The position numbers were made by a program, and so were the translations under genes. A stretch of 63,698 bases of DNA, filler included. It is 10 parts of 10 records of this genome, joined end to end, with 100 filler letters (N's around TTAATTAATTAA, not from the genome) between each part and the next. Parts side by side here need not be neighbours in the genome. Positions count along the whole stretch, not along the records: positions 31,461 to 36,472 come from SRR31147125_132431; 9 more parts are not named here. One strand, 5' to 3'. The first letter of the stretch is position 1, and every line of letters begins with the position of its first letter. The notes beneath the pieces are model-generated. The model saw only the letters and a list, made by a program, of their open reading frames with translations, was not told the DNA's origin and did no database searches. Below, piece after piece: positions 1 to 63,698 of this stretch.

Positions 1-473
1 AGGTTCCTCAGGTTCCTCAGGTTCCTCAGGTACAACATCGAACGAGGACACCGATGCAATGGAGAAACGAAGGAGGGAGGTGTGTGAATGTGTGGATCCT
101 GCCATGCATTGGTTACCCTTTGTTGAATAGGTGGACGAGGAACGATTGAAAACCGCTCAGAGATTGGCAGAGGCTGTGGAGGTAGGAGGAAGGAAGTTAC
201 AGAACCGAATACCATCCTCACGACCGATAGGCCCAGAAATGTGCTGAGAGGAAGCAACGGGAGGAGGTACTCGCGCGTCTACGCGATCTAGAAAGGCGAA
301 AACGTGAACTGGAGGAGGAACTCGAACGAAGACGCGAAGACTCACCCGATCAGAAGACGAGGGAAGAACCATCAGAACCACCAAGACGTCCAACGAAACG
401 CTCTCATCTGAAAAGTGTGATCGTCGTTCCCAGTACAACCGATCGTCGGCGGTGGGGGGTGAGGGAGAAGTGA
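1..473 (+). CDS. 3' part of a eukaryotic charged coiled-coil protein (2 introns; 5' truncated)
   Basis: Splicing two GT-AG introns (~80-130, ~182-230) gives (GSS)n-GTTSNEDTDAMEKRRREVDEERLK...EVLARLRDLERRKRELEEELERRRE...LKSVIVVP...REK*. No family recognised. Confidence 0.5.
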
Positions 474-524
474 AGACAATCCGAAGCCGATCCTCCAGTC
501 TCCCGTGTGTCCTTTGTGTGGAGA

Positions 525-2054
525 ATGAGACGGAACCTCTATCTGCTTCTCGTCTGTGTCTTTCTTGTTTCCTTGCACGGTCAGGAGAGTGAGGGTGAAG
601 GGGCAAGGAGGAATGAAAGTGACGCAGAGACAAGTTTCCAAGAGGGTGTGGATTTCTTTCTTCATGTAGGATAGAGAGAGAAAGAGAGCGAAGTGTTTGG
701 GGTGGCGCTCAGGGGTGTTGACGTGCAAGGACTTCTTTGATCTTGCCCTTGAGAGGTTTCATACGGCTGTACGACTGAACCCCGACGTCTCTGCCGCTTG
801 GGCGAACCTTGTACGTATTGTATGCCGCAGAGAAGGGTAGCGAGCCACCAACCCAGAGACAAGGGCATGACGTACATTGCACTGGGAGACAGTGCCCAGG
901 CAGAAGCTACCTATCTTGAGGGGCTACGCCGATTTCCACAAGATGAACAGTTGGAGGAGAATCTACGCGTCCTGCGACGACTTGAGGAGATCAAAGGCCT
1001 AGAAGAAAAGAAACGCACCGCACGAGCTGCTCAAACACACCAGGCAATGGAAACATTGATGGGTGTGCATCGGACTCAATATGAGACACTGGCGAGCCTT
1101 CTTCAGGGTGGTTCGATGAAAGATGCCCTGGCGTCTCTCTTGGATCTTCATGAGCAGCAGAAGAAACTCCAACAATACCTCTTACATCACTACGACACAC
1201 AGATGCAGGGAGAATCGGATGATCTGAAGGAAGACACACCAAACAACGACGTATTCCTTCTCCCTGCTCCTCAATTGTCCGGGCCTGTGAGTCTGGAAGA
1301 GGCCATTACACAACGACGGTCTATTCGAGACTTCTCTCAGGTGCATCCATGAGAAGGAAAGACATCCTTTGGTAGTCTAAGATCTCTCTTCAAGGAACCT
1401 GTGGCGTGGAATTTTTTATCTCAAGTCCTGTGGGCCATGGATGGGGATACACGGAATCCCGTGAAGAGAAAGCGGAATCGTTGGCGTTCTTCTCCATCTG
1501 CAGGGGGTTTGTCATCCCATGCGGAGGGAGTTTCTTCCTCTCATGTTCCCTTCAGCACTTTTCCCCCTGGAGATCTTTGTATGCCATCGCGATGGACTCT
1601 ACCAGTACATTCCTGAAGGACACAAACTCAGTCTTCATCAGGCAGGAGACATGCGGCACATTGTATGGCAGCATGGCCTGCAACAGGAGTGTCTCTATCG
1701 AGCCGATGCAATTCTCATTATCACGGCTGTGTATCGGCGATGTTCACACAAATACGGAGAACGGTACGAGTCCTCCCTCCTGTCTTACTGTATCAACCGA
1801 CTCCTCCTGTAGTGCTGAACGCTATGTCAAACTGGAGGCCGGGCATGTTGCACAAGTACGTCTTGAGGAATTCGTCCACATATTCAAGCCTCCATCCTTT
1901 GCAGAACGGCCTCCTCCAGGCTTCGGCTTTGGGGCTCGGAGCAACCCCCATTGGCGCATTCGACGACAGGGCCCTACACGAGGCATTGCACCTCCAACAA
2001 GGCTATGCCGTGCTTTATCTCATTCCCATGGGCTGGCCCCAACAGGATCACTAG
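525..2054 (+). CDS. Signal peptide + TPR + SagB/ThcOx-type nitroreductase-fold FMN oxidoreductase (6 introns)
   Basis: ATG525 MRRNLYLLLVCVFLVSLHG. Introns 666-729, 811-863, 1341-1394 and three more give TPRs (FQEGVDFFLHDFFDLALERFHTAVRLNP; AWANLGMTYIALGDSAQAEATYLEGLRRFP). These are followed by SLEEAITQRRSIRDF, RSSPSAGALFPLEIF and KYGERAERYVKLEAGHVAQNGLLQASALGLGATPIGAFDD, the canonical SagB-family motifs. Confidence 0.85.
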
Positions 2055-2080
2055 GGTTCTCTCCTTTTTTTGTACAAGGA

Positions 2081-4575
2081 TCACCCCTCTTCGCGCACAG
2101 GATCAAGACATGCCTGTATCATTCGCTCCAGTTCCGCTACTTGTATACGAACCATCTCTTCGGCACTCGCTCGTTCGGCAGCCTCCGTAGCATTGCCGTC
2201 GCATCCACTGGCTCGCACAGCTGCTAATCGCCCTTCAACTCCCTCTACGATGCGTTGTTTGTGAAGGAGCGCATCTTCTTGGGGAGAGGGTATGCAAAAG
2301 TTACGGTCAAGACCGAACACACACAGCCTGCCTGAGCTATCCCCCTATTGAAGACAGACAGAGTATGACTGACTAACTGCCCGACCACAGCAAGTGGAGG
2401 CGCACCGTGGCAGCAAGGTCACGTTCACGAGGATTGAATGCAACACTCAAGATCGGCTCCTTTTTCGGATCAACTTCCACACTCAACAGGGGGGCCATAC
2501 GGCTTCGCTGGTGTCACGACAAGGAATTCATCAAAATGACGGAGAGTGAGATGATCCCACAAACCTGTAGATCATAGACTACTAGACGTCCATCCCCTGA
2601 TCCCACGGCAAATACGAGTGGCCGCACGTTGGACCACGCCAAACCGTAGAGACCCGCGGAAGATGGCTCAAACGATGCAAGTGGTCGTGCCTGGAAGTGT
2701 ATTTCGCGTGAGGGGAAAAGGGCCGTACACACAAGACACAACCTGAAGACGATCGTAGATGTGAATTCGGCCATCACTGCTTGTCGAAGCAAACAGATTG
2801 CGAAGAAACGGGGAACATTCCATCCCGTGAACGGGACCCATGTGGGGATGGAACGAAAAACTCACCGCACCCCCGAAAAAATGAGGTACCTAACACGTGT
2901 GGTCACGGATTCTCATCTTGTCCAACAACATGGCCCACAAAACCTGCTTATGGGCCTCCAACACACTCGCTACGCTGATCTCAGCCAACCGTCGTTGTGT
3001 TGCATAGCTTTCCGTGCGAACCTACCATTCTATCATCCCCCCGCCCCCTTGATCACTCACACACCACATGGCCGTACCTTGACTTCCATGGCCTCGCGTG
3101 GAGGCAGACTTCCCACAAGAACTTGAGCATCCCGTCTCCATACCATACCTCCGTGTTCTATCCCCTTGATTTCACCCCGCCGGATCACACAACGATGCAC
3201 ACCCCCACTTTCCGTCCCCACAACAAAGGTGCCCCAATCTTTGCGCGAAAAAGAGAGTGATGTTCCACCCATTGGTGGGGTCCGATCCACACTTGAGAAA
3301 CTGTCACGCAGTTCAACTCTGGAACAATGTAAAGATCCAAAGATCCGAAGATCCGAAATCCACAAGAAGAGAAGGAAGGCACAAACCCAAACACAGGGAA
3401 GGCGAGACGGTTCTCCTCGGTCCAAAACAGCACCTTTCCATCTCCTGCTACACTCACAATCTACATACAGGATGAATCAATATGGGTCTGATTCGCTGCC
3501 ATCCCCGGCACACGTCACCTTGTACACGTGCGTTTCGTGGTCAAATAACCAGGTGACCTGTGCGCAGAATGATTCCCACAGGCGGAACACGGTACTCCGA
3601 TTCCTACTTTGGCAATGAATTCTCGATGAAGATGTTCAGCCGTCCGAGATGGCGATACAATGGGTTCCTCGGACACGGCGAAGTTCCACAACAGGATCTC
3701 TCCTAGAAATCACATCACACTCCCATCATCCATAGCACACTTCGCACTTCACACCATTATACGATCCGGCAACCAGAATTCCCGGATTCTCCGGATGAAA
3801 AGCAAGGCACATAAGACAGTTCTGCCTCTGATTCATCACCTTCCCAGTCCCAAGATGTCCCTCCTTACCAACAACAAACAACAACACACCTGCGTCTCAA
3901 TCCGTCTATCGGCTGTGTTGGGATCGATACGGTGTCGGGCTACGTTCCAGGTACACAGCACACCTACGTGATCACACCAACTTTCATGATCGATCCGTCC
4001 AAATCTGTCCATGGTAAAGTAGACGCGGGGCAGAAAGGAAGGGAAGAGGATACGATCCCGCCACTGTTGTTCCCAGGGCATTCCATCCCACTCCCGTGCA
4101 CACAAGAGACGGATCCATGTGTACGTCACGAAGTGCATGGAGACGACCACACGGTGCACCATCGTCCCAGCCCCACTCTACCAAATCGAACTCGGGTGCC
4201 GCACGCAGGTTCTTCTCCATTTGTGCTTCGACAAGGGGTCCTGCATGGGCAAGAAAGCGAGATACAGCCCCAGAAGTGATGCCTACAGGGGCTATCAGAG
4301 ACGTGCGCGCCCTGTACTGCTGACTCCAAACCATCATCGAGCGCCGTGGGGTGCACCTGCGCCTGGACCTGTTGTCCCTTCTCTCAGCACGCCGATGACA
4401 GGGCAACGACAAGAACCAACACACGCACGCTCGCGTCCGCATGAGTCCCGACTTGTGTTGGAGTCTCACGGGTGTCGATCGGTGTCGTCTGCACTGTAGC
4501 CTCTTCCACAACACGACGGGACCGCCACGTCGAGTCCACGGAAGCCTCTACCCCCTCCCAGTCCTCAAACACCAT
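2081..4575 (-). CDS. WDR34: WD40 dynein-2 (IFT dynein) intermediate chain WDR34/FAP133/DYNC2I2 (~13 introns)
   Basis: Spliced product: MVFEDW...VDSTW, QT motifs, WNALGTTVAGSFGRIDHESWC, CLAFHPENPGILVAGSYNGE, SVAGDGKVLFW, FVVGTESGGV, HMGPVHGMECSPFLRNLFASTSSDG, LAWSNVRPLVFAVG, ATGDSSG. Confidence 0.85.
4005..4053 (-). other. Putative U12-type (minor) GT-AG intron, 49 nt
   Basis: Donor GTATCCTCTT; branch-like CTACTTTAC 9 nt before the 3' end. Removal restores the conserved VAGS|FGRIDH motif. Confidence 0.7.
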
Positions 4576-4719
4576 TGGCGACGAATGAGAGATGTGATGT
4601 CGTTTGATTTGGTATGTGGGATCAGAGTGCATGGAACCCATTGGATCTATGTTCGTCCCGATCGGGGTGTGGAATCTATTCATCTCTTTAGATAGGCAGA
4701 TAGCAACAGCGAATTCAGA

Positions 4720-5174
4720 TCAACGACGACGAGGCACAAGCAGAGCGCCTATGATTATACCCACACCCACACTCACAGCCATGGGAATACCAAGCGCACG
4801 ATGGGCACTCCAATCTGTCGTCACAGCCTCTCCTAGAGAGTCAATACTTGTAGCGATCCGCTCCAGAGCGGCCAACAAGGATCGATCAAGGGTCCCTTCT
4901 GCCATATCCTCTACCACACGATCCTCGACTGCCTGCAAACGTCTCTGTAGATGAGTCGATTGTTCCACGAGGTAGGATACGTCTAGGGGGGGATGAATCA
5001 GACAGACGAAACCCACTGATCCAACCAACCAATCGCACACCGTCGCGAAGGAGAGACGCCTTCGGATCAACACGTTCCAATGGTGATGGAGCCTCGAATT
5101 GAGGTGGTTCGTTGTCCGGTTGTAAGCGTTCAGGTCTATCAGGCGACTCCTCCTCCTCCTCCTCCTCCTCCTCC
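4720..5174 (-). CDS. 3' part of a eukaryotic tail-anchored membrane protein (poly-E, coiled coil, C-terminal TM + RRR)
   Basis: One GT-AG intron; ends ...ALGIPMAVSVGVGIIIGALLVPRRR*. The (CCT)n microsatellite at the contig end encodes poly-Glu. Confidence 0.5.
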
Positions 5175-5274
5175 NNNNNNNNNNNNNNNNNNNNNNNNNN
5201 NNNNNNNNNNNNNNNNNNTTAATTAATTAANNNNNNNNNNNNNNNNNNNNNNNNNNNNNNNNNNNNNNNNNNNN
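5175..5274. other. Artificial contig-joining spacer (N44-TTAATTAATTAA-N44); identical copies at 10838-10937, 18923-19022, 24045-24144, 31361-31460, 36473-36572, 42712-42811, 51348-51447, 56502-56601
   Basis: Same 100-bp pad with stops in all six frames. Base composition, gene structure and taxonomic style change across spacers, and genes are cut at them. Confidence 0.98.
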
Positions 5275-8200
5275 GTACACCGTCCTCCTTACTTGAGCCT
5301 GGGCTATCGGGGGAAACGGGTGCTATGGCCGATCTGAAGAACTCAAAACATCAGACACACAACCACAGGGGAAGATCTCTGCTCCCACTTACTTTCGCTT
5401 TGCTCGCACAGTGTAGGAATGAGCTACAGCTTCCACAAGATCGTGGGGTGGAAGCTATACGCGCGCTGTCTGTGAGGAACAACGAAGCAAACACAACCCA
5501 TTCCGCACATCACGGTCCTCGCGCTTCTCCAAGTTACGCAGTTTCACCGTCCCAGATGTGTGATACACCTTTTCCTTGATGATTACCTTGGTGGGGTCGT
5601 GTGTCACAACGAATTCCACCCAGACAGAGCAGGACGACACCCACCATCCATGTAATCCCATTGGAACGACAATAATCGGTCAACTCATCCAGTGTGGTTG
5701 GTTCGGAATACACCACCTCAGCCTTGGAGCAGAGGGGTCAGTCAGGGCCAGGACAAGAGGGCAGATCCCTCTCTGCAACCTTGATTCCGGCCTTCCAAAA
5801 TCGCAAACCAATCATCAAGCGAACATCTTCCATACGCTCCTCCGCAGAGCACACAAGAACGTCCACTGTAGGGGAACCCCCATGCCCAGCTTGCTAGAGA
5901 AGTTGTGAGCCGAGCGGGGGAGGAGACGATCTCACACCAGGACCCACCTTCAATCCTGACATGATGTTGTGGACGGAGATACTCACACCAACGGCATGGG
6001 CAGGCGCTCCCGCAGGCGTGTTGGGAGGGCGGAATTTGGTGATCAAACTGTCATAACGACCCCCCTAGTAGACGGAACAATCCACACTCAAGCGAAAAAC
6101 AACAATAACAACAACGCTAGACGTACCACGGCAATGGGATCAATTGTGCCACCACGCTTTGCGTAGACCTGGAACATGATACCCGAGTAGAGCGAGACGT
6201 TGTGCACAACGCCCAAGTCTACGATGACATTTCCCGCCTCCAGTTCTTTGAGGATATACAACAGAGCCTGCGAAACAGAAACATCGTTATCATTTGAAGG
6301 AGGTGAGCGGGGTCGGCGTGCCTTCAGCTCGTCAATCGCCGCCTTTGCCACCTCATCTCTGTCGCCGTGTACGAATCATGAAAACAGCAACGACGAAATG
6401 CATCTACGTACCCTCTCAAAGCCTTTAGGAGTCGATCCAGCACATCATTGGGAGCACCCTTGCAAGTCAAAACACGTGAGTTGACAACATCAATCGAGAA
6501 AAGAGAGAAAAAAAGAAGAACCTTGATGTGAAGGAAGCCTTCCAAACGATCGACTGATGTGCGTTCAATTCCATTCTGTGTCATCAATCGTCTGATATTG
6601 ACCCATGTCCGCTAGAAGTGTGTTCCAGGCACATATATGATTGATTGACAAATAACAATACGAAATAAGATACCTTGGCTGTCGAAACGAGATTGATAAG
6701 TTGGCACACCTCTCGCCGCCGCTCTCTGGGTATTTCACACGCATCCAAGACCCCATTCAATAGTTTCACATGACTCAACTATGGTTTAACGAAATCTAGT
6801 GAGATCGAGAAGAGCAAAGGGCTCATACCATCAGAAACCGACGGCCCAGGGCTGGAAAGGCTTCAAGAATCTCAACAACAACTCGCAACACCTCTGCATC
6901 CGCTACCAAGGGTCCCGTCTTCCCCACAATATCAAAATCACATTCTACAAACTCCTTGGGGGGGCCTCCATGTACATTTCGTCTGCCGACGTCCATGAGG
7001 GAACTCGCTCACACTCTCACAGGGGATCCCTACCGAAAGATTCGTGCGATGGAATATCGCTTCAGTAACGTAATCTGCCAATTCAAATGTGTTGGGCGGC
7101 GGAACAGAAGGACCAAGTCAAAACGAACCTGATTCCGTGCGACGTATCGTGCAAACGGAACCGTTAGATCGTAGGGAAGAGCCACAAGATCGCCCATTTC
7201 GTCCATGAACGTAGCAAGGCCTGATTGGCTCGCTATGCGACTCTGATAGGTGGACAACCACTCAGAACGAAAGCTGAGAAGGGGATACATGCCTTGGGAA
7301 TCATCAGGGGCGTATTCAGCTCGAGGGCACCGTGTCGCTTGCACACTTTCACCATATGGCTGACGATTTGATTCCAGAGAGACGTGTCACTGGTCACAAA
7401 TTTCTTCGCGGACTGTAGACGCCTTCATCGGTATCACGCACACACGCTACCATCTCCGGCAAACCTTATAATCGTATGCAAAATCGGCTGTATCGTTATC
7501 ACTACGAGAAAAGAGAGACACAAGAAGGCGGGGGAACAGTCCTTGGTCCGGATTCGTCATGGTGTGAATCATATCTTGGACATATTCGTCCCCCTAATCT
7601 CGTACGGATGAGAAGTGGTACCATAGGACACCTCGAACACCACGCACAAAAGGAATGAGATCACTTCGCAGAAGGTCGATGGCAGTGGGTCGGTGTGACG
7701 GGTCCCTCTTGACCAGCCACTTGATCAGCTCACTCTTCTTCTGGTGCATGCGTTCGAACTCCTCCGGCAGTGTCCCATAACGTTTGAGATCCGAAATCGT
7801 CTGAAGGGAAAGTTAGCGATGGGGCTCGGGAGAGAGAGAGAGCCAGGGAAACCCCAAACCTGGATGCGCTCCATCTGGGTCCCAAACGGAAGACACATCT
7901 CAAGGAAAATGATACCCAGACTGAAAATGTCCACCTGGCTCCGAGATGAGAGGAGAGAAGAGGACAATGAAAGTCATCCACCAACTTCCTACGCACTCGT
8001 TGATCATACTTTGCCCCTTCTTCAACTTCGGGGCTGGCGTAGAGCGGTGTACCAATTTGGCCTGTTGCATTTCGTGGTGCGCCATCACTCTGCACATCTC
8101 CACACACATCCTCCAAGAAATCAAAGGCCTTGCCTCCCGGTGCATATTTGGGAGAGAGGAGATTGATGTTATGAGGGGCCGCCAATCCAAAGTCACCAAT

Positions 8201-10837
8201 CTTCACATCCCCCGCTGTGTCCATAAAGATGTTACTAGGCTTTAGATCACGATGAATAATCCCTGGGTTCGTTGTGAGGACAACGGAGCACAACAAGACC
8301 AACCCTACCTTTGCTATGAATGTGGACTAATCCTTCCACAATTTGACGGAAGAAGCGCCAGATTTCACTTTCATCTGTTGTTGAAGTGCCTTCTTCAATC
8401 ACCTTTTGTAGAAACAGCCGTGTTGGGAAGGCAGGCAACACCACAGACATACGGATCACCCACGCACCGTACGAAGGGTCTTCTTCGTGCAATACTCCAT
8501 CTGAATGTAAAGCCAGGGGGCAGGTCCCGTCGGAGGACTATCACTCTGAAAGGAGACCATCCCATCAGGGTGGTGGGAGTGGGGGTGGGGGGGAACATAC
8601 ATCGTCACCAGTGCTCGAAGATGAAGGATCCTCACTTGTTTCTGTTGGTCCTGTTGGACGTGTGCCAAAGTTCGTGATAAACCCGCCGCCCTCGGCAAAG
8701 GAGGGAAAGTTGGCCTCCAGGGGTTTAGGGGGATTTCGAAAGGAGAATCCTTCATGGAAGAGATGAGTTACGGTACGAGGAACCGGGGTGTGAAACGTAC
8801 CCTTACTGGAGGACATCCAGTCACCCTCATCGCCAGCGGAGTCATCCTCTTCCTCATCGGCGTCCATTACTGTTTCCATGTCAGAGAAGGCACTTCCACC
8901 TCACCCTCACACCTACCGGATGAAGCCTCGCCACCTTCAATCCACGCTTGATAATAGCGCACGACGAACTGATGGTGAAGCCGTGAGAGAAACAGTACCT
9001 CACGAAGGATCTTGGCGTTCAAAGCCTGTTCCGAGGAAAGGGGGATGTTGAGGACACACACCTCACGTGCCTCACACCACCAACCTTGTCTTTCGGATCC
9101 AAGCGGACTTTCTTAATGGCGTAGAAACGTCCATCAAGCTTATTCTTCGCCTACCATTCGTACACGTATAAGAAACAAAGAGGTTGTGTGCACACACCAC
9201 ACGGACCTTCACAACATCACCAAAAGCCCCATGACCGATTGACTCAATTTCCTCAAAATCATTGCGATATCGCGACTGAGCAGGAGCCCTTGGCTAAATG
9301 CAACCAGTAGTGGGCATCCCATGTCCATGTAGCACACACACGAACCAAAGAATCTTCAGCATCATCCACTTCCGACACACAAATCGTCGAGAACAGATCG
9401 TCTGACTCTGTATCTGACACACATCATTGGTACAACAAACACCAATACAACATGGCGCACCTTTTGATTGTGCTGCTAGAAGCGCCGTATTCGGTTTCCG
9501 TGGTACATCAACGCAAAAAGGATGAGACAACAACTGAGTGGCACTGGGACGGTTGTGGGGATCGCTTTGGATGTTCTGATGTCAACAAGAGTAGATAGAA
9601 CATCACATTCATCCCCTCACCGCGTGAAGCATTTCAGACAGAAGTCGCGGGCTTCGTCGGACATGGTGTCAGGGAAAGACGACATGGGGTCTTGCCCGCG
9701 TCCAATGTTAATGATCACCTTGGTTGGAGGATGTCAGCCAGTACGCGGCACACAAGACGACGTATCCCTAACCTGGTTCATGTGCTCTAGGTTGTGAAAG
9801 GGGAAGTGTCCTGTGGCCATTTCAATTACCGTGCACCCGAGAGACCAGACATCACAGTGTCGCCCGTATCCATCCTGCCGAACGACCTCTGGTGCCATCC
9901 TGTGTTGTATCGCACGAGAATGAAAAGGGGAAAGGGAAAGAAAAGGGGGAACCAACGCACCATCGTGGCGTCCCGCGGACCGATTTGAGCATCCCCGACC
10001 AGTCTATCCACAACGAAACCCATGAATGAGCCATCCTCCCTTCACCCCAACATACCCTCTGTACGATTCATCTTCTTGGAGGTTCCAAAGTCGGCAAGTT
10101 TCACGTGTCCATTCGAATCTAGAAGGAGATTGCCTCCCTTGATATCTGTGGGATGGGAATTCAATATCAAAGAGGCCGTGCATACGCACACATACATACC
10201 TCGGTGAACAATGCCTTGAGAGTGAAGGTACTCCAATCCCATCAAGATCTGTCTGGTATAGCATCGAATAACCGATTCTTCAAGTCGTGGGGGATGGAGC
10301 TTACTCATCAGGGAGGAGATTGATCCGCATGGCATGTATCTATTCATCGAGTGAGGATTGCAGGCATCGAGTGGGTGCCACATACTCCATCAGGACGGTT
10401 AATGTGCGACAGGGACCAGACGACATCTCCGTGCCAAGGTAACGGACAATGTGTGGATGTTGGAGATTTCGCATCAAATTAACCTCTTCGCACACTTTGG
10501 CGAGCTGGATGCAACAGGCATTACACGCAAAGAGTCGTGTGTAAACAAACGCACTTCAACTTCCAGAAACTCCATTCGATGAACCCCAGGATCAGGAACG
10601 GAGATCTGTTTCGCTGCCAGCATCTAATATGCACACAACACAATGACGAATCGCGATAATGAAGGAAAAGCGTACTTCGCCTGTGTCCAGATTCATTCCC
10701 AGAAAGACCTTTCCCACTTGTCCCTGTCCCAGGAGTTCGCCACGCTGCCATCGAATCTTTCCACATTCCCTGCGACAATGCAGTCTTAGTTCTGAAACAA
10801 CATACACAAGGGCGGGACAAACTGGACAAGGCGTTGG
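5275..10837 (-). CDS. GCN2: eIF2-alpha kinase GCN2 (MAP3K-like kinase domain + eIF2a kinase + HisRS-like + anticodon-binding-like), ~28 introns, cut at both contig ends
   Basis: [60 protein letters not shown], acidic insert, [35 protein letters not shown]. Then HisRS-like [39 protein letters not shown]. Confidence 0.9.
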
Positions 10838-10937
10838 NNNNNNNNNNNNNNNNNNNNNNNNNNNNNNNNNNNNNNNNNNNNTTAATTAATTAANNNNNNN
10901 NNNNNNNNNNNNNNNNNNNNNNNNNNNNNNNNNNNNN

Positions 10938-11799
10938 TCGGCGATACCGTTGTCCAGCCACCAGTCGACCGTATTGCGCAGGGGCACTGCCGCGCTGATG
11001 CCAGGCGCTAGTTCCGGCTGAAGCAGCACGTGGTCCGCAATCATGTGGAGCACACAACTAACCGGATCGCTGACCACATTGTTGGAAAGCAGTCCGGGTG
11101 GTGCCGATTGGGTGCGACCCGGTTCGCCCCATTGGGAACTCGGCTGCAGCATATTAAACCAGCCGCGGCGGATTGCGCGCCACACATTGACATCATCAAA
11201 ACCCGGGGGCATGGGCAGCCACACGGGGTCGAGAGTAAAGATCATATCCGATGTTCCATCACACCCAACGGGCCATTCGAGCCGGAGATCGATGGTGTGC
11301 TCCCTGACCCGACTGCCCAAAAGTGCGGCACGTACACCCTCATGACCGTTGGCTGACAGCCTCATCTGCCCAAAATCCGGGGTGTTTATTATGCCTGGCA
11401 GTTGCATTTCATTGCAGCCCGTCCAGTCCGCGGGAAGGAAAGTAGTAGCCGCTACTCGAGGATTGAAGGGAAAACCAACCGCAGCCGCGTAACCGCGGAA
11501 TCGGTGGTATGCACGTGGATTGTGATAGTCGCGCCGTCTTGGTTGACAGACCAGTGCGATTGCAATCCATCCGCAGGAACAGATGTCCACCCGCCGTCCG
11601 ACAGTACATACAGTGAAATCGGGGCGTAAAGCAGATTCAACGCTGCGCGATCGCCCCCTTCGGTATCCCAGCTCAGAAACGTGATGGGCTGCGCACTGCT
11701 GTCTCCCCGCAATACAGTAACCGGATCGCCCTGTGGCACATTCACGCCGTACAGTAGTGATGCGGTGTACAAAAACAAGAGTATCAATGCTGATGGCAT
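10938..11799 (-). CDS. Secreted hypothetical protein, possibly glycoside-hydrolase-like (one -1 frameshift near 11470; runs off contig)
   Basis: Signal peptide MPSALILLFLYTASLLYG. The frame ending VFPSILE* continues as FPFNPRVAAT...WFNMLQPSSQWG...NNVVSDPVS if one C is restored. Confidence 0.55.
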
Positions 11800-11885
11800 G
11801 GCCTGGTTCCTTTCCCAATAACTAAATATGTTATTCTTATTTTAATCCCATCTGAAGTGACAGAGCCATTCTTTTCTAAGCCAGG

Positions 11886-11967
11886 CTCTAACAACAAAAT
11901 TTAACCAGTGCAGCGGTGGAATGGATGAAGGAAAGGAAGCTACATCTGGTTCCTGTTTGGGTTAGTA
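11886..11967 (-). mobile_element. Integron attC-like recombination site
   Basis: TACTAAC-CCAAA-CAGGAACCAGATGTAGC...GCTGCACTGGTTAAATTTTGTT-GTTAGAG: AAC/GTT cores with imperfect inner pairing; 82 bp. Confidence 0.55.
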
Positions 11968-12209
11968 TTTGAAATCCATTCTATATTTTTGATCGAACAT
12001 TCACTTATAACAAATGAATAAAATATAAAAAAGAAATTGTATTTCAATGATAATACTTTAAAAATCAAGGATAAAATATAAGTTGAATTAAAAAACCAAA
12101 TTGAATATTTTTGATTATATGTCCTTGATTTTCTTTAAAAATCTTGACCATTTTCATACTTTATCTCTCCGCAAAAAAACGCCATGCGTTAAGTTCGGCA
12201 AAAAACCAC

Positions 12210-13310
12210 TTATATCGTTTTGCTAAACTCCTTTAGTGCTGCAAAATCCTTGTTTTTCAATCCACGGTAATGAAAAAGTGAAATCCCGGCTGCTCCCATA
12301 TTAAACGCATCCTCAGCCTGTTTGATCATATCAGGGGTATCCGTCTCCCCCCCACTCCATTTGCGCCCGAGTCCTGAGTAAATGTCTGTTTTCCCGTCCA
12401 TCAGTTCCAATTGTTTTTTTAATAAATCACGATGTTTGTTTCTGTCTGTCGTATAATTCATTGGACATATAAAATCATAAAATCCGGCATGTCCCCAATT
12501 AATCCAATCCTGTCCCTCTACAAGGGCGCTGCCAAAATAATCGGCTCGTGCGGCCATGGATATTTTTAAATTATTTTGATCTGCCAGCTTTTTAAATTGC
12601 AGCACGGCATCGGTGATATTTTCATTTCGTGTTTTTAAATATTGAAACAGCATTCCGGGATTTTGTAGATCGACAGAAGTAATATCTTTTTTTCCAAGAA
12701 AACGTTCATAGTTCTGTTTACAGGCATCGCATTGACAGGGCCACTTTATGCCCATACCCGTATCGATATAGCGAATGTAATCCAGGTGAAAACCGGGTAT
12801 TGTGTGATTATTGATAACATCCGAAGCAATTCGTAAAGCACCAAGCCGTGTGGTTTGCCACGATGCACAAAACCGTCCGTCTTTTGAACTGCCTCCCGGT
12901 TTTCCGCTTTTATAGGATCGTATTTTCCTGTTTGATTCTGACAAGCCAATATCTTTAATTCCGCCAATTATAGGATGAATTTCTACCCCGACTTTATTGC
13001 CCAAGCTAATCATTCTGGATAAACGATCCTGAGCCACAAAACCGTTTAGAGTGGCATTATACCACGCCTGATTATCTTCAGGGTGGGAATGTACGAACGG
13101 CAGGATAACATCAATGCCGGATTCACGGATTTTCTCAAACTCGGCCATTACTTTGCTTTCAACGCCAAGAAAGTCCGTATTTGCGTGAGCCCAAACCATA
13201 ATTTTGGGTTTGTTATTTTCAGGTAAAGCAGCCGCCAATGGGTTAGATTTCGCTAAAGCTAACGCAGCAGATGTAGCGGTGGTTGTTTTAATAAAGTTTC
13301 TACGATTCAT
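12210..13310 (-). CDS. Tat-exported glycoside hydrolase-like protein (GHL10/DUF187/YddW-type TIM barrel)
   Basis: MNRRNFIK twin-arginine signal; GFHLDYIRY, CQCDAC, GQDWINW, DFICPMNY, GISLFHY. Confidence 0.8.
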   Translation of the reverse strand: MNRRNFIKTTTATSAALALAKSNPLAAALPENNKPKIMVWAHANTDFLGVESKVMAEFEKIRESGIDVILPFVHSHPEDNQAWYNATLNGFVAQDRLSRMISLGNKVGVEIHPIIGGIKDIGLSESNRKIRSYKSGKPGGSSKDGRFCASWQTTRLGALRIASDVINNHTIPGFHLDYIRYIDTGMGIKWPCQCDACKQNYERFLGKKDITSVDLQNPGMLFQYLKTRNENITDAVLQFKKLADQNNLKISMAARADYFGSALVEGQDWINWGHAGFYDFICPMNYTTDRNKHRDLLKKQLELMDGKTDIYSGLGRKWSGGETDTPDMIKQAEDAFNMGAAGISLFHYRGLKNKDFAALKEFSKTI

Positions 13311-13460
13311 AATCCTGACTCCTTGTTCGGTGTCGGTGGTTTTTAATTTTTAAACTTGTTTTCCTATAGCTGCTTTTATTAAATCTTCCGTGGCCGTGAC
13401 GTTTATATTATAGAAATCATTAAAGGATTCCCCCATTTTTCCATGGAAAAACGCTGTTGG

Positions 13461-13652
13461 GCCTTTATGAAATCGTATTCGGTAGGTACCTTTATACTAA
13501 ACCATGATTTTTATTCGTTGTGTAATATGATATAAAAGGGAGAGTTCATTTGCAAGAAATATATTATTTATGATTCATTTAGCGAAAGGGAGTAACTGTC
13601 TGAACCACAGATTGACACTGGCTACCGGATTGCGCAGATGAGTTAAATTTTT
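13461..13652 (-). promoter_or_regulatory. Copy 1 of a ~190-bp duplicated upstream module with sigma70-like promoter
   Basis: Aligns by eye with 18669-18857. Minus strand TTGCAA-17 bp-TATCAT, pointing to the GHL10 gene. Confidence 0.6.
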
Positions 13653-13818
13653 AGGTCAAGTTGTGATAAAAATCCCGATTTAATTTGTATGCGAATGAAT
13701 CCGTCGGGCGATCAAATTTTATTTTTTGAAAAATTAGCATAGGTTTATGGATTTTTTGATTATCAATGCTATTAAAGTTTAGAGGCAAAAATAAGGTTTT
13801 CGAACTCGCGTTCGCAGA

Positions 13819-13968
13819 ATATAACGAGCAAGGTTCAGTGGCGGCAGGAGCCTGCCAAAAGGGCTGTCTGCCGACAAACAGGCATCCGAACAAACAAAGC
13901 CTGTCGCAACCTGGATATATTAATGATAACCACCTTCCCCAGTCGTTAATTGCAGTGCTTTGTCAGGT
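13819..13968 (-). mobile_element. Degenerate attC-like site just downstream of the histidine kinase gene
   Basis: ACCTGAC-AAAGC-ACTGCAATTAACGAC...GCCGCCACTGAAC-CTTGCTC-GTTATAT, starting 25 bp after the HK stop. The left core is GAC rather than AAC. Confidence 0.5.
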
Positions 13969-13993
13969 AAAGTCAGGCTAAAGTGCGATATTT

Positions 13994-15511
13994 TCACGAA
14001 CCCGGATGTTCAACAGGCAAAAAAAATGTGAATTTACTTCCAATGCCCATTTCTGATTCGACTTTAATTTGTCCTTTGTGATCCTGGGCAACCTGATAAC
14101 ATATGGCTAAACCCAATCCTGTTCCTACATTTAGATTCCAGGCAGAGTAACCGGGATTAAAAATCTTATCAATATCTTTGGATGGGATTCCTCGTCCGTC
14201 ATCAGAGACACTGAAATGAATTTCATCACCCTGAATCTCTGTGCGGAGCACAATTTCTCCTGTTTTTTCAATAGCCCGGTTCGCATTACTGAGTAACTGG
14301 AAACACAATTGATTAATTTGTGACGGATAACAGGTTACCGCAGGTAAATCAGCAAACTCTTTACGGATCTGAATCTCTGGTTTTAAGTGGAATTGGAACA
14401 TGGAAAGGGTGTTTTCTATGCATTCATTAAAATTTACGCTTTGAAGATCCGCTTCGTCCAACCGGGCAAAAATCTTTAACCTCTTTACAATTCCGGTTAT
14501 ACGTTCGCTACTGATTCGAATAACATCACTCACATCGGAAATAACCTTCAAGATGCGAGATACTTCTTTTGATTCACTGATTATTATTCCGTGCTCATTT
14601 AAAAGTGTTCGTTTTAGCTTTAGTACGCTTAATGCCAGGGTGTCATGGGTACTGTAAACTGCGCCAACAGGAGAATTCATTTCGTGAGCAACACCAGCTA
14701 CCAAATGCCCCAGTGCAGCCATTTTTTCGCTTTGAATCAATTGGGATCGAGTTTCTTCAAGATGACGAGTTCGTTCTTCAACTTTACGTTCGAGATTGAG
14801 ATTCAGTTCGTATACTTTATCAGATTGATAGTTTAAAATTGCCACAAAATAGAATATGGCCATCATACTTGTTCCGATATAACTGATGAACTGCCACACA
14901 TCACTTGAAGGAGAGAAAAAAAGTGCTCCCAAATAACCAAACAAGAGCCAGACGATTGTACCAACGGCAAGCAGGAGAATGAAACGTTTTTGAGGTTTAT
15001 TTTCAGTCGCTCTATAGCCCTTGAAAGCCATAACATATAAAAAGAAGAATATTCCAGCAAAAAGAGGAAACATGAATAATCCAATTGAGCCGAAATCCAC
15101 ATCCCAAATATCCTGAGGTGTTTCAGGGATTTTAAGCAATAAATTGGTAAACTGAGCAAGAAGCATGCAACCACAGATAAATAAAAGTATAGAAATCTGA
15201 AAATGCCTTACTTTAATTCCCAGAACCCTGTCATCCATTCGTTTGTCATACCCGGTAAAGGCAAAGAAAAATATGATCCCTATGGGTACCAGAAAACCGG
15301 TCGTAAAGGTAATCCGCATCCAGGTATTAATATTTTCGATACTGCCAAAATGATACCACGCAAAGAAACCAAAGCTGTCTAATGCCAATGCCATAGTAAA
15401 AAAAGAGAAGACACGGTTGATGTTCTCGCGTCTACGGAACAACCAGGTAATAACCGAAAGTAAGGTACAAAGAATACCTGAAATCAGCATGGGAACGATA
15501 TAAATGTTCAT
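13994..15511 (-). CDS. Membrane sensor histidine kinase (7TM N-terminus, NtrB-like HisKA/HATPase)
   Basis: About 7 TM segments, QSEKMAALGHLVAGVAHEMNSP H-box, SDDGRGIP, GTGLGLAI. Start placed at MNIYIV with a GGAG RBS. Confidence 0.9.
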   Translation of the reverse strand: MNIYIVPMLISGILCTLLSVITWLFRRRENINRVFSFFTMALALDSFGFFAWYHFGSIENINTWMRITFTTGFLVPIGIIFFFAFTGYDKRMDDRVLGIKVRHFQISILLFICGCMLLAQFTNLLLKIPETPQDIWDVDFGSIGLFMFPLFAGIFFFLYVMAFKGYRATENKPQKRFILLLAVGTIVWLLFGYLGALFFSPSSDVWQFISYIGTSMMAIFYFVAILNYQSDKVYELNLNLERKVEERTRHLEETRSQLIQSEKMAALGHLVAGVAHEMNSPVGAVYSTHDTLALSVLKLKRTLLNEHGIIISESKEVSRILKVISDVSDVIRISSERITGIVKRLKIFARLDEADLQSVNFNECIENTLSMFQFHLKPEIQIRKEFADLPAVTCYPSQINQLCFQLLSNANRAIEKTGEIVLRTEIQGDEIHFSVSDDGRGIPSKDIDKIFNPGYSAWNLNVGTGLGLAICYQVAQDHKGQIKVESEMGIGSKFTFFLPVEHPGS

Positions 15512-15598
15512 TACAGAATCTCCATCGAGTCGACAAATTATACCTGTCAAAGCTCATTCAAGCTCTTTTAATTAATGGATCGTATGATCCCTCTTTTA

Positions 15599-16577
15599 TC
15601 AGGTTTTGTTATTATGTCCCAAAGTTAAAACGACACCCCCTCTTTTGTATCCATTTTCGACATAGCTGTGAGCGTCGGCAGTTTGTTCCAGAGGATATGT
15701 CTTATCAATAACCGGTTTTATCTTGCCCGCCTCAATAAGCTCCCGGATGAAAATAAGATCTTTAGTTGTTTCTTGCAATAGTGGAGATAGAACTTTTTTA
15801 CGGCTTGACAGCTTTAACCATAACATAAAAAAGCTGTGTCAGTCCATAGGTGGCAAAAAGATAGGAGCCGTCTTTTTTTAAGACTCTGCTGCTTGAAAAG
15901 GAACTCTTGCCAAATGTGTCAAAAATAATATCATAGGTTTCATTCTTTTTGGTAAAATCCTCTTTAGTATAATCAACAACCTCATCAGCTCCCATCGATT
16001 TGACCAGGTCCAGTTTAGTCGCACTACAGACCCCGGTCACAATGGCGCCATAGTACTTTGCAAGCTGGACGGAATAAAGACCAACACCTCCGGACGCACC
16101 GAGGATCAGGACTTTTTGTCCGTGCTGGATATGTGCCTTTCGAAGGAAAAACAAGGCTGTTAGTGCTCCTTGCAGAACAGCGGCCGCTTGCTCATAGGTC
16201 GCGTTGGCCGGTTTTAAAGCCACCACATTTTCAGGCAGACAAATATATTCAGCATAGGCACCTAAATTCATTCCAGGGTATGCAAAAACCTGGTCACCTG
16301 CCTTGAATCGTTTGACATCTTTGCCGACCGCTTCGACTTCCCCGGCCAACTCGGTCCCGAGTACAGGTTTCCTTGGTTTTCTGATACCAAACCATAGGCG
16401 CATCAAAATTCTTAATCCGGTATGGGCCTTACAACTTCGCGCCCAACAGTCGTATCTCGTTACGGTTGTGGCAAACACTTTGATGAGGACCTGGTCGTCC
16501 TTTGGATTTGGTTTTTCTACCTCCTTTAGCTGAAGAACATCTGGTGGTCCGTATTTTGTACATACAATGGCTTTCAT
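15599..16577 (-). CDS. NAD(P)-dependent MDR-family oxidoreductase (quinone reductase-like), paralog 2; frameshift near 15800
   Basis: [30 protein letters not shown]. The C-terminal [28 protein letters not shown] lies in the adjacent frame. Confidence 0.85.
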
Positions 16578-16588
16578 ATGATTATCCT

Positions 16589-17575
16589 TTATTCAGATGG
16601 TTCAGAATCGTTATGCTCAATCGTGATGACGACATTCCCTTTCTTATGTCCTTTATCGACATATCGGTGCGCTTCAACAGTCTGTTCCAGAGGATATGTC
16701 TTATCTATGACAGCCTTGATCTTTCCTGCCTCAATAAGCTCTCTGAGGATAACCAGATCCTTTATTTGATTTGCGATGCCAAATACAATTTTATGCTTAC
16801 CTGCCAACCAATTCCAAAAGGCTGTAAGAAGAGGCCAATCAACTGTAATAAAGAATCCTTTGGGAGTTAGCGAACTTTTACAACGTGAATACGACGTTTT
16901 GATGACCGCATCGAAAATGATATCATAGGTCAAACCGTTTCTGGTAAAATCCTCTTTGGTATAGTCAATGACTTTATGAGCACCGAGAGATTTCACCAAT
17001 TCGATATTCGTGGTACTACAAACACCTGTAACCTCTGCCCCAAAGTATCTGGCAAGCTGGACGGCAAATGTACCGACACTTCCGGAAGCGCCAAAAATAA
17101 GTACTTTTTGTCCGCTGTGGATTTTAGCCTTTCTAAGCAAAACCAATGCCGTCAACCCACCAATCGGAACGGCGGCGGCTTCTTCATATGTCATATTGGC
17201 TGGTTTTAGCGCCACCTCGTTTTCAGATACACAGATGTACTCGGCATTCGCACCGCCAAAACTCACATTCCAGACAATTCCGTAAACCTGGTTACCGACC
17301 TTGAATTGGGTTATATTTTTACCTATCGCCACAATTTCTCCGGCCAGTTCATTCCCGGGTATGTTTTTTCGTGGACTTTTGAGACCAAACATAATTCGCG
17401 CCGGTAGCCAGAACCAGGGAGCCCATGTGAAACTTCGCAATCTTACGTCCCCTGATGTGACTGTTGACGCATGAACCTTTATCAGGACTTCATTATCCTT
17501 TGGATTTGGTTTTTCTACTTCTTTGAGCTGAAGAACATCAGGATATCCGTATTTTGTGCAAACAACTGCTTTCAT
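16589..17575 (-). CDS. NAD(P)-dependent MDR-family oxidoreductase, paralog 1
   Basis: [49 protein letters not shown]; tandem paralog of the previous gene. Confidence 0.92.
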
Positions 17576-17739
17576 CAGTTTCCTCCACTATTACCGGAAT
17601 TGGACCATTTCCAAAATTCTTTACCAAAATGTATCCTGCAAACATGTAAAACCAAATAATCAGGTCAGCGACCGAAACAGAAAAAGTTAAACCATTTTCC
17701 GGGAATGAACCCGACGATCTAATGCGGCCCACAGTCCTG

Positions 17740-18510
17740 TTATTGGGTCAATTCTTTAACCCGTATATTCCGCCAAAGAATCGTGCCTTTATCGCCGACA
17801 TGAACCTGCAGGCCGAAAAATCCCTTGAGATAAGTGTCGTTTACCCAGTGTGCCGCTGGCAAACCGTTAACCCAGGTTTTGACCACGTTACCCCTGGCCA
17901 GAATAGTCAGCCTGTTCCATTGGTTTTCCTGCATTGCTTTTCTTACCTCCTTGTGCGCATCAAGCCAGAGCGGGTAGTACCAGCCACCGCAGCTCTGACC
18001 ATAGATACCGCCAGACCAATATCGCTTCCTGCCAAAGTCTTCCATTTCTGCCTGCGGTCCAAAGATCTCCATATTATCCTGTCCCTTCGATTGCGACCGA
18101 AACATCACACCGGAGTTGCCGTCAACTATCCATTTCATTTCGCATGTAAATATAAAGTCCGTAAAATCCGCCTTGTCTGTACACAAATACGTACTTGGTG
18201 ATTTTGGCACACACGTACCGACGATGTTTCCATCTTTTGCCTCGAATTTGCAGTGCCCACCCCTTGGCGTCCACCCGGTCAAATCCTTACCGTTAAATAG
18301 AGATACGAATCCCTCAGAAAGATCGGGTTCAGAATCCTTATTGATCAACATCTCTTCCGGTCTGGGTGCGTTCTCTTGTTTCTTATATTTGTTGTACCAG
18401 GCTTTTTGTTCCGGATCGAGATTGCCTGCAAAAACCAACCCGGACAAAACAACACCTATAAGGATAAGAATAACTGGCTGAATAAAAATTACTCTTTTAT
18501 CAGATTGCAT
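17740..18510 (-). CDS. DUF1080 / 3-keto-disaccharide hydrolase family secreted protein
   Basis: Signal peptide; SLFNGKDLTGW, NSGVMFR, WNRLTI, GFFGLQVH, WRNIRVKEL. Confidence 0.9.
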   Translation of the reverse strand: MQSDKRVIFIQPVILILIGVVLSGLVFAGNLDPEQKAWYNKYKKQENAPRPEEMLINKDSEPDLSEGFVSLFNGKDLTGWTPRGGHCKFEAKDGNIVGTCVPKSPSTYLCTDKADFTDFIFTCEMKWIVDGNSGVMFRSQSKGQDNMEIFGPQAEMEDFGRKRYWSGGIYGQSCGGWYYPLWLDAHKEVRKAMQENQWNRLTILARGNVVKTWVNGLPAAHWVNDTYLKGFFGLQVHVGDKGTILWRNIRVKELTQ

Positions 18511-18668
18511 TTGAATTCTCCTTTTGATTGGTTCCTCTCCCTGACTAAAAAAATATATCAGATTCGCATAACGGACTTTTTGAAAAGTCTGTCAGATAAA
18601 ATTCCAGGGACTTGAACTACACGTATTTAAATAAGGCACAAAACAGTTTCCTACGAAAAACTCTGGTG

Positions 18669-18857
18669 TGCCTTTATTAAATCGGTTTCATGAGAAATCC
18701 TTACCCTAATCCTTGATTTACAAGTTGTGTGGTATGATATGAAAGGAAGAGTTTATTTACAAGAAATATTTTATTTATGATTCCTTTAGCAAGAGTTCCT
18801 GTTTGAACCGCAGTTTGACGATGGTTTGCGGATTTTGTAGATGAGCAGATTTTTTTC
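18669..18857 (-). promoter_or_regulatory. Copy 2 of the duplicated upstream module
   Basis: Minus strand TTGTAA-17 bp-TATCAT, pointing to the DUF1080 gene; aligns with 13461-13652. Confidence 0.6.
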
Positions 18858-19070
18858 ATGGACCGGTTTTAGCCTCCTAAACATTTGCAGCGGTATTTGT
18901 GAGGTAACAGCTATTTTTGCAGNNNNNNNNNNNNNNNNNNNNNNNNNNNNNNNNNNNNNNNNNNNNTTAATTAATTAANNNNNNNNNNNNNNNNNNNNNN
19001 NNNNNNNNNNNNNNNNNNNNNNGGGGAGAATACTCCATTCATGGGCACACTCTTCCGAAATGACGGATTT

Positions 19071-20434
19071 TTATTGTTTTTTCTGACAATAATCGATTAA
19101 GGCCTGGGCCAGATTGACCTGCCAGAACTGACCGGCAATGGTAAGGGTGATCCACTCACCATCTCGATGGATCAATCCCACCCTCTCCCACTGCTCCAGC
19201 AAAGGGGCACATACCCGGGCCAGATCGAATTGATGCTTTTTCTCGACGGCGGCAAGGTTGAGATGCCCCACCTCCAGCCCGCCGGTGATGCTGTCGATGA
19301 TGGGCTTTTGTTTTGGATAGGCCATCAGAACGGCAAGGGGTTTATGCCCCGCCTCCAGGGTTGAAAGATATGCGGACAGTTTGTTCATGGTAAAGCACCC
19401 GTATCCGTGGAGGGATCCACCGGATCCGGATCCCAAGGGAAGACAGGGCGCCCCTTCTTTCATGAGAAGATTGTAGCGGTTTCTCTCCCGTGTCCCCCGC
19501 CCCCAGTGACTCATGGAGAGTCGTCGATAGTGGGCCAGTGTCATCAGCCGTACCCCTCGTTCAAACATGAGCGCCTGTTCCGGAATTGTGGCCACAGCAG
19601 ACAGCCGCCCTTTTCTCAAAGCCTTTTCCAAAGGGCTTCCGGTGAAAGTATTGAGTTGATAGAGATCCACCCCGTCCAGCTCCAGAGATTTGAACAACTC
19701 GATGTCTTTTTCCCATACTTTCATGGTTTGACCGGGCAAACCGTAAATGAGATCGATGACCATCACGGCATCATCGGCATCCCGCGCACGGATAAGGGTC
19801 TTCATAACGGTATCGGTATCACAGGTGCGGCCAAGGCTTTTTCGTATGTCGGTGTCAAACGTCTGCACCCCCACGGAAAAGCGGTTGGTCCCCCCTTCCA
19901 GGGCAGCAGAGAGGATCACTTCGTCCAGATCGGAGACGGTGGTCTCCACGGTAATTTCACAATCGTTTGCCAGGGGGAGATAGGAGCGGATCGCTTTCAA
20001 GAGTCGTTTCAGATCCGAGGGATCCAGCACCGTGGGGGTGCCCCCCCCAGATAAACCGCATGGATGGGATAATCGCTGTTGGCGGCTTTTCCAATCCCTA
20101 AAACCATCTCCCGAATCAGGGCATCGGTGTAAATTTCGCTGGACATGCTGGTCACCGGATTGAGGTAAAATCCGCAATAGAGACAATGAGTCCGGCAAAA
20201 GGGAATATGGATATAGAGTGCGGTTTGTCGATCCCTCGGCGTTTCCGTCAACTCATTCCAAAGCGCTGCCATATGGGCGCGATCCACCGGTTTCCCTCCC
20301 AGTCCCGCATGCACGGTACTTTTTTTATCAAAAGCCCGGGTCAAGGAATCAACGTTTTCATTGGCAAAAAAGGCCCGATCTTCCTTTCGGGTCATCTGGG
20401 AAGTCATCAGATCGATCTTACCCAAATTTTGCAT
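19071..20434 (-). CDS. hutW: Anaerobic heme-degrading class C radical SAM methyltransferase HutW/ChuW (frameshift in G-tract at ~20041-20048)
   Basis: AFDKKSTVHAG, LYIHIPFCRTHCLYCGF, YLGGGTPT (needs G9, G8 present), LPLANDCEITVE, NRFSVGVQTF, DLIYGLPGQT, HWGRGTRERNRYN, LTIAGQFWQVNL. Confidence 0.88.
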
Positions 20435-20625
20435 CTTCTCTTCTTTGGTATTGTTTTTTTCAATAAATGAGAGATATTGATTCGCTTCCTCGGAAATCGT
20501 TACTTTCATCCCGGAAATTTCAGCTTCGGCTACTTGACAATCACCATCATTAACTTTCATGGGGCACTATCCGCTTTTTTGAGTTTACTTTTATCCTGTC
20601 GATCGCCTTGAGCATAAGAGGTTGT

Positions 20626-20892
20626 CTATATCGAAGAGGGATCAAACCCCGGTCTAAGATCTCGCTTTATTCGCCACTTCTTTGCTGCAAATCCCAAACT
20701 GTCAAATCTTTCATTTAATTCCTCGCATCCGGTCATTGCCGAATCAATGCTTTCCTGAAACTCCTTTAATATGCTTGATCTCGATATAACGACCTCTTTT
20801 TGTCTCAGTGCTTCATTCAACAATGCATCCAAATCGGTATTCCCTTTAGCTTCTGTAAACGCAGTTTCAGGTGATTGTGAAGATTCCATCAT
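20626..20892 (-). CDS. Small hypothetical protein (88 aa)
   Basis: AGGAGG RBS 5 nt upstream; helical charged sequence; family not recognised. Confidence 0.55.
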   Translation of the reverse strand: MMESSQSPETAFTEAKGNTDLDALLNEALRQKEVVISRSSILKEFQESIDSAMTGCEELNERFDSLGFAAKKWRIKRDLRPGFDPSSI

Positions 20893-20910
20893 ACCCTCCT
20901 AAATCGTTTT

Positions 20911-20928
20911 TATGAAAATCGCTATCTG
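20911..20928. promoter_or_regulatory. Possible Fur-box-like site upstream of the small ORF/hutW
   Basis: TATGAAAATCGCTATCTG resembles the TGAAAATnATTATCA Fur pattern; heme-uptake context. Confidence 0.3.
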
Positions 20929-21003
20929 TAGAGACTCATGAATTTTCATGGGGTGTTTTGTCAATTGACCTGCCATTAATTCGTTTTATAAATGGGGCAC
21001 GGA

Positions 21004-21067
21004 GACCCATATGCTGTCCGACATCTGATAAACGGGGAAAGCCATCTGAGGTCACAGCATATGGGTC
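21004..21067. repeat. Perfect 14-bp inverted repeat (hairpin)
   Basis: GACCCATATGCTGT ... ACAGCATATGGGTC around a 36-nt loop containing CATCTGA twice. Confidence 0.75.
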
Positions 21068-21215
21068 GCGCGCCTGGAAGGGCTGTATTCGTTAACTTAA
21101 ACCTCTCACCAAACTGCCGACTCATCATCCTCACGCCCCCTCTCCATGAATGGCGAGGGGGTGCACAGCTGTTGAAAAATGGATATTTTCCAATAAAAAT
21201 CAAGTGCTTATATTT

Positions 21216-23729
21216 TTAAAACGTGTAATTGATTCCTGCATAATATTTGGAGCCCAGCACACGATTGTGGAGATCTTCCTCTTTTTCATCAAAGAGGTTG
21301 TCCACGCCGACATATAGCTCCAGACCATTGAAGAGTCGTTTTTTCACGTTGAGATTGCAGACAGTGAAGCTAAAATTCTCTTCGTCCTCAAGAAAATCCG
21401 ACACATGCTCACCCCACAGGTTCACGTCGAAATCGTAGGTGTCGTTGCTGTAGAAGAGTTTGGCTGTAATTTTATTTTTAGCCCGTTGTTCCAGGCGTTC
21501 ATCCGTGTTTTTGTCGGTGGCGTCGAGATAAGTATATCCCGCCTCAAAGGTGAGGTGTTTATTGAATCGAACATTGCATTCCACTTCCGACCCTTTAATC
21601 TCGGCTTCGTTGATGTTGGTGTAGTTATAGATGGTCGCTCCGGTCTCTTCTTCTTTTCCACCTTTGACGGAATCGATGAGATCTTCGATATCGTTATGAA
21701 AAAAGGCGACGCGACCGCCGATTCGCCCCTTTTCAGCTTCAAATGCAACTTCGTAGCTGTCGCTCGTCTCGGGATCGAGATCGGGATTGCCGATCATGTG
21801 ATACTTGCCGCCCATACCGTACCAATCTTTATACAGCTGACCGATTGCCGGAGTGGCATAACTATGTCCGTAGTTGGCTTTTATCCTGAATTGCTTGTGA
21901 ACAAACCAGGTGATACCGATTTTGGGACTCAGTTCATTATCGAAATCATCGGGTTTGTCGTAGCGGATACCGGGAACGATCAAGAATTTTTCACCGATAA
22001 ACCACTCATCCTGAAGAAAAAGGGAGTAGGAAGAGGGGTCGTATTCCGACCCTTCAATGGTGATGCCCTCCCGCGTCAGGGTAAAGGGGTTTTCGCCGGT
22101 GTTGTTGCGCGCGCTGTGGAAGAGCTCCCTGCGCCAGTCGCCACCCAGCGTGACCCGATGGCTTTGGGCAAGCAGTTTTGAAACAAAAGCTTCCACCACG
22201 GTGGTCTCACGCTCGTCATCGGTAAAATCTTTCAGCTCCCCTTCCGGATGAAGCGTCCCACGGCTGGTGTAATCCTGGGCGTATCTGGACTCATAGTCTT
22301 TCTCCCAGGTGGAGAAGTAAGCTCTCACATTTGCCTGGAGATCTTTCGTGTCATAGACAACCCCCATGGAGGTCCCCATCTGCTCGTAACAGTTATCCGA
22401 GCTTCTCATATAGGTACTGAAAATTTCATTTTCGACATCATCGTTGGAAAACTCAAAGGTGATGTCCGATGAAAGTACGTCGGAGAATTTCCAGGTCACT
22501 TTGCTGTTGATACGATAGAGTTCCTTATCGGGAGAAAGGTACTCATCATCATTGTTTTTCAGGGGCTCTTTTTTGATGGCACTGCCTGAGAGAAAAAAGC
22601 CGAGACGGCCCATCTTATCTCCGGCGGCAGCAATTTCAAAAGAGGCTTCGATGCCGTCGGCATCACCGTCGTCACTGTAAGCGCTGTACTTAAACCCAAC
22701 CCCGGCGGTGGTCTTTTTCGGTGTTTTGGTGATGATATTGATCACGCCGCCCATGGCCTCGGAACCATAGAGGGTACTCATGGGACCACGGATAATCTCG
22801 ATGCGCTCGATATTATCCGAAGTAATCCGATCCAGCTCGTTGAATTTGCCCAAAGGACCGGCCATGCGTCTGCCGTCGATGAGAATCAAGGTGTGCTTTC
22901 CCTCAAAGCCGCGAATGGAAGGGGCGGATCGGAGCATGTTTTCGTAAAAATCGATACCAACGGCATAGGTGAGCACATCCTGTGCCGTGGATCCGGCCAT
23001 GTTGCGGATCTCCTTTGCCGTAATGATCTCGGTACTGACAGGCACGTCTTTGAGTTTACTCTCGGTTCGGGTGGCGGTGACCAGGGTGGTATCCATGATC
23101 ATCATTTCGTCATGGGAATCCGGCTCTGCAGCATCCGCATTCAATGGCCCGCCGAAAAAGTCGGAAAAGTTACTGGAGAAGAGTGACAGTGCCAAGGCGA
23201 AACATAAAATAACGGCCAGTTGCGGCAGTTTAGCAACCATTTGAATAAAGGCGTTTTTTGCGTTTGCCAGATCCGTGTCGTCGGGGTGTTTTTCAGCTTC
23301 CTTGAGTCTGGCTTCCCGCTCCGGTGTCATGGCGTGGTGGGGATGGTCCTTCATATGTTCGGCCATCCACTTGACCAAGGCCGGATCCACCTTACCCTGG
23401 CACATGAATGTTCCTAGAATTTCGTTTCCTTCCAAAAGAGATTTGACCCTCTCCAAACTTTCCTTGGCATGATCGGAATCGGGATATGCGCCGAGGGTGC
23501 CGAAAAGGCCGATCCGTTTCCCCTTGATTTCTTTAAAATATGTTTGGGCCTTTAGATCGGCACTTCCCTTGTCCACCCAGAATCCCAGAGCCAGAAAATC
23601 GATCCCGTCAACGCTGGGCGCATCCTCCACGGGATGGATCTTCTTGGGTTCCGGCAGCGCATTAAACACCGCTTCTGCCACCTTTTTTGTATTTCCTGTT
23701 TTACTTGAATAGACAACCAGTGATTTCAT
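21216..23729 (-). CDS. Flavodoxin fused in-frame to a signal-peptide-like segment and a TonB-dependent receptor (likely heme)
   Basis: aa1-~168 flavodoxin (VYSSKTGNTKKVA, GFWVDKG, LFGTLGA, FMCQGK, HPDDTDL). Then a hydrophobic segment ending ADA|AE, plug (VTATRT, IERIEIIRGPMSTLYGSEAMGGVINIITK), YATP...H...NPDL, and terminal YTF. Confidence 0.88.
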   Translation of the reverse strand: MKSLVVYSSKTGNTKKVAEAVFNALPEPKKIHPVEDAPSVDGIDFLALGFWVDKGSADLKAQTYFKEIKGKRIGLFGTLGAYPDSDHAKESLERVKSLLEGNEILGTFMCQGKVDPALVKWMAEHMKDHPHHAMTPEREARLKEAEKHPDDTDLANAKNAFIQMVAKLPQLAVILCFALALSLFSSNFSDFFGGPLNADAAEPDSHDEMMIMDTTLVTATRTESKLKDVPVSTEIITAKEIRNMAGSTAQDVLTYAVGIDFYENMLRSAPSIRGFEGKHTLILIDGRRMAGPLGKFNELDRITSDNIERIEIIRGPMSTLYGSEAMGGVINIITKTPKKTTAGVGFKYSAYSDDGDADGIEASFEIAAAGDKMGRLGFFLSGSAIKKEPLKNNDDEYLSPDKELYRINSKVTWKFSDVLSSDITFEFSNDDVENEIFSTYMRSSDNCYEQMGTSMGVVYDTKDLQANVRAYFSTWEKDYESRYAQDYTSRGTLHPEGELKDFTDDERETTVVEAFVSKLLAQSHRVTLGGDWRRELFHSARNNTGENPFTLTREGITIEGSEYDPSSYSLFLQDEWFIGEKFLIVPGIRYDKPDDFDNELSPKIGITWFVHKQFRIKANYGHSYATPAIGQLYKDWYGMGGKYHMIGNPDLDPETSDSYEVAFEAEKGRIGGRVAFFHNDIEDLIDSVKGGKEEETGATIYNYTNINEAEIKGSEVECNVRFNKHLTFEAGYTYLDATDKNTDERLEQRAKNKITAKLFYSNDTYDFDVNLWGEHVSDFLEDEENFSFTVCNLNVKKRLFNGLELYVGVDNLFDEKEEDLHNRVLGSKYYAGINYTF

Positions 23730-23935
23730 CTTTTCTCCTGGGGAAAATGATTAAGCGAAAGGTTCAAGCGATGGGTACCGCAGTTTGAGATCAGCTGCAT
23801 ATTGGCTCCGTCAAGCCCGCTGGGTCCGGTCAAGAGAACGCACTCTCCCGCCCCTACGGAGAGTGAAAGGTTTTCCACGGCCTTTGTTTCTTGAAAAGGA
23901 TAACTGTATGAGATGTTTTCAAATTCAATCATAAT
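23726..23935 (-). pseudogene. Internally deleted ECF/ABC ATPase remnant
   Basis: MIEFENISYSYP...GECVLLTGPSG (start of Walker A) joined directly to LDGANMQLIS (the sequence after Walker B DEPTSG). Confidence 0.7.
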
Positions 23936-24144
23936 ATTCTTATCGGAAAATCTCCATAACATCCTGTAATAAAAAAACTTTCACGTATCGTTGTGATGTG
24001 CCGGCAAACATGGAGATTTTTCATGCTTTGTTGTGTCAGGTGGCNNNNNNNNNNNNNNNNNNNNNNNNNNNNNNNNNNNNNNNNNNNNTTAATTAATTAA
24101 NNNNNNNNNNNNNNNNNNNNNNNNNNNNNNNNNNNNNNNNNNNN

Positions 24145-24934
24145 TTGGCCGTCGATTTCCCTGATGGGTGGGGGGTACACCTTTGATGACCAGCCGGGTC
24201 TGACAAACGAACCGACTTACGGTGTGCGGATCGGCTACGAAATAAAAGGGAGGGACATGGCCAACCGGCTCGGTATTGAAGGGGTCTATCAGCATGTCGC
24301 TGGCGATATTGAATCTTTGGATGTTGACGTTGACGTGACCCAGGCGCGCCTCGATCTTATCTATCTGTACAATCCCATTAAAAAATGGCTTAAATTGACA
24401 CCGTTTTTAAGCGTTGGAGCAGGAGCCCAGTTTGTTGAACGGGATGATGACGTTGAGAGCGATCCCGTTATCGCTTACGGCTTTGGTGTTAAGCTACCGC
24501 TCGGTGATTCTTTGGCCTTCCGGATGGATGCTCGGCATGTGATGGTTTTTGATGATGAACAGAAAAACGAATTTGAGTACACCGCTGGACTCCATTATGC
24601 ATTTGGCAAACCTAAAAAGGTTCGGCCAGAAAAGGTCGAGCGGCTCGACTCGGACAGTGATGGTGTGTTTGATGATCGCGATCAGTGTCCGGATACTCCT
24701 GCAGGAATGAAGATTGACCAGAACGGTTGTCCTGTGAACCCGCCCGATCTGGATGAAGATGGTGTCCCGGATTACCTGGATCGATGCCTCGGTACGGTAG
24801 CGGGCTATCCCGTCGATACCGATGGCTGCCTGTTTGACGGTGATGGGGATGGGGTGGCGGATCCATTTGACAAGTGTCCGAATAATCCACCTGGTTTCGA
24901 AGTGAATGATGAAGGTTGTATGAAGATCAGGTAA
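24145..24934 (+). CDS. OmpA/OprF-like beta-barrel with thrombospondin type-3 Ca-binding repeats, no C-terminal peptidoglycan-binding domain (5' truncated)
   Basis: PFLSVGAG, FRMDARH, YTAGLHYAFG, three DxDGVxDxxDxC repeats, stop right after the last repeat. Confidence 0.8.
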
Positions 24935-24944
24935 GGGGTTTGAG

Positions 24945-25493
24945 ATGACTAAAAACAGACCGGTCAGACTCAGTTTCAGTGTGAAATTTCAGGTTAAATA
25001 CTGTCTGATTATCGCGATTTTGGTGGCGGTGGCAAGCTGGCTTTTGTACCTTCTTCTTGATCAGGCCCTGGGAGGTGGTTACCGTGAGAGCCTCAGGACT
25101 CTTTATTATCTGGACCAGAACCTGCCGTTTTACCTGTCGATCATGGCTCTGTTTTTAACTCTGTTCATCTTGATTCTGACTCTGGTTGTGACGTTGCTGG
25201 TGTCACATCAGATTGCCGGCCCCGTGTTCCGTTATGAAGATGTTTTGCGCAAGATAATCGCAGGTGATTTCCCCGAGCGTGTCGCAACGCGACAGACGGA
25301 CCAGTTAAAGACTCTGGTGGGGTCTTTAAATCGTTTGACCGACCGTTGTCGCGAGACCTTTGAAGCGGCTGGTGCCCTCAAGAACACCGTCACGGATTCG
25401 CTTGATAATAACCCATCAACGGCACAGGACGTATTGCTGAATCAGATCGATGTTGTTCGTCGGACGATGAAACCGGAGCGGAGGTCTGAGTGA
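24945..25493 (+). CDS. 2-TM HAMP-like membrane protein (FQxKY...SHxIAGP family)
   Basis: KFQVKYC, two TM helices, SHQIAGPVFRYE, GDF...RQTDQL. Confidence 0.75.
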   Translation: MTKNRPVRLSFSVKFQVKYCLIIAILVAVASWLLYLLLDQALGGGYRESLRTLYYLDQNLPFYLSIMALFLTLFILILTLVVTLLVSHQIAGPVFRYEDVLRKIIAGDFPERVATRQTDQLKTLVGSLNRLTDRCRETFEAAGALKNTVTDSLDNNPSTAQDVLLNQIDVVRRTMKPERRSE

Positions 25494-26287
25494 GTATCCG
25501 TTTTTTCATCCTGCTCTTGGTTCTTCTGGTTGTTGGTCTGCTCTCCGGAGTCACTCTCTGGAGCGATTTTGACAACGAGGGGCACGAGTTTGAAGGGCGT
25601 TGTAATTTTTGCCATCTGGCAACGCCTCAGCAGGGGGAGGAGGATATCCGTTTTACCCGGTCGATCAGTCATCTGTGCCAGGAGTGTCATGGGGTGTCGC
25701 GGGAGAATTCTCATCCCATCGGAGTTCTGCCGAGCTTCGACATTCCAGAGATCTTCCCTTTAGACTGGGCTGGGAAAATGACCTGTGCGACCTGTCATGA
25801 CCCGCATTCTTCGGCCAGAAATCAGTATTTGAGGACAGAGGCGCGCGGTCGGGATTTCTGTATCTTGTGTCACACGAAGTTTCTTCCCTTTGATGATCCC
25901 CACGTCGGAACCATCAGTATTGCGCATTCAAAGTCCGGTGTTTATGAATCCGATTCTCCATTGGCTCAAATTCTGGACCCGATTACTTTAGAGTGCCTGA
26001 GCTGTCACGACGGTGTGATTGCTTCGGATGCGAGTTATAAAATTGTGGGTGGTGACGCTGTGACTTATGAACGGGATGGGCTGTCACACCCGATCGGAAT
26101 GGATTATCAGGCATCAGCCATGCATGACAGGGAGCTGAGGGATGTTTCGGCATTGTCACCATACATCGCCCTGTATGATGGTAAGGTTGGTTGTGCATCG
26201 TGTCATAACCCGTATTCGTCTCAACACAGGATGTTGACACTGAATAATACTGGTAGCGCACTGTGTCTGGAATGTCATATCAAGTAA
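25490..26287 (+). CDS. Heptaheme c-type cytochrome (doubled-CXXCH type)
   Basis: Signal/anchor plus 7 CxxCH (CNFCH, CQECH, CATCH, CILCH, CLSCH, CASCH, CLECH); SHPIG motifs. Confidence 0.92.
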   Translation: MSIRFFILLLVLLVVGLLSGVTLWSDFDNEGHEFEGRCNFCHLATPQQGEEDIRFTRSISHLCQECHGVSRENSHPIGVLPSFDIPEIFPLDWAGKMTCATCHDPHSSARNQYLRTEARGRDFCILCHTKFLPFDDPHVGTISIAHSKSGVYESDSPLAQILDPITLECLSCHDGVIASDASYKIVGGDAVTYERDGLSHPIGMDYQASAMHDRELRDVSALSPYIALYDGKVGCASCHNPYSSQHRMLTLNNTGSALCLECHIK

Positions 26288-26309
26288 CAAGCGTATGCAG
26301 GAGATTTAA

Positions 26310-26863
26310 ATGGCCAGACCGAATATGTTTACGCGACGATATTTTGTTCAGAAGGGTTTTCAAGGGAAGTTTATTCTCCTCTATGCTTTGTCGGTCTGTA
26401 CTGTTGTTGGGCTAGCGACTTGGAGTCTGTATCGACAGATTGAAGCAGCGGTCGAAACACACCTGTATCGGACGCATATCACGATCGAACGGGTAGGAGA
26501 CTTTCTGGTTGCCTTGATGTTCTCAGCGAATCTGTATGCCATCCTCGCAGTTTTCGCGGTGGTTTTATTTGTTTCTCTTCTGGTTTTCAGGGCAATCAAT
26601 GGAACGTTTCAAAAGATTGACTATTCCATAGAGACGATGGCGAAGGGGACTTTTCTCAGCCCTATCAACAGGGATATGCGTTTGCTGAAGTGGGGGACTT
26701 GAGGTTTCTGTTGGAACAGGCAAGAGTGAAGAATAATAGTCGATTTGAACAATTGAGTTCGGCTCTTGATGATCTGGAAGCAGGTGTGCGCGAGGGAGAT
26801 TCGGAGCGGGTAAAAACTGGCAAGATCAAGCTCGATCTTGCCTTGGAAGATGTCAGACTTTAA
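26310..26863 (+). CDS. Second 2-TM HAMP-like membrane protein (frameshift in G run at ~26645)
   Basis: RRYFVQKGFQGKFI motif, two TMs. Adding one G gives AKGDFSQ...LEDVRL*. Confidence 0.7.
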
Positions 26864-26899
26864 CATCATGCGGTGGAATTGTAATGAAGGGATTTTTCT

Positions 26900-27883
26900 A
26901 TGGTAAATAGATTTTTAAAGGTTCTGCTTTTTGGGGCTGCGATGTTGGTTGGCCTTAACCCCGTTTTTGCAGATGATAATAAATATGTCATTGCCAGGGT
27001 TGGTGATGTTGATATCACGGTATTTGAATTGCAGAGGCAATCCCAGCGCATTATGCCCTTTAACAAGACGTTTCATGGTGGGGTCTCTAAAGAAAAAATG
27101 CATGAAATCCGAATGATGGCATTTGAAACCCTTGTCGAACAGGCCTACAAAGTTAATTACGCACAGAGAAATAATATTTTGGCTCCTGAAGATCGAGTTC
27201 AAAAGAAAATTGACGCAGTTGTTGCGAAGGTGGGTGGTCAAGAGCAATTGATGAAGGTGCTGCGCGATGAGAGTTATGAGTCTTTTAAAGCATCGGTGGA
27301 AAGACTTCTGGTCTCTGAGGAGGCTGAAGAAATCGCGGTCAAGTCAAAAATTGACATTGGCGATGAAGAGTTGCTGACTTTTTATCGTGCGAACACTTTC
27401 ATGTATCAGCGCCCGAAGAAATATCGAGCCAGTCATATTCTTATCCGGGTTGACCCGAGCTTGGTGGGTGAAGAGCGACAAAAATTGATTTCTAAAGCTG
27501 AAAAGCTCGCCGAGCAAGCAAAATCTGGAGAAGACTTCTATAACTTGGCTTATTATAATTCCGACGAGGATACTAAATTTGTTGGCGGTGATATCGGTTA
27601 TTTTCAATCGGGGCAAACGGTTAAGGAATTTGAGGATGCTGTCAAAGAGTTAGAACCGGGGGATATCGTTGGTCCGGTCGAAACGATCTCAGGTTTCCAT
27701 GTCATTCAATTGACGGATATCCAGGATGCACGCTTGCTGGATTTTGATGAAGTAAAAGGGAAAATAAAGAAAACACTGGAAGATAAGCAATATGGGCAGC
27801 GATATAGTGAATGGATTTCTGAATTGGAAAGAACGGTTGAAATTGTAATATTTCATCCTGAACTAAAATCATACGATCAGTAG
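26900..27883 (+). CDS. PpiC/parvulin (SurA/PrsA-like) periplasmic foldase
   Basis: Signal peptide, YRASHILI, GEDFYNLA, GGDIG, GPVETISGFHVI. Confidence 0.92.
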   Translation: MVNRFLKVLLFGAAMLVGLNPVFADDNKYVIARVGDVDITVFELQRQSQRIMPFNKTFHGGVSKEKMHEIRMMAFETLVEQAYKVNYAQRNNILAPEDRVQKKIDAVVAKVGGQEQLMKVLRDESYESFKASVERLLVSEEAEEIAVKSKIDIGDEELLTFYRANTFMYQRPKKYRASHILIRVDPSLVGEERQKLISKAEKLAEQAKSGEDFYNLAYYNSDEDTKFVGGDIGYFQSGQTVKEFEDAVKELEPGDIVGPVETISGFHVIQLTDIQDARLLDFDEVKGKIKKTLEDKQYGQRYSEWISELERTVEIVIFHPELKSYDQ

Positions 27884-27899
27884 TTAGCAGGAGGCTAAA

Positions 27900-28468
27900 T
27901 TGAATAGAGTCTTATACGTTGTATGTTTCATTCTGGTGGCCGTTTTATGCGCTGCTCCGGTATCCGCTTTTAAAGATTTGGATGTGGAGAAAATTGAGGC
28001 GTTGGCGTTAAAGGGGGATCCGGTCGCGCAGACAAAAATGGGGGTTATTTATTCCCGTGGTTTGTTGGATAAAGTCGATATTGATAAAGATAAAGCGGTT
28101 ATGTGGTACCAGAAAGCTGCAGATCAGGGCTATGTAAATGCTCAGTGGAATCTGGCATTTATGCATGTTAGAGGAGAGGGGGTTAAAAAAGACCTTAAAA
28201 AAGCGCGTGATCTTTTCAGAAAAGCCGCAGAGCAGGGGTACGCTCCAGCTGAATACGATTTAGGCATGATGTCTCTTTATGGAATGGGGGGAAAAGAAGT
28301 CGGAGTGAAGCGCTGAAATGGGTGCGTAAGGCTGCAGATCAGGATTATAAAGAGGCAATCGGTTTTCTAAGGTCTCAAGGAGAATATGAAGAGAAGATGT
28401 TTGGTGATAAGAAGAAGTCTGAAAATCCAAAGGGAGAGGGTGCAGAAAAGGAGCAGCCAAGCATGTGA
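27900..28468 (+). CDS. Sel1-repeat secreted protein (frameshift near 28290)
   Basis: AVMWYQKAADQGYVNAQWNLA, FRKAAEQGYAPAEYDLG, continuing as EALKWVRKAADQDY in the next frame. Confidence 0.85.
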
Positions 28469-28515
28469 ATTGATAGTTGTTGAGCCTGAAGAAAGTTAAG
28501 GATGGTTTTGTTTGA

Positions 28516-28546
28516 TGCCTCTCTCGTTTATGGGGGAGGCATTTTT
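28516..28546 (+). terminator. Intrinsic terminator
   Basis: ATGCCTCTCTC-loop-GGGGGAGGCAT followed by a T run. Confidence 0.6.
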
Positions 28547-28696
28547 GCGGCCTAAAAACAATATTTCAAGTGTTATAAATAAGCTTTTACAGTTTAGAAT
28601 AATGATCTGAACTGTTTGTTTTGATATTTATGCTGTGCGCGTGTGCTGGGTGGGATCGGACTGAGACTGTTTCTTGGCGACTTAGAGTTAAAGACA

Positions 28697-28734
28697 AAAA
28701 AGGCGGAACCGACAATCTCGGTTCCGCCTTTTTC
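28697..28734. terminator. Bidirectional intrinsic terminator
   Basis: AAAAAAGGCGGAACCGA-CAATC-TCGGTTCCGCCTTTTT between convergent genes. Confidence 0.85.
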
Positions 28735-28746
28735 TACTGACTGGCT

Positions 28747-30684
28747 TTATATGCCGGGAAGCCCGTCAAGCATACGGTCTTCAGTACTGGATCCATTCAG
28801 CTGGAAGCCAACGACATCCTGATCTGAACTGAACTTGATGAAGGTTGCAGAAGAAATATCTCCGGAGAAGAGTCCTTCGGCCAAATTAACGATTTTAGCG
28901 TTGGCAGCAAGAGAAACAGACGCGGTATCGATTACGTTTCCTGAATTATCAAGTGCGTCGAGGTCAACATTTGCAGTCGAAGAGGATGTGTTGACAAATG
29001 CGATTCCTGTCCAACCTTCATGATCTATCTTGGCGAATAGTCCATCAGAGCGTTGAATGTTCACTGAGGTGTATCCAGCGAGCTGATAGCCATCGTAGGT
29101 GCCAAATAACTCAAAGCCAGAAATTGGTGTGTTGGTGTCCAGTTTAAACCAGGCAGTTCCTTCTGGTAGCCCGAGAGACGACGCGATACCAATATATTTT
29201 CCTTTACTTGGAATCGGAAGCTCAGAGGTACCCAACTGACTGCCGTTTGTATCGTAGGAGGTAATGGTGAGTGTTGCTGTGACCACCCCCGGATTGTAGC
29301 CGACAATGCCGGTCCACCAGGTTGAATCACTGGCAACGTGAGGATAGTAAAGTGACGACGCCGTCTGATCGTTCAGCAAGATGCCGCTGAGGTAGTTATT
29401 GGTGTAGCCACCAAAAAGCTCGAGACCGATAATTCCTTCGGCGTCACTGATTTCGGCTGAACTGACGTTTGCACCTGTGATGCCGGAAAGGGATCCAATC
29501 GTTCCTGCCCAGTGTTGCCCGGCAGCAAGAGTCAACTCATAGGTGCTGTCGTCGCTGAAGGTGAATGTGACCGTTTTTTCAGCTGTATTTGTGTTGACCA
29601 AAGCGACACCGGTCCACCAGTCTGAACTGGAATCAATGTGACTGACGTTTAAATTACGCGAGTTGATTATCGATACCGCGGGGATGGCAACTCTGTACTC
29701 GGGGCGATAAAATTTCTCGTAGCCGCTGGCGAGCGACGCTGTCGCGATAAACTTCATATAGCCAATTTGAGTGTGTTGGCTGAAGTCATCTCCAACAGTG
29801 TAGACGACACGGCCATCAACAGGAACAGTGACAGCTTTGGTTTCGACCTGAGTGCCTGAATTGTCATAGGCGTAAAGGGTTCCTTCCAGTTGAGCATTGC
29901 CACTGTTGAGGATGCCTATCTCTGTTTCCCAATCAGATCCTCCACTGGCACTGTCGATGTGAGGAAAGTACAGGAATGATCCAATCAGGTAAATATCTGA
30001 ATTGAATGGATCAGCGTCGAGTGCCAAGCCAGTTGTTGAATCTGCTTGTGAGTAACCGTCGTTCCAGTAGTCGGGATAACCATCGCCGTCAGTGTCGACG
30101 CTGGCAGCGGGATCATTTGGAAATGCATCAGATGAATCAGGAACACCGTCAGCATCGGCATCAGGGCCGACGGTCCCGGTAAAGGTTCTTTCGTAAATGG
30201 CAGAAAAGTCACACGAGCTTTCTACGTTGTCATAGGGATCCAAAAGGTCCAATGATCCAACACCTGCAGTCGTTGCTGTAATTCTTCCGGGCTGTTGAGA
30301 TGGTGATTCCGAGCAGCCTGTCATTTCAAGTTTTTTGCCGTTGTCTTCGTAGGTGATCAAATTGTTAAGTGTATACCAGTTTGTGTTGTCGTAGCTGACA
30401 TTAACGGTTGAGTTTGAGAGAGGAACGGACGGCCCCCATTTTTCGAAAACTTCTAAGACGATGCATGAGTCGGTCGTGCTGAATGTAATCGAGCCTGATG
30501 TGCCTGAAAGCGTCATATCTGCGTTGTCGGCCGTGACATCTATATTACAACCATGAGTTTCAATGTATTTGTTGACGTAGATTCCTTTGTAGAGGTTGTT
30601 TGCATATCTGGTGACTGTTATCGGATCAGCGATAGCAATACTTGGAAGGATTAGCAGGCATAGGGCTGTAAAGAATTTAATCAT
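28747..30684 (-). CDS. Secreted/surface protein: two Cys-pair N-terminal repeats, TSP3-like repeats, ~4 beta-sandwich repeats
   Basis: Signal MIKFFTALCLLILPSIAIA; DADADGVPDSSDAFP; repeats of LYFPH..S...W.TG+.+VN...G.ELFG. Confidence 0.75.
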   Translation of the reverse strand: MIKFFTALCLLILPSIAIADPITVTRYANNLYKGIYVNKYIETHGCNIDVTADNADMTLSGTSGSITFSTTDSCIVLEVFEKWGPSVPLSNSTVNVSYDNTNWYTLNNLITYEDNGKKLEMTGCSESPSQQPGRITATTAGVGSLDLLDPYDNVESSCDFSAIYERTFTGTVGPDADADGVPDSSDAFPNDPAASVDTDGDGYPDYWNDGYSQADSTTGLALDADPFNSDIYLIGSFLYFPHIDSASGGSDWETEIGILNSGNAQLEGTLYAYDNSGTQVETKAVTVPVDGRVVYTVGDDFSQHTQIGYMKFIATASLASGYEKFYRPEYRVAIPAVSIINSRNLNVSHIDSSSDWWTGVALVNTNTAEKTVTFTFSDDSTYELTLAAGQHWAGTIGSLSGITGANVSSAEISDAEGIIGLELFGGYTNNYLSGILLNDQTASSLYYPHVASDSTWWTGIVGYNPGVVTATLTITSYDTNGSQLGTSELPIPSKGKYIGIASSLGLPEGTAWFKLDTNTPISGFELFGTYDGYQLAGYTSVNIQRSDGLFAKIDHEGWTGIAFVNTSSSTANVDLDALDNSGNVIDTASVSLAANAKIVNLAEGLFSGDISSATFIKFSSDQDVVGFQLNGSSTEDRMLDGLPGI

Positions 30685-30910
30685 TATTTTTAGTCTCCGA
30701 CAAACGTATGAGTTTTGACTGTTCTCTAGTTTAGGCATCTTGAATATGCATGAAACACACCATTAATAATTAAGTCAATAGAAACATAAGTCTTCAAATT
30801 AGCACGGTTTTTACGGTAGCATTAATTAAGGAAGGCTATGAATTAACGTCGACAGGCATATGCCCATGTATGGTTGTCTTATGTCTGATTGAATAAGGGT
30901 TTTGGCGAGA

Positions 30911-31360
30911 TCAGTCTAAAGCGTGAGCAATGCCGTGGCAGTCACCACAGTTCGGGAATTTCTCGTGCATGGCATCCGCATGCGGTTCACCGTGGCAGGT
31001 GCGGCAGTCGGGTATGACGGCGTGCTGTTCATGGCATTCGACACAGCTTAAGTCGCGGTGTTTCTTCGGGCTGGCAGCAAGCTGGGCACCGGCCAGTTCG
31101 TGGCAGGGAGCGCAGAAGCCCGTCGGAATGTCGGTCGAGGCGAAGACCATCTCAAGCGGTTTGTGCGGTTCGTGGCACGATTGGCAGTCGTCCTCCGCCA
31201 TCTCTGTGCCGTGTGAATTATGGCATGACATGCATTCGGGCATAAATGCGTGCTCGTAGTGGCAGTCGGTACAGACTAGAAGGCTGTGATAGCTTTGATT
31301 CTGGGCTAGATCAGGCCCCTGACTTTCGTGACAGGTCATGCATTCATCGTGGGCTTTTTT
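30911..31360 (-). CDS. C-terminal part of a multiheme c-type cytochrome (at least 8 hemes)
   Basis: CMTCH, CTDCH, CMSCH, CQSCH, CAPCH, CVECH, CRTCH, CGDCH in ~145 aa; cut by the contig end. Confidence 0.9.
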   Translation of the reverse strand, partial: KKAHDECMTCHESQGPDLAQNQSYHSLLVCTDCHYEHAFMPECMSCHNSHGTEMAEDDCQSCHEPHKPLEMVFASTDIPTGFCAPCHELAGAQLAASPKKHRDLSCVECHEQHAVIPDCRTCHGEPHADAMHEKFPNCGDCHGIAHALD

Positions 31361-31486
31361 NNNNNNNNNNNNNNNNNNNNNNNNNNNNNNNNNNNNNNNN
31401 NNNNTTAATTAATTAANNNNNNNNNNNNNNNNNNNNNNNNNNNNNNNNNNNNNNNNNNNNACACACACACACACACACACACACAG

Positions 31487-31937
31487 GAGTACTACTACAA
31501 GGTGTTTGATCGATCCCGCCACGTAGGTTCCCGTGTCGTGGTGTATCGCGTGTCACACCCACGCAGGACCTCTTCCACTTCTACCGCGACTCCTCGCTTG
31601 TGTTATGGAATGGAAACCTGAAGAGCGGCTCTGTCTCCTCCCTTCGCGACTTCTTCCTCCAACTTCCCACCACCTCGCACTTCACAAGTAGTATTGACTG
31701 TCAACCCATCCCAGGTACCGCCGATGTGTGTGCGTGTCCGTCCACCCTTCCTCTCCTAACAATATTGTAGCATCCCAACCCGGCTGCAGCAGTATCCTTG
31801 TGGCTGTAGCAGGAACCGTCAAGTACGACGAAGCCCAACCACGACCCTTCATGCAAACCTTTGTCCTGACGCAAGACACGTCCAAAGAAGACCGCCCCTA
31901 CTACATTGCCTTGGATTGTCTTCGGTTTCTCACATGA
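31487..31937 (+). CDS. NXT1: NTF2-related export protein NXT1/p15 (5' truncated; 2 full introns)
   Basis: EYYYKVFDRSRH|DLFHFYRDSSLVLWNGN...LPTTSH...IDCQP|...ILVAVAGTVKY...FMQTFVL...YYIALDCLRF. Confidence 0.8.
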
Positions 31938-32035
31938 AAGCAACTCATCCTCCCCTGTCACTGTTGTTGCTGTCATTCTCCTCGCCACCCTCACCCACTG
32001 CCCCTGGGGTGGCGGGAACTCCATCATAAGAAGGA

Positions 32036-35000
32036 ATGGGAGGGCAGAGTAGCAAGTGGGAGCCGAGCAGTGAACGGGACGGTCTGATGCACCCACACCA
32101 GCGAGACACTGTGCGTAGACGAGCAGGTGTGGGACTCCGTGAACAAAGGAAACCACCTCTATGAACCCAGGAGGAGGACGGAGACATCCCTGCGCGCGTG
32201 GTCTACATCAACGAACCCAGTCTCAACGCCCTCTTCACCTACCCGTCCAACTTCACACGAACCCACAAGTATACAGGTACCAGACATCTGTGTCGTATCG
32301 TGTCGCTCCCCTCACAACGAGCGATCAGCGTGGAACTTCCTTCCCAAGAACTTGTTTGAACAATTTCGAAGAGCGGCCAACTTCTACTTCCTCCTCATCA
32401 CTCTGATCCAACTGATTCCGGACACAACTCCTATCCCACCGTATGTTGGAACGGGATGGATCCCGTCCACTCGATAACACAGGTTCTTTCAGCGTCACAT
32501 CCATTTTCCCGTTAATCGTTGTGATTTCGATCTCTGCCGTCAAGGATGGCTATGAAGACTATGTGTGTATCATTCATTGTATTCGTTCCTTTGAAGGGAG
32601 TCTTATACCCCGCAGCAACGGTACCTGGCCGACAAGGCAGTGAACGGACGGAGATCAGCTGTGGTTCGAAATGCTCGTGTTGAATCCAGTCTATGCATGG
32701 ATCTCGTTGTGGGAGACATTGTTTATGTCTCGGAAGGTGAAGAGTTCCCGGCGGATTTGATACTTCTGGCAACCTCAGGACACGAGGGGACGTGCTACGT
32801 GGAAACGAGCAATCTGGACGGGTACGCCTACCTACACACACAACCTATGCGTGCTTTGACCCGTGTCATATTGAGTAGCGAGACGAATCTCAAGGTCAAG
32901 CGTGCTCCAACAGCCACAGCATCCCTAGTGACCCCTGCCGCCTTGTCGACCTTACAAGGACGTGTGGAGTGTGAGGCACCCAATGCCGATCTGTACCGCT
33001 TTGAAGGGCGTCTTGTGATAACAGCCTCTCATGAAAAGTGTCCACTCACCATCAGTCAGCTCCTGTTGCGAGTGCGTTGCCGTTTCTGTATTGGTGTACG
33101 GAGGGGACTCACACGCCCAGCAGGGATCAGTACTACGGAACACACACTACGTGATGGGTCTTGTGATGTACAGTGGAAGTGATGCGAAGATTCTTCTTAA
33201 TGCCCAAGAGGCACCATCAAAGTTCTCACGTGTGGAAGCATTTCTGAATCACCTCGTGGTGGTTGTGTTTGTCTTTCAGTTGTTCGTCGCCTTCTTCTCC
33301 ACAACGATGTGTATTCTCTGGAAGGTGTGCCCGCCCGCCCGCCCGCCCGCCTCCCTCCTAACAAAGTTGTACTCCACACCACAGGAGATGGAGGGCGGAG
33401 ATGCCTGGTACTTGGATCTCAAGGAAGAGGCATTCCACTGGGTCTGGGTGCCAATCAAGAACTTTTTGACATTCTTGATCCTTTACAACTTCATGATCCC
33501 CATCTCTCTTATTGTTTCCGCAGAGATGGTGAAGGTGAGAGTCGGATGCCCGATCCCCCTCCTCCATCCTTCGTGTAAGCTGTATGGGGTGGGGGAACAG
33601 GTGGTCAATGCTCTGCTTATTTGGTGGGATCTGGAACTGTACGACGAGGATGCCCAACAACCTGTGACGGTGAACACGTCAGGACTGGTGGAGGAGTTGG
33701 GACAGATTCAGTACATCTTCACCGACAAGACCGGAACGTTGACGGAGAATGTCATGCGACTGAGGAAGCTCAGTATTGGCGGCGTACGCCATACTGTTGA
33801 CAACCTTCCCACCGACGACGAGTCTGTTCGTGCCTTCCTCCTAACACTCGCCCTGTGTCACACGGCCGAGCCGAGCCACACAGCCCAAGGCGGACTGAAG
33901 TTTCAAGTAACATCACCAGATGAAGAAGCCCTTCTCAGTGGAGCCCATGCTGCAGGAGTCAGCTTTCATTCTGTGCGTGACATGCACACACACGCGCGCG
34001 CACACACACTCATGATATAGCCAGCTCGTGGATAAGAAAATGAGTGTGAGGATTGGAAACGAAGAATTCACATACACCATTCTCGATGTGTTAGAATTCA
34101 GTTCGAGTCGTAAGCGAATGTCCATCCTCTTACGTAGGGCAGATGGGACGATTTGGCTTTTGTGCAAGGTTCGTTCCCTGGATTGGTGGTGGTGATGGTG
34201 CTCATCATGGCCGTCATGGCACTAGGGAGCGGAAAGTGTTATCTTTCCACGACTGACTCCCGGCCAAACCAAGGCCGACATGGCATGGCAACACATCACA
34301 GAATACGCAAATGAAGGTTGGTTTGCATCGTTGGCTGGTAGCACAGAGACTCACATCAGCGTTCACTTCAACACAGGGCTCCGAACTCTGTGTTTTGCGT
34401 CGCGTGATGTCTCCGAGGAAGAGTATGTGGCATGGGCCTCAGGTATGCGTGAGGCCGAGGCAATGCTTCACGCCCGAACAGAGAAGATGGAGGAACAGTA
34501 CGCGTAGTTTTGTTCTGGTTAAAAGTCCTTTCTCAGTGTTCCCCCAGCTATGAACTAATTGAAAAGGATCTCGTCCTCCTGGGCGCCACGGGGATTGAGG
34601 ATCGGTTACAGCTTGACGTGCCGGAAACATTACGGGATCTGCAACGTGGAGGGATTCGGTGGGTTCGGTGGGTTACCACTCCCGCTCAATCAATCTCACC
34701 CATACGACCCAGTGTATGGATGTTGACAGGGGATAAGCAAGAGACAGCCATCTCGATTGGCCGTTCCTGCAACCTCATCTTCCCTGACACAGTGATGATT
34801 CTTATCAACGCCAAAACTGCAAAGCATTGTGAGGCACTTCTACGCGAGAACGTTGCCCTGTATGGGCGCCGCGGAAAGCGTTCACGCAACAATGGAAATC
34901 GTACCCTCGTTATTGATGGCGTTTCGCTCGCGTTTGTATTTGACGGAGAACAGCATCGACGTCTCTTTGTCCACTTGTGTTCGGTGATGCAATCGGTGGT

Positions 35001-36377
35001 CTGCTGTCGAATGTCTCCCCTCCAGAAGGCCCTGGTGATTCGACTGATGAAAGAACGGCCCAATCCTCCTATCACGTTGGCTGTGGGAGACGGAGCCAAC
35101 GATGTGTCCATGATTCAGGAAGCAAACGTGGGGATAGGGATCAAGGGACGCGAGGGACGCCAAGCTGCCCGATCCTCCGACTACGCTGTAGCGGAATTCC
35201 GCATGCTCAAACGACTTCTTCTTGTTCACGGACGTTACTCCTACATTCGTGTGTCCACTCTGATTCAATACTCCTTCTACAAGAACATGGCTTTCTCTTT
35301 GCCGCTTTTCTATTTCGGATTCTTCTCAGGGTTCTCGGGTCAGGTGTGTACTGACGGATCAATCCGCCTTGTACCCCACGAGGCCCTCACACTCCGTCAG
35401 ATCCTCTACGATCCTTTTCTTATGATGATTTTCAATATCATTTTCACATCCTGGCCCATTCTTGTGGTGGGGATCTTTGAGCAAGACGTTCCTGACAAGG
35501 CTGCCATGGAACATCCACAACTGTACGGTGTCCCCCTTGTTTTCCCTCGTATCCCATACCCCTCCTTCACACAGGTATCGGCGTCTGGCACAAGGGGAGG
35601 AGTTTAGTAATTCGACCTTCCTCAACTGGATTCTGAGTTCGGTGTGGCATTCCCTCCTCATCTTCTTTGGTGTTGTTTTCTTGTACGTCTCTCCGTTCCA
35701 TGCACGGATAGAAGAGAAACTCACGGGGATACCAGATACAAGAGCGATCTGCTTGTGGAGAATGGGCAAACATTCGGTCTGTGGGGCTTCGCAACAATGT
35801 CGCTGATGTTGTGTATTGTCATTGTTAATCTCAAGATTGGAATTGAAACAAGGTGGGAGGAAAGGTAACGTTCTCTCTTCCTCCTTCTTAATACGATGGC
35901 GATCCCAGGTATTGGACCGTGTGGAATCATATCAGTGTTTGGGGATCAATTGCGGTCTTCTTTGCGTTCCTCTACCCCTACTGTCTCCTGCTCGAGTGGT
36001 CTTCCATGTACGGTGTTGTATGTATCCTTATATGCCTTTCGTCTCCCGTGTTCTTCCTTGACGGGAGTAGCACGTATGTCGGCAAGTCTGGTATTGTGGA
36101 TCTCCATGGGAGTATTCGCCTTCATTGCAGTAGCCCCGGATTTCTTGTTGAAGTTGTACGTTGTCGTTGGCGATGGTGTGGTTATTCATTACATCCCAAA
36201 TACCACAGTGCATGGCGATTCCTGTGGCCCACAGATTGGCAAGTTGTCCAGGAGTTCTACCGCAAAGCAAAATACCTCAAGGGTGATGTGATGCCCGATG
36301 GCGTTGTGAAGTTGTGGCGTGATGCGGCCGATGACGAGGAGCCTCCAGAAGATCCTACGACCCTTCTCAAGAAATAG
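32036..36377 (+). CDS. P4-type ATPase phospholipid flippase (~18 introns)
   Basis: [121 protein letters not shown]. Confidence 0.93.
36022..36070 (+). other. U12-type (minor) GT-AG intron, 49 nt
   Basis: Donor GTATCCTTAT and branch site TTCCTTGAC (36054-36062) 8 nt before the 3' end. It is the only nearby splice that restores the last TM helix. Confidence 0.85.
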
Positions 36378-36572
36378 AAAGAGAAATACACCTTTTCAAT
36401 CACGTAAGAGAAAGGCCAGAAGTTCCTCCAGATCCTGTGTAGAGGAGGTGGGGGTGTGCGTGTGGGGTGGTGNNNNNNNNNNNNNNNNNNNNNNNNNNNN
36501 NNNNNNNNNNNNNNNNTTAATTAATTAANNNNNNNNNNNNNNNNNNNNNNNNNNNNNNNNNNNNNNNNNNNN

Positions 36573-36704
36573 AAGTGTAAAGTTTTAAGTTTAAAGTTAA
36601 GGAATCCTTTCGATTATAGATGCTTTTCAATCGAAATTCATCACCGTAACCCATCAATCTTATTTATAAATGGATAGAATTTCACAACTTTAAACTTTAA
36701 ACTA
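36573..36704. repeat. AT-rich element with inverted heptamer-repeat ends
   Basis: AAGTTTTAAGTTTAAAGTTAAGGAATCCTTTCGATT ... ATGGATAGAATTTCACAACTTTAAACTTTAAACT. Confidence 0.55.
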
Positions 36705-36774
36705 TGCCTCCATAACAGTTAGCAGCACCCTATCAACATGTGTACCTTGATTTGGTAGATAGGCCCGCTTTGAT

Positions 36775-38094
36775 CTAATGTCTCTCTATCAACCTTCCGA
36801 TTACCTCGCAGTCAGTTGTAACCTCCACAACGCGGACCGTCACCAGTTCGTTCTCTTTTACATTCTCATCTGTGACAATGACCGGCACATAGTTGTCGCT
36901 CAACCCGGTAGCATACTTCCCATTCGATCCACCGGTTGTTTGGGTCAGGACCTCCACGGTTCGATCCATCATTGAGTGAAAAAAGGCAGATCGTTTTTCA
37001 TTTCCGAGAGTCCTTAGCGCACGACAACGATCCTTGGCGATACGTTCGGGGACTTTGGGCTCGTAGGAGGCCGCCGGTGTACCTTTTCGCGGCGAGTAGG
37101 GGAAAACATGCAAGTAGCTGATTGGGAGGCGTTCAAGCAATTTATAAGTTGCCGTAAACGCGGATTCACTCTCGCCGGGAAACCCTGCCATCACGTCGAT
37201 GCCGATGGCTGCCTCCGGTATGCGTTGGCCAATGGTCTGAATGATATCGGCAAACTGCCCAGCCGTGTAGGGACGCCCCATGCGACGAAGGGTATCGTCA
37301 TCACCGCTTTGCAGGGGAATGTGAAAGTGACGGCAAACGCTTCCTTTGAAATCCAGGGCCAACTCAATCAGACACTCATCTATTTCGGTCGGCTCAATTG
37401 AGCTGAGCCTGAGGCGATCGATGGTGGTATCTTTCAAGATTTTTTCAACAGCGGCACATAGGGAAGAGGGGGGTGAAATCTTGGCCATACGCCCCCAGGT
37501 GAATCCCTGTGAGAACCACCTCTCTGACATTCTCCTTGGTAAGATGATGCATATGTCCGACCACATCATCGATCGGCATGCTGCGACTCCGCCCCTTGCA
37601 TATGGAACGATGCAGTAGGTGCAACGGGTATTGCAGCCGTCCTGAATCTTAAGAAATGCGCGCGTTCTATCTCCAATGGTTACAGATGGCATCGACGGGA
37701 ATTGACAGGATTGGCCGATGCCGCGTCGTATGATGTGGGGCTGTCTGTTGTTGCGGTCTGACTGCTTCAACAGCGTGGCAATCTCCAGTTTGTCCTGATG
37801 GCCGACGATCAAGTCGACGCCCTCAATCGATTGGATCTCTGCCGGGGCCGTTTGAGCGTAGCACCCGGTGACGACAATTTGCGCCGAGGGGTGGTTTCGG
37901 GCGGCCTGGCGAATGGCCTGGCGCGACTGCATGGCAGCTTTCCCGGTCACCGTACATGTGTTGATGATGACAACATCCGCCACACCGTCGGAACTGGCGA
38001 TGGCGTATCCTTCTGCTTTAAAAAGATGGCTCAGCGCTGCGGATTCGCACTGGTTGACTTTGCATCCTAAAGTGACGATGGTGAAGGACTTCAT
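36775..38094 (-). CDS. mtaB: tRNA t6A37 methylthiotransferase MtaB (two compensating indels at ~37590 and ~37470)
   Basis: TLGCKVNQCES, INTCTVT, RAFLKIQDGCNTRCTYCIVP, RLRLSSIEP, HIPLQSG, TRAM domain. The missing RSRS...EVVLTGIHLG segment lies in another frame. Confidence 0.93.
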   Translation of the reverse strand: MKSFTIVTLGCKVNQCESAALSHLFKAEGYAIASSDGVADVVIINTCTVTGKAAMQSRQAIRQAARNHPSAQIVVTGCYAQTAPAEIQSIEGVDLIVGHQDKLEIATLLKQSDRNNRQPHIIRRGIGQSCQFPSMPSVTIGDRTRAFLKIQDGCNTRCTYCIVPYARGGVAACRSMMWSDICIILPRRMSERWFSQGFTWGRMAKISPPSSLCAAVEKILKDTTIDRLRLSSIEPTEIDECLIELALDFKGSVCRHFHIPLQSGDDDTLRRMGRPYTAGQFADIIQTIGQRIPEAAIGIDVMAGFPGESESAFTATYKLLERLPISYLHVFPYSPRKGTPAASYEPKVPERIAKDRCRALRTLGNEKRSAFFHSMMDRTVEVLTQTTGGSNGKYATGLSDNYVPVIVTDENVKENELVTVRVVEVTTDCEVIGRLIERH

Positions 38095-39143
38095 TGGATC
38101 CAGCCTCCACCCAACACCTCGTTGCCACGGTAAAAAACGGCACCCTGGCCAGGGGTCACTGCCGGCTCTGGGTTACGAAATGAGATTTCAGCGCAGGCAT
38201 CTCCGACCGGCGCCAGCGTCGCGACGACAGCGCTGTGGCGATACCGTATCCTCACGTCGATTTCAATGGGATGTTCGGGCGGAGGGGCAATCCAGTTGAT
38301 CCCCTCGACACGACAACTGTAAGCGTGGAGTGCGTCTTTGCTGCCGACGACCAGGCAGTTGCGGTTGGCATCGATGCGGACGACATAGTAAGGTTCAGCT
38401 GCCGGACAGTTGATGCCGCGACGCTGGCCGATAGTGAATCGATGCAGCCCGGCATGCTCTCCGATGGTTTGTCCGTTAGTATTTTCGATGGGGCCGACGC
38501 TGAACGAGAAACCGGGCTGATGAATTAAAAAATCGGCATAGTTTCTATCCGCTATAAAACAGACATCCTGGCTCTCCCGGGGTGTGATCGGCGCCAGGCC
38601 CCTCTCCTGGGCAATGCGTTTCGTCTCTGCTTTGGTCAATGTGCCCAGGGGCAGAACGGCGGATGCCAATTGCTCCTGGGTCAATCGGGACAGGAAATAG
38701 GACTGTTCTTTCTCCCTGTCTGTACCGCGTAGCAATCGCATACGGCCGTCGTCCGTTTTTTCGATACGGGCGTAGTGACCGGTGGCAATCCGGTCGGCCC
38801 CCAGCTTCTTCGCTTTTGAATATAGAATGCCAAATTTAATCAGTGGATTACAGACGAGACAAGGATTCGGGGTTTTGCCGTTGGCGTAGGTGTCGACGAA
38901 GTAATCGACCACCTTTTGCTGGAATTCGGTTCGCAAATCGATGATGTGGATCGGAATGTCCAGCTGGCGGGCCAGGGCGTCCATGGTGCGAGAAATGGAA
39001 CCTTCATCTGAAAAGGAGGCGCCAGTATCGTACCCGGTAACGAAGTGCAGGCCGATCAGAGGGTATCCCTCTTCTTTCAGCAGAGCGGCCGATACCAGGG
39101 AGTCGACGCCACCACTCAATGCGACGGCAAGTGAGGATTTCAT
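38091..39143 (-). CDS. mnmA: tRNA 2-thiouridylase MnmA
   Basis: SGGVDS, TPNPCLVCN, ATGHYA, QSYFL, ESQDVCF, TIGQRRG, TPGQGAVFY. Confidence 0.97.
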   Translation of the reverse strand: MKSSLAVALSGGVDSLVSAALLKEEGYPLIGLHFVTGYDTGASFSDEGSISRTMDALARQLDIPIHIIDLRTEFQQKVVDYFVDTYANGKTPNPCLVCNPLIKFGILYSKAKKLGADRIATGHYARIEKTDDGRMRLLRGTDREKEQSYFLSRLTQEQLASAVLPLGTLTKAETKRIAQERGLAPITPRESQDVCFIADRNYADFLIHQPGFSFSVGPIENTNGQTIGEHAGLHRFTIGQRRGINCPAAEPYYVVRIDANRNCLVVGSKDALHAYSCRVEGINWIAPPPEHPIEIDVRIRYRHSAVVATLAPVGDACAEISFRNPEPAVTPGQGAVFYRGNEVLGGGWIQ

Positions 39144-39264
39144 TTGATTGACTTCTCGGAACGCGTTCTGTACATCAAGAGCCTGCGATTTTAATTTTAA
39201 CCCACATCAAATAAAAACAGAGTGCAATCTAAAGGCAACCCTTAATCCTGTCAATATATAGGTT

Positions 39265-41481
39265 ATGAATCCGTTTGCTTTCAGAACCACCAGTCTGGTG
39301 TTCAAGTCGCTGGCCAACCTTTCCAAGGCCAAGGTGACCCTGCATGGAACCGAGAATGTCCCCGAAGGGGCGAAGATCTTTGTGATCAACCACTTCACGC
39401 GACTTGAAACGGTCCTGATGCCATACTATCTGCATAATCTGCTTAAAACGCCTGTCTGGTCCCTGGCCGCCTCGGAATTTTTCAGCGGAGCGGTGGGCCG
39501 GTTTCTGGAATCGGTGGGGGCTGTTTCTACGAAGCATCCCCACAGGGATCGCCTGATCGTCAAGACTTTGCTGGCCGATGAGGCCAGCTGGATCATCTTT
39601 CCCGAAGGCCGGATGGTAAAAAACAAAAAGATCATCGAGAAGGGGCGCTACATGGTCTCCTATGCAGGGGGCAAGCACCCGCCCCATACAGGCGCCGCTC
39701 ACCTCGCTTTGCGAACAGAATTTTACCGCCAGCGACTGGCCTGGCTGGCACGAAATACCCCTGCTGAGGCGGAGAGACTATTGCCTCTCTTCAATCTGAA
39801 TGACGTTTCGGATGTAAGTGACCATGGCACCTCCATTGTTCCAGTCAACTTGACCTACTACCCCTTGCGGGCCAGGGAGAATCTTTTAAAAAAGATAGCC
39901 GAGAGGTTGGTGGAGGATCTGCCTGAAAAGCTTATCGAGGAACTGATGACGGAAGGGGCCATGTTGACGGCAGGTGTCGATATCGATATCCGCTTTGGCG
40001 AACCCATCGACGTGGCCCCTTATCTGCAGAAAAAGGCGATTCTTGCAGATATGCATCGCCCGGAACCATTCGGTTTTGATGACCCCCTGTCGTGTCTCTC
40101 CTGTATTCGAAAGGCGGCCCTCAAGATAATGCAGCGTTATATGAGGGCTATCTATAGCATGACCACCGTCAACCACGACCACATATTTGCATCCATCCTC
40201 AAACACAGCGTCCGAAATAGACTCCGGCTGGACCATTTTTGCAGAAGAGCCTTTCTGGCGATCTCGAAAGAGGCGTCCAAGGCACCTCTGTATCTGCATA
40301 CCAGTATCGAGGAGCGGCAAAACCATCTGTTGGTCGATGACCGCTACAGCAAATTGGAGGATTTCCTGGCCGTCGCCGAACAGAGCCATGTCATTCGCCG
40401 GGAGCCGCCCTTCATTATCCGTAATCGACGCCAATTGAGCTCTGCGTTCGACTTCCATCGCGCCCGTATCGATAACCCGGTGGCGGTGATGGCCAACGAG
40501 GTCGAACCGTTGACCGAATTGCAACGCAAAATCTCACGCTTGTGCTGGACCCCGGCATATCTTCTGCGCCTGCGCATCGCCCGGCTGATGCAGCAGCGTG
40601 CCCATAGGGAGTTTGAAGAGGATTACCAGCGCTTTTTCATCCAGGGGGAGTCGAAACCGATGAAGGTTGGCCGCCCGCTGCTGCTGCGCGGAAACCGTCG
40701 CCGCTCCGGGATCGTCCTATGCCACGGCTACATGGCCGCACCGGCGGAAGTCAATGCCCTGGGCCGATATTTGGCCAAAAGGGGGTACTGGGTCTATATG
40801 CCGCGGCTCAAAGGTCACGGCACCTCTCCGGAGGACTTGGCCCGATGCACCTATCAGGATTGGATCCAGTCCCTCGAGGAGGGATATATCGTGATCCGTA
40901 ACCTGTGCAGGCGTGTGGCCGTTGGCGGCTTCTCTACAGGTGCAGGGCTGGCACTGGAACTGGCAAGCCGGGTGAAGGATATCTCCGGCGTATTTGCCAT
41001 TTCGACACCATTGAGACTGCAGTATGCCGCATCGCGGCTGGCGCCGATGGTGGATAGCTGGAACCGCCTGATGGATCGTGTGCACTGGGAGGATGCCAAA
41101 AAGGAGTTCGTAGAGAACCGGCCTGAAAATCCGGGCATCAACTACTTTAGAAATCCCATTTCAGGTGTCAGGGAATTGGAGCGCCTGATGAGCGGTTTGG
41201 AACCCCGATTGGGCGATATCAAGATACCGGCCCTCGTCGCTCAATCCCAGCAGGATCCGGTGGTCCACCCCAAAGGATCGGAGCGTATTTTTCAAATGCT
41301 CGGCTCGGTGGATAAGCAGTACATGGCTTTCAATATAGATCGCCACGGGATCTTGCTGGGCGAAGGATCTGAACGTGTCCATCGTGTAATCGCCGAATTT
41401 GTAGATCAACTCTTCACTGCAGCTCCTTCAGCCCCTCGGCCGTCGGTACCTGTGCAAACCAAGGAAATTGCAAACGAATGA
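39265..41481 (+). CDS. PlsC-like acyltransferase fused to alpha/beta-hydrolase (esterase)
   Basis: NHFTRLE, IIFPEG in the N-terminal part; HGY, GHGT, GFSTG nucleophile elbow, DPVV, HGI in the C-terminal part. Confidence 0.85.
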   Translation: MNPFAFRTTSLVFKSLANLSKAKVTLHGTENVPEGAKIFVINHFTRLETVLMPYYLHNLLKTPVWSLAASEFFSGAVGRFLESVGAVSTKHPHRDRLIVKTLLADEASWIIFPEGRMVKNKKIIEKGRYMVSYAGGKHPPHTGAAHLALRTEFYRQRLAWLARNTPAEAERLLPLFNLNDVSDVSDHGTSIVPVNLTYYPLRARENLLKKIAERLVEDLPEKLIEELMTEGAMLTAGVDIDIRFGEPIDVAPYLQKKAILADMHRPEPFGFDDPLSCLSCIRKAALKIMQRYMRAIYSMTTVNHDHIFASILKHSVRNRLRLDHFCRRAFLAISKEASKAPLYLHTSIEERQNHLLVDDRYSKLEDFLAVAEQSHVIRREPPFIIRNRRQLSSAFDFHRARIDNPVAVMANEVEPLTELQRKISRLCWTPAYLLRLRIARLMQQRAHREFEEDYQRFFIQGESKPMKVGRPLLLRGNRRRSGIVLCHGYMAAPAEVNALGRYLAKRGYWVYMPRLKGHGTSPEDLARCTYQDWIQSLEEGYIVIRNLCRRVAVGGFSTGAGLALELASRVKDISGVFAISTPLRLQYAASRLAPMVDSWNRLMDRVHWEDAKKEFVENRPENPGINYFRNPISGVRELERLMSGLEPRLGDIKIPALVAQSQQDPVVHPKGSERIFQMLGSVDKQYMAFNIDRHGILLGEGSERVHRVIAEFVDQLFTAAPSAPRPSVPVQTKEIANE

Positions 41482-42711
41482 ACGGCCTTGCTCTGCTGAT
41501 TCTGGCCGCCCTTGTAGCGAATATGTGCCTCTCGCTGCTGGCCGATATTCTCAACCTCAAGTCGTTGAGCACCGATTTGCCCAAGGCGTTTGACGGTTGG
41601 TACGAACCGAGTGAGTATGCACGGTCGCAATCCTATCTGCGTGTCAATACCCGTTTCGGCTGGATGGCCTCCCTCTTCGATCTTACCATATTGCTGCTTT
41701 TCTGGCTCTGCGGAGGGTTCGGGTGGCTGGACGAATGGGTGCGTGGGCTCGGGTTCTCTGTCGTCACCAGCGGACTCGTCTTTATCGCTGTTTTGGTTGC
41801 CGTGAAGATGGTCCTCGACCTTCCATTCGGCCTATATGCCACCTTCGTCATCGAAGCGCGTTTCGGGTTTAACAAAACCACATGGCAAACCTGGCTTCTC
41901 GACAAGCTCAAGGCGCTGTTGCTCGGTCTACTGATCGGCATGCCCTTGCTGGCCGTTGTGCTTCTCTTCTTCATCCATGCGGGGGACAATGCCTGGTGGT
42001 ACTGCTGGCTCGTTACGGTCGGCGTGATGCTATTGATGCACTATGTGGCACCCACCTGGATCATGCCGCTCTTTAACCGCTTCTCCCCTCTGCCGGATGG
42101 GGAATTACGAACGGAGATCACCTCTTATGCCGAGAGCATCGACTTTAAATTAGATAATATTTTCATGATGGACGGCTCCAAACGAAGCACCAAAGCCAAT
42201 GCGTTTTTTACCGGATTTGGAAAGCATCGCCGGATCGTTTTGTACGATACCTTGATCGAGAAGCACTCGGTGGAGGAGTTGGTGGCGGTGCTGGCTCACG
42301 AGATGGGCCACTTCAAGCAACGGCATATCCTCAAGATGATGCTCATCGGAATCGCCCAGGCGGGAGTGATGTTTTATATCCTCTCGCTCTTTATTTCCTA
42401 TCCGGGGCTGTTTCACGCCTTTTACGTACAGGAGGTGTCTGTATATGTGGGGCTGGTCCTGTTCGGGATGCTTTACACCCCCCTGGATATGGTACTGGGG
42501 ATCGTTGTTCAGCGTCTTTCGCGCCGCCATGAGTATGAGGCGGACCGCTTTGCAGTCCGTACGGCTCCCCACAAGGGCAGGGCGCTGGCAACCGCACTCA
42601 GGAGACTCTCCGTGGACAGCCTGGCCAACTTGCAACCCCATCCTTTTTTTGTCTTTTTGAACTACTCACATCCACCGGTGCTCGAACGCATCCGGGCAAT
42701 CGATGCGGCGG
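41478..42711 (+). CDS. M48 (Ste24-like) membrane metalloprotease (3' end at contig edge)
   Basis: FGFNKTT, GSKRSTKANAFFTG, HEMGH, EYEAD, YSHPP. Confidence 0.95.
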
Positions 42712-42811
42712 NNNNNNNNNNNNNNNNNNNNNNNNNNNNNNNNNNNNNNNNNNNNTTAATTAATTAANNNNNNNNNNNNNNNNNNNNNNNNNNNNNNNNN
42801 NNNNNNNNNNN

Positions 42812-44212
42812 GATGCCGGACAGATCATAACGGCACTCGATGAGATGGGCGTAGAATACAAGGCGCAGGGTACGGGTACGATTCTTGTTCCCGAATCCGA
42901 GGTGGATTCGGTGCGCATGCAGCTTGCCGCTCAGGGCATTGGGAGCAGCGATACAGACACTAGCATATATGAACTGGCGTCCGGTCTTAGCGCTACCGAC
43001 GCGGACAAGCAAGTGTATTACCAATGGCAGGAAGCAAGCCGAATTGCCAGCAGGCTGGAGACATTGTCGAAGGTTGACCGCGCGTATGTCTCGCTTGACC
43101 TGCCGGAAGAGAGTGTGTTTGCGCTTAGTGATGATGAAGAAGAGCCCACTGCCGGCGTAACGATTGATGTCGCTGCCGGGCAGACGCTGACGGCTGAAGA
43201 TGCCAGTGCGATTGCAGAGCTAGTGGCTTCGGGTATTTCCGGCCTAGAGCCGGAAAGCGTGAGCATCGTTGACACGGAAATGAACTCGTATACGGTGTCT
43301 GGTGACGACGAGGCAGCGTTGGCGAGCACACAGATCCAGCTCGAGCAGACCGTGCAAAGTGAGCTGCAAAACAGAGTGATGAGCCTGCTTACGCCTGTGT
43401 TCGGTGAGGAGACGATAATCTCCGTGGTTAACGTGGAGCTTAATTTTGATACAAAGACGACGGAATCGATCGAGTTTGAACCGCCCGTCGAAGGCTCAGA
43501 AGAAGGAATCGTGGTCAGCATGCAAAACCTGAGCGAGAAGATTTACGGCACTGAGGACGGCGGGGTGGCAGGGGTCGATTCTAACGGCGGTTCATCTACA
43601 TACGTGGCGCTTGATGATGAAGATGCCACTTATGTGAAAACAACCGAAGAAGCCAACTACGAGCTCAATCAAATCAAGACGATGATTGAGGAAGAAAAGG
43701 GGCAGATTGAAGAATTGTCCGTCTCGGTCATTATCGATTCAAATGTAATACTCGACGACTATACGGAAAACGTTAAGGAGCTGGTATCTACAGCAATTGG
43801 CGTGGATGCAGCACGTGTAACGGTGCAGAACCTGCCGTTTGCCGAGGTAGACACATCGGAAGCGGAGGGCGAAGCAGAGAGCGCGTTTGAGGCACAGGAG
43901 GAGATTCTTGCAAGCATTCAGAGCGCTTCTACTATGCGTCTTGTGATTTTGGTTGTGGGCGGTATCGTCGTGCTGTTTATACTGCTGTCTATCATACGCA
44001 CATTGCGCGGTAAGACGAGCGGAGGAGAGAGCGAAGAAGAAGGGGAGGGGATCGATTTGGTTGCAGATGAAGAAATCATACCTGAAGCGCCCGAACCGGA
44101 GATTCATATTGAACCGAAGACGGACAACAGAGCCGTGCTTGGCGAATACATCGACGATAATCCCGAAACCGTTGCGAATCTGCTGCGCAACTGGCTTAAC
44201 GACGAAGAATAG
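42812..44212 (+). CDS. fliF: Flagellar M-ring protein FliF (5' truncated)
   Basis: RMQLA, LPEESVF, SIVD, NYELN, C-terminal TM, NPETVANLLRNWL. Confidence 0.93.
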   Translation, partial: DAGQIITALDEMGVEYKAQGTGTILVPESEVDSVRMQLAAQGIGSSDTDTSIYELASGLSATDADKQVYYQWQEASRIASRLETLSKVDRAYVSLDLPEESVFALSDDEEEPTAGVTIDVAAGQTLTAEDASAIAELVASGISGLEPESVSIVDTEMNSYTVSGDDEAALASTQIQLEQTVQSELQNRVMSLLTPVFGEETIISVVNVELNFDTKTTESIEFEPPVEGSEEGIVVSMQNLSEKIYGTEDGGVAGVDSNGGSSTYVALDDEDATYVKTTEEANYELNQIKTMIEEEKGQIEELSVSVIIDSNVILDDYTENVKELVSTAIGVDAARVTVQNLPFAEVDTSEAEGEAESAFEAQEEILASIQSASTMRLVILVVGGIVVLFILLSIIRTLRGKTSGGESEEEGEGIDLVADEEIIPEAPEPEIHIEPKTDNRAVLGEYIDDNPETVANLLRNWLNDEE

Positions 44213-44215
44213 AAG

Positions 44216-45235
44216 GTGAGCAGGATTGGTAGGGCAAAAAAACTGTCATCGAAGGATAAAGCAGCCGTGCTTATGATTACCATGGGCAAGGAGCATGCCG
44301 CCAAGGTATATAAGTACCTGTCGGAAGAGGAGATCGAACAGCTGACGCTTTCGATTACAAGCGTTCGCCGCGTCGAGCCCGAGATGAAAGACGAGATCGT
44401 CGAAGAATTTATCGAGATTTGCATGGCGCAGAAATTCATTTCGGAGGGCGGCATTGATTATGCGCGCCAGGTGCTCGACAAAGCGTTTGGCGAAGACCGT
44501 GCGAATGATATGATTATGCGATTGTCGTCCTCGCTGCGCGTAAAACCGTTCGATTTTATTCGAAAGGCGGACAGCCAGCAGGTATTGAACTTTATTCAGG
44601 GTGAGCATCCGCAGACGATTGCGTTGATTTTGTCGTACATTGAACCCAAGCACTCGGCATCGATACTTGCGGCGCTGCCCATCGAAAAACAAACGAGTGT
44701 GATCGAGCGCATTGCGAACATGGGGATTACATCGCCGATCTATATCAAAGAAACTGAGCGCGTGCTCGAAAAGAAGCTCTCAACGCTCACCGTAGGCGAT
44801 TCCACGGTAACGGGCGGCATCGACAGCCTTGTCAAGATATTGAACAGTGTTGACCGCGGTACCGAGCGGCATCTCTTGGAGTCACTTGAACAGACAGACG
44901 CGAACCTTGTCGAGGAGATTAGAAAACGCATGTTCATTTTCGAGGACATCGTCAAGCTCGGCGATCCGGCGATACAGCGCATTTTGAAAGAGATCGACAA
45001 TCGCGACCTTGCAATTGCACTCAAGGGCTCTAACGCAGAGGTTTCTAAGGTTATATTCGGCAACATTTCAAAACGCTTGCAGGAAATGATTAAAGAGGAT
45101 ATCGAGTTTATGGGTCCGATTCGTGTGCGCGATGTCGAAGAAGCGCAGCAGAAGATCGTTACGGTTATCCGGAAGCTTGACGACGCCGGTGAGATCATTA
45201 TCTCACGCAACGAGGAGGATGAGCTCATTGTATAA
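44216..45235 (+). CDS. fliG: Flagellar motor switch FliG
   Basis: GGIDYA, PFDF, EHPQTIALILS, MFIFED, MGPIRVRDVEEAQQKIV. Confidence 0.97.
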   Translation: MSRIGRAKKLSSKDKAAVLMITMGKEHAAKVYKYLSEEEIEQLTLSITSVRRVEPEMKDEIVEEFIEICMAQKFISEGGIDYARQVLDKAFGEDRANDMIMRLSSSLRVKPFDFIRKADSQQVLNFIQGEHPQTIALILSYIEPKHSASILAALPIEKQTSVIERIANMGITSPIYIKETERVLEKKLSTLTVGDSTVTGGIDSLVKILNSVDRGTERHLLESLEQTDANLVEEIRKRMFIFEDIVKLGDPAIQRILKEIDNRDLAIALKGSNAEVSKVIFGNISKRLQEMIKEDIEFMGPIRVRDVEEAQQKIVTVIRKLDDAGEIIISRNEEDELIV

Positions 45236-45959
45236 AATCGATAAAACGCTCGTCGATAACATGAACGTCAATAAATCATATATTGTCATCACAAATAAAG
45301 ATACGTCTAAAAAAAGTGAAACCAAACCAAAAATCGACCTGAGCGAAGTGACAGACGAAGAGATACCACCTATGGTTCGGCAGAAAATACAGCAAATGCT
45401 GTATCAAGCACACACCGAAGCGGACGCGGTTTTGTCGAAGGCAAACGTGGAAGCCGAAAACATCAAAGCGAGCGCAATCGAACAGGGGTATAAGGAAGGT
45501 ATTGTCGGCGCAGATGAAAAACTTGCACAGCACGTGGATCGCGAAGTCGCTGCGCTCAAAGGCTTGATGACGCGGCTATATGCGTATGAGCGCGAATTGC
45601 TTCGAGAGATGCAGGACAATGCGCTTACCCTGGCGATGGACATTGCAGAAAAAATAGTTAATATTCAGCTAAAAAGAGACGATATAGTGTTTGTAGGCAT
45701 TGTCAAGGACGCTATATCGCGCTTGAAGAGTGACGAAAAGTTCTCGCTTCGGGTCAGCAAGACCGAGTATGACCGCTTTTTTAAGGAAGGTGCAGCGTGG
45801 CTCGGAGAGCAGAATGAGCGTGGGCCGTTTGAAGTAATCTGCGATCCGCAGATGCAGGAAGGAGACTGTGTAGTCGAATCCGATTCGAAGATTATCGATG
45901 CCGGCGTATCGCAGCAGTTAAAAAATGTGAAAGCGGCGCTTTCGGTTAAGGCAAATTAG
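45219..45959 (+). CDS. fliH: Flagellar export FliH
   Basis: AxxxGYxxG repeat, GDCVVES...IDAG..QL; between fliG and fliI; start at MSSLYK overlapping fliG. Confidence 0.88.
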   Translation: MSSLYKIDKTLVDNMNVNKSYIVITNKDTSKKSETKPKIDLSEVTDEEIPPMVRQKIQQMLYQAHTEADAVLSKANVEAENIKASAIEQGYKEGIVGADEKLAQHVDREVAALKGLMTRLYAYERELLREMQDNALTLAMDIAEKIVNIQLKRDDIVFVGIVKDAISRLKSDEKFSLRVSKTEYDRFFKEGAAWLGEQNERGPFEVICDPQMQEGDCVVESDSKIIDAGVSQQLKNVKAALSVKAN

Positions 45960-45960
45960 C

Positions 45961-47292
45961 ATGGGCAGGTATATTGATATCTCGAAATATCAAAATGCGC
46001 TACAGTCGCTCGATACGTTTGAATATGGCGGCAGAGTCAGCCAGATACTCGGGCTGACTGTGGAAGCAATCGGGCTCTCGACGAAGCTGGGTGACATCTG
46101 CAAAATCTACACGGAGACAAAGGACAAGTTTATATTGTCCGAAGTGGTCGGGTTTAAAGATAAAAAGGTACTTCTGATGCCGTTTGGCGATTTGTCGGGG
46201 GTCGGGCCGAGCAGCTTCGTGATCTCGACAGGGCAGTCGCTCGAAGTGCCGGTCGGCAAGGCGTTTTGCGGTCGCGTGCTTGACGGGCTTGGGAAGCCGA
46301 TCGATGGCAAAGGCGATATCGTACCCGAGTGTTACTATCCGATTAGCAGTGAACCGCCCAACCCAATGATGCGAAACCGCATCAAGGAAAAGCTTCCGAT
46401 CGGAATCAAGGCGATCGATTCGATGCTGACGCTGGGTAAGGGGCAAAGGGTTGGTATTTTTGCGGGAAGCGGTGTGGGGAAAAGCACGCTGCTCGGTATG
46501 ATTGCGCGAAACACAACGGCAGATATCAACGTGATCGTGCTCATCGGCGAGAGAGGCAGAGAAGTCAAGGATTTCCTTGAAAAGGATCTAAAGGACGAGG
46601 GTCTTAAGCGCAGCGTGATTGTTTGCGCAACGTCGGATCAACCTGCGCTGGTTAGACTGAAGTCAGCCATGGTCGGCACAGCCATTGCGGAGTATTTTCG
46701 CGATCAGGGGCTCAATGTGATGCTGCTGATGGACTCGCTTACGCGGTTTGCAATGGCGCAGCGTGAGATCGGCATGGCAATCGGTGAGCCGCCGGTGTCG
46801 AGAGGGTTTACGCCTTCGGTATTTGCCATCATGCCAAAGCTATTAGAGCGCGCAGGCATGTTCAGCCGCGGAACGATCACCGGCTTGTATACCGTGCTTG
46901 TCGAAGGTGACGACATGGACGAGCCCATATCCGATACGGTGCGTGGTATTCTCGACGGGCATATCGTACTTAGCAGAAAGATGGCGCATGCGAACCACTA
47001 TCCGGCGATTGATGTACTGCAAAGTATCAGCCGGCTGATGACGGATATCTCTGATGAGGCGTATTTGCAAAAGGCGGCGTTTGTACGCGAGATGCTTGCA
47101 ACATACCGCGACGCGCAGGATATGATTACGATCGGCGCATACAAAGCGGGAAGCAACGCAAAAATCGACCAGGCGATCGCGCTCATTGAGCGGATTAACG
47201 GTATGCTGAAACAGCAAATCGGCGCGAAGTTTACGTTTGAAGAGACAATGGCGCAGGTTGACGAAATATATGCAAAGAGAGATGAAGTATGA
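45961..47292 (+). CDS. fliI: Flagellar export ATPase FliI
   Basis: GSGVGKST, IGERGREV, MDSLTRFAMAQREIG, DGHIVLSR. Confidence 0.97.
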   Translation: MGRYIDISKYQNALQSLDTFEYGGRVSQILGLTVEAIGLSTKLGDICKIYTETKDKFILSEVVGFKDKKVLLMPFGDLSGVGPSSFVISTGQSLEVPVGKAFCGRVLDGLGKPIDGKGDIVPECYYPISSEPPNPMMRNRIKEKLPIGIKAIDSMLTLGKGQRVGIFAGSGVGKSTLLGMIARNTTADINVIVLIGERGREVKDFLEKDLKDEGLKRSVIVCATSDQPALVRLKSAMVGTAIAEYFRDQGLNVMLLMDSLTRFAMAQREIGMAIGEPPVSRGFTPSVFAIMPKLLERAGMFSRGTITGLYTVLVEGDDMDEPISDTVRGILDGHIVLSRKMAHANHYPAIDVLQSISRLMTDISDEAYLQKAAFVREMLATYRDAQDMITIGAYKAGSNAKIDQAIALIERINGMLKQQIGAKFTFEETMAQVDEIYAKRDEV

Positions 47293-47729
47293 AACAGTTT
47301 GTGTTTACATTGAAACCTCTTTACGACATGAAGCTAAGCGAGGAAAAACAGCAAAAAATGAAACTGGCGACGGCGGAAAAGGCTCTATTAGAAAAACAGG
47401 CTGAGCTGATTGACACAGAGCAGGCGTTCTCGAACACAAAAGGTGAATATCAAAGCATGGTCGTATCCGGAACGGATGCGGAACACGTAAAGCAATACGG
47501 TGACTACTTTATGAGATTAAAAGAGAAAATTAAGCAGATTAAAAGACAGATTTCTCTGCTGGAGCGAAACCGAGCAAAAATCGTGGAGGCTTTGGTCGAG
47601 ATACGAAAAGAGATTAAACTGCTAGATAAGCTGTACGAAGAACAGTACGCGGAATACCTTGACAAGCGCAAGAAGTTGCAGGAAACGCTCATCGGCGATT
47701 TGGTGTCGTTTAGGGCGTCGGTATCATAG
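47289..47729 (+). CDS. fliJ: Flagellar export FliJ
   Basis: MKQFVFTL start, coiled coil, directly after fliI. Confidence 0.88.
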   Translation: MKQFVFTLKPLYDMKLSEEKQQKMKLATAEKALLEKQAELIDTEQAFSNTKGEYQSMVVSGTDAEHVKQYGDYFMRLKEKIKQIKRQISLLERNRAKIVEALVEIRKEIKLLDKLYEEQYAEYLDKRKKLQETLIGDLVSFRASVS

Positions 47730-47741
47730 TGAGGGGGGATT

Positions 47742-48392
47742 ATGGCAGAAAGCAAAGCGCAGTCAAAAAAGAATACAAAACCTTCGAACACAAAATTGAC
47801 ACCAAAAACTCAAAGCAAAAATGATTCCAACAAGAAAAAGAAAAAGATGTCGGGAGGGGCGGTATTCAGCATTCTGTTGCTTATCGTTGTGATTGGCGCG
47901 CTTGCATTGACGTATTTCAACATAGGTGGGCTGAAAACGATGGCTGCAGAGGCGCTCGGGCTCGATGATCCGACGCAAGAGCAGCTGGACGCGGCAGAGG
48001 CTATGATGACCGAGGCCGAGGAAAAACAGGCCGAAATCGAGACGATGGAGAAAGAGGTTAGTACACCGCAGCGCGAGCTCGCACAAAAAGAAGAAGAACT
48101 GACGGCCAGGGAAGAAGAACTGCTGCAAAAAGAGACAGATATTGCGCAGCGCGAAGCAAGCGTGGATGATGTCGAAAAATCAGAAGAACGCGAAGAACAA
48201 GAGCTTGCGGCGGCGGTACAGATATTTGAGCAGATGGAGGCCGACAAAGCGGCGGACGCAATCGGCGGGCTGGAAAGCACGGCGTATATGGCCGAACTAT
48301 TGCTCGGCATGACGAGCGAGAAAGCGGCGGCGATTCTTAATGAAATGAAAGAGAGCCTTGCAACGGAGATATTATCAGCAATGATGTCTTAA
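47742..48392 (+). CDS. MotE/YlxF-like (MgtE_N-like) flagellar protein
   Basis: TM, coiled coil, IFEQMEADKAA...MTSEKAAAILNEM; conserved position between fliJ and fliK. Confidence 0.8.
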   Translation: MAESKAQSKKNTKPSNTKLTPKTQSKNDSNKKKKKMSGGAVFSILLLIVVIGALALTYFNIGGLKTMAAEALGLDDPTQEQLDAAEAMMTEAEEKQAEIETMEKEVSTPQRELAQKEEELTAREEELLQKETDIAQREASVDDVEKSEEREEQELAAAVQIFEQMEADKAADAIGGLESTAYMAELLLGMTSEKAAAILNEMKESLATEILSAMMS

Positions 48393-48427
48393 TATACAAT
48401 TCACTTTTGGAAAGGAGGTGAGATGGA

Positions 48428-49930
48428 TTGAATGATGCTATGGTGTTGACGAATTTAGAAACACCGCAAAAAACCGTAGTGGAAAGCAAGTCTGCACAAA
48501 ATGTGCGTGCAAGTAAAAAAGATAGCAGCCAAGAAGCGGTTCCCCGCGAGGATTTTAAGAAGAAACTGGAGGAGTGTGCCGATACAAGCCAAAGCGCTGC
48601 GCAGCCGACACGTATGGACGAAGCGGACCAAAACGGTGAAGAAGGAATGGATCTTAGCATGTGCGGCGATACCAGGGTACAAGACGTATTGACCGGGATT
48701 GTTGGCATTCTCGAAGGAATCGAATTGCTAGATTTAGGGGACATGATGAGTGAAGCCGATGTACAGCTTGTGGCGGAACAGGCGATCGCGCAGGCGGAGC
48801 CGGAAATCGTACAGCTACTGACGCAGCTGACACAACTGACGCAGCTGACACAACCGACGCAGGAGGTGCAGTTTACGCAGGAGGTGCAGTTGACGCAGGA
48901 GATGCCGTTGACGCAAGAGACGCAGCTTACGCAGGAGACGCAGCTTACGCAGGAGGTGCAGACAGAACCGATACAGGCAAATCTGGAGCCGATGATATTG
49001 GAGCTGCCCGAAACTACATTTGTGCAGGCAGACATGGAGGCACAAACAGGCGCTTCGCTCAAAGAAGAATTTGCAAGGATGCTAAACGAAAGCCAGCAGC
49101 TGACGCAGCTGCCAGAGGAAGTACGGCAGGAGATTGAGCAAAAGGTTGGCGAAATGATTAGCTCCTTCGAGAGTACCAATAACGAAAAGCAAACAGGGAC
49201 TGTTCAGATGGCGGAGGCGTCGTTTGCCGAAGCAGAAACCATCCAAACGGTGATGCTGCGTGCGAAAACCGTGGTGAAAAAAGTCGATGTTAGCGAAGTG
49301 CAGCCAAGGGAGGCGAAAGCTACGCAGCCTGTTGTCGAAACGACGGAAGCGGCAGATGCGTCTGAAAGCGCTCAGCTGCCCGAAACCACCCCGTTAGCGG
49401 TAGAGACGCCCAAGGGGGGAACCCAATCAACGGACAATTTAGCAGGGACTGTAAACGATGTCCCGGTTATGGAAGAAACCGTGCAGCAAAATGTTACGCG
49501 AATTGTCGAAAAGATGACGGCGCAGGTGGAAGAAGGCAAGAGCGAGTTTGACATTCAATTGAAGCCCGACTTCCTTGGCAAGATGAATATCGAGTTGACA
49601 ATGGAGAACGGCGAGTTGAAGATGCTGGTTAAAACGGAAGAGATGGGTGTAAAATCCTTGTTTTCCGATCAAATGCCGGCGTTGCAGGAGGCGCTGCGAG
49701 AGCGCGGCATCACGGTTACGAGTGCAGAAGTGGTTTATGAGAACCAGAACTTCCTGCATGACGACCAGAATGCGTTTGCGCGGCAACGCGAAAACAGCAG
49801 CGGTAAAAACCGCAGCTGGCAGGGCGGTGAGCAGCTTCTGACGGAAACGGAAAGCATTTTCTACGGCGCGTCGGTAATTGATGGACAAGCAGCGTATATT
49901 CCTGGCAGCAGCGTGGAATTCAGCGCGTAA
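48428..49930 (+). CDS. fliK: Hook-length control protein FliK
   Basis: Low-complexity N-terminus, C-terminal IQLKPDFLGKMNI; upstream of flgD. Confidence 0.9.
   Translation: MNDAMVLTNLETPQKTVVESKSAQNVRASKKDSSQEAVPREDFKKKLEECADTSQSAAQPTRMDEADQNGEEGMDLSMCGDTRVQDVLTGIVGILEGIELLDLGDMMSEADVQLVAEQAIAQAEPEIVQLLTQLTQLTQLTQPTQEVQFTQEVQLTQEMPLTQETQLTQETQLTQEVQTEPIQANLEPMILELPETTFVQADMEAQTGASLKEEFARMLNESQQLTQLPEEVRQEIEQKVGEMISSFESTNNEKQTGTVQMAEASFAEAETIQTVMLRAKTVVKKVDVSEVQPREAKATQPVVETTEAADASESAQLPETTPLAVETPKGGTQSTDNLAGTVNDVPVMEETVQQNVTRIVEKMTAQVEEGKSEFDIQLKPDFLGKMNIELTMENGELKMLVKTEEMGVKSLFSDQMPALQEALRERGITVTSAEVVYENQNFLHDDQNAFARQRENSSGKNRSWQGGEQLLTETESIFYGASVIDGQAAYIPGSSVEFSA
48810..48965 (+). repeat. 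Coding tandem repeats in fliK (TQL x4, then TQExQL units)
   Basis: 9- and 18-bp units such as ACGCAGCTG and ACGCAGGAGGTGCAGTT. Confidence 0.85.
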
Positions 49931-49944
49931 AAGAGGAGAAAAAA

Positions 49945-50595
49945 ATGAGTACAACAGTAGATGCAACCAGCAGCGTTACTCGGACGCTTGCAGAACTCCA
50001 AGAGACGACTACGGCGAGCAACGAACTTGGGCAGGATGCGTTTTTGCAGATACTCGTGGCACAGATGGCCAATCAGGATCCGTTGGAGCCGTCCAGCGAC
50101 TCCGAGTACATTGCGCAGTTGGCGCAGTTTTCGGTGCTTGAACAGATCACGGAGCTCAATTCGACGTTTGAGACGAGCCAAGCGTATTCGTTGGTTGGTA
50201 AAACAGTATGCGTTTCGAGCGATACGGATGATGACAGCTCAAGTGAGACTATTGTAGGCAAAGTGGACGGTGTGGTGCGTGACAGCGGGATCGACTACCT
50301 GGTCATAGACGGCGAGCGCTACGAGGTTTCGGAAGTGGTCGCCGTGCTGGACGACGAGACGGACAGTGCTGCGGAACAGCAGATATTGCAGAGTGCAAGC
50401 ATGATCGGCAAAAACGTTAGTGCGACCCTGACGGATGAAGAGGGAGAATCATATACGCTCAGCGGTATTGTCCAGAAAATATCGATTATTGATGGTGAGG
50501 TGTACGCGGTGGTCGACGATGAGAACGTACCGCTGCTGGCAATTGAAGAAATAACAGATGCTTCGGAAACTGAGCAAGAGACACAAAACGTTTAA
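49945..50595 (+). CDS. flgD: Hook-capping protein FlgD with duplicated C-terminal module
   Basis: LGQDAFLQILVAQMANQDPLEP, QLAQFS; two +GK.V...G.V modules. Confidence 0.93.
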   Translation: MSTTVDATSSVTRTLAELQETTTASNELGQDAFLQILVAQMANQDPLEPSSDSEYIAQLAQFSVLEQITELNSTFETSQAYSLVGKTVCVSSDTDDDSSSETIVGKVDGVVRDSGIDYLVIDGERYEVSEVVAVLDDETDSAAEQQILQSASMIGKNVSATLTDEEGESYTLSGIVQKISIIDGEVYAVVDDENVPLLAIEEITDASETEQETQNV

Positions 50596-50613
50596 AAATG
50601 GAGGTAAACAATT

Positions 50614-51347
50614 ATGATGCGTTCATTATATTCTGGTGTTACGGGACTTCGTAATCATCAGACACGTATGGATGTAATAGGTAATAACATCGCGAATGTT
50701 AACACGGTTGGCTTTAAGAGTAGCCGCGTGGTGTTTCAGGACATTTTCAGCCAAACAACCCAGCCGGCTTCCGGTGCGAGTGCAGCAAACGGTGGTACGA
50801 ATCCGCAACAGATCGGTCTAGGTACGCAAACAAGCACGATTGATGTGGTGCACACAAAGGCTGCGGCAGAGTATACCGGCTCCGCGCTTGACCTCTCGAT
50901 CGAAGGCGAAGGGTATTTCGCTGTAGAGAGTAATGGGTCGAACCTGTTTACCAGAGCGGGCAACTTTTATACGGATGCCGATAACTATCTTGTTAACTCG
51001 AACGGCCTTTATGTAAAGGGTTATTTGGTTGACCACGACGGCAATTACATTGACGGATGGGATACTTCAACGTCACCGCCGACTGCGATTGCGCTTACCG
51101 GTGACCCGGTTGAGACGAACATTTACATCGATCCGGATTACTATGATGTAACGATCGACGCCAACGGAACCGTGGTCGGACTGAATGATTCGGATGAACA
51201 GGTTATTTTGGGACAGCTTATATTGGCAACATTTTCGAATAACAGCGGGCTTGAAAAGGTCGGTGAGAATACGTACAGAAACACGATCAACTCGGGTGAT
51301 CCCGTATACAGCAGGCCGAGTGAAAACGGCGCTGGCGCGATCAATCC
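50614..51347 (+). CDS. flgE: Flagellar hook protein FlgE (3' truncated)
   Basis: MMRSLYSGVTGL, MDVIGNNIANVNTVGFK, TRAGNF. Confidence 0.93.
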
Positions 51348-51527
51348 NNNNNNNNNNNNNNNNNNNNNNNNNNNNNNNNNNNNNNNNNNNNTTAATTAAT
51401 TAANNNNNNNNNNNNNNNNNNNNNNNNNNNNNNNNNNNNNNNNNNNNATAACCTCCCGAAGTGCATCTTTGAATTTGATGCATTCTGTCCGAGGGTTCCT
51501 GAAGTTTCACAGGAATCCCAGTCTACA

Positions 51528-52386
51528 TTATTCGGATGGTTTCAAAACCACAGCATGCATTCTCGCTCTCAATATCAGTGCGCTGAGAACACAGACAAAA
51601 CCGGCAACAGTCCATAAACCGGGAAGTTCACCAACCAGGAAGGCTACCCATACAGGAGCTGTGACAGTCTCCAGATTCTTGTATATGGAAGCTTCAAGGG
51701 CCCTCAATGATATCAGTGCCCTGCTGTAGATCATGAAAGGCAGAGCCATGTGAAAGATGCCCAGCGAACCGGCGAGCAGGATATCCCGGGAAGTAAAGTC
51801 CACTCCTGCCTGGAACGGCAGGGCAACCAGCAGGATGATGACGTTCCCGATCAGAAGCCCCCTGATATTCCCTGTATAGTTGGCCTTTCTCATCAGGATG
51901 TTCATGAACGCGAAAGAAAGGGCGCCGGCCAGGGCTATCAGGTCTCCGATGCGGCCTTCCATGCTTAGGCTTCCCACGAAGCAAAGTACAATGCCGCCCA
52001 TCATCAGGATTATTGCCAGAATGTCCCAGGCGTCCGCCTTCTCACCAAGCAGAAGAAAACCAAGGGGAATCAGAAAAACTGGTGTCGTCTGGAAGAGAAT
52101 CGTCGCATTCGCGGCAGTTGTATTCTTGAGGGCAAGGAAAAACACAGGGAAGTAGCTGCGTATAGCACTCCACCGAGTACGTCCCTGGCCTTCACCATGC
52201 ACAGATGCCTTCTGAGTTGTCCGGGAGTCAGGGCAATTAAAGCAAAAAAACCGACAAGGCTCCTGAAAAAGTTACGCTCATCGTCGGCATCGAGACGAAC
52301 TTCGTTACCGGTGCCGCAGTACTGAAAAGAAGGGCTGCAATCAGTACCATCAAACGGGGATGAGTCGGCGGTTTTACAGTGGGCAT
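51528..52386 (-). CDS. EamA/DMT family transporter (two homopolymer frameshifts)
   Basis: LIAALLFSTA, FFRSL, TTAANATIL, LLGEK, LVGELP, spread over three frames. Confidence 0.8.
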
Positions 52387-52395
52387 TGTAAGATA

Positions 52396-53673
52396 CTATT
52401 GCATCAGCACCGAAGGAAGCCACAGGGTCAATGCCGGTATATAAGTGATCGCCAGGAGAACGATGATATTGGCCAGAAGGAACGGCAATGCCGCCTTGAA
52501 AATGGTCCCGATCTCAAGTTTTGAGATGGCTGAAGCCACATTCAGGCACATTCCCACCGGGGGGGTGACGAGTCCCACCGCGAGGCCGGAAATGAGCATA
52601 ACCCCGAACTGTACGGCATTCACGCCAAGGGCATTGACCAGGGGAAGAAACACCGGTGTGAGCAGCAGGATCGCAGGGCTCACATCAATGAAGGTACCGG
52701 CAACGAGGATAATCAGGTCAACCAGGAGAAGCACCACGAAGGGAGACAGGTTTAATGCCAGAACGCCGCCGGCAAGGGCTTCGGGGACCCGCTCAATTGC
52801 AAGTATCCAGATATAGAGCTTGGAGAGCGCGATGATGATCATCACCTGGGCACTGGTCAGGATCGCTTTTTTAACAAGTGGAGGAACATCCTTTACCTTC
52901 ATCGAGCGGAATGCCAGTAATCCGAGAATCAATGCATACAGTACCCCAACTCCCGCCGATTCCGTGGCTGTCGCAACACCGAAGACAACGGATCCGATGA
53001 CGAACAGTGGCATGATAACCGCCAGCATCGCCCGCCGTATGCATGTATTCCTTTCTTTCCGGGTCAGGGATACGTCCTCCCTGGGGTGCTTCGCGGCATA
53101 GGAGATAATGATGGTGACCGTCAGCATGATCAGGCCGATCAGAATTCCCGGAATCGCACTGCCGAGGAACAGTCTTCCCACCGATTCTTCGGCGGCAAGT
53201 GCATAGACGACAACAGGTACGCTAGGCGGGATAATCATACCCATGGTGGAGGACGCCACTGTGATTCCACTGGCGTATTCAGCTGAGTAGCCCTTCTTTT
53301 TCATCTCCGGTATGAGCACGGCACCAACAGAGGCGGTGTCGGACACTGAAGAGCCGGAAATCCCGCCGAATATCATGCTGGCAAGGACATTAACGAGACC
53401 AAGTCCGCCCCGAAATCGTCCGACGAACAAAAGGGAAAAATCGATGAGTCGGGAGGTGATGCCTCCGGCATTCATCAAAAGCCCCATGAGGATGAAAAGG
53501 GGTAAGGCGATCATGGAATAAGATTCCATTCCCGCGTATAGACGCTGGGGCAGAATCGGTATGAGTTCCGGATGAACAAAAAGGAAATACAGGAATCCGG
53601 AGAATCCCAGGGAATAGGCGATGGGAACACCAAGAATCAGAAGGACAGCGAGACTGATCAGAAGAAGAGTCAT
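52396..53673 (-). CDS. dctM: TRAP transporter large permease DctM
   Basis: ALPLFILMG, GGISGSSVSD, IIPPS, TATES, TPPVG. Confidence 0.95.
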   Translation of the reverse strand: MTLLLISLAVLLILGVPIAYSLGFSGFLYFLFVHPELIPILPQRLYAGMESYSMIALPLFILMGLLMNAGGITSRLIDFSLLFVGRFRGGLGLVNVLASMIFGGISGSSVSDTASVGAVLIPEMKKKGYSAEYASGITVASSTMGMIIPPSVPVVVYALAAEESVGRLFLGSAIPGILIGLIMLTVTIIISYAAKHPREDVSLTRKERNTCIRRAMLAVIMPLFVIGSVVFGVATATESAGVGVLYALILGLLAFRSMKVKDVPPLVKKAILTSAQVMIIIALSKLYIWILAIERVPEALAGGVLALNLSPFVVLLLVDLIILVAGTFIDVSPAILLLTPVFLPLVNALGVNAVQFGVMLISGLAVGLVTPPVGMCLNVASAISKLEIGTIFKAALPFLLANIIVLLAITYIPALTLWLPSVLMQ

Positions 53674-54155
53674 GATGATTCCCTCCGGTCGTTGAGTGTA
53701 CGAATCTCGCGGACAATCACAATTCCACAATAAAAGGCTGCCAGCAGGCAACCGATCGGTACGCTTATTTCCACAGTCCACATGGGAATGCGCATTACCG
53801 GAGACTCGGATGAGCCCACTTTGGTAATCCAGCTGTTGCTCAGAACGGTGATGATGATATTGATTGCTGCCACAAGCAAAAGCCCGAATATATCGATTGC
53901 AGTTCTTGTAGGCTCTCCAATTTTGTCAAGAAAAAAGGAAATGGAAATATGATCCCTTTTACCGATAGCCAATGCTGCTCCGATGGCGGTTGTGTATATG
54001 AACAGATATTCCATCATTTCATTTCCGCCGATGATTGATGAATTGAACACATACCGCATCACTACCAGCAGCACTGTGAGAAGGATGATGGCTCCGAAGA
54101 ATACTGTGACGACAGACTCCAGAATCCTGGTAATGGTTTTCTCTATTTTTTCCAT
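53670..54155 (-). CDS. dctQ: TRAP small permease DctQ
   Basis: 4 TMs, VVMRYVFN, HISI. Confidence 0.93.
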   Translation of the reverse strand: MEKIEKTITRILESVVTVFFGAIILLTVLLVVMRYVFNSSIIGGNEMMEYLFIYTTAIGAALAIGKRDHISISFFLDKIGEPTRTAIDIFGLLLVAAINIIITVLSNSWITKVGSSESPVMRIPMWTVEISVPIGCLLAAFYCGIVIVREIRTLNDRRESS

Positions 54156-54287
54156 GACGTTCCTGTTGAGAGTCTAAAAAAATGAAAACCGGGAGCCCGG
54201 CCCCCGGCTTTCATCTGCATCCGTTGAGATTCTCCGATCGGCTGCATATGTTCGACACACAGTCCTGCGGAGGAACCCCGGAACGGC

Positions 54288-55307
54288 TTAGTTGCCTGCA
54301 GCAATATCCAGGACTTCGTTTATCTCGTCCCAGGTGAAGAATCCGTCATCGACGTATCCCTGCCACACCGGACGTGCTGCCTCAACGAACCCGGCACGTG
54401 CATCGGAGGTGAGTTCATTCACTTCCAGATTTTCCTTCAAAGTGTAGAAGTAATCTTTCTCAGAACCGAGCCAGACCTGGTTCGAGTACTTCATCGCTGA
54501 GTCGGCTACGGAGTCGAAGATGTCCTGAAGGTCGGCGGGGAGGGCATTGTACCAGTCGGGACTGACATAGAAGGGATCGGGATGTACCTGCCAGTTAACC
54601 ACCGAGAGGTATTTCTGAGCCTCGTAGAACTTCATATCGACAGTGTTGGAGAAGGGATTCTCCTGACCGTCAACAACACCGGATTTCAGAGCCATGTAGG
54701 TTTCAGTGTATGCGACCTGCTGGGGATTGGCACCGATGGCACCGAAGGTTTTGATGGTCATATCAATAGGAGGAGTACGCATTTTGAGGCCTTCGACATC
54801 ATCAACAGTTTCGATGGGCCGCACATTGTTGGTGATGTTACGGAATCCACCGGCAACACCGGTGGCGGGAACGTAGATTCCGTTCTCGAGGGCACCAGCA
54901 TTCACGGTATCACCGAACTCACTGTCCATTACCGCAAGAACCTGGTCGGTGTTTTCAAACATGAAAGGCAGTGTATAGATGAGGTATTTCTTGTTGGCAC
55001 GTTCAAACAGGCCGCCGCGGCATCCCTGGACTGTTCCGAGTTTGACCATATCGAGGACTTCAGCCTCTTTGCCCAGTACTCCACCGAAGTAGAGTTCCAC
55101 CTGGATCCTTCCACCGGAGGCTTTCTCAAGCTGCTCCTTGAAAAACTCCATCGAGACACTGCGGGGATGTTCAGGGGATTGTGTATGGGCGTATTTGAAG
55201 GTATACACCTGATCATCTGAAGCAGCCGCTTCATCTGAGGAGCCATTTGCTGCGAGGAAGCCGGTCAGCAGTAACAGCAAAGCCAATCCTGTCAGAAATC
55301 GTTTCAT
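54288..55307 (-). CDS. dctP: TRAP solute-binding protein DctP
   Basis: GFRNI, GLKMR, YMALKSGVVDGQENP, FYEAQKY; spirochaete-style signal (LAANGSSD). Confidence 0.95.
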   Translation of the reverse strand: MKRFLTGLALLLLLTGFLAANGSSDEAAASDDQVYTFKYAHTQSPEHPRSVSMEFFKEQLEKASGGRIQVELYFGGVLGKEAEVLDMVKLGTVQGCRGGLFERANKKYLIYTLPFMFENTDQVLAVMDSEFGDTVNAGALENGIYVPATGVAGGFRNITNNVRPIETVDDVEGLKMRTPPIDMTIKTFGAIGANPQQVAYTETYMALKSGVVDGQENPFSNTVDMKFYEAQKYLSVVNWQVHPDPFYVSPDWYNALPADLQDIFDSVADSAMKYSNQVWLGSEKDYFYTLKENLEVNELTSDARAGFVEAARPVWQGYVDDGFFTWDEINEVLDIAAGN

Positions 55308-55320
55308 GATACACTCCTTG

Positions 55321-55357
55321 TGTTTCATATATAAAACACTGTTTCATATAAGATACA
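55321..55357. promoter_or_regulatory. Probable IclR-family operator at the dctP promoter
   Basis: TGTTTCATATATAAAACA palindrome followed by a second TGTTTCATATA; the same motif recurs at 56201-56236. Confidence 0.6.
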
Positions 55358-55384
55358 CAATAGTAAACCCATATAAATAGGGTG

Positions 55385-56155
55385 TCAATCTAAGATTTCG
55401 ATTGAACCCATTTGGCGGGAGACTGTAGATGCTGCTTTTTTAACCGCAGATTCGATGAGCTCTATCCGGTCCGGCGTACAGGTCATGGTGGTACCTGTGA
55501 CACCCACGGCGCCAATGCAGTCACCATTGCTGCCAAAGATCGGAGCCGCGCAGCATCGGACATTGTCCCTGTATTCCATGTTGTCATGAGATAATCCCCT
55601 CTTGCGTATTTCAACCAGGCTGTCTTTGAGGGTATTCAAGTCAGTTATAGTATTCGCCGTATAGCTCTCCAGAGATTCCCCGAAGTAGAAGCCTTCCAGG
55701 TCATCACCGATGATGTAGGCCAGGAACAACTTTCCATGAGAAGTGCAGTACAACGGCAGCAGATTCCCCGGTGTAGAGACGAGTTTTATATGGTTTTTGG
55801 CTTCCCTGACTTCAAGAATCATGGATTTTCTGCCTGATGGCACAGCCAGATGCGATGTTTCACCTGTCTCCTCGGTAAGGGAATCCAGTACCGGAACGGC
55901 CATGTCAGCGATTGTCCTACCGGCCAGTGTTGTCAGGCCGTAATGAATCAGCATATAGCCAAGGAAGAACAGATCACCCTTCTTCTCCACCCAGGAACGG
56001 GCTTCCAAAGTGCGCAGGATTCGAAAGACTGTGGATTTGGGTGCCCTGATTACAGCTGAGATCTCCGAGAGACTCATTCCCTGCGAGTGGCAGGAAAGAC
56101 ATTCTATAACATCCAGAGTTTTAGAAAGGACCGGGATGGAATAAGACGGTGCCAT
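55385..56155 (-). CDS. IclR-family transcriptional regulator
   Basis: HTH PKSTVFRILRTL, TGETSHL, LYCTSHGK, RCCAAPIF. Confidence 0.95.
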   Translation of the reverse strand: MAPSYSIPVLSKTLDVIECLSCHSQGMSLSEISAVIRAPKSTVFRILRTLEARSWVEKKGDLFFLGYMLIHYGLTTLAGRTIADMAVPVLDSLTEETGETSHLAVPSGRKSMILEVREAKNHIKLVSTPGNLLPLYCTSHGKLFLAYIIGDDLEGFYFGESLESYTANTITDLNTLKDSLVEIRKRGLSHDNMEYRDNVRCCAAPIFGSNGDCIGAVGVTGTTMTCTPDRIELIESAVKKAASTVSRQMGSIEILD

Positions 56156-56200
56156 TGATGCCTCCACAACAAGAAAACACAATACCGGCACAAATTTCAA

Positions 56201-56236
56201 GTTTCATATCATGAATATAGTTTTATATATAAAACA
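56201..56236. promoter_or_regulatory. Probable IclR autoregulatory operator
   Basis: GTTTCATATCATGAATA and GTTTTATATATAAAAC palindromes upstream of iclR. Confidence 0.55.
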
Positions 56237-56601
56237 CAATAAACGACGAGTGAGGAAGTCAGACCATAAGCCTGTCTGTCGAAATCCCAGCTTTGCCGCT
56301 GTCCTGGACCACCCCGTGGTGTAGTTTTCAATTTAGCCGATCTAAGAGGGTATCTCGAGGTCGATCCAGAACATCCCTTCTGAATGGGGCATCGGAGTTC
56401 ACAAGAACTCGTATCACATCGCACTTCGTAGCGACAATGTAAACAACGGATCAAGTCGATGTCTCTCTCATCACGGATTTGTATTACCGGAGAGTACAAC
56501 CNNNNNNNNNNNNNNNNNNNNNNNNNNNNNNNNNNNNNNNNNNNNTTAATTAATTAANNNNNNNNNNNNNNNNNNNNNNNNNNNNNNNNNNNNNNNNNNN
56601 N

Positions 56602-56858
56602 CCCCCTCTTTAATAAAGCTGTCAAAGCTGGTGGGTATCAATAAAAACAAGCTCAATCAAGGGTTTCAACAAGCCTTTGGCACCAGCGTATTTGACTATT
56701 TGCGCATATACCGGCTGGAAAAGGCCAGACAGATTCTTGAGAATAAAGAAATGAATGTTACAGAAGTCTCCCTTGAGGTCGGTTATACCCACCAGAGGAA
56801 TTTTACCAGGGCGTTTAAAAAACATTTTGGTGTAAATCCCAAAAACTGCCTTTATTAA
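56602..56858 (+). CDS. AraC-family (PchR-like) regulator, C-terminal HTH (5' truncated)
   Basis: KLNQGFQQAFGTSVFDYL, VTEVSLEVGY, FTRAFKKHFGVNP. Confidence 0.9.
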
Positions 56859-56942
56859 CGGATATTGCCACCGCCGCCATTCTTATCCATACGAGAGGGC
56901 GCCCGCCTCAAGGCCCATGATCGGAATAAAACAGTCCAAAAC

Positions 56943-56986
56943 AATTCCGCAATGAGATGCAAATAATTCCGCAATGAGATGCAAAA
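56943..56986 (+). promoter_or_regulatory. 22-bp tandem direct repeat, probable AraC binding site
   Basis: AATTCCGCAATGAGATGCAAA(T/A) x2 between araC and the receptor gene. Confidence 0.65.
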
Positions 56987-57103
56987 ACTGAAATCTTGTG
57001 TGATATTCCCAAGGATTATGCAATGCCTGATAATTTTAGGTGAAACTTCAATTATTTTATATGGAACTTTAAGATGAGTTACCGGTTTGGGAGGAATGTC
57101 ACA

Positions 57104-59242
57104 ATGGAAAAAACAATGGTCAGGTGGACGCAAAGATGGACCTGTATTTTTTGCAGCCTGGTTTTAATCATCCTTATTGGCCCGGCATATGCTTTCGGTC
57201 ATGAAACCAGTATGGAAGGAAAAGAAGAACGTATCCGGACGGACCCCATAGTGGTCACTGCAGGAAAAAGAAAAGAGGGAATCACTGAAATCAACGCAAG
57301 TGTTTCGCTTATGAACGAAAAAGAATTAATGGTGGAGCGCATTGAATCCATTGATGACCTGGCCGGCCGGTTTGCGAACTTTCACATACAAAGCGCCGGT
57401 GGCAGCACCAACAGCTTCATTTCCATGCGAGGCGTCATGGGACAGAACGTTCCCATGACCCCGTCGGGTGTAGGCATATACATTGATGATGTAACGCTTT
57501 TTGATCCCCTGTCAAATTTATTATCCAGTGCCTATTTTTTTGATCTGGATCGCGTGGAGGTTCTGCGGGGCCCCCAGGGAACGCTTTACGGCCGCAATGC
57601 CGAAGCAGGCGTTATGATAATCAAAACCAAGGACCCGGAACAAAGGCTTTTTGGCAAAGCCATGGTCGAAGTGGGCAATTTCAACAAGTATCTGGGTACT
57701 GCAGTCTTAAATCTCCCATTGGTGAAAAATAAAATGTCTGCCCGCATTGCGGCCTCTTATCTGAAGCGTGATGGGTATAGTGACAATGTTTTCCTGGGTA
57801 ATACAGCAGCCAATGCAGATGAAAAAAATTTCCGGGGTAAATTACTCTGGGACCTGGGCCCTGCTACGGAACTTCTTTTTACCGGGGAACACAATTATGT
57901 CCGTGACGGGGCCCAGGATTTATTTCCTTTTACCCTGGCAGGCCCCAACTGGGATACCGGCAAGGTGAACACTGATGTGGACGGTCATGAAAACCGAGAT
58001 ATGAAGGCCTACAGCCTGCGTTTTAAACATCAGTTTGACAGGTTCGAGCTGGTATCCATTACAGCCTACAGGGACGGGCAGGAATGCACCCTGGGAGACC
58101 CGGATTTCTGGAGCTTTAAATCAGGCTATTCAGATTTTGTGTTGGAACAAAAACAATTCAGCCAGGAATTGCGCCTGGTATCCGGTCAGCAAACCCTGCC
58201 CTGGAAATGGCTTGCCGGCGCATATTATTTCCATAATGACATGGAATTCAACTCCATTTATCACATGGGTCCGGATGGCGTGCCCATGGAGATGGACATG
58301 TATACTTTTGGGGACGGTACCAACCAGGGTGCTGCCTTGTTCGGAGATATTGAATATCTTTTCGATTCAGGCATCCGCTTAGGGGCAGGCATCAGAGGTC
58401 AATATTACAAAGATGAACTCAAATCCAGGGCAGATATTGAAGCCATGGACATGGTTATGAGTTCAAACAGCGGCAGTGTCACCAATACCTACAATCAATT
58501 ATTGGGCAAAATATCTTTGGCCTATGATTTTGATTCTGATGTCACGGTCTATGGATTGATCTCCCAGGGCAGCAGGGCCGGTGGTATCACCAGTCTTGCC
58601 CAGACCGACCGCATGCATGCCTATGATCCTGAAACCGCAGTCAATTACGAATTGGGATTTAAAGGTGAACTGCCCGGTAGTTTAGGCTATTTCAACCTTT
58701 CTTTCTTTTTAATGCAGATTGAAGATCTCCATGTCAGCACCACAGGAATCGGGGGATTTCAATATATCTCCAATGCCGGAAAAGCCCGCAACCTGGGTGG
58801 CGAAGCCAATTTTCACCTCAACCTGCACAAGGATCTCACAGCAAATCTGGCCTTGGGCTATGTGGATGCCGTTTTAAAGGATTATAAAGACGGCGCACTT
58901 GACTATGGCAATAAAACCGTGCCCAATATACCCGACATCACAGGAACCATCGGCCTCCAATACAGCCGGCAATTAAATAAGGATATGGGATTTATCGCCC
59001 GGACCAGTTGCCACTATATTGGCGAGACATACTGGGATATGGCCAATACAAATTCCGAAGGCGCCTATGCCCTGGTTAATGCAACACTTGGCCTGGAGGG
59101 GGACAGGTGGAAGGTGTATCTCTGGGGGAAAAACCTTCTGGATAAGGAATATGTCCGCAAAGGTTTGATGTGGGGCGATATGATGATGGGCGCCTATGGT
59201 GCCCCCATGACCTTTGGCGCAACCCTGCAGCTTGAATTCTAA
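57104..59242 (+). CDS. TonB-dependent receptor (FyuA/siderophore-like)
   Basis: Signal peptide, VVTAGKR, RVEVLRGPQGTLYGRNAEAG, SQELRL, NYELG, terminal F; GGAGG RBS. Confidence 0.93.
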   Translation: MEKTMVRWTQRWTCIFCSLVLIILIGPAYAFGHETSMEGKEERIRTDPIVVTAGKRKEGITEINASVSLMNEKELMVERIESIDDLAGRFANFHIQSAGGSTNSFISMRGVMGQNVPMTPSGVGIYIDDVTLFDPLSNLLSSAYFFDLDRVEVLRGPQGTLYGRNAEAGVMIIKTKDPEQRLFGKAMVEVGNFNKYLGTAVLNLPLVKNKMSARIAASYLKRDGYSDNVFLGNTAANADEKNFRGKLLWDLGPATELLFTGEHNYVRDGAQDLFPFTLAGPNWDTGKVNTDVDGHENRDMKAYSLRFKHQFDRFELVSITAYRDGQECTLGDPDFWSFKSGYSDFVLEQKQFSQELRLVSGQQTLPWKWLAGAYYFHNDMEFNSIYHMGPDGVPMEMDMYTFGDGTNQGAALFGDIEYLFDSGIRLGAGIRGQYYKDELKSRADIEAMDMVMSSNSGSVTNTYNQLLGKISLAYDFDSDVTVYGLISQGSRAGGITSLAQTDRMHAYDPETAVNYELGFKGELPGSLGYFNLSFFLMQIEDLHVSTTGIGGFQYISNAGKARNLGGEANFHLNLHKDLTANLALGYVDAVLKDYKDGALDYGNKTVPNIPDITGTIGLQYSRQLNKDMGFIARTSCHYIGETYWDMANTNSEGAYALVNATLGLEGDRWKVYLWGKNLLDKEYVRKGLMWGDMMMGAYGAPMTFGATLQLEF

Positions 59243-59246
59243 AAAA

Positions 59247-59882
59247 TCATAAACCGAGTTCATGCCATAGGCCGGAAGAAAAGCTTAAAAGCCTGGCGTC
59301 AGTATGAATAACGGCCTTGGTATGGGAAAGCTGGATCCTGTTCATGGATTCATTGCGGTGAAAAGGGATGACCGCAAAAGCCGTCATCCCGGGGGCAATC
59401 CCCAGGACCCGGCCGGAAAGGACCACCACGGCCACCTCCCTGTCCGCCCCGGCCTTCACCACCGTCTCACGGACCCTGAGGCGCTCCTGGATAAAGGATC
59501 CGGTCCGGGCATTAAATGCAATGGCCCGGTCTTCACTCACCACCAGGGCCAGGTTCTCGGAGATATCCGTATGACAATCCTCTGCTTCATTTTTCCCAAG
59601 GGAAAGGGTGGACCAGGCACGGGATCTGGCGGAGACACAAAGTATTCTCTGGTCGGTGAGCAGGGCGCCGACCCGGCCCGAGGCAGCCTGCCACAGAATT
59701 TTTTCATCAGACCTGAGCCGCGCCGGGACAGATCGTTCCCCGTCAATGAGTGCGATAATGGTATCTTTGGATTCAAACAGGTCGATCCTGTTTTCCGGTT
59801 CCTCCCCTGCCACCCCGTCCCCCACCGGACCTAAAAGCAGCAGCCCGAATAAAAAAACAACCCACCACCCAAAATGATTCAT
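59247..59882 (-). CDS. Secreted hypothetical protein with ~40-aa beta repeats
   Basis: GGAGG RBS, signal MNHFGWWVVFLFGLLLL; repeated +++T..R+++.S motifs. Confidence 0.7.
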   Translation of the reverse strand: MNHFGWWVVFLFGLLLLGPVGDGVAGEEPENRIDLFESKDTIIALIDGERSVPARLRSDEKILWQAASGRVGALLTDQRILCVSARSRAWSTLSLGKNEAEDCHTDISENLALVVSEDRAIAFNARTGSFIQERLRVRETVVKAGADREVAVVVLSGRVLGIAPGMTAFAVIPFHRNESMNRIQLSHTKAVIHTDARLLSFSSGLWHELGL

Positions 59883-59969
59883 CCGGCCTCCTTTTTCAGT
59901 GTACGGATTGACCCGTCTCCTTTGCTTTAGTAGACTCTGCCCCCAATTGTCAACAAAGGGGATGGTAAA

Positions 59970-60464
59970 ATGATACGAAAGGCAATTAAAAAGGACTGCA
60001 TCAATCTGGCGGCCCTCTCCCTGGAAGTCTGGTTCCACACCTATGGTGTTGACGGTGTCAGGTCTGAAAACTCAGAATATGCATTGTCCACATTTACAGA
60101 AGATTATTTTAAGCGATTGCTGGATGATGAAAAATACAGGCTCCTGGTATCTGTCGACGGGATATATCTGAGGGGATATGTGCTGGTCAATCTGGCATCC
60201 AGATATGAAACCGAGGAAAATGGTTTTGAAATAGAAAAGCTCTATGTCCAGGGGCCCTTCCAGGGCCGGGGGATCGGCAGGCAACTGCTCCTGGAAGTCA
60301 TGGCCCGGTTCGGAGAACGGTTCTGGCTCTATACCTGGGTCCGCAATGCCTCCATAGCCTTTTATAAAAAATTCGGGTTTAACGATATCGGCACCTACCA
60401 TTTCACCTTGGGAAAGGAGACCATTGAAAACCGAATATTGGCATATGCCCCTGACCGGTTCTGA
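59970..60464 (+). CDS. GNAT acetyltransferase
   Basis: KLYV..FQGRGIGRQLL, NASIAFYKKFGF. Confidence 0.92.
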   Translation: MIRKAIKKDCINLAALSLEVWFHTYGVDGVRSENSEYALSTFTEDYFKRLLDDEKYRLLVSVDGIYLRGYVLVNLASRYETEENGFEIEKLYVQGPFQGRGIGRQLLLEVMARFGERFWLYTWVRNASIAFYKKFGFNDIGTYHFTLGKETIENRILAYAPDRF

Positions 60465-60688
60465 CCCGGCGGCATCCCACATTCAGATTTTCCTTATCCT
60501 TGGCGTTCTGCATTATCCCGGCATCGGCCCGGTGCCTTATTCTGGTCCCTGAATGAACAATGACCTCATATTGACTCACCGGGCAGGGTTGTATATGATG
60601 ACCCTATCCTGACCTTGACATTTTACCTGCTTTTCAAATCCCAAGGAGGCACCCGGGCGCGCAAAATATAGTTGCCTGCCGTGTTCAT

Positions 60689-62644
60689 ATGAAATATTTA
60701 AGCCGCCAAACCCTCATATTGTATGGGGTCTTATTTTCCCTGTTCGGCCTTTGGGGGTGCGGTTCCCAGGTATCCCTCACCCCGGAGGAAAAGGCATGGT
60801 TAAACCGGCAAAACCATACCCTGCGAATCGCACAGGGGATTGAAGCCCCGCCCATGCTTTTTACCGACGAAAACGGGAAATACGACGGACTGGTGGTTGA
60901 TTATTACCGAATACTTGCCCGAAAGCTGGATCTGAAACTGGTCCATGTTCCCGTTAAAAACTGGAAACACGGAGTGAACCGGATAAAGGCTGGGGAAATC
61001 GATATGATCCTCATGCAGTCCTCGCCGGAGCGGGCACAGGTATTTACCTTTACCAAGCCCTATATCAGAGCACCCTATGTGGTCATCACCCTGAAGGGGA
61101 AGCAAACGCCCCTTGGAAAAGTCACACGCCTGGCCGTGGTCACGGGCAACCTCCTCGGAGAATATGTCCGGAACCGATATCCCGGCATTGAAATCGTCCC
61201 GGCAGAAAACAATCTCCATGCCCTGAAAATGGTGGCGGACCAAAAGGTGAACGCCTGCGGGATCAACCTGGCCTATGCCACCCGGTTAATTGAAAAACAC
61301 GGACTGAACCAACTGGCCATTGCCGGGGAAACCGGGTTCATCAACGAACTGGGGTTTGCGGTTCCCAAAACAGATGAACGGCTTGCCGCCATTATAGAAA
61401 AGGTCCTGGCAGGCATTTCCCCAAAAGATCACCAGAAGATACAGGATAAATGGATCCGCCTTGAAAGATTTCAGGGCCATACCCAAACGCCATCAGCGGC
61501 CCGGTATGTTCCGTTAGCCCTGGCAGGGCTCATCCTTTTGCTGGTCATCCTGGCCCTGGTCCTTTCGGGCAAAAAACGGCTCTTCCCTATCCTCCATTTT
61601 AAGGCGGGGATCCTCATCCTTTTCGTCATGGTGGCACTCTCCGCAGTCATCCCCCTGGTATTAAAGCACTCTGCCAAAGGGTTGCGGTTGACCCCGGCAG
61701 AAAAGGCATGGCTGAAATCCAATGGTGTGACCCTGAACAAATGTATCCAGAGCCCGCCCGTATTCTATATTGACGCCCAGGGACGAAACCAGGGCATTGC
61801 CATTGATTATGCCCGGCCTTTTTTCGCCCTGCTGAACCAGGAGATCCAATGGGCCTGCGCCACCCCCTGGGAAAAGGCGGTTGAGGCACTTAAAAATGGA
61901 GAGGTCACCCTGGGCCTCATGCAGGCCAGCCAGGAGGGCAAAAAGGATTTTTATTTTTCAAAGCCTATTTTAAGCTTCCCCTATGTCCTGGTGACCAGAC
62001 GGTCCGTAAAAGGGTTGCTAACCATGGAGGACCTTTCGGGAAAGATTGTCACAACAGTGAAAGGGTTTGCCATAGAAAAATATATCCGGGACCATTATCC
62101 AAAAGTCATTGTTGAAACGGTACCGGACCATCGGTCAGGCCTTTTTAAAGCCGCATTCGATAAAAATAACGTCTTTGCCGGGAATCTGGCCTATTGTATC
62201 TGGCAGGTCCGGAAACTGGGAATCACCAACCTCAAGGTTTCAGGAGAGACCGGTTTCATAAATGAATTATCCCTGGCAACAACCAGGCAGAACACCCTAT
62301 TTTCCGGCATCATGGACAAAACCCTGGCAGCCATTCCGGAACAAAGGCGTCAAAGCATAAAGGATAAATGGCTCCCGACCAGGGAAAAGCCTTTTTGGAC
62401 CCCAAAACCGGTTTTATGGTCACGGTGACCTGCCTGGGCCTCTTTTCCCTTGCATTGCTGGCCCTCCTGTGGAATTATGCCCTGCGAAGGACCCTCAGGC
62501 GCCAGGGGCCCGCTCCGGGAAAACCAGACCCGGGTCAAAACGGCCATCAAGATGGTCATTGAGGGGATAGGAAATTCATTTTTAAATCCCCCGCCCAAAG
62601 CCTGGATCTGCCCGGATCTATTTTTTTGCCATGGAGACCGCTAA
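60689..62644 (+). CDS. Tandem SBP_bac_3 (BvgS/EvgS-like) sensor domains with TMs, truncated at the start of a PAS-like region; frameshifts at ~62400 and ~62505
   Basis: Two LTPxEKAWL-initiated Venus-flytrap domains ending in IxDKW, TM helices, then LWNYALRR and LRENQTRVKTAIK; no kinase domain follows. Confidence 0.7.
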
Positions 62645-63481
62645 ATGACCCTGAACAAAGAGCCAAAGATGAACCCAAAGGCTGAATTTACCCGCCGGCT
62701 CAACCGGGAACTGAAAAAAGAGGGGTCCCTGCCCATTCTCAGCCCCACAGCTGTTAAAATCCAGTCCGAAGCCCTGAAAAAAGATCCCCATTTCAGCGTG
62801 TTGGCCGGGCTCATACGCAAGGATCCCACCTTGACAAGCCAGATCCTGAAAATCGCCAATGCCCCCATGTACAGAGGGGTGGGCCAGGCCGAAACCCTTA
62901 AGGATGCCCTGACCCGCCTGGGCCAGGTTGAGATGGTCCATGTGATCATGGCGGCCATTCACCGAAACAATTTCAGGTCAACCCATCCCTTGATCTCCAG
63001 ATACCAGGGCCAATTATGGCACCACTCCGTGGCCTGTGCCACAGGGAGCCTCTGGATGGCCAGGCATCTGGGCCTAAAAAAAATCATTCCCAAAGCCTTT
63101 ATCGCAGGCCTGCTCCATGACATGGGCAAACTGCATATCCTCACCGCCCTGGAGCAAATCCTGGGTGCCGGAGACTACCCCCTCCCCCTGGACTGGATGG
63201 AGGCGGCCCTGGCAGACCTTCACCCGGATCTGGGCCATGCCCTGCTGTCCAGGTGGGGACTGCCCGTCCAATACTCGATTATCGCCCGGGACCACCACAG
63301 TCCGGACCTTTCCGATCCCCTCCTGGTAATCATCAAGCTCTCCAATGCCCTTTCCAGAGCCCTGGAAACCGATGAAGATCCCCGCACCCTGGCAAAAATA
63401 CATCACTCAAAACCGGCCCGACACCTGGGGATGGACGAATCCTGGATAGAACCGTTCAAGGCCGCCATTAAGGACGTTTAA
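62645..63481 (+). CDS. HDOD domain protein
   Basis: LPILS, DPTLTSQILKIAN, LWHHS, AGLLHDMGKL, WGLP. Confidence 0.93.
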   Translation: MTLNKEPKMNPKAEFTRRLNRELKKEGSLPILSPTAVKIQSEALKKDPHFSVLAGLIRKDPTLTSQILKIANAPMYRGVGQAETLKDALTRLGQVEMVHVIMAAIHRNNFRSTHPLISRYQGQLWHHSVACATGSLWMARHLGLKKIIPKAFIAGLLHDMGKLHILTALEQILGAGDYPLPLDWMEAALADLHPDLGHALLSRWGLPVQYSIIARDHHSPDLSDPLLVIIKLSNALSRALETDEDPRTLAKIHHSKPARHLGMDESWIEPFKAAIKDV

Positions 63482-63698
63482 ACCGAATCTAAGGGTAGTC
63501 CGCCGGGATTTCCTTCCTAAAATGTACCCCAGCCTTGCACCCCCGGGGTGTATAAGCGCCCGCACATATTCCCCCATCGTAATAAGGTATTACAATGTTT
63601 ACATAGGTATACCACTTTTTTTTCACATTTGCCCATTCCCTTATGCCTCACATTGAGATCGTTTCTGCAATTTCATTTTTTAACTGATTCCTGGAAAA

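Follow-up and report, generated by a model that had tools for sequence, protein, structure and literature searches.

A partial gene on a 5.6-kb eukaryotic contig is, with a probability that we put at roughly 0.7, a single gene orthologous to GCN2, from an unsampled and probably amoebozoan eukaryote, in which the positional counterpart of the GCN2 pseudokinase carries the full catalytic set of a MAP3K. The domains on the contig follow the order MEKK/STE11-like kinase, linker of about 45 aa, GCN2-type eIF2-alpha kinase and HisRS-like region. The contig (SRR31147125_132179, positions 5275-10837) is a separate piece of the window, the whole stretch of 63,698 nucleotides that was analysed, in which contigs are chained by 9 spacers, each N44 + TTAATTAATTAA + N44. 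The sample is mixed, and the window's other contigs appear to be bacterial; Rfam has no match anywhere in the window. The gene is intron-rich, lies on the minus strand and is cut at both contig ends, and the case is limited by this partial gene and by a junction between the two kinases that falls outside RNA cover. Its model, derived from six-frame ORFs and splice enumeration, comprises the following features.

10823..10837, minus strand: 3' end of an upstream coding exon, from a spliced X2 contig; the remainder lies beyond the contig end
10770..10822, minus strand: 53-nt intron, GT..AG, ahead of the first-domain exons, from an X2 contig
9461..10769, minus strand: first kinase domain, MEKK/STE11-like, nine exons, from ORFs, splice enumeration and Pfam Pkinase
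10769-10676, 10623-10555, 10504-10386, 10339-10200, 10145-10056, 10003-9961, 9899-9773, 9718-9621 and 9564-9461, minus strand: exons of the first domain
9294..9460, minus strand: linker region, from splice enumeration
9413-9346, minus strand: acidic linker exon, from splice enumeration
9460-9414 and 9345-9294, minus strand: predicted linker introns, GT..AG, from splice enumeration
7648..9293, minus strand: GCN2-type eIF2-alpha kinase domain with the GCN2-typical long insert, from tblastn and Pfam Pkinase
9293-9207, 9150-9085, 9025-8917, 8869-8601 and 8262-7997, minus strand: exons of the eIF2-alpha kinase, among others
5275..7593, minus strand: HisRS-like regulatory region, truncated by the contig end, from tblastn colinearity and a sub-threshold Pfam score

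Transcript evidence for this model comes from Logan contigs of X2, a publicly available run on the same sample that is labelled 'DNA?' yet yields spliced contigs; X1 is a DNA run. The spliced X2 contigs confirm 18 introns and show one more exon upstream. They support introns of the first domain (10675-10624, 9772-9719 and 9620-9565), introns around the kinase domain (7996-7935, 7859-7801 and 7647-7594) and 11 introns of the HisRS-like region. Across the whole gene, introns measure 47-63 nt and have GT..AG ends. One correction to the first-pass annotation concerns the first exon of the first domain, which begins not at the contig edge but at 10769, behind an intron (10822-10770) and a further exon. 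At 10769 an X2 contig has a loose end of 115 more letters, the first 15 of which are window positions 10823-10837 while the rest runs past the contig end, and the frame of this upstream exon is open across 30 letters of the X2 contig when translated by hand. Past 10837, that X2 contig extends for 100 nt and a contig of X1 (record 8) for 145 nt. The depths of the X2 contigs are of one order along the gene (11-31), which speaks weakly in favour of one gene.

The identification of the gene as GCN2 was upheld. By tblastn, GCN2 proteins of 1,500-1,700 aa are colinear with its kinase domain and its HisRS-like region, the kinase domain begins at the conserved start that 190 aligned GCN2 kinase domains share, and the best matches of the C-lobe exon are GCN2s with RWD and HisRS Pfam domains. 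The kinase-like domain in front ends a few tens of residues ahead of the eIF2-alpha kinase, as in GCN2. Between the N-lobe exons and the remaining kinase domain stands an insert exon of about 89 aa (exon 14), whose ORF has no relatives in metagenome or genome contig collections. With this ORF as the query, the recovery of an upstream contig that had been proposed earlier failed, as neither collection holds an overlapping contig; an N-terminal RWD domain would presumably lie beyond the contig. Downstream, the HisRS region is colinear by tblastn with residues about 912-1428 of the GCN2 of Luapeleamoeba hula (P0275) and also with P0024. Pfam tRNA-synt_His on one exon ORF reaches 23.2 bits, under the 25-bit cutoff, so the HisRS-like assignment leans mainly on colinearity. 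The exon borders of this region are approximate, as drawn by a crude dynamic-programming model with several short exons mis-joined, and the anticodon-binding-like part and the C-terminal domain (CTD) fall outside the contig.

The first domain is complete for the canonical kinase elements: the glycine loop, beta3 Lys, alphaC Glu, HRD..N, DFG, APE and the subdomain XI Arg. A pseudokinase would have lost at least one essential residue among the beta3 Lys, the catalytic Asp and the DFG motif, and none of these is missing here. In both kinase domains, single-exon ORFs are recognised as Pkinase by Pfam (E 4.6e-16, 3e-12 and 5e-12). Over the whole domain it is 42-47% identical to MAP3K-like kinases, compared with about 25% to most GCN2 pseudokinases and 36% at most to any GCN2 first domain. 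Its closest solved structures in the PDB are MAP3K2 and MAP3K5. The domain is of the STE group, most similar to MAP3Ks and intact in its motifs, and the signatures of its catalytic loop and activation segment are likewise of STE type. The first-pass annotation had described a MEKK-like kinase with all catalytic motifs intact at the pseudokinase position, and both statements are borne out by the ORFs, the splice enumeration and the similarities above, at the level of sequence. From its motifs, the domain is predicted to be catalytically active.

Both kinases are probably carried on one mRNA, judging from splice prediction, frame logic, colinearity and canonical spacing. When both linker introns are removed, the first domain is predicted to run in frame into the GCN2 kinase start, and its own frame is stop-free through exon 9. 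Alternative in-frame acceptors end the first linker intron (9460-9414) at 9408 or 9402; the linker is therefore given as 43-47 aa, since three in-frame acceptors lie 6 nt apart. The predicted linker introns would measure 47/53/59 and 52 nt, against 51-63 nt in RNA-supported introns. From the end of the first domain to the conserved kinase start, P0104 and P0055 have about 46 residues and P0024 has about 66, and canonical GCN2 linkers often carry an acidic stretch, as does the linker exon here. The earlier claim of a stop-free linker of about 45 aa with two introns thus holds as a prediction and not as an observed mRNA: among the pieces listed, none of the X2 transcript contigs spans 9251-9454, and the absence of a stop is read from splice prediction because the transcript contigs leave this junction uncovered. 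Likewise, none of the X1 Logan contigs listed spans 9367-9552. One X2 contig enters the first linker intron by 6 nt and ends at 9455, with no stop before; at a guess, the X2 assembly may have been broken at the linker by competition among several acceptors or by a retained intron.

An uncovered junction, with a transcript contig that stops just inside the linker intron, would also be in keeping with two tandem genes, namely a MAP3K with a C-terminal kinase and, no more than about 100 nt downstream, a GCN2-like gene without RWD and first domain. A pair of ATGs near 9364 together with an alternative acceptor at 9289 would open the frame of the kinase domain, the kinase domain of MEKK-type kinases is often C-terminal, and contig 1 suggests a compact genome. 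We nevertheless regard two genes as improbable. In unspliced readthrough, the sole stops of the upstream frame are at 9296-9294 or 9261-9259, at or inside the first kinase-domain exon; because these stops fall downstream of the only usable ATG of the second gene, the two genes would need to overlap on the same strand. Furthermore, the unspliced tail is Cys/Val-rich and resembles a translated T/G-rich intron, and RWD is present in every GCN2 with a complete N-terminus among those whose Pfam content was inspected. A chance neighbour would also have to belong to the very family from which the pseudokinase came, and to stand at the spacing canonical for GCN2 with a frame that splicing can join. 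Far less probable still is an assembly chimera, in which the assembler would have fused, somewhere from about 9455 to 9366, a MAP3K gene with a GCN2 gene of another locus or another organism. The mixed sample with bacterial-looking contigs and the failure of the listed Logan contigs of X1 and X2 to bridge 9367-9454 are in keeping with such a join, but G+C, intron size and splice style are equal on both sides, and the join gives the canonical domain order, spacing and frame of GCN2.

Intact first domains are not the norm among GCN2s, a point on which the novelty of the gene had been made to depend. With six catalytic positions tallied per first domain, 0 of the 176 judged GCN2s have all six; a first domain is recognisable in 138, and four of these 138 keep five positions. 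Degenerate states, DY[SAG] in place of DFG among them, are common to the GCN2s of Protostelium, Soliformovum, Mastigella, Clastostelium and animals. In the dictyostelid GCN2s P0033, P0052, P0058 and P0060 no first kinase domain is recognisable, and P0236 and P0237 enter only within the tallies. The best overall GCN2 match is that of the amoebozoan L. hula (EukProt EP01087 P021459, here P0275), a transcriptome-derived single ORF of 1,684 aa that encodes RWD, first domain, kinase domain and HisRS. Its tblastn alignments to the contig follow the same order, from the first domain through the kinase domain to the HisRS region, and the two first domains share 36% identity over residues 1-276 (E 1.8e-40).

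No closer relative appears among the matches listed from the protein and contig collections searched, so the architecture in this form has been seen only once. Against metagenome contigs, the kinase exon found 96 relatives, of which 80 loci were kept. The kinase N-lobe is matched in 10 of the 80, in 7 at an identity of at least 42%, and none of the 10 has an upstream match to the first domain at E < 1e-4; under relaxed settings, L007 and L014 resemble ordinary GCN2 genes with weak first domains. Against representative proteins, the 88-aa kinase exon gave 4,526 matches, the best 150 of which are mostly multi-kinase repeat proteins, and the 44 of these 150 that were scanned with Pfam contain no fused orthologue. 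P0090 was considered as a fused orthologue and set aside, since its intact N-terminal kinase is of AGC/CAMK type and it has no HisRS. Dictyostelium IfkA, which we take to exceed 2,000 aa and so to fall outside the length range of two of the protein searches, is also absent from the 120 matches listed by another. A separate candidate was suggested by the occurrence in the linker intron of TGTTTGTT, presumably the motif of Blastocystis-style stop creation by polyadenylation. It was dropped: the motif's 5 occurrences, where 2.5 are expected and 10 of 100 shuffles reach 5, amount to no enrichment, and no Blastocystis proteins are among the listed matches.

How the first domain came to be intact was approached with trees. 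In the careful tree, whose reference set is made up without STE7 and STE20 sequences, the first domain falls in a polytomy outside every sampled MAP3K subclade. A tree constrained to unite it with GCN2 first domains gains 2.9 and 4.9 lnL over the free search (p-AU 0.71 and 0.73), and one constrained to unite it with MAP3Ks is not rejected either (p-AU 0.47). The AU tests thus reject neither grouping, with a likelihood slightly higher alongside the GCN2 first domains, and the trees do not separate the two origins proposed earlier, an ancestral-like GCN2 or a fusion. The most economical reading is slow decay of a MAP3K-derived first domain that is intact here, nearly intact in Luapeleamoeba and degenerate elsewhere. 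The Luapeleamoeba intermediate, which keeps five of the six positions and shares the domain start and the MEKK-like N-lobe signature, fits such a gradual decay.

Alternatively, one GCN2 may have replaced its degenerate pseudokinase by a paralogous MEKK-type kinase domain through exon shuffling or recombination, which would make the intact state recent. The gap between 42-47% identity to free MAP3Ks and 25-36% to GCN2 first domains is in keeping with such a capture, as is the tolerance of the AU test for a MAP3K grouping. In addition, the degenerate states, such as DY[SAG], that other amoebozoan GCN2s share with animal ones place degeneration early by parsimony. We still consider capture unlikely: the domain lies outside all sampled MAP3K subclades, the tree that joins it to GCN2 first domains is slightly better, Luapeleamoeba has an intermediate state, and the borders of the domain and the length of the linker match the canonical ones exactly.

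Under the one-gene reading, the protein would be laid out as RWD (off the contig), first kinase, acidic linker of about 45 aa, eIF2-alpha kinase and HisRS-like region. Uncharged tRNA or stalled ribosomes would engage the HisRS-like and RWD parts, and the first domain would keep the job of the pseudokinase by touching the eIF2-alpha kinase domain and helping to switch it on. It might also phosphorylate, most likely GCN2 itself in cis or trans and less likely a MAP2K. A bolder and tentative version, which we hold to be possible without favouring it, is a two-headed stress kinase in which phosphorylation of eIF2-alpha and an active MAP3K would both be driven by one sensor module (RWD + HisRS-like), as the surviving form of the ancestor of all other GCN2 pseudokinases. 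It is also conceivable, though doubtful, that the motifs are kept in a catalytically silent scaffold whose role is allosteric, which is compatible with one gene. The pseudokinase is described as regulatory, acting by kinase-domain contact and dimerisation, in the accessible text of two papers (PMC12867742, PMC4014428), and other GCN2s show first domains that are near-intact but altered. However, the six positions, the glycine loop, APE and the subdomain XI Arg are all kept here on a short branch (0.56-0.68, against a median near 1 for the pseudokinase clade), and a kept catalytic set with a short branch is what purifying selection on catalysis predicts.

The novelty of these observations is limited. 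That the GCN2 pseudokinase descends from an STE11-like MAP3K ancestor is stated in the accessible text of a 2026 PNAS paper (PMC12867742), and the N-terminal domain of Dictyostelium IfkA is called "predicted to be active" in that of a 2006 kinome paper (PMC1420674); both ideas are thus already published. The MAP3K origin proposed by the first-pass annotation agrees with the former and loses its standing as a new claim. As far as the accessible text of the 2026 structural paper goes (PMC12867742), its STE11-like ancestry is drawn from degenerate descendants alone, and the gene on this contig would, by its sequence, be the best-preserved example of a MAP3K-like GCN2 first domain. As a candidate living intermediate, it bears on how the GCN2 pseudokinase arose and on what it does. 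A complete MAP3K in a natural GCN2, together with the Luapeleamoeba intermediate, would make the inferred ancestor testable at the bench. The questions raised are whether the first domain phosphorylates, what its substrate is and whether switching of the eIF2-alpha kinase needs its catalysis, and Amoebozoa are where the transition from intact to dead should be sought. Were the two-headed kinase real, a single polypeptide would wire the integrated stress response to a MAPK stress cascade.

Among known systems, canonical GCN2/EIF2AK4 of yeast and human (RWD, pseudokinase, kinase, HisRS-like, CTD) resembles the contig gene in domain order, long insert, kinase start and linker length; its first domain is degenerate whereas that of the contig gene is not, and RWD and CTD lie off the contig here. 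D. discoideum IfkA, compared by its published description alone, is an amoebozoan GCN2 homologue with an N-terminal kinase 'predicted to be active' (PMC1420674). MEKK/STE11-type MAP3Ks, including MAP3K2/MEKK2, MAP3K5/ASK1, plant ANP-like and stramenopile PB1/WD40 kinases, share 42-47% identity and the STE-type signatures with the first domain, which in contrast sits inside a GCN2, on a contig that lacks PB1, WD40 and any other regulatory part of a MAP3K. In animals, ZAK-alpha (MAP3K20) is a ribosome-collision-sensing MAP3K of the MLK/TKL type and a separate protein; the likeness is a functional analogy alone, a MAP3K output tied to translational stress beside GCN2, and no homology is claimed. 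The GCN2 of L. hula has the same domain start and MEKK-like N-lobe signature as the contig gene and keeps five of the six catalytic positions, but it has DYG for DFG, HGD for HRD, a short activation segment and a reduced C-lobe, where the first domain of the contig gene is complete.

The second contig of the chain (window 5275-10837, 5,563 nt, about 51% G+C) carries a minus-strand GCN2-like gene that is truncated by the contig at both ends. Its model was built from six-frame open reading frames (ORFs) together with an enumeration of GT..AG introns that preserve an open frame, and contains the following features:

10769-9461, minus strand: first domain, nine exons, a complete protein kinase domain (ORFs and intron enumeration)
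9460-9414 and 9345-9294, minus strand: predicted linker introns (GT..AG enumeration)
9293, minus strand: conserved start of the GCN2-type kinase domain, in frame after predicted intron 9345-9294

The first-pass annotation had described all catalytic motifs of the first domain as intact, and the nine-exon model bears this out: glycine loop, beta3 Lys, alphaC Glu, HRD..N, DFG, APE and the subdomain XI Arg are all present, with an intron interrupting the catalytic-loop HRD..N. A 68-nt acidic exon lies between both predicted linker introns, and the frame is kept into the GCN2-type kinase domain. The first linker intron (9402-9460, minus strand) offers three in-frame acceptors spaced 6 nt apart and would measure 47, 53 or 59 nt, giving a predicted linker between the two domains of 43-47 aa. 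Pfam Pkinase is called on single-exon ORFs of both the first domain and the kinase domain, and a sub-threshold tRNA-synt_His match lies farther down the contig. ORFs, splice enumeration and Pfam thus uphold the observation of a GCN2 with an intact kinase in the pseudokinase position, apart from its exact exon borders. The spliced first domain shares 42-47% identity over ~275 residues with MAP3K-like kinases of stramenopiles, conifers and Euglena, and ~25% with most GCN2 first domains; among solved structures, its single-exon ORFs match MAP3K2 and MAP3K5 best. Judged by sequence, this is a MEKK/STE11-type kinase domain, as had been proposed.

Two public runs from one sample, X1 and X2, have assembled contigs matching this contig. 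Those of X1 behave as DNA when mapped, and X2, recorded as 'DNA?', has 8 contigs with 19 joints (15 of them listed), each omitting 51-63 nt. Eighteen introns were tabulated, comprising 15 listed joints, two deduced from record 13's pieces and one from a loose end; 16 of them can be placed as minus-strand GT..AG introns, whereas for two the position is uncertain by a few bases. Because the joints omit short stretches that are placed in this way, X2 is read as spliced transcript, and despite its record it behaves as the transcriptome of the sample that gave DNA run X1. It confirms predicted introns 10675-10624, 9772-9719 and 9620-9565, all within the first domain, together with three introns of the kinase domain and eleven of the HisRS part; by depth-table arithmetic, the cover of the eighth X2 contig is confined to exon 12 and portions of exons 11 and 13. 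The loose end at 10769 carries 115 extra letters, the first 15 matching 10823-10837 and the remainder reaching beyond the contig end, which implies one more intron (10822-10770) and, beyond it, an upstream exon whose frame is open across the 30 letters seen. The first domain is therefore not the N-terminus of the protein.

The feature is real, and the two kinases probably belong to one gene (probability about 0.8-0.85), as argued by colinearity, canonical spacing, frame logic and uniform intron style. GCN2 proteins searched by tblastn match the contig in order, beginning at the first domain and continuing through the HisRS region, the best match being P0275, a 1,684-aa single ORF from a Luapeleamoeba hula transcriptome with RWD, kinase and HisRS Pfam domains, whose pairwise alignment runs unbroken from the start of the first domain into the kinase domain. 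In canonical GCN2 the first domain stops a few tens of residues ahead of the kinase-domain start, often with an acidic stretch; the spacing is ~46 in two vertebrate-like GCN2s, ~66 in Protostelium, and 43-47 with an acidic exon here. Intron size and splice style are alike on both sides. Two separate genes are an unlikely reading, to which some transcript data lend themselves: the kinase-kinase junction is uncovered among the X2 pieces listed (gaps in cover prove nothing), and record 13, the only transcript contig reaching there, stops at 9455, 6 nt into the predicted linker intron, a run-on for which alternative splicing or a retained intron may be the reason. A start codon for a separate second gene can also be constructed. 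However, the first-domain frame is stop-free through exon 9 and first stops at 9296-9294 if unspliced or at 9261-9259 after one splice; both sites lie at the first kinase-domain exon or within it, 3' of the sole ATG able to open a second gene, so a pair of genes would need to overlap on the same strand, and colinearity, spacing and intron style all favour a single one. An assembly chimera is very improbable.

The 63.7-kb window consists of about ten contigs and nine spacers, each N44 + TTAATTAATTAA + N44:

5175-5274, 10838-10937, 18923-19022 and onward: spacers between contigs

Since the window is a concatenation in which eukaryote-like contigs are followed by bacterial-looking ones, genes on either side of a spacer are not genomic neighbours. 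Six-frame ORFs in 1-5174 and 5275-10837 are many, short and shifting in frame, and look like those of intron-rich eukaryotic DNA; from 10938 onward the contigs have long unbroken ORFs and look bacterial. An Rfam scan of the whole window gave no match. Contig 1 (1-5174) is close in G+C to contig 2; its minus strand has ORF pieces that appear WD-repeat-like by eye (~2500-4550), and plus-strand ORFs end near 2230. Should these prove to be a convergent gene pair, their ends would be a few hundred nt apart at most, which hints at a compact genome. One motif, which we take to be the polyadenylation-associated motif of Blastocystis, was considered:

9434-9441 (linker intron) and 3873-3880 (contig 1), minus strand: TGTTTGTT matches

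A Blastocystis-type reading was rejected, as the motif is unenriched in the window (5 matches versus 2.5 expected) and no Blastocystis homologue is among the matches listed.

How rare is such a first domain? The GCN2 set was drawn from the listed matches of three word-index searches and an exhaustive one, and an HMM of our first domain and ten MAP3Ks was used to score six catalytic positions in the domain upstream of the kinase. Among these matches 190 proteins have a GCN2-type kinase N-lobe, 176 of them with at least 250 residues upstream, and a kinase-like first domain is recognisable in 138 of the 176. None of the 138 keeps all six positions and four keep five; a full DFG occurs in just one surveyed GCN2 first domain, DYS being the commonest replacement (n=23). 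Intact first domains as a norm of GCN2s, a possibility raised by the first-pass annotation, were thus not seen (0/176 judged). The most similar surveyed first domain is that of Luapeleamoeba P0275 (residues ~271-517; 36% identity, with five of the six positions kept and the motifs DYG and HGD). Like ours, it keeps the glycine loop, beta3 Lys, alphaC Glu, catalytic Asp and Asn, but DYG replaces DFG; it is a near-intact intermediate. No closer relative is among the matches listed in any protein or contig collection searched. The nearest GCN2s overall among those matches are amoebozoan (Luapeleamoeba, Protostelium, Soliformovum, dictyostelids), so the source organism is probably an unsampled amoebozoan. 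A different two-kinase architecture was seen in P0090 (830 aa), in which an intact AGC/CAMK-like N-terminal kinase precedes a second kinase with a C-lobe resembling the GCN2 exon, with neither HisRS nor RWD.

Whether the domain is ancestral-like or a fusion was approached with trees. In 46-row trees (one quick and one careful build), the GCN2 first domains are set apart by a branch supported 99/98, and ours, itself short-branched, lies next to that branch within a polytomy among active kinases. For a second set, five long rows were removed (PSK_P0032, P0063, P0044, P0041 and OTH_P0159) and twelve added, five of which have no kinase-like domain and were left out of tests (PSK_P0238, P0239, P0305, P0341 and P0242); here Luapeleamoeba branches off first within the main pseudokinase clade. 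In AU tests, holding our domain with all GCN2 first domains gave 2.9 and 4.9 lnL above the free search (p 0.71 and 0.73), and holding it with all MAP3Ks was 0.95 lnL worse (p 0.47), so neither grouping is rejected. Parsimony across degenerate amoebozoan relatives argues for capture, in which the intact domain was acquired secondarily; against it stand the Luapeleamoeba intermediate and the canonical domain borders, which lead us to lean towards retention of a MAP3K-like first domain with slow decay elsewhere.

The protein would most likely work as a GCN2, its HisRS-like and inferred RWD parts sensing uncharged tRNA or stalled ribosomes and its first domain touching the kinase domain in the manner of pseudokinases. 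The first domain, probably catalytically competent, may also phosphorylate, GCN2 itself being the likeliest substrate and a MAP2K the bolder option. This proposal draws on the motifs and on what is established about how GCN2 and MEKKs behave.

A 2026 PNAS paper places the GCN2 pseudokinase among STE11/MAP3K kinases and proposes that it descends, via domain shuffling, from an ancestral STE11-like MAP3K (PMC12867742). The 2006 Dictyostelium kinome paper states that IfkA, the D. discoideum GCN2 homologue, has an active-looking N-terminal kinase domain (PMC1420674). On GCN2s whose MAP3K-type first domain is fully intact, our literature search returned nothing beyond these two sources. Dictyostelid GCN2s P0033, P0052, P0058 and P0060 have no recognisable kinase-like domain between RWD and kinase, only low-complexity sequence, an odd fit with the 2006 statement on IfkA; two others, P0236 and P0237, were counted in survey tallies only. 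The domain described here is the best-preserved known example of a MAP3K-like first domain of GCN2; it opens no new category, and backs both the published hypothesis of a MAP3K origin and the 2006 remark on IfkA.

Follow-up and report, generated by a model that had tools for sequence, protein, structure and literature searches.

Does the short intron at positions 36022–36070, in the 3′ part of a flippase gene, belong to the minor (U12-type) class, and if so, is its host an organism in which very short minor introns are also unusually frequent? The stretch of DNA that was analysed (hereafter the window) is 63,698 bases long and is made up of ten contigs of 5–8.5 kb that are joined via N/stop-codon linkers. 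Three of these contigs (1–5174, 5275–10837, and 31461–36472) look eukaryotic: their reading frames are broken and their G+C content is 51–53%. The other seven are prokaryote-like and have long open frames. All statements about the host are therefore based on a eukaryotic part of about 15.7 kb. The three eukaryotic contigs have G+C content, intron length, and donor type in common, and they may share one source organism. The introns on them (about 74 were listed) are 44–74 nt long with a median of 54, and their density is approximately 5–6 per kb of coding sequence as read from one fully modelled gene.

The flippase was used to look for relatives of this organism. The best 120 P4-ATPase matches among 5.8 billion protein clusters were about 33–62% identical in their best local alignments. 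A scan of metagenomes with a 210-amino acid exon of the flippase gave 300 relatives, from which 80 loci were kept; the top identity was 51% and no close orthologue was present in this set. Prokaryote genomes scanned in the same context returned just three weak matches, in MAGs labelled bacterial. The host, an uncultured eukaryote rich in introns of very short length, thus has no close relative in the collections searched. Hemimastix proteins were among the top matches for two genes, no more than a lead as to its placement. A preliminary description of the locus, made from the DNA letters, had proposed an unrecognised lineage with tiny introns, and both the intron lengths and the ceiling of 51% identity in metagenome contigs agree with that proposal.

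The gene that contains the intron is complete on its contig and encodes a P4-ATPase (Table 1). Its product matches Pfam PF16212 (E 1.2e-26), and its best homologues are approximately 44–55% identical across the 210-amino acid exon. The gene model combines reading frames and tblastn comparisons with homologues with contigs from two public runs of one sample, X1 and X2, that were aligned to 31461–36472; the kind of run is recorded as a guess, 'DNA?', and no RNA run was found. Eleven of the junctions were verified by X1 and two others are supported by loose ends of its contigs. X1 has no cover at 32301–32468, 33477–33644, and 36165–36332, and 6 of the 19 flippase introns are therefore without transcript support and were placed on frame and homology. 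At the loose end past 36155, 8 of 9 letters match the sequence from 36209 onward, and the last intron of the gene is supported because the loose letters continue at that position. Contig 31461–36472 also bears an NTF2-like gene (Pfam PF02136), of which it contains the 3′ part, with two verified introns.

Table 1. Window coordinates of the flippase gene, its U12-type intron with flanking features, and two further candidate introns.
Feature	Position	Strand	Description	Basis
P4-ATPase (phospholipid flippase) gene	32036..36377	+	1098 codons; 19 introns of 49–66 nt; single open frame to stop	
Intron 17	35853–35908	+		Flippase gene model
Upstream exon	35909..36021	+	113 nt; encodes ...SSMYGVV	Gene model; tblastn against homologues
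GT-AG intron, very probably U12-type	36022..36070	+	49 nt; phase 1; intron 18 of 19 of the P4-ATPase gene	X1 spliced contig
5′ splice site GTATCCTT	36022..36029	+	Putative pairing site of U11, then U6atac	8/8 match to [G/A]TATCCTT
Branch-point sequence TTCCTTGAC	36054..36062	+	Putative U12 pairing site	9/9 match to TTCCTT[G/A]AC
Downstream exon	36071..36155	+	85 nt; last transmembrane helix	X1 contig covers all 85 letters
Last intron, U2-type	36156..36208	+	53 nt; GTACGT...CACAG	X1 loose-end support; gene model
Second, probable U12-type intron	4005..4053	−	49 nt; phase 2; WDR34/DYNC2I2-like gene, contig 1	Starts GTATCCTC
Weak third candidate	7233..7288	−	Donor GTATCCCC; GCN2-like kinase gene, HisRS-like part	Script prediction

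The segment could in principle be no intron at all, with the locus explained by a read-through frame, a DNA copy without introns, or an artefact of assembly. From 35892 to 36377 the upstream exon's frame is open, and the label 'DNA?' on X1 would suit such an explanation. Several observations speak against it. A spliced X1 contig joins 36021 directly to 36071, skipping 49 bases with GT..AG ends; the shorter side of the joint is covered by 85 letters and its positional ambiguity is 0. This joint is one of thirteen on 31461–36472, each of which skips 44–60 bases bounded by GT..AG while the sequence is otherwise identical, the pattern expected of cDNA. Because an otherwise identical DNA copy that had lost 13 GT..AG introns is unlikely, we read X1 as cDNA-like despite its label. 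The X2 contig runs unbroken across 35933–36109 and represents the unspliced form. The transcript support for 36021/36071 consists of one assembled contig from one run of one sample. At the protein level, the read-through peptide is unlike the last P4-ATPase helix, whereas the spliced product aligns gap-free with 12 full-length P4-ATPase homologues from the YWT..H..WGS helix through PDFLLK...DWQ, last helix included. We therefore assign a negligible probability to the absence of an intron at this position.

The choice of junction deserves comment, since the preliminary description had argued for it from reading frame. Its statement that the overlapping GTATGT donor at 36018 is out of frame holds, but splicing from the GT at 36013 to either of the two nearby AGs keeps the frame, and the donor at 36022 can also be paired in frame with the AG at 36066–67. 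Frame alone is therefore insufficient to choose among these pairings. The junction is fixed at 36021/36071 because both the X1 joint and the gap-free alignment to the 12 homologues select it. The description had called for this junction to be sought in transcripts, and the spliced X1 contig has it exactly; the peptide ending in APDFLLK that it had predicted as the last transmembrane segment is the one that the splice produces.

The intron starts with GTATCCTTAT at 36022 by direct reading. The consensus reported for U12-type introns is [G/A]TATCCTT at the 5′ splice site and TTCCTT[G/A]AC at the branch site, with the branch site lying within some 45 bases of the 3′ splice site (10.1101/2020.10.12.336362). 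All 17 consensus positions are matched, 8 in GTATCCTT and 9 in TTCCTTGAC, and the putative branch adenosine, A36061, occupies position −10 if the last intron base is −1. Between TTCCTTGAC and the 3′ end of the intron lie 8 nt, GGGAGTAG, which include the AG at 36069–36070. Direct reading of GGGAGTAG also shows that a pyrimidine tract is absent after the branch site. We counted this absence as a U12-type trait because the polypyrimidine tract is called distinctive of U2-type introns (PMC8329584). A TCCTTRA-type motif is present in 1 of the 74 listed introns, that at 36022.

These signals can be compared with those of the other introns of the host. The 12 other transcript-verified introns of the same contig start with GT[AGT][CGT], 11 of them have a G at +5, and by eye many carry a CTNAC motif near the 3′ end. 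By the same by-eye reading, the TTGAC in the 36022 intron is one base off this motif. The 20 U2-like introns of 31461–36472 were used to build a profile, and when all 21 introns were scored with it, the 36022 intron had the lowest donor score (4.4 bits; others 4.8–10.5) and the lowest acceptor score (2.6; others 3.1–9.0). In a pool of 71 U2-like introns, 20 of them curated (31461–36472) and 51 predicted on contigs 1 and 2 by our script, G is found at +5 in 62, G at exon position −1 in 42, and C at intron position −3 in 45. The corresponding residues of the 36022 intron are C at +5, T at exon −1 (36021), and T at intron −3.

A GTATCC donor by itself is no proof of U12-type identity, because U2-type donors in this host tolerate C at +5 (7 of the 71, e.g. 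GTACCG and GTACCA). This tolerance weakens the two other candidates in Table 1, 4053–4005 and 7288, more than it does the 36022 intron. Exon position −1 is not G in any of the three GTATCC introns found here. Human minor-like introns whose splicing depends on the minor spliceosome reportedly have a bias against G at this position (PMC11347168), and the T at 36021 fits that bias, by analogy with the human introns.

How readily could such a combination arise in a U2-type intron? Under the U2 profile of the 71 pooled introns, ATCCTT is expected at +3 to +8 with a probability of 1.4e-4, and TCCTTRAC at one of the eight suitable positions with a probability of 3.8e-4, which gives approximately 5e-8 per intron for the two together and 4e-6 across 74 introns. 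In 300 first-order Markov simulations of the window the strict motif arrangement never appeared, against one observed case; a looser motif pair appeared in 20 of the 300 simulated windows, again against one observed. The sole other loose match in the window before the 3′-end requirement was applied, at 27666 (−), sits on a prokaryote-like contig and was discarded as noise. We also examined the 80 distant eukaryotic P4-ATPase loci (379 kb, both strands), many of which may be intron-less transcripts. No compact motif pair with a proper 3′ end was present in them; with spacing of up to 1500 nt allowed, the same loci yielded nine motif pairs that were 11 to 1363 nt apart. Among the listed introns of the host, GTATCC donors number 3 of 74 where 0.115 are expected from the U2 profile, and a small distinct class of GTATCC introns seems to exist.

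The main competing explanation accepts the intron but assigns its removal to the major (U2-type) spliceosome, with the minor signals being a relic or a coincidence; the lineage would then have lost the minor spliceosome, or the intron would be of a 'minor-like' kind handled by U1/U2. An Rfam search of the whole window, only about 15.7 kb of which is eukaryotic, gave no match, whether at gathering score or with E allowed up to 1, and thus no minor snRNA; this says little at such a length, but it is compatible with this explanation. So are the loose U2 donors of the host with their occasional C at +5, the resemblance of TTGAC to CTNAC, and the existence in the literature of intron classes intermediate between minor and major, as reported (PMC11347168). 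Against it, a relic should decay, yet every consensus position is intact; G is lacking at exon −1 and at +5, the positions that are richest in U1-type information here; no pyrimidine tract follows the branch site; the joint chance probability is minute; and a second intron of equal length, likewise without G at −1, also begins with GTATCCT. Given the decay expected of a relic and the absence of the U1-relevant positions, we consider removal by the major spliceosome unlikely.

We conclude that 36022–36070 is very probably a genuine U12-type GT-AG intron. It belongs with this class by its 5′ site, its branch site, the lack of a pyrimidine tract, its GT-AG ends, its excision at the predicted borders, and signals that are distinct from those of the host's U2-type introns. 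The preliminary description had put forward the same class assignment, citing a length of 49 nt, a donor at 36022, and a branch motif 8 nt before the 3′ end; each of these particulars was found again upon re-reading of the sequence, and the assignment is now strengthened by the complete consensus, the exact excision, and the lowest U2 scores of the 21 introns. The host most likely keeps a working minor spliceosome. From what is established about that machinery, the U11/U12 di-snRNP would recognise the intron as a unit, with U11 on GTATCCTT, U12 on TTCCTTGAC, and A36061 bulged. The U4atac/U6atac.U5 particle would join next, and U6atac would displace U11 at the 5′ site. A36061 would then attack G36022, and the second transesterification would join T36021 to C36071.

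Two other introns of the window bear on the question of frequency. The one at 4053–4005, to which the preliminary description had also pointed, is indeed present in a WDR34-like gene. Its first bases are GTATCCTC, and no other GT-AG pair joins the two flanking conserved segments in frame. Splicing it out restores the residue spacing between two conserved motifs, by count, to that of P0125, the best homologue of the WDR34-like gene, which itself matches human WDR34/DYNC2I2 chains (E 1e-77). A 75-amino acid exon of the WDR34-like gene used as a query for homologous proteins gave no match at E up to 10. The branch motif of this intron is degenerate (6 of 8 positions by our count, with the A at −11), and judged from its sequence it is probably a minor intron. 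Our script had called 4024–3964 here, which was overridden on homology in favour of 4053–4005.

The third candidate, at 7288, has no U12 branch motif, and its acceptor is ambiguous (7233 or 7221). Against it stand 14 alternatives that also keep the frame, among them a U2-like GTGGTT donor at 7261. The 62-amino acid HisRS-like stretch around it returned 13 weak homologue matches (E 0.08–0.7), the named ones being HisRS, and these do not help to choose a junction. Other occurrences of the donor motif were not retained. GTATCCTA at 4980 (−) was discarded as an intron, as it lies 2 nt past a predicted acceptor and is in-frame coding sequence; ATATCCT at 6257 (−) was set aside as it reads as coding sequence, and ATATCCT at 4904 (+) and on the prokaryote-like contigs was set aside on sequence context.

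Minor-intron candidates thus account for 2–3 of about 74 introns (approximately 3–4%) in six genes on three contigs, 53 of the introns being predictions. These came from a profile-based dynamic-programming script, which called 6 + 16 + 18 + 13 introns on contigs 1 and 2, some of them doubtful near gene borders. Applied to its training gene, the flippase, the script found 17 of 19 introns and missed two in-frame, stop-free ones; of the two verified NTF2 introns, it called one wrongly. The window, moreover, was chosen because it holds the 36022 intron, and the sample for any density estimate is therefore a selected one.

These counts could mean that minor introns are strongly enriched in the host, at several percent of all introns, in a second Physarum-like expansion with introns of about 49 nt. 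Two secure or likely GTATCCT introns and one weak GTATCC intron in six genes exceed the expectation from the U2 profile, and published densities are low: 0.276% in human and 0.554% in Basidiobolus, which is among the highest outside Amoebozoa, with Physarum having the highest known, as reported in PMC10639083. The figure of 3–4% does not generalise, however, because the window was picked for the feature, because the introns are mostly predicted by a script with known errors, because a single source organism for the three contigs is unproven, and because 2 of 74 is compatible with a density of 0.5–1%; in addition, the full branch motif occurs in one intron only. Enrichment of minor introns in the host is unproven, and we regard a strong expansion as unlikely. 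Equally doubtful to us is the bolder form of the idea, in which the host would represent a deep-branching lineage of uncultured flagellates with introns of about 50 nt, 1–4% of them textbook minor introns of about 49 nt. If it were true, 1–4% would be the highest minor-intron density known outside Physarum, and a canonical minor spliceosome would be shown to cope with large numbers of introns whose length approaches the physical minimum.

Retention of the minor spliceosome is patchy among eukaryotes, and its losses and rare expansions become better understood with each new lineage found to retain it. The 36022 intron, with its transcript support and perfect signals, illustrates that canonical U11/U12 signals fit inside an intron of about 50 nt. 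Should 2–3 minor introns in six genes hold genome-wide, the host would offer a rare example of minor introns enriched in nature and would be worth isolating or assembling. In the full-text literature searched we found no paper that links U12-type introns with P4-ATPases or WDR34, although supplementary gene lists may hold some. On present evidence, the 36022 intron is a correct but fairly ordinary annotation.

Compared with the canonical U12-type GT-AG introns known from eukaryotes such as animals and plants, the 36022 intron has the same 5′ and branch consensus, and it resembles them in its branch point near the 3′ end, the absence of a tract, its GT-AG ends, a phase other than 0, and the absence of G at exon −1. 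It differs from typical animal and plant minor introns in being much shorter, at 49 nt, and its class was read here from signals and excision. The other two candidates, with donors GTATCCTC and GTATCCCC, are probably near the minor-like and hybrid classes described by Olthof et al. 2024 (PMC11347168). The 36022 intron is set apart from those classes by a full consensus at both sites together with a non-G at exon −1, a combination that the same report ties to dependence on the minor spliceosome.

Minor introns are known in many protist lineages, and very short ones have already been described in a protist whose introns are tiny. Blastocystis sp. ST1 is reported to have 346 U12-type introns together with the complete sets of four minor snRNAs and seven specific proteins (PMC5608401), a stricter pipeline giving 253 minor introns (PMC5608401; PMC10639083). 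These hundreds of introns have a mean length below 42 bp and a median of 39 bp, and 77% are AT-AC and 49% are in phase 0 according to the account in PMC10639083. The likeness to our host lies in the tiny introns of a protist and, most likely, in a retained minor system. By comparison, the 36022 and 4053–4005 introns are both GT-AG and are in phases 1 and 2, and the host differs further in bearing a WDR34-like gene (cytoplasmic dynein 2 intermediate chain). None of the best 120 named P4-ATPase matches points to Blastocystis.

Physarum polycephalum was the model behind the idea of a high density in the preliminary description. Minor introns are far commoner in this organism than elsewhere, with more than 20,000 reported, and their splicing signals are described as transformed (10.1101/2020.10.12.336362). 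In contrast to these altered signals, those of the 36022 intron are textbook.

The gene model of the P4-ATPase (flippase) gene at 32036-36377 (+) comprises 1098 codons and 19 introns, each only 49-66 nt long, which is a very high intron content for introns so short. The length is divisible by three in 8 of the 19 introns of this model, and several of the introns contain no stop codon in frame; introns of this kind are therefore easily overlooked. Simple repeats are located at or within introns on the same contig (31461-36472), as listed in the table.

The 49-nt U12-type intron at 36022-36070 (+) of this gene has an alternative donor nearby. The preliminary description had argued for its junction from the reading frame and had overlooked a GT at 36013 (+), which gives in-frame products with either nearby AG. 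This donor is unused by the transcript contig, a spliced contig of run X1.

In the WDR34-like gene, two motifs occur within the 5' part on opposite strands, approximately 75 nt apart: GTATCCTA at 4980 (-) and ATATCCTC at 4904 (+). The former lies 2 nt past a predicted acceptor and reads as coding, and its proximity to the latter is probably a coincidence.

Additional genes were predicted on contigs 1 and 2 with our own profile-based gene finder. The TPR matches of the predicted gene at 534-2036 (+) on contig 1 were weak and fell under the Pfam cut-off, and the C-terminal part of its product may be nitroreductase-like. In the HisRS-like part of the GCN2-like kinase on contig 2, the gene finder probably overlooked an in-frame intron inside 7033-7218.

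Predicted genes and simple repeats
Feature	Position	Strand	Location and remarks
Predicted gene	534-2036	+	Contig 1; gene-finder model
GCN2-like kinase with HisRS-like region and adjoining second protein kinase gene	5771-10836	-	Contig 2
(CA)n run	31461-31484		Start of contig
(GCCC)n run			Within intron 33325-33384
CA/CG-rich run			Within intron 33973-34024

The ten contigs chained via N/stop linkers into the window (1-63698) comprise three that look eukaryotic and seven that are prokaryote-like, so that window-wide statistics blend unrelated organisms. For the eukaryotic genes, proteins of Hemimastix kukwesjijk (EukProt) were among the top matches of two genes: P0001 for the flippase exon (34714-35343, +) and P0127 for the WDR34-like exon (3078-3317, -). 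With identities of only 44-45%, these matches offer a lead to affinity rather than a placement.
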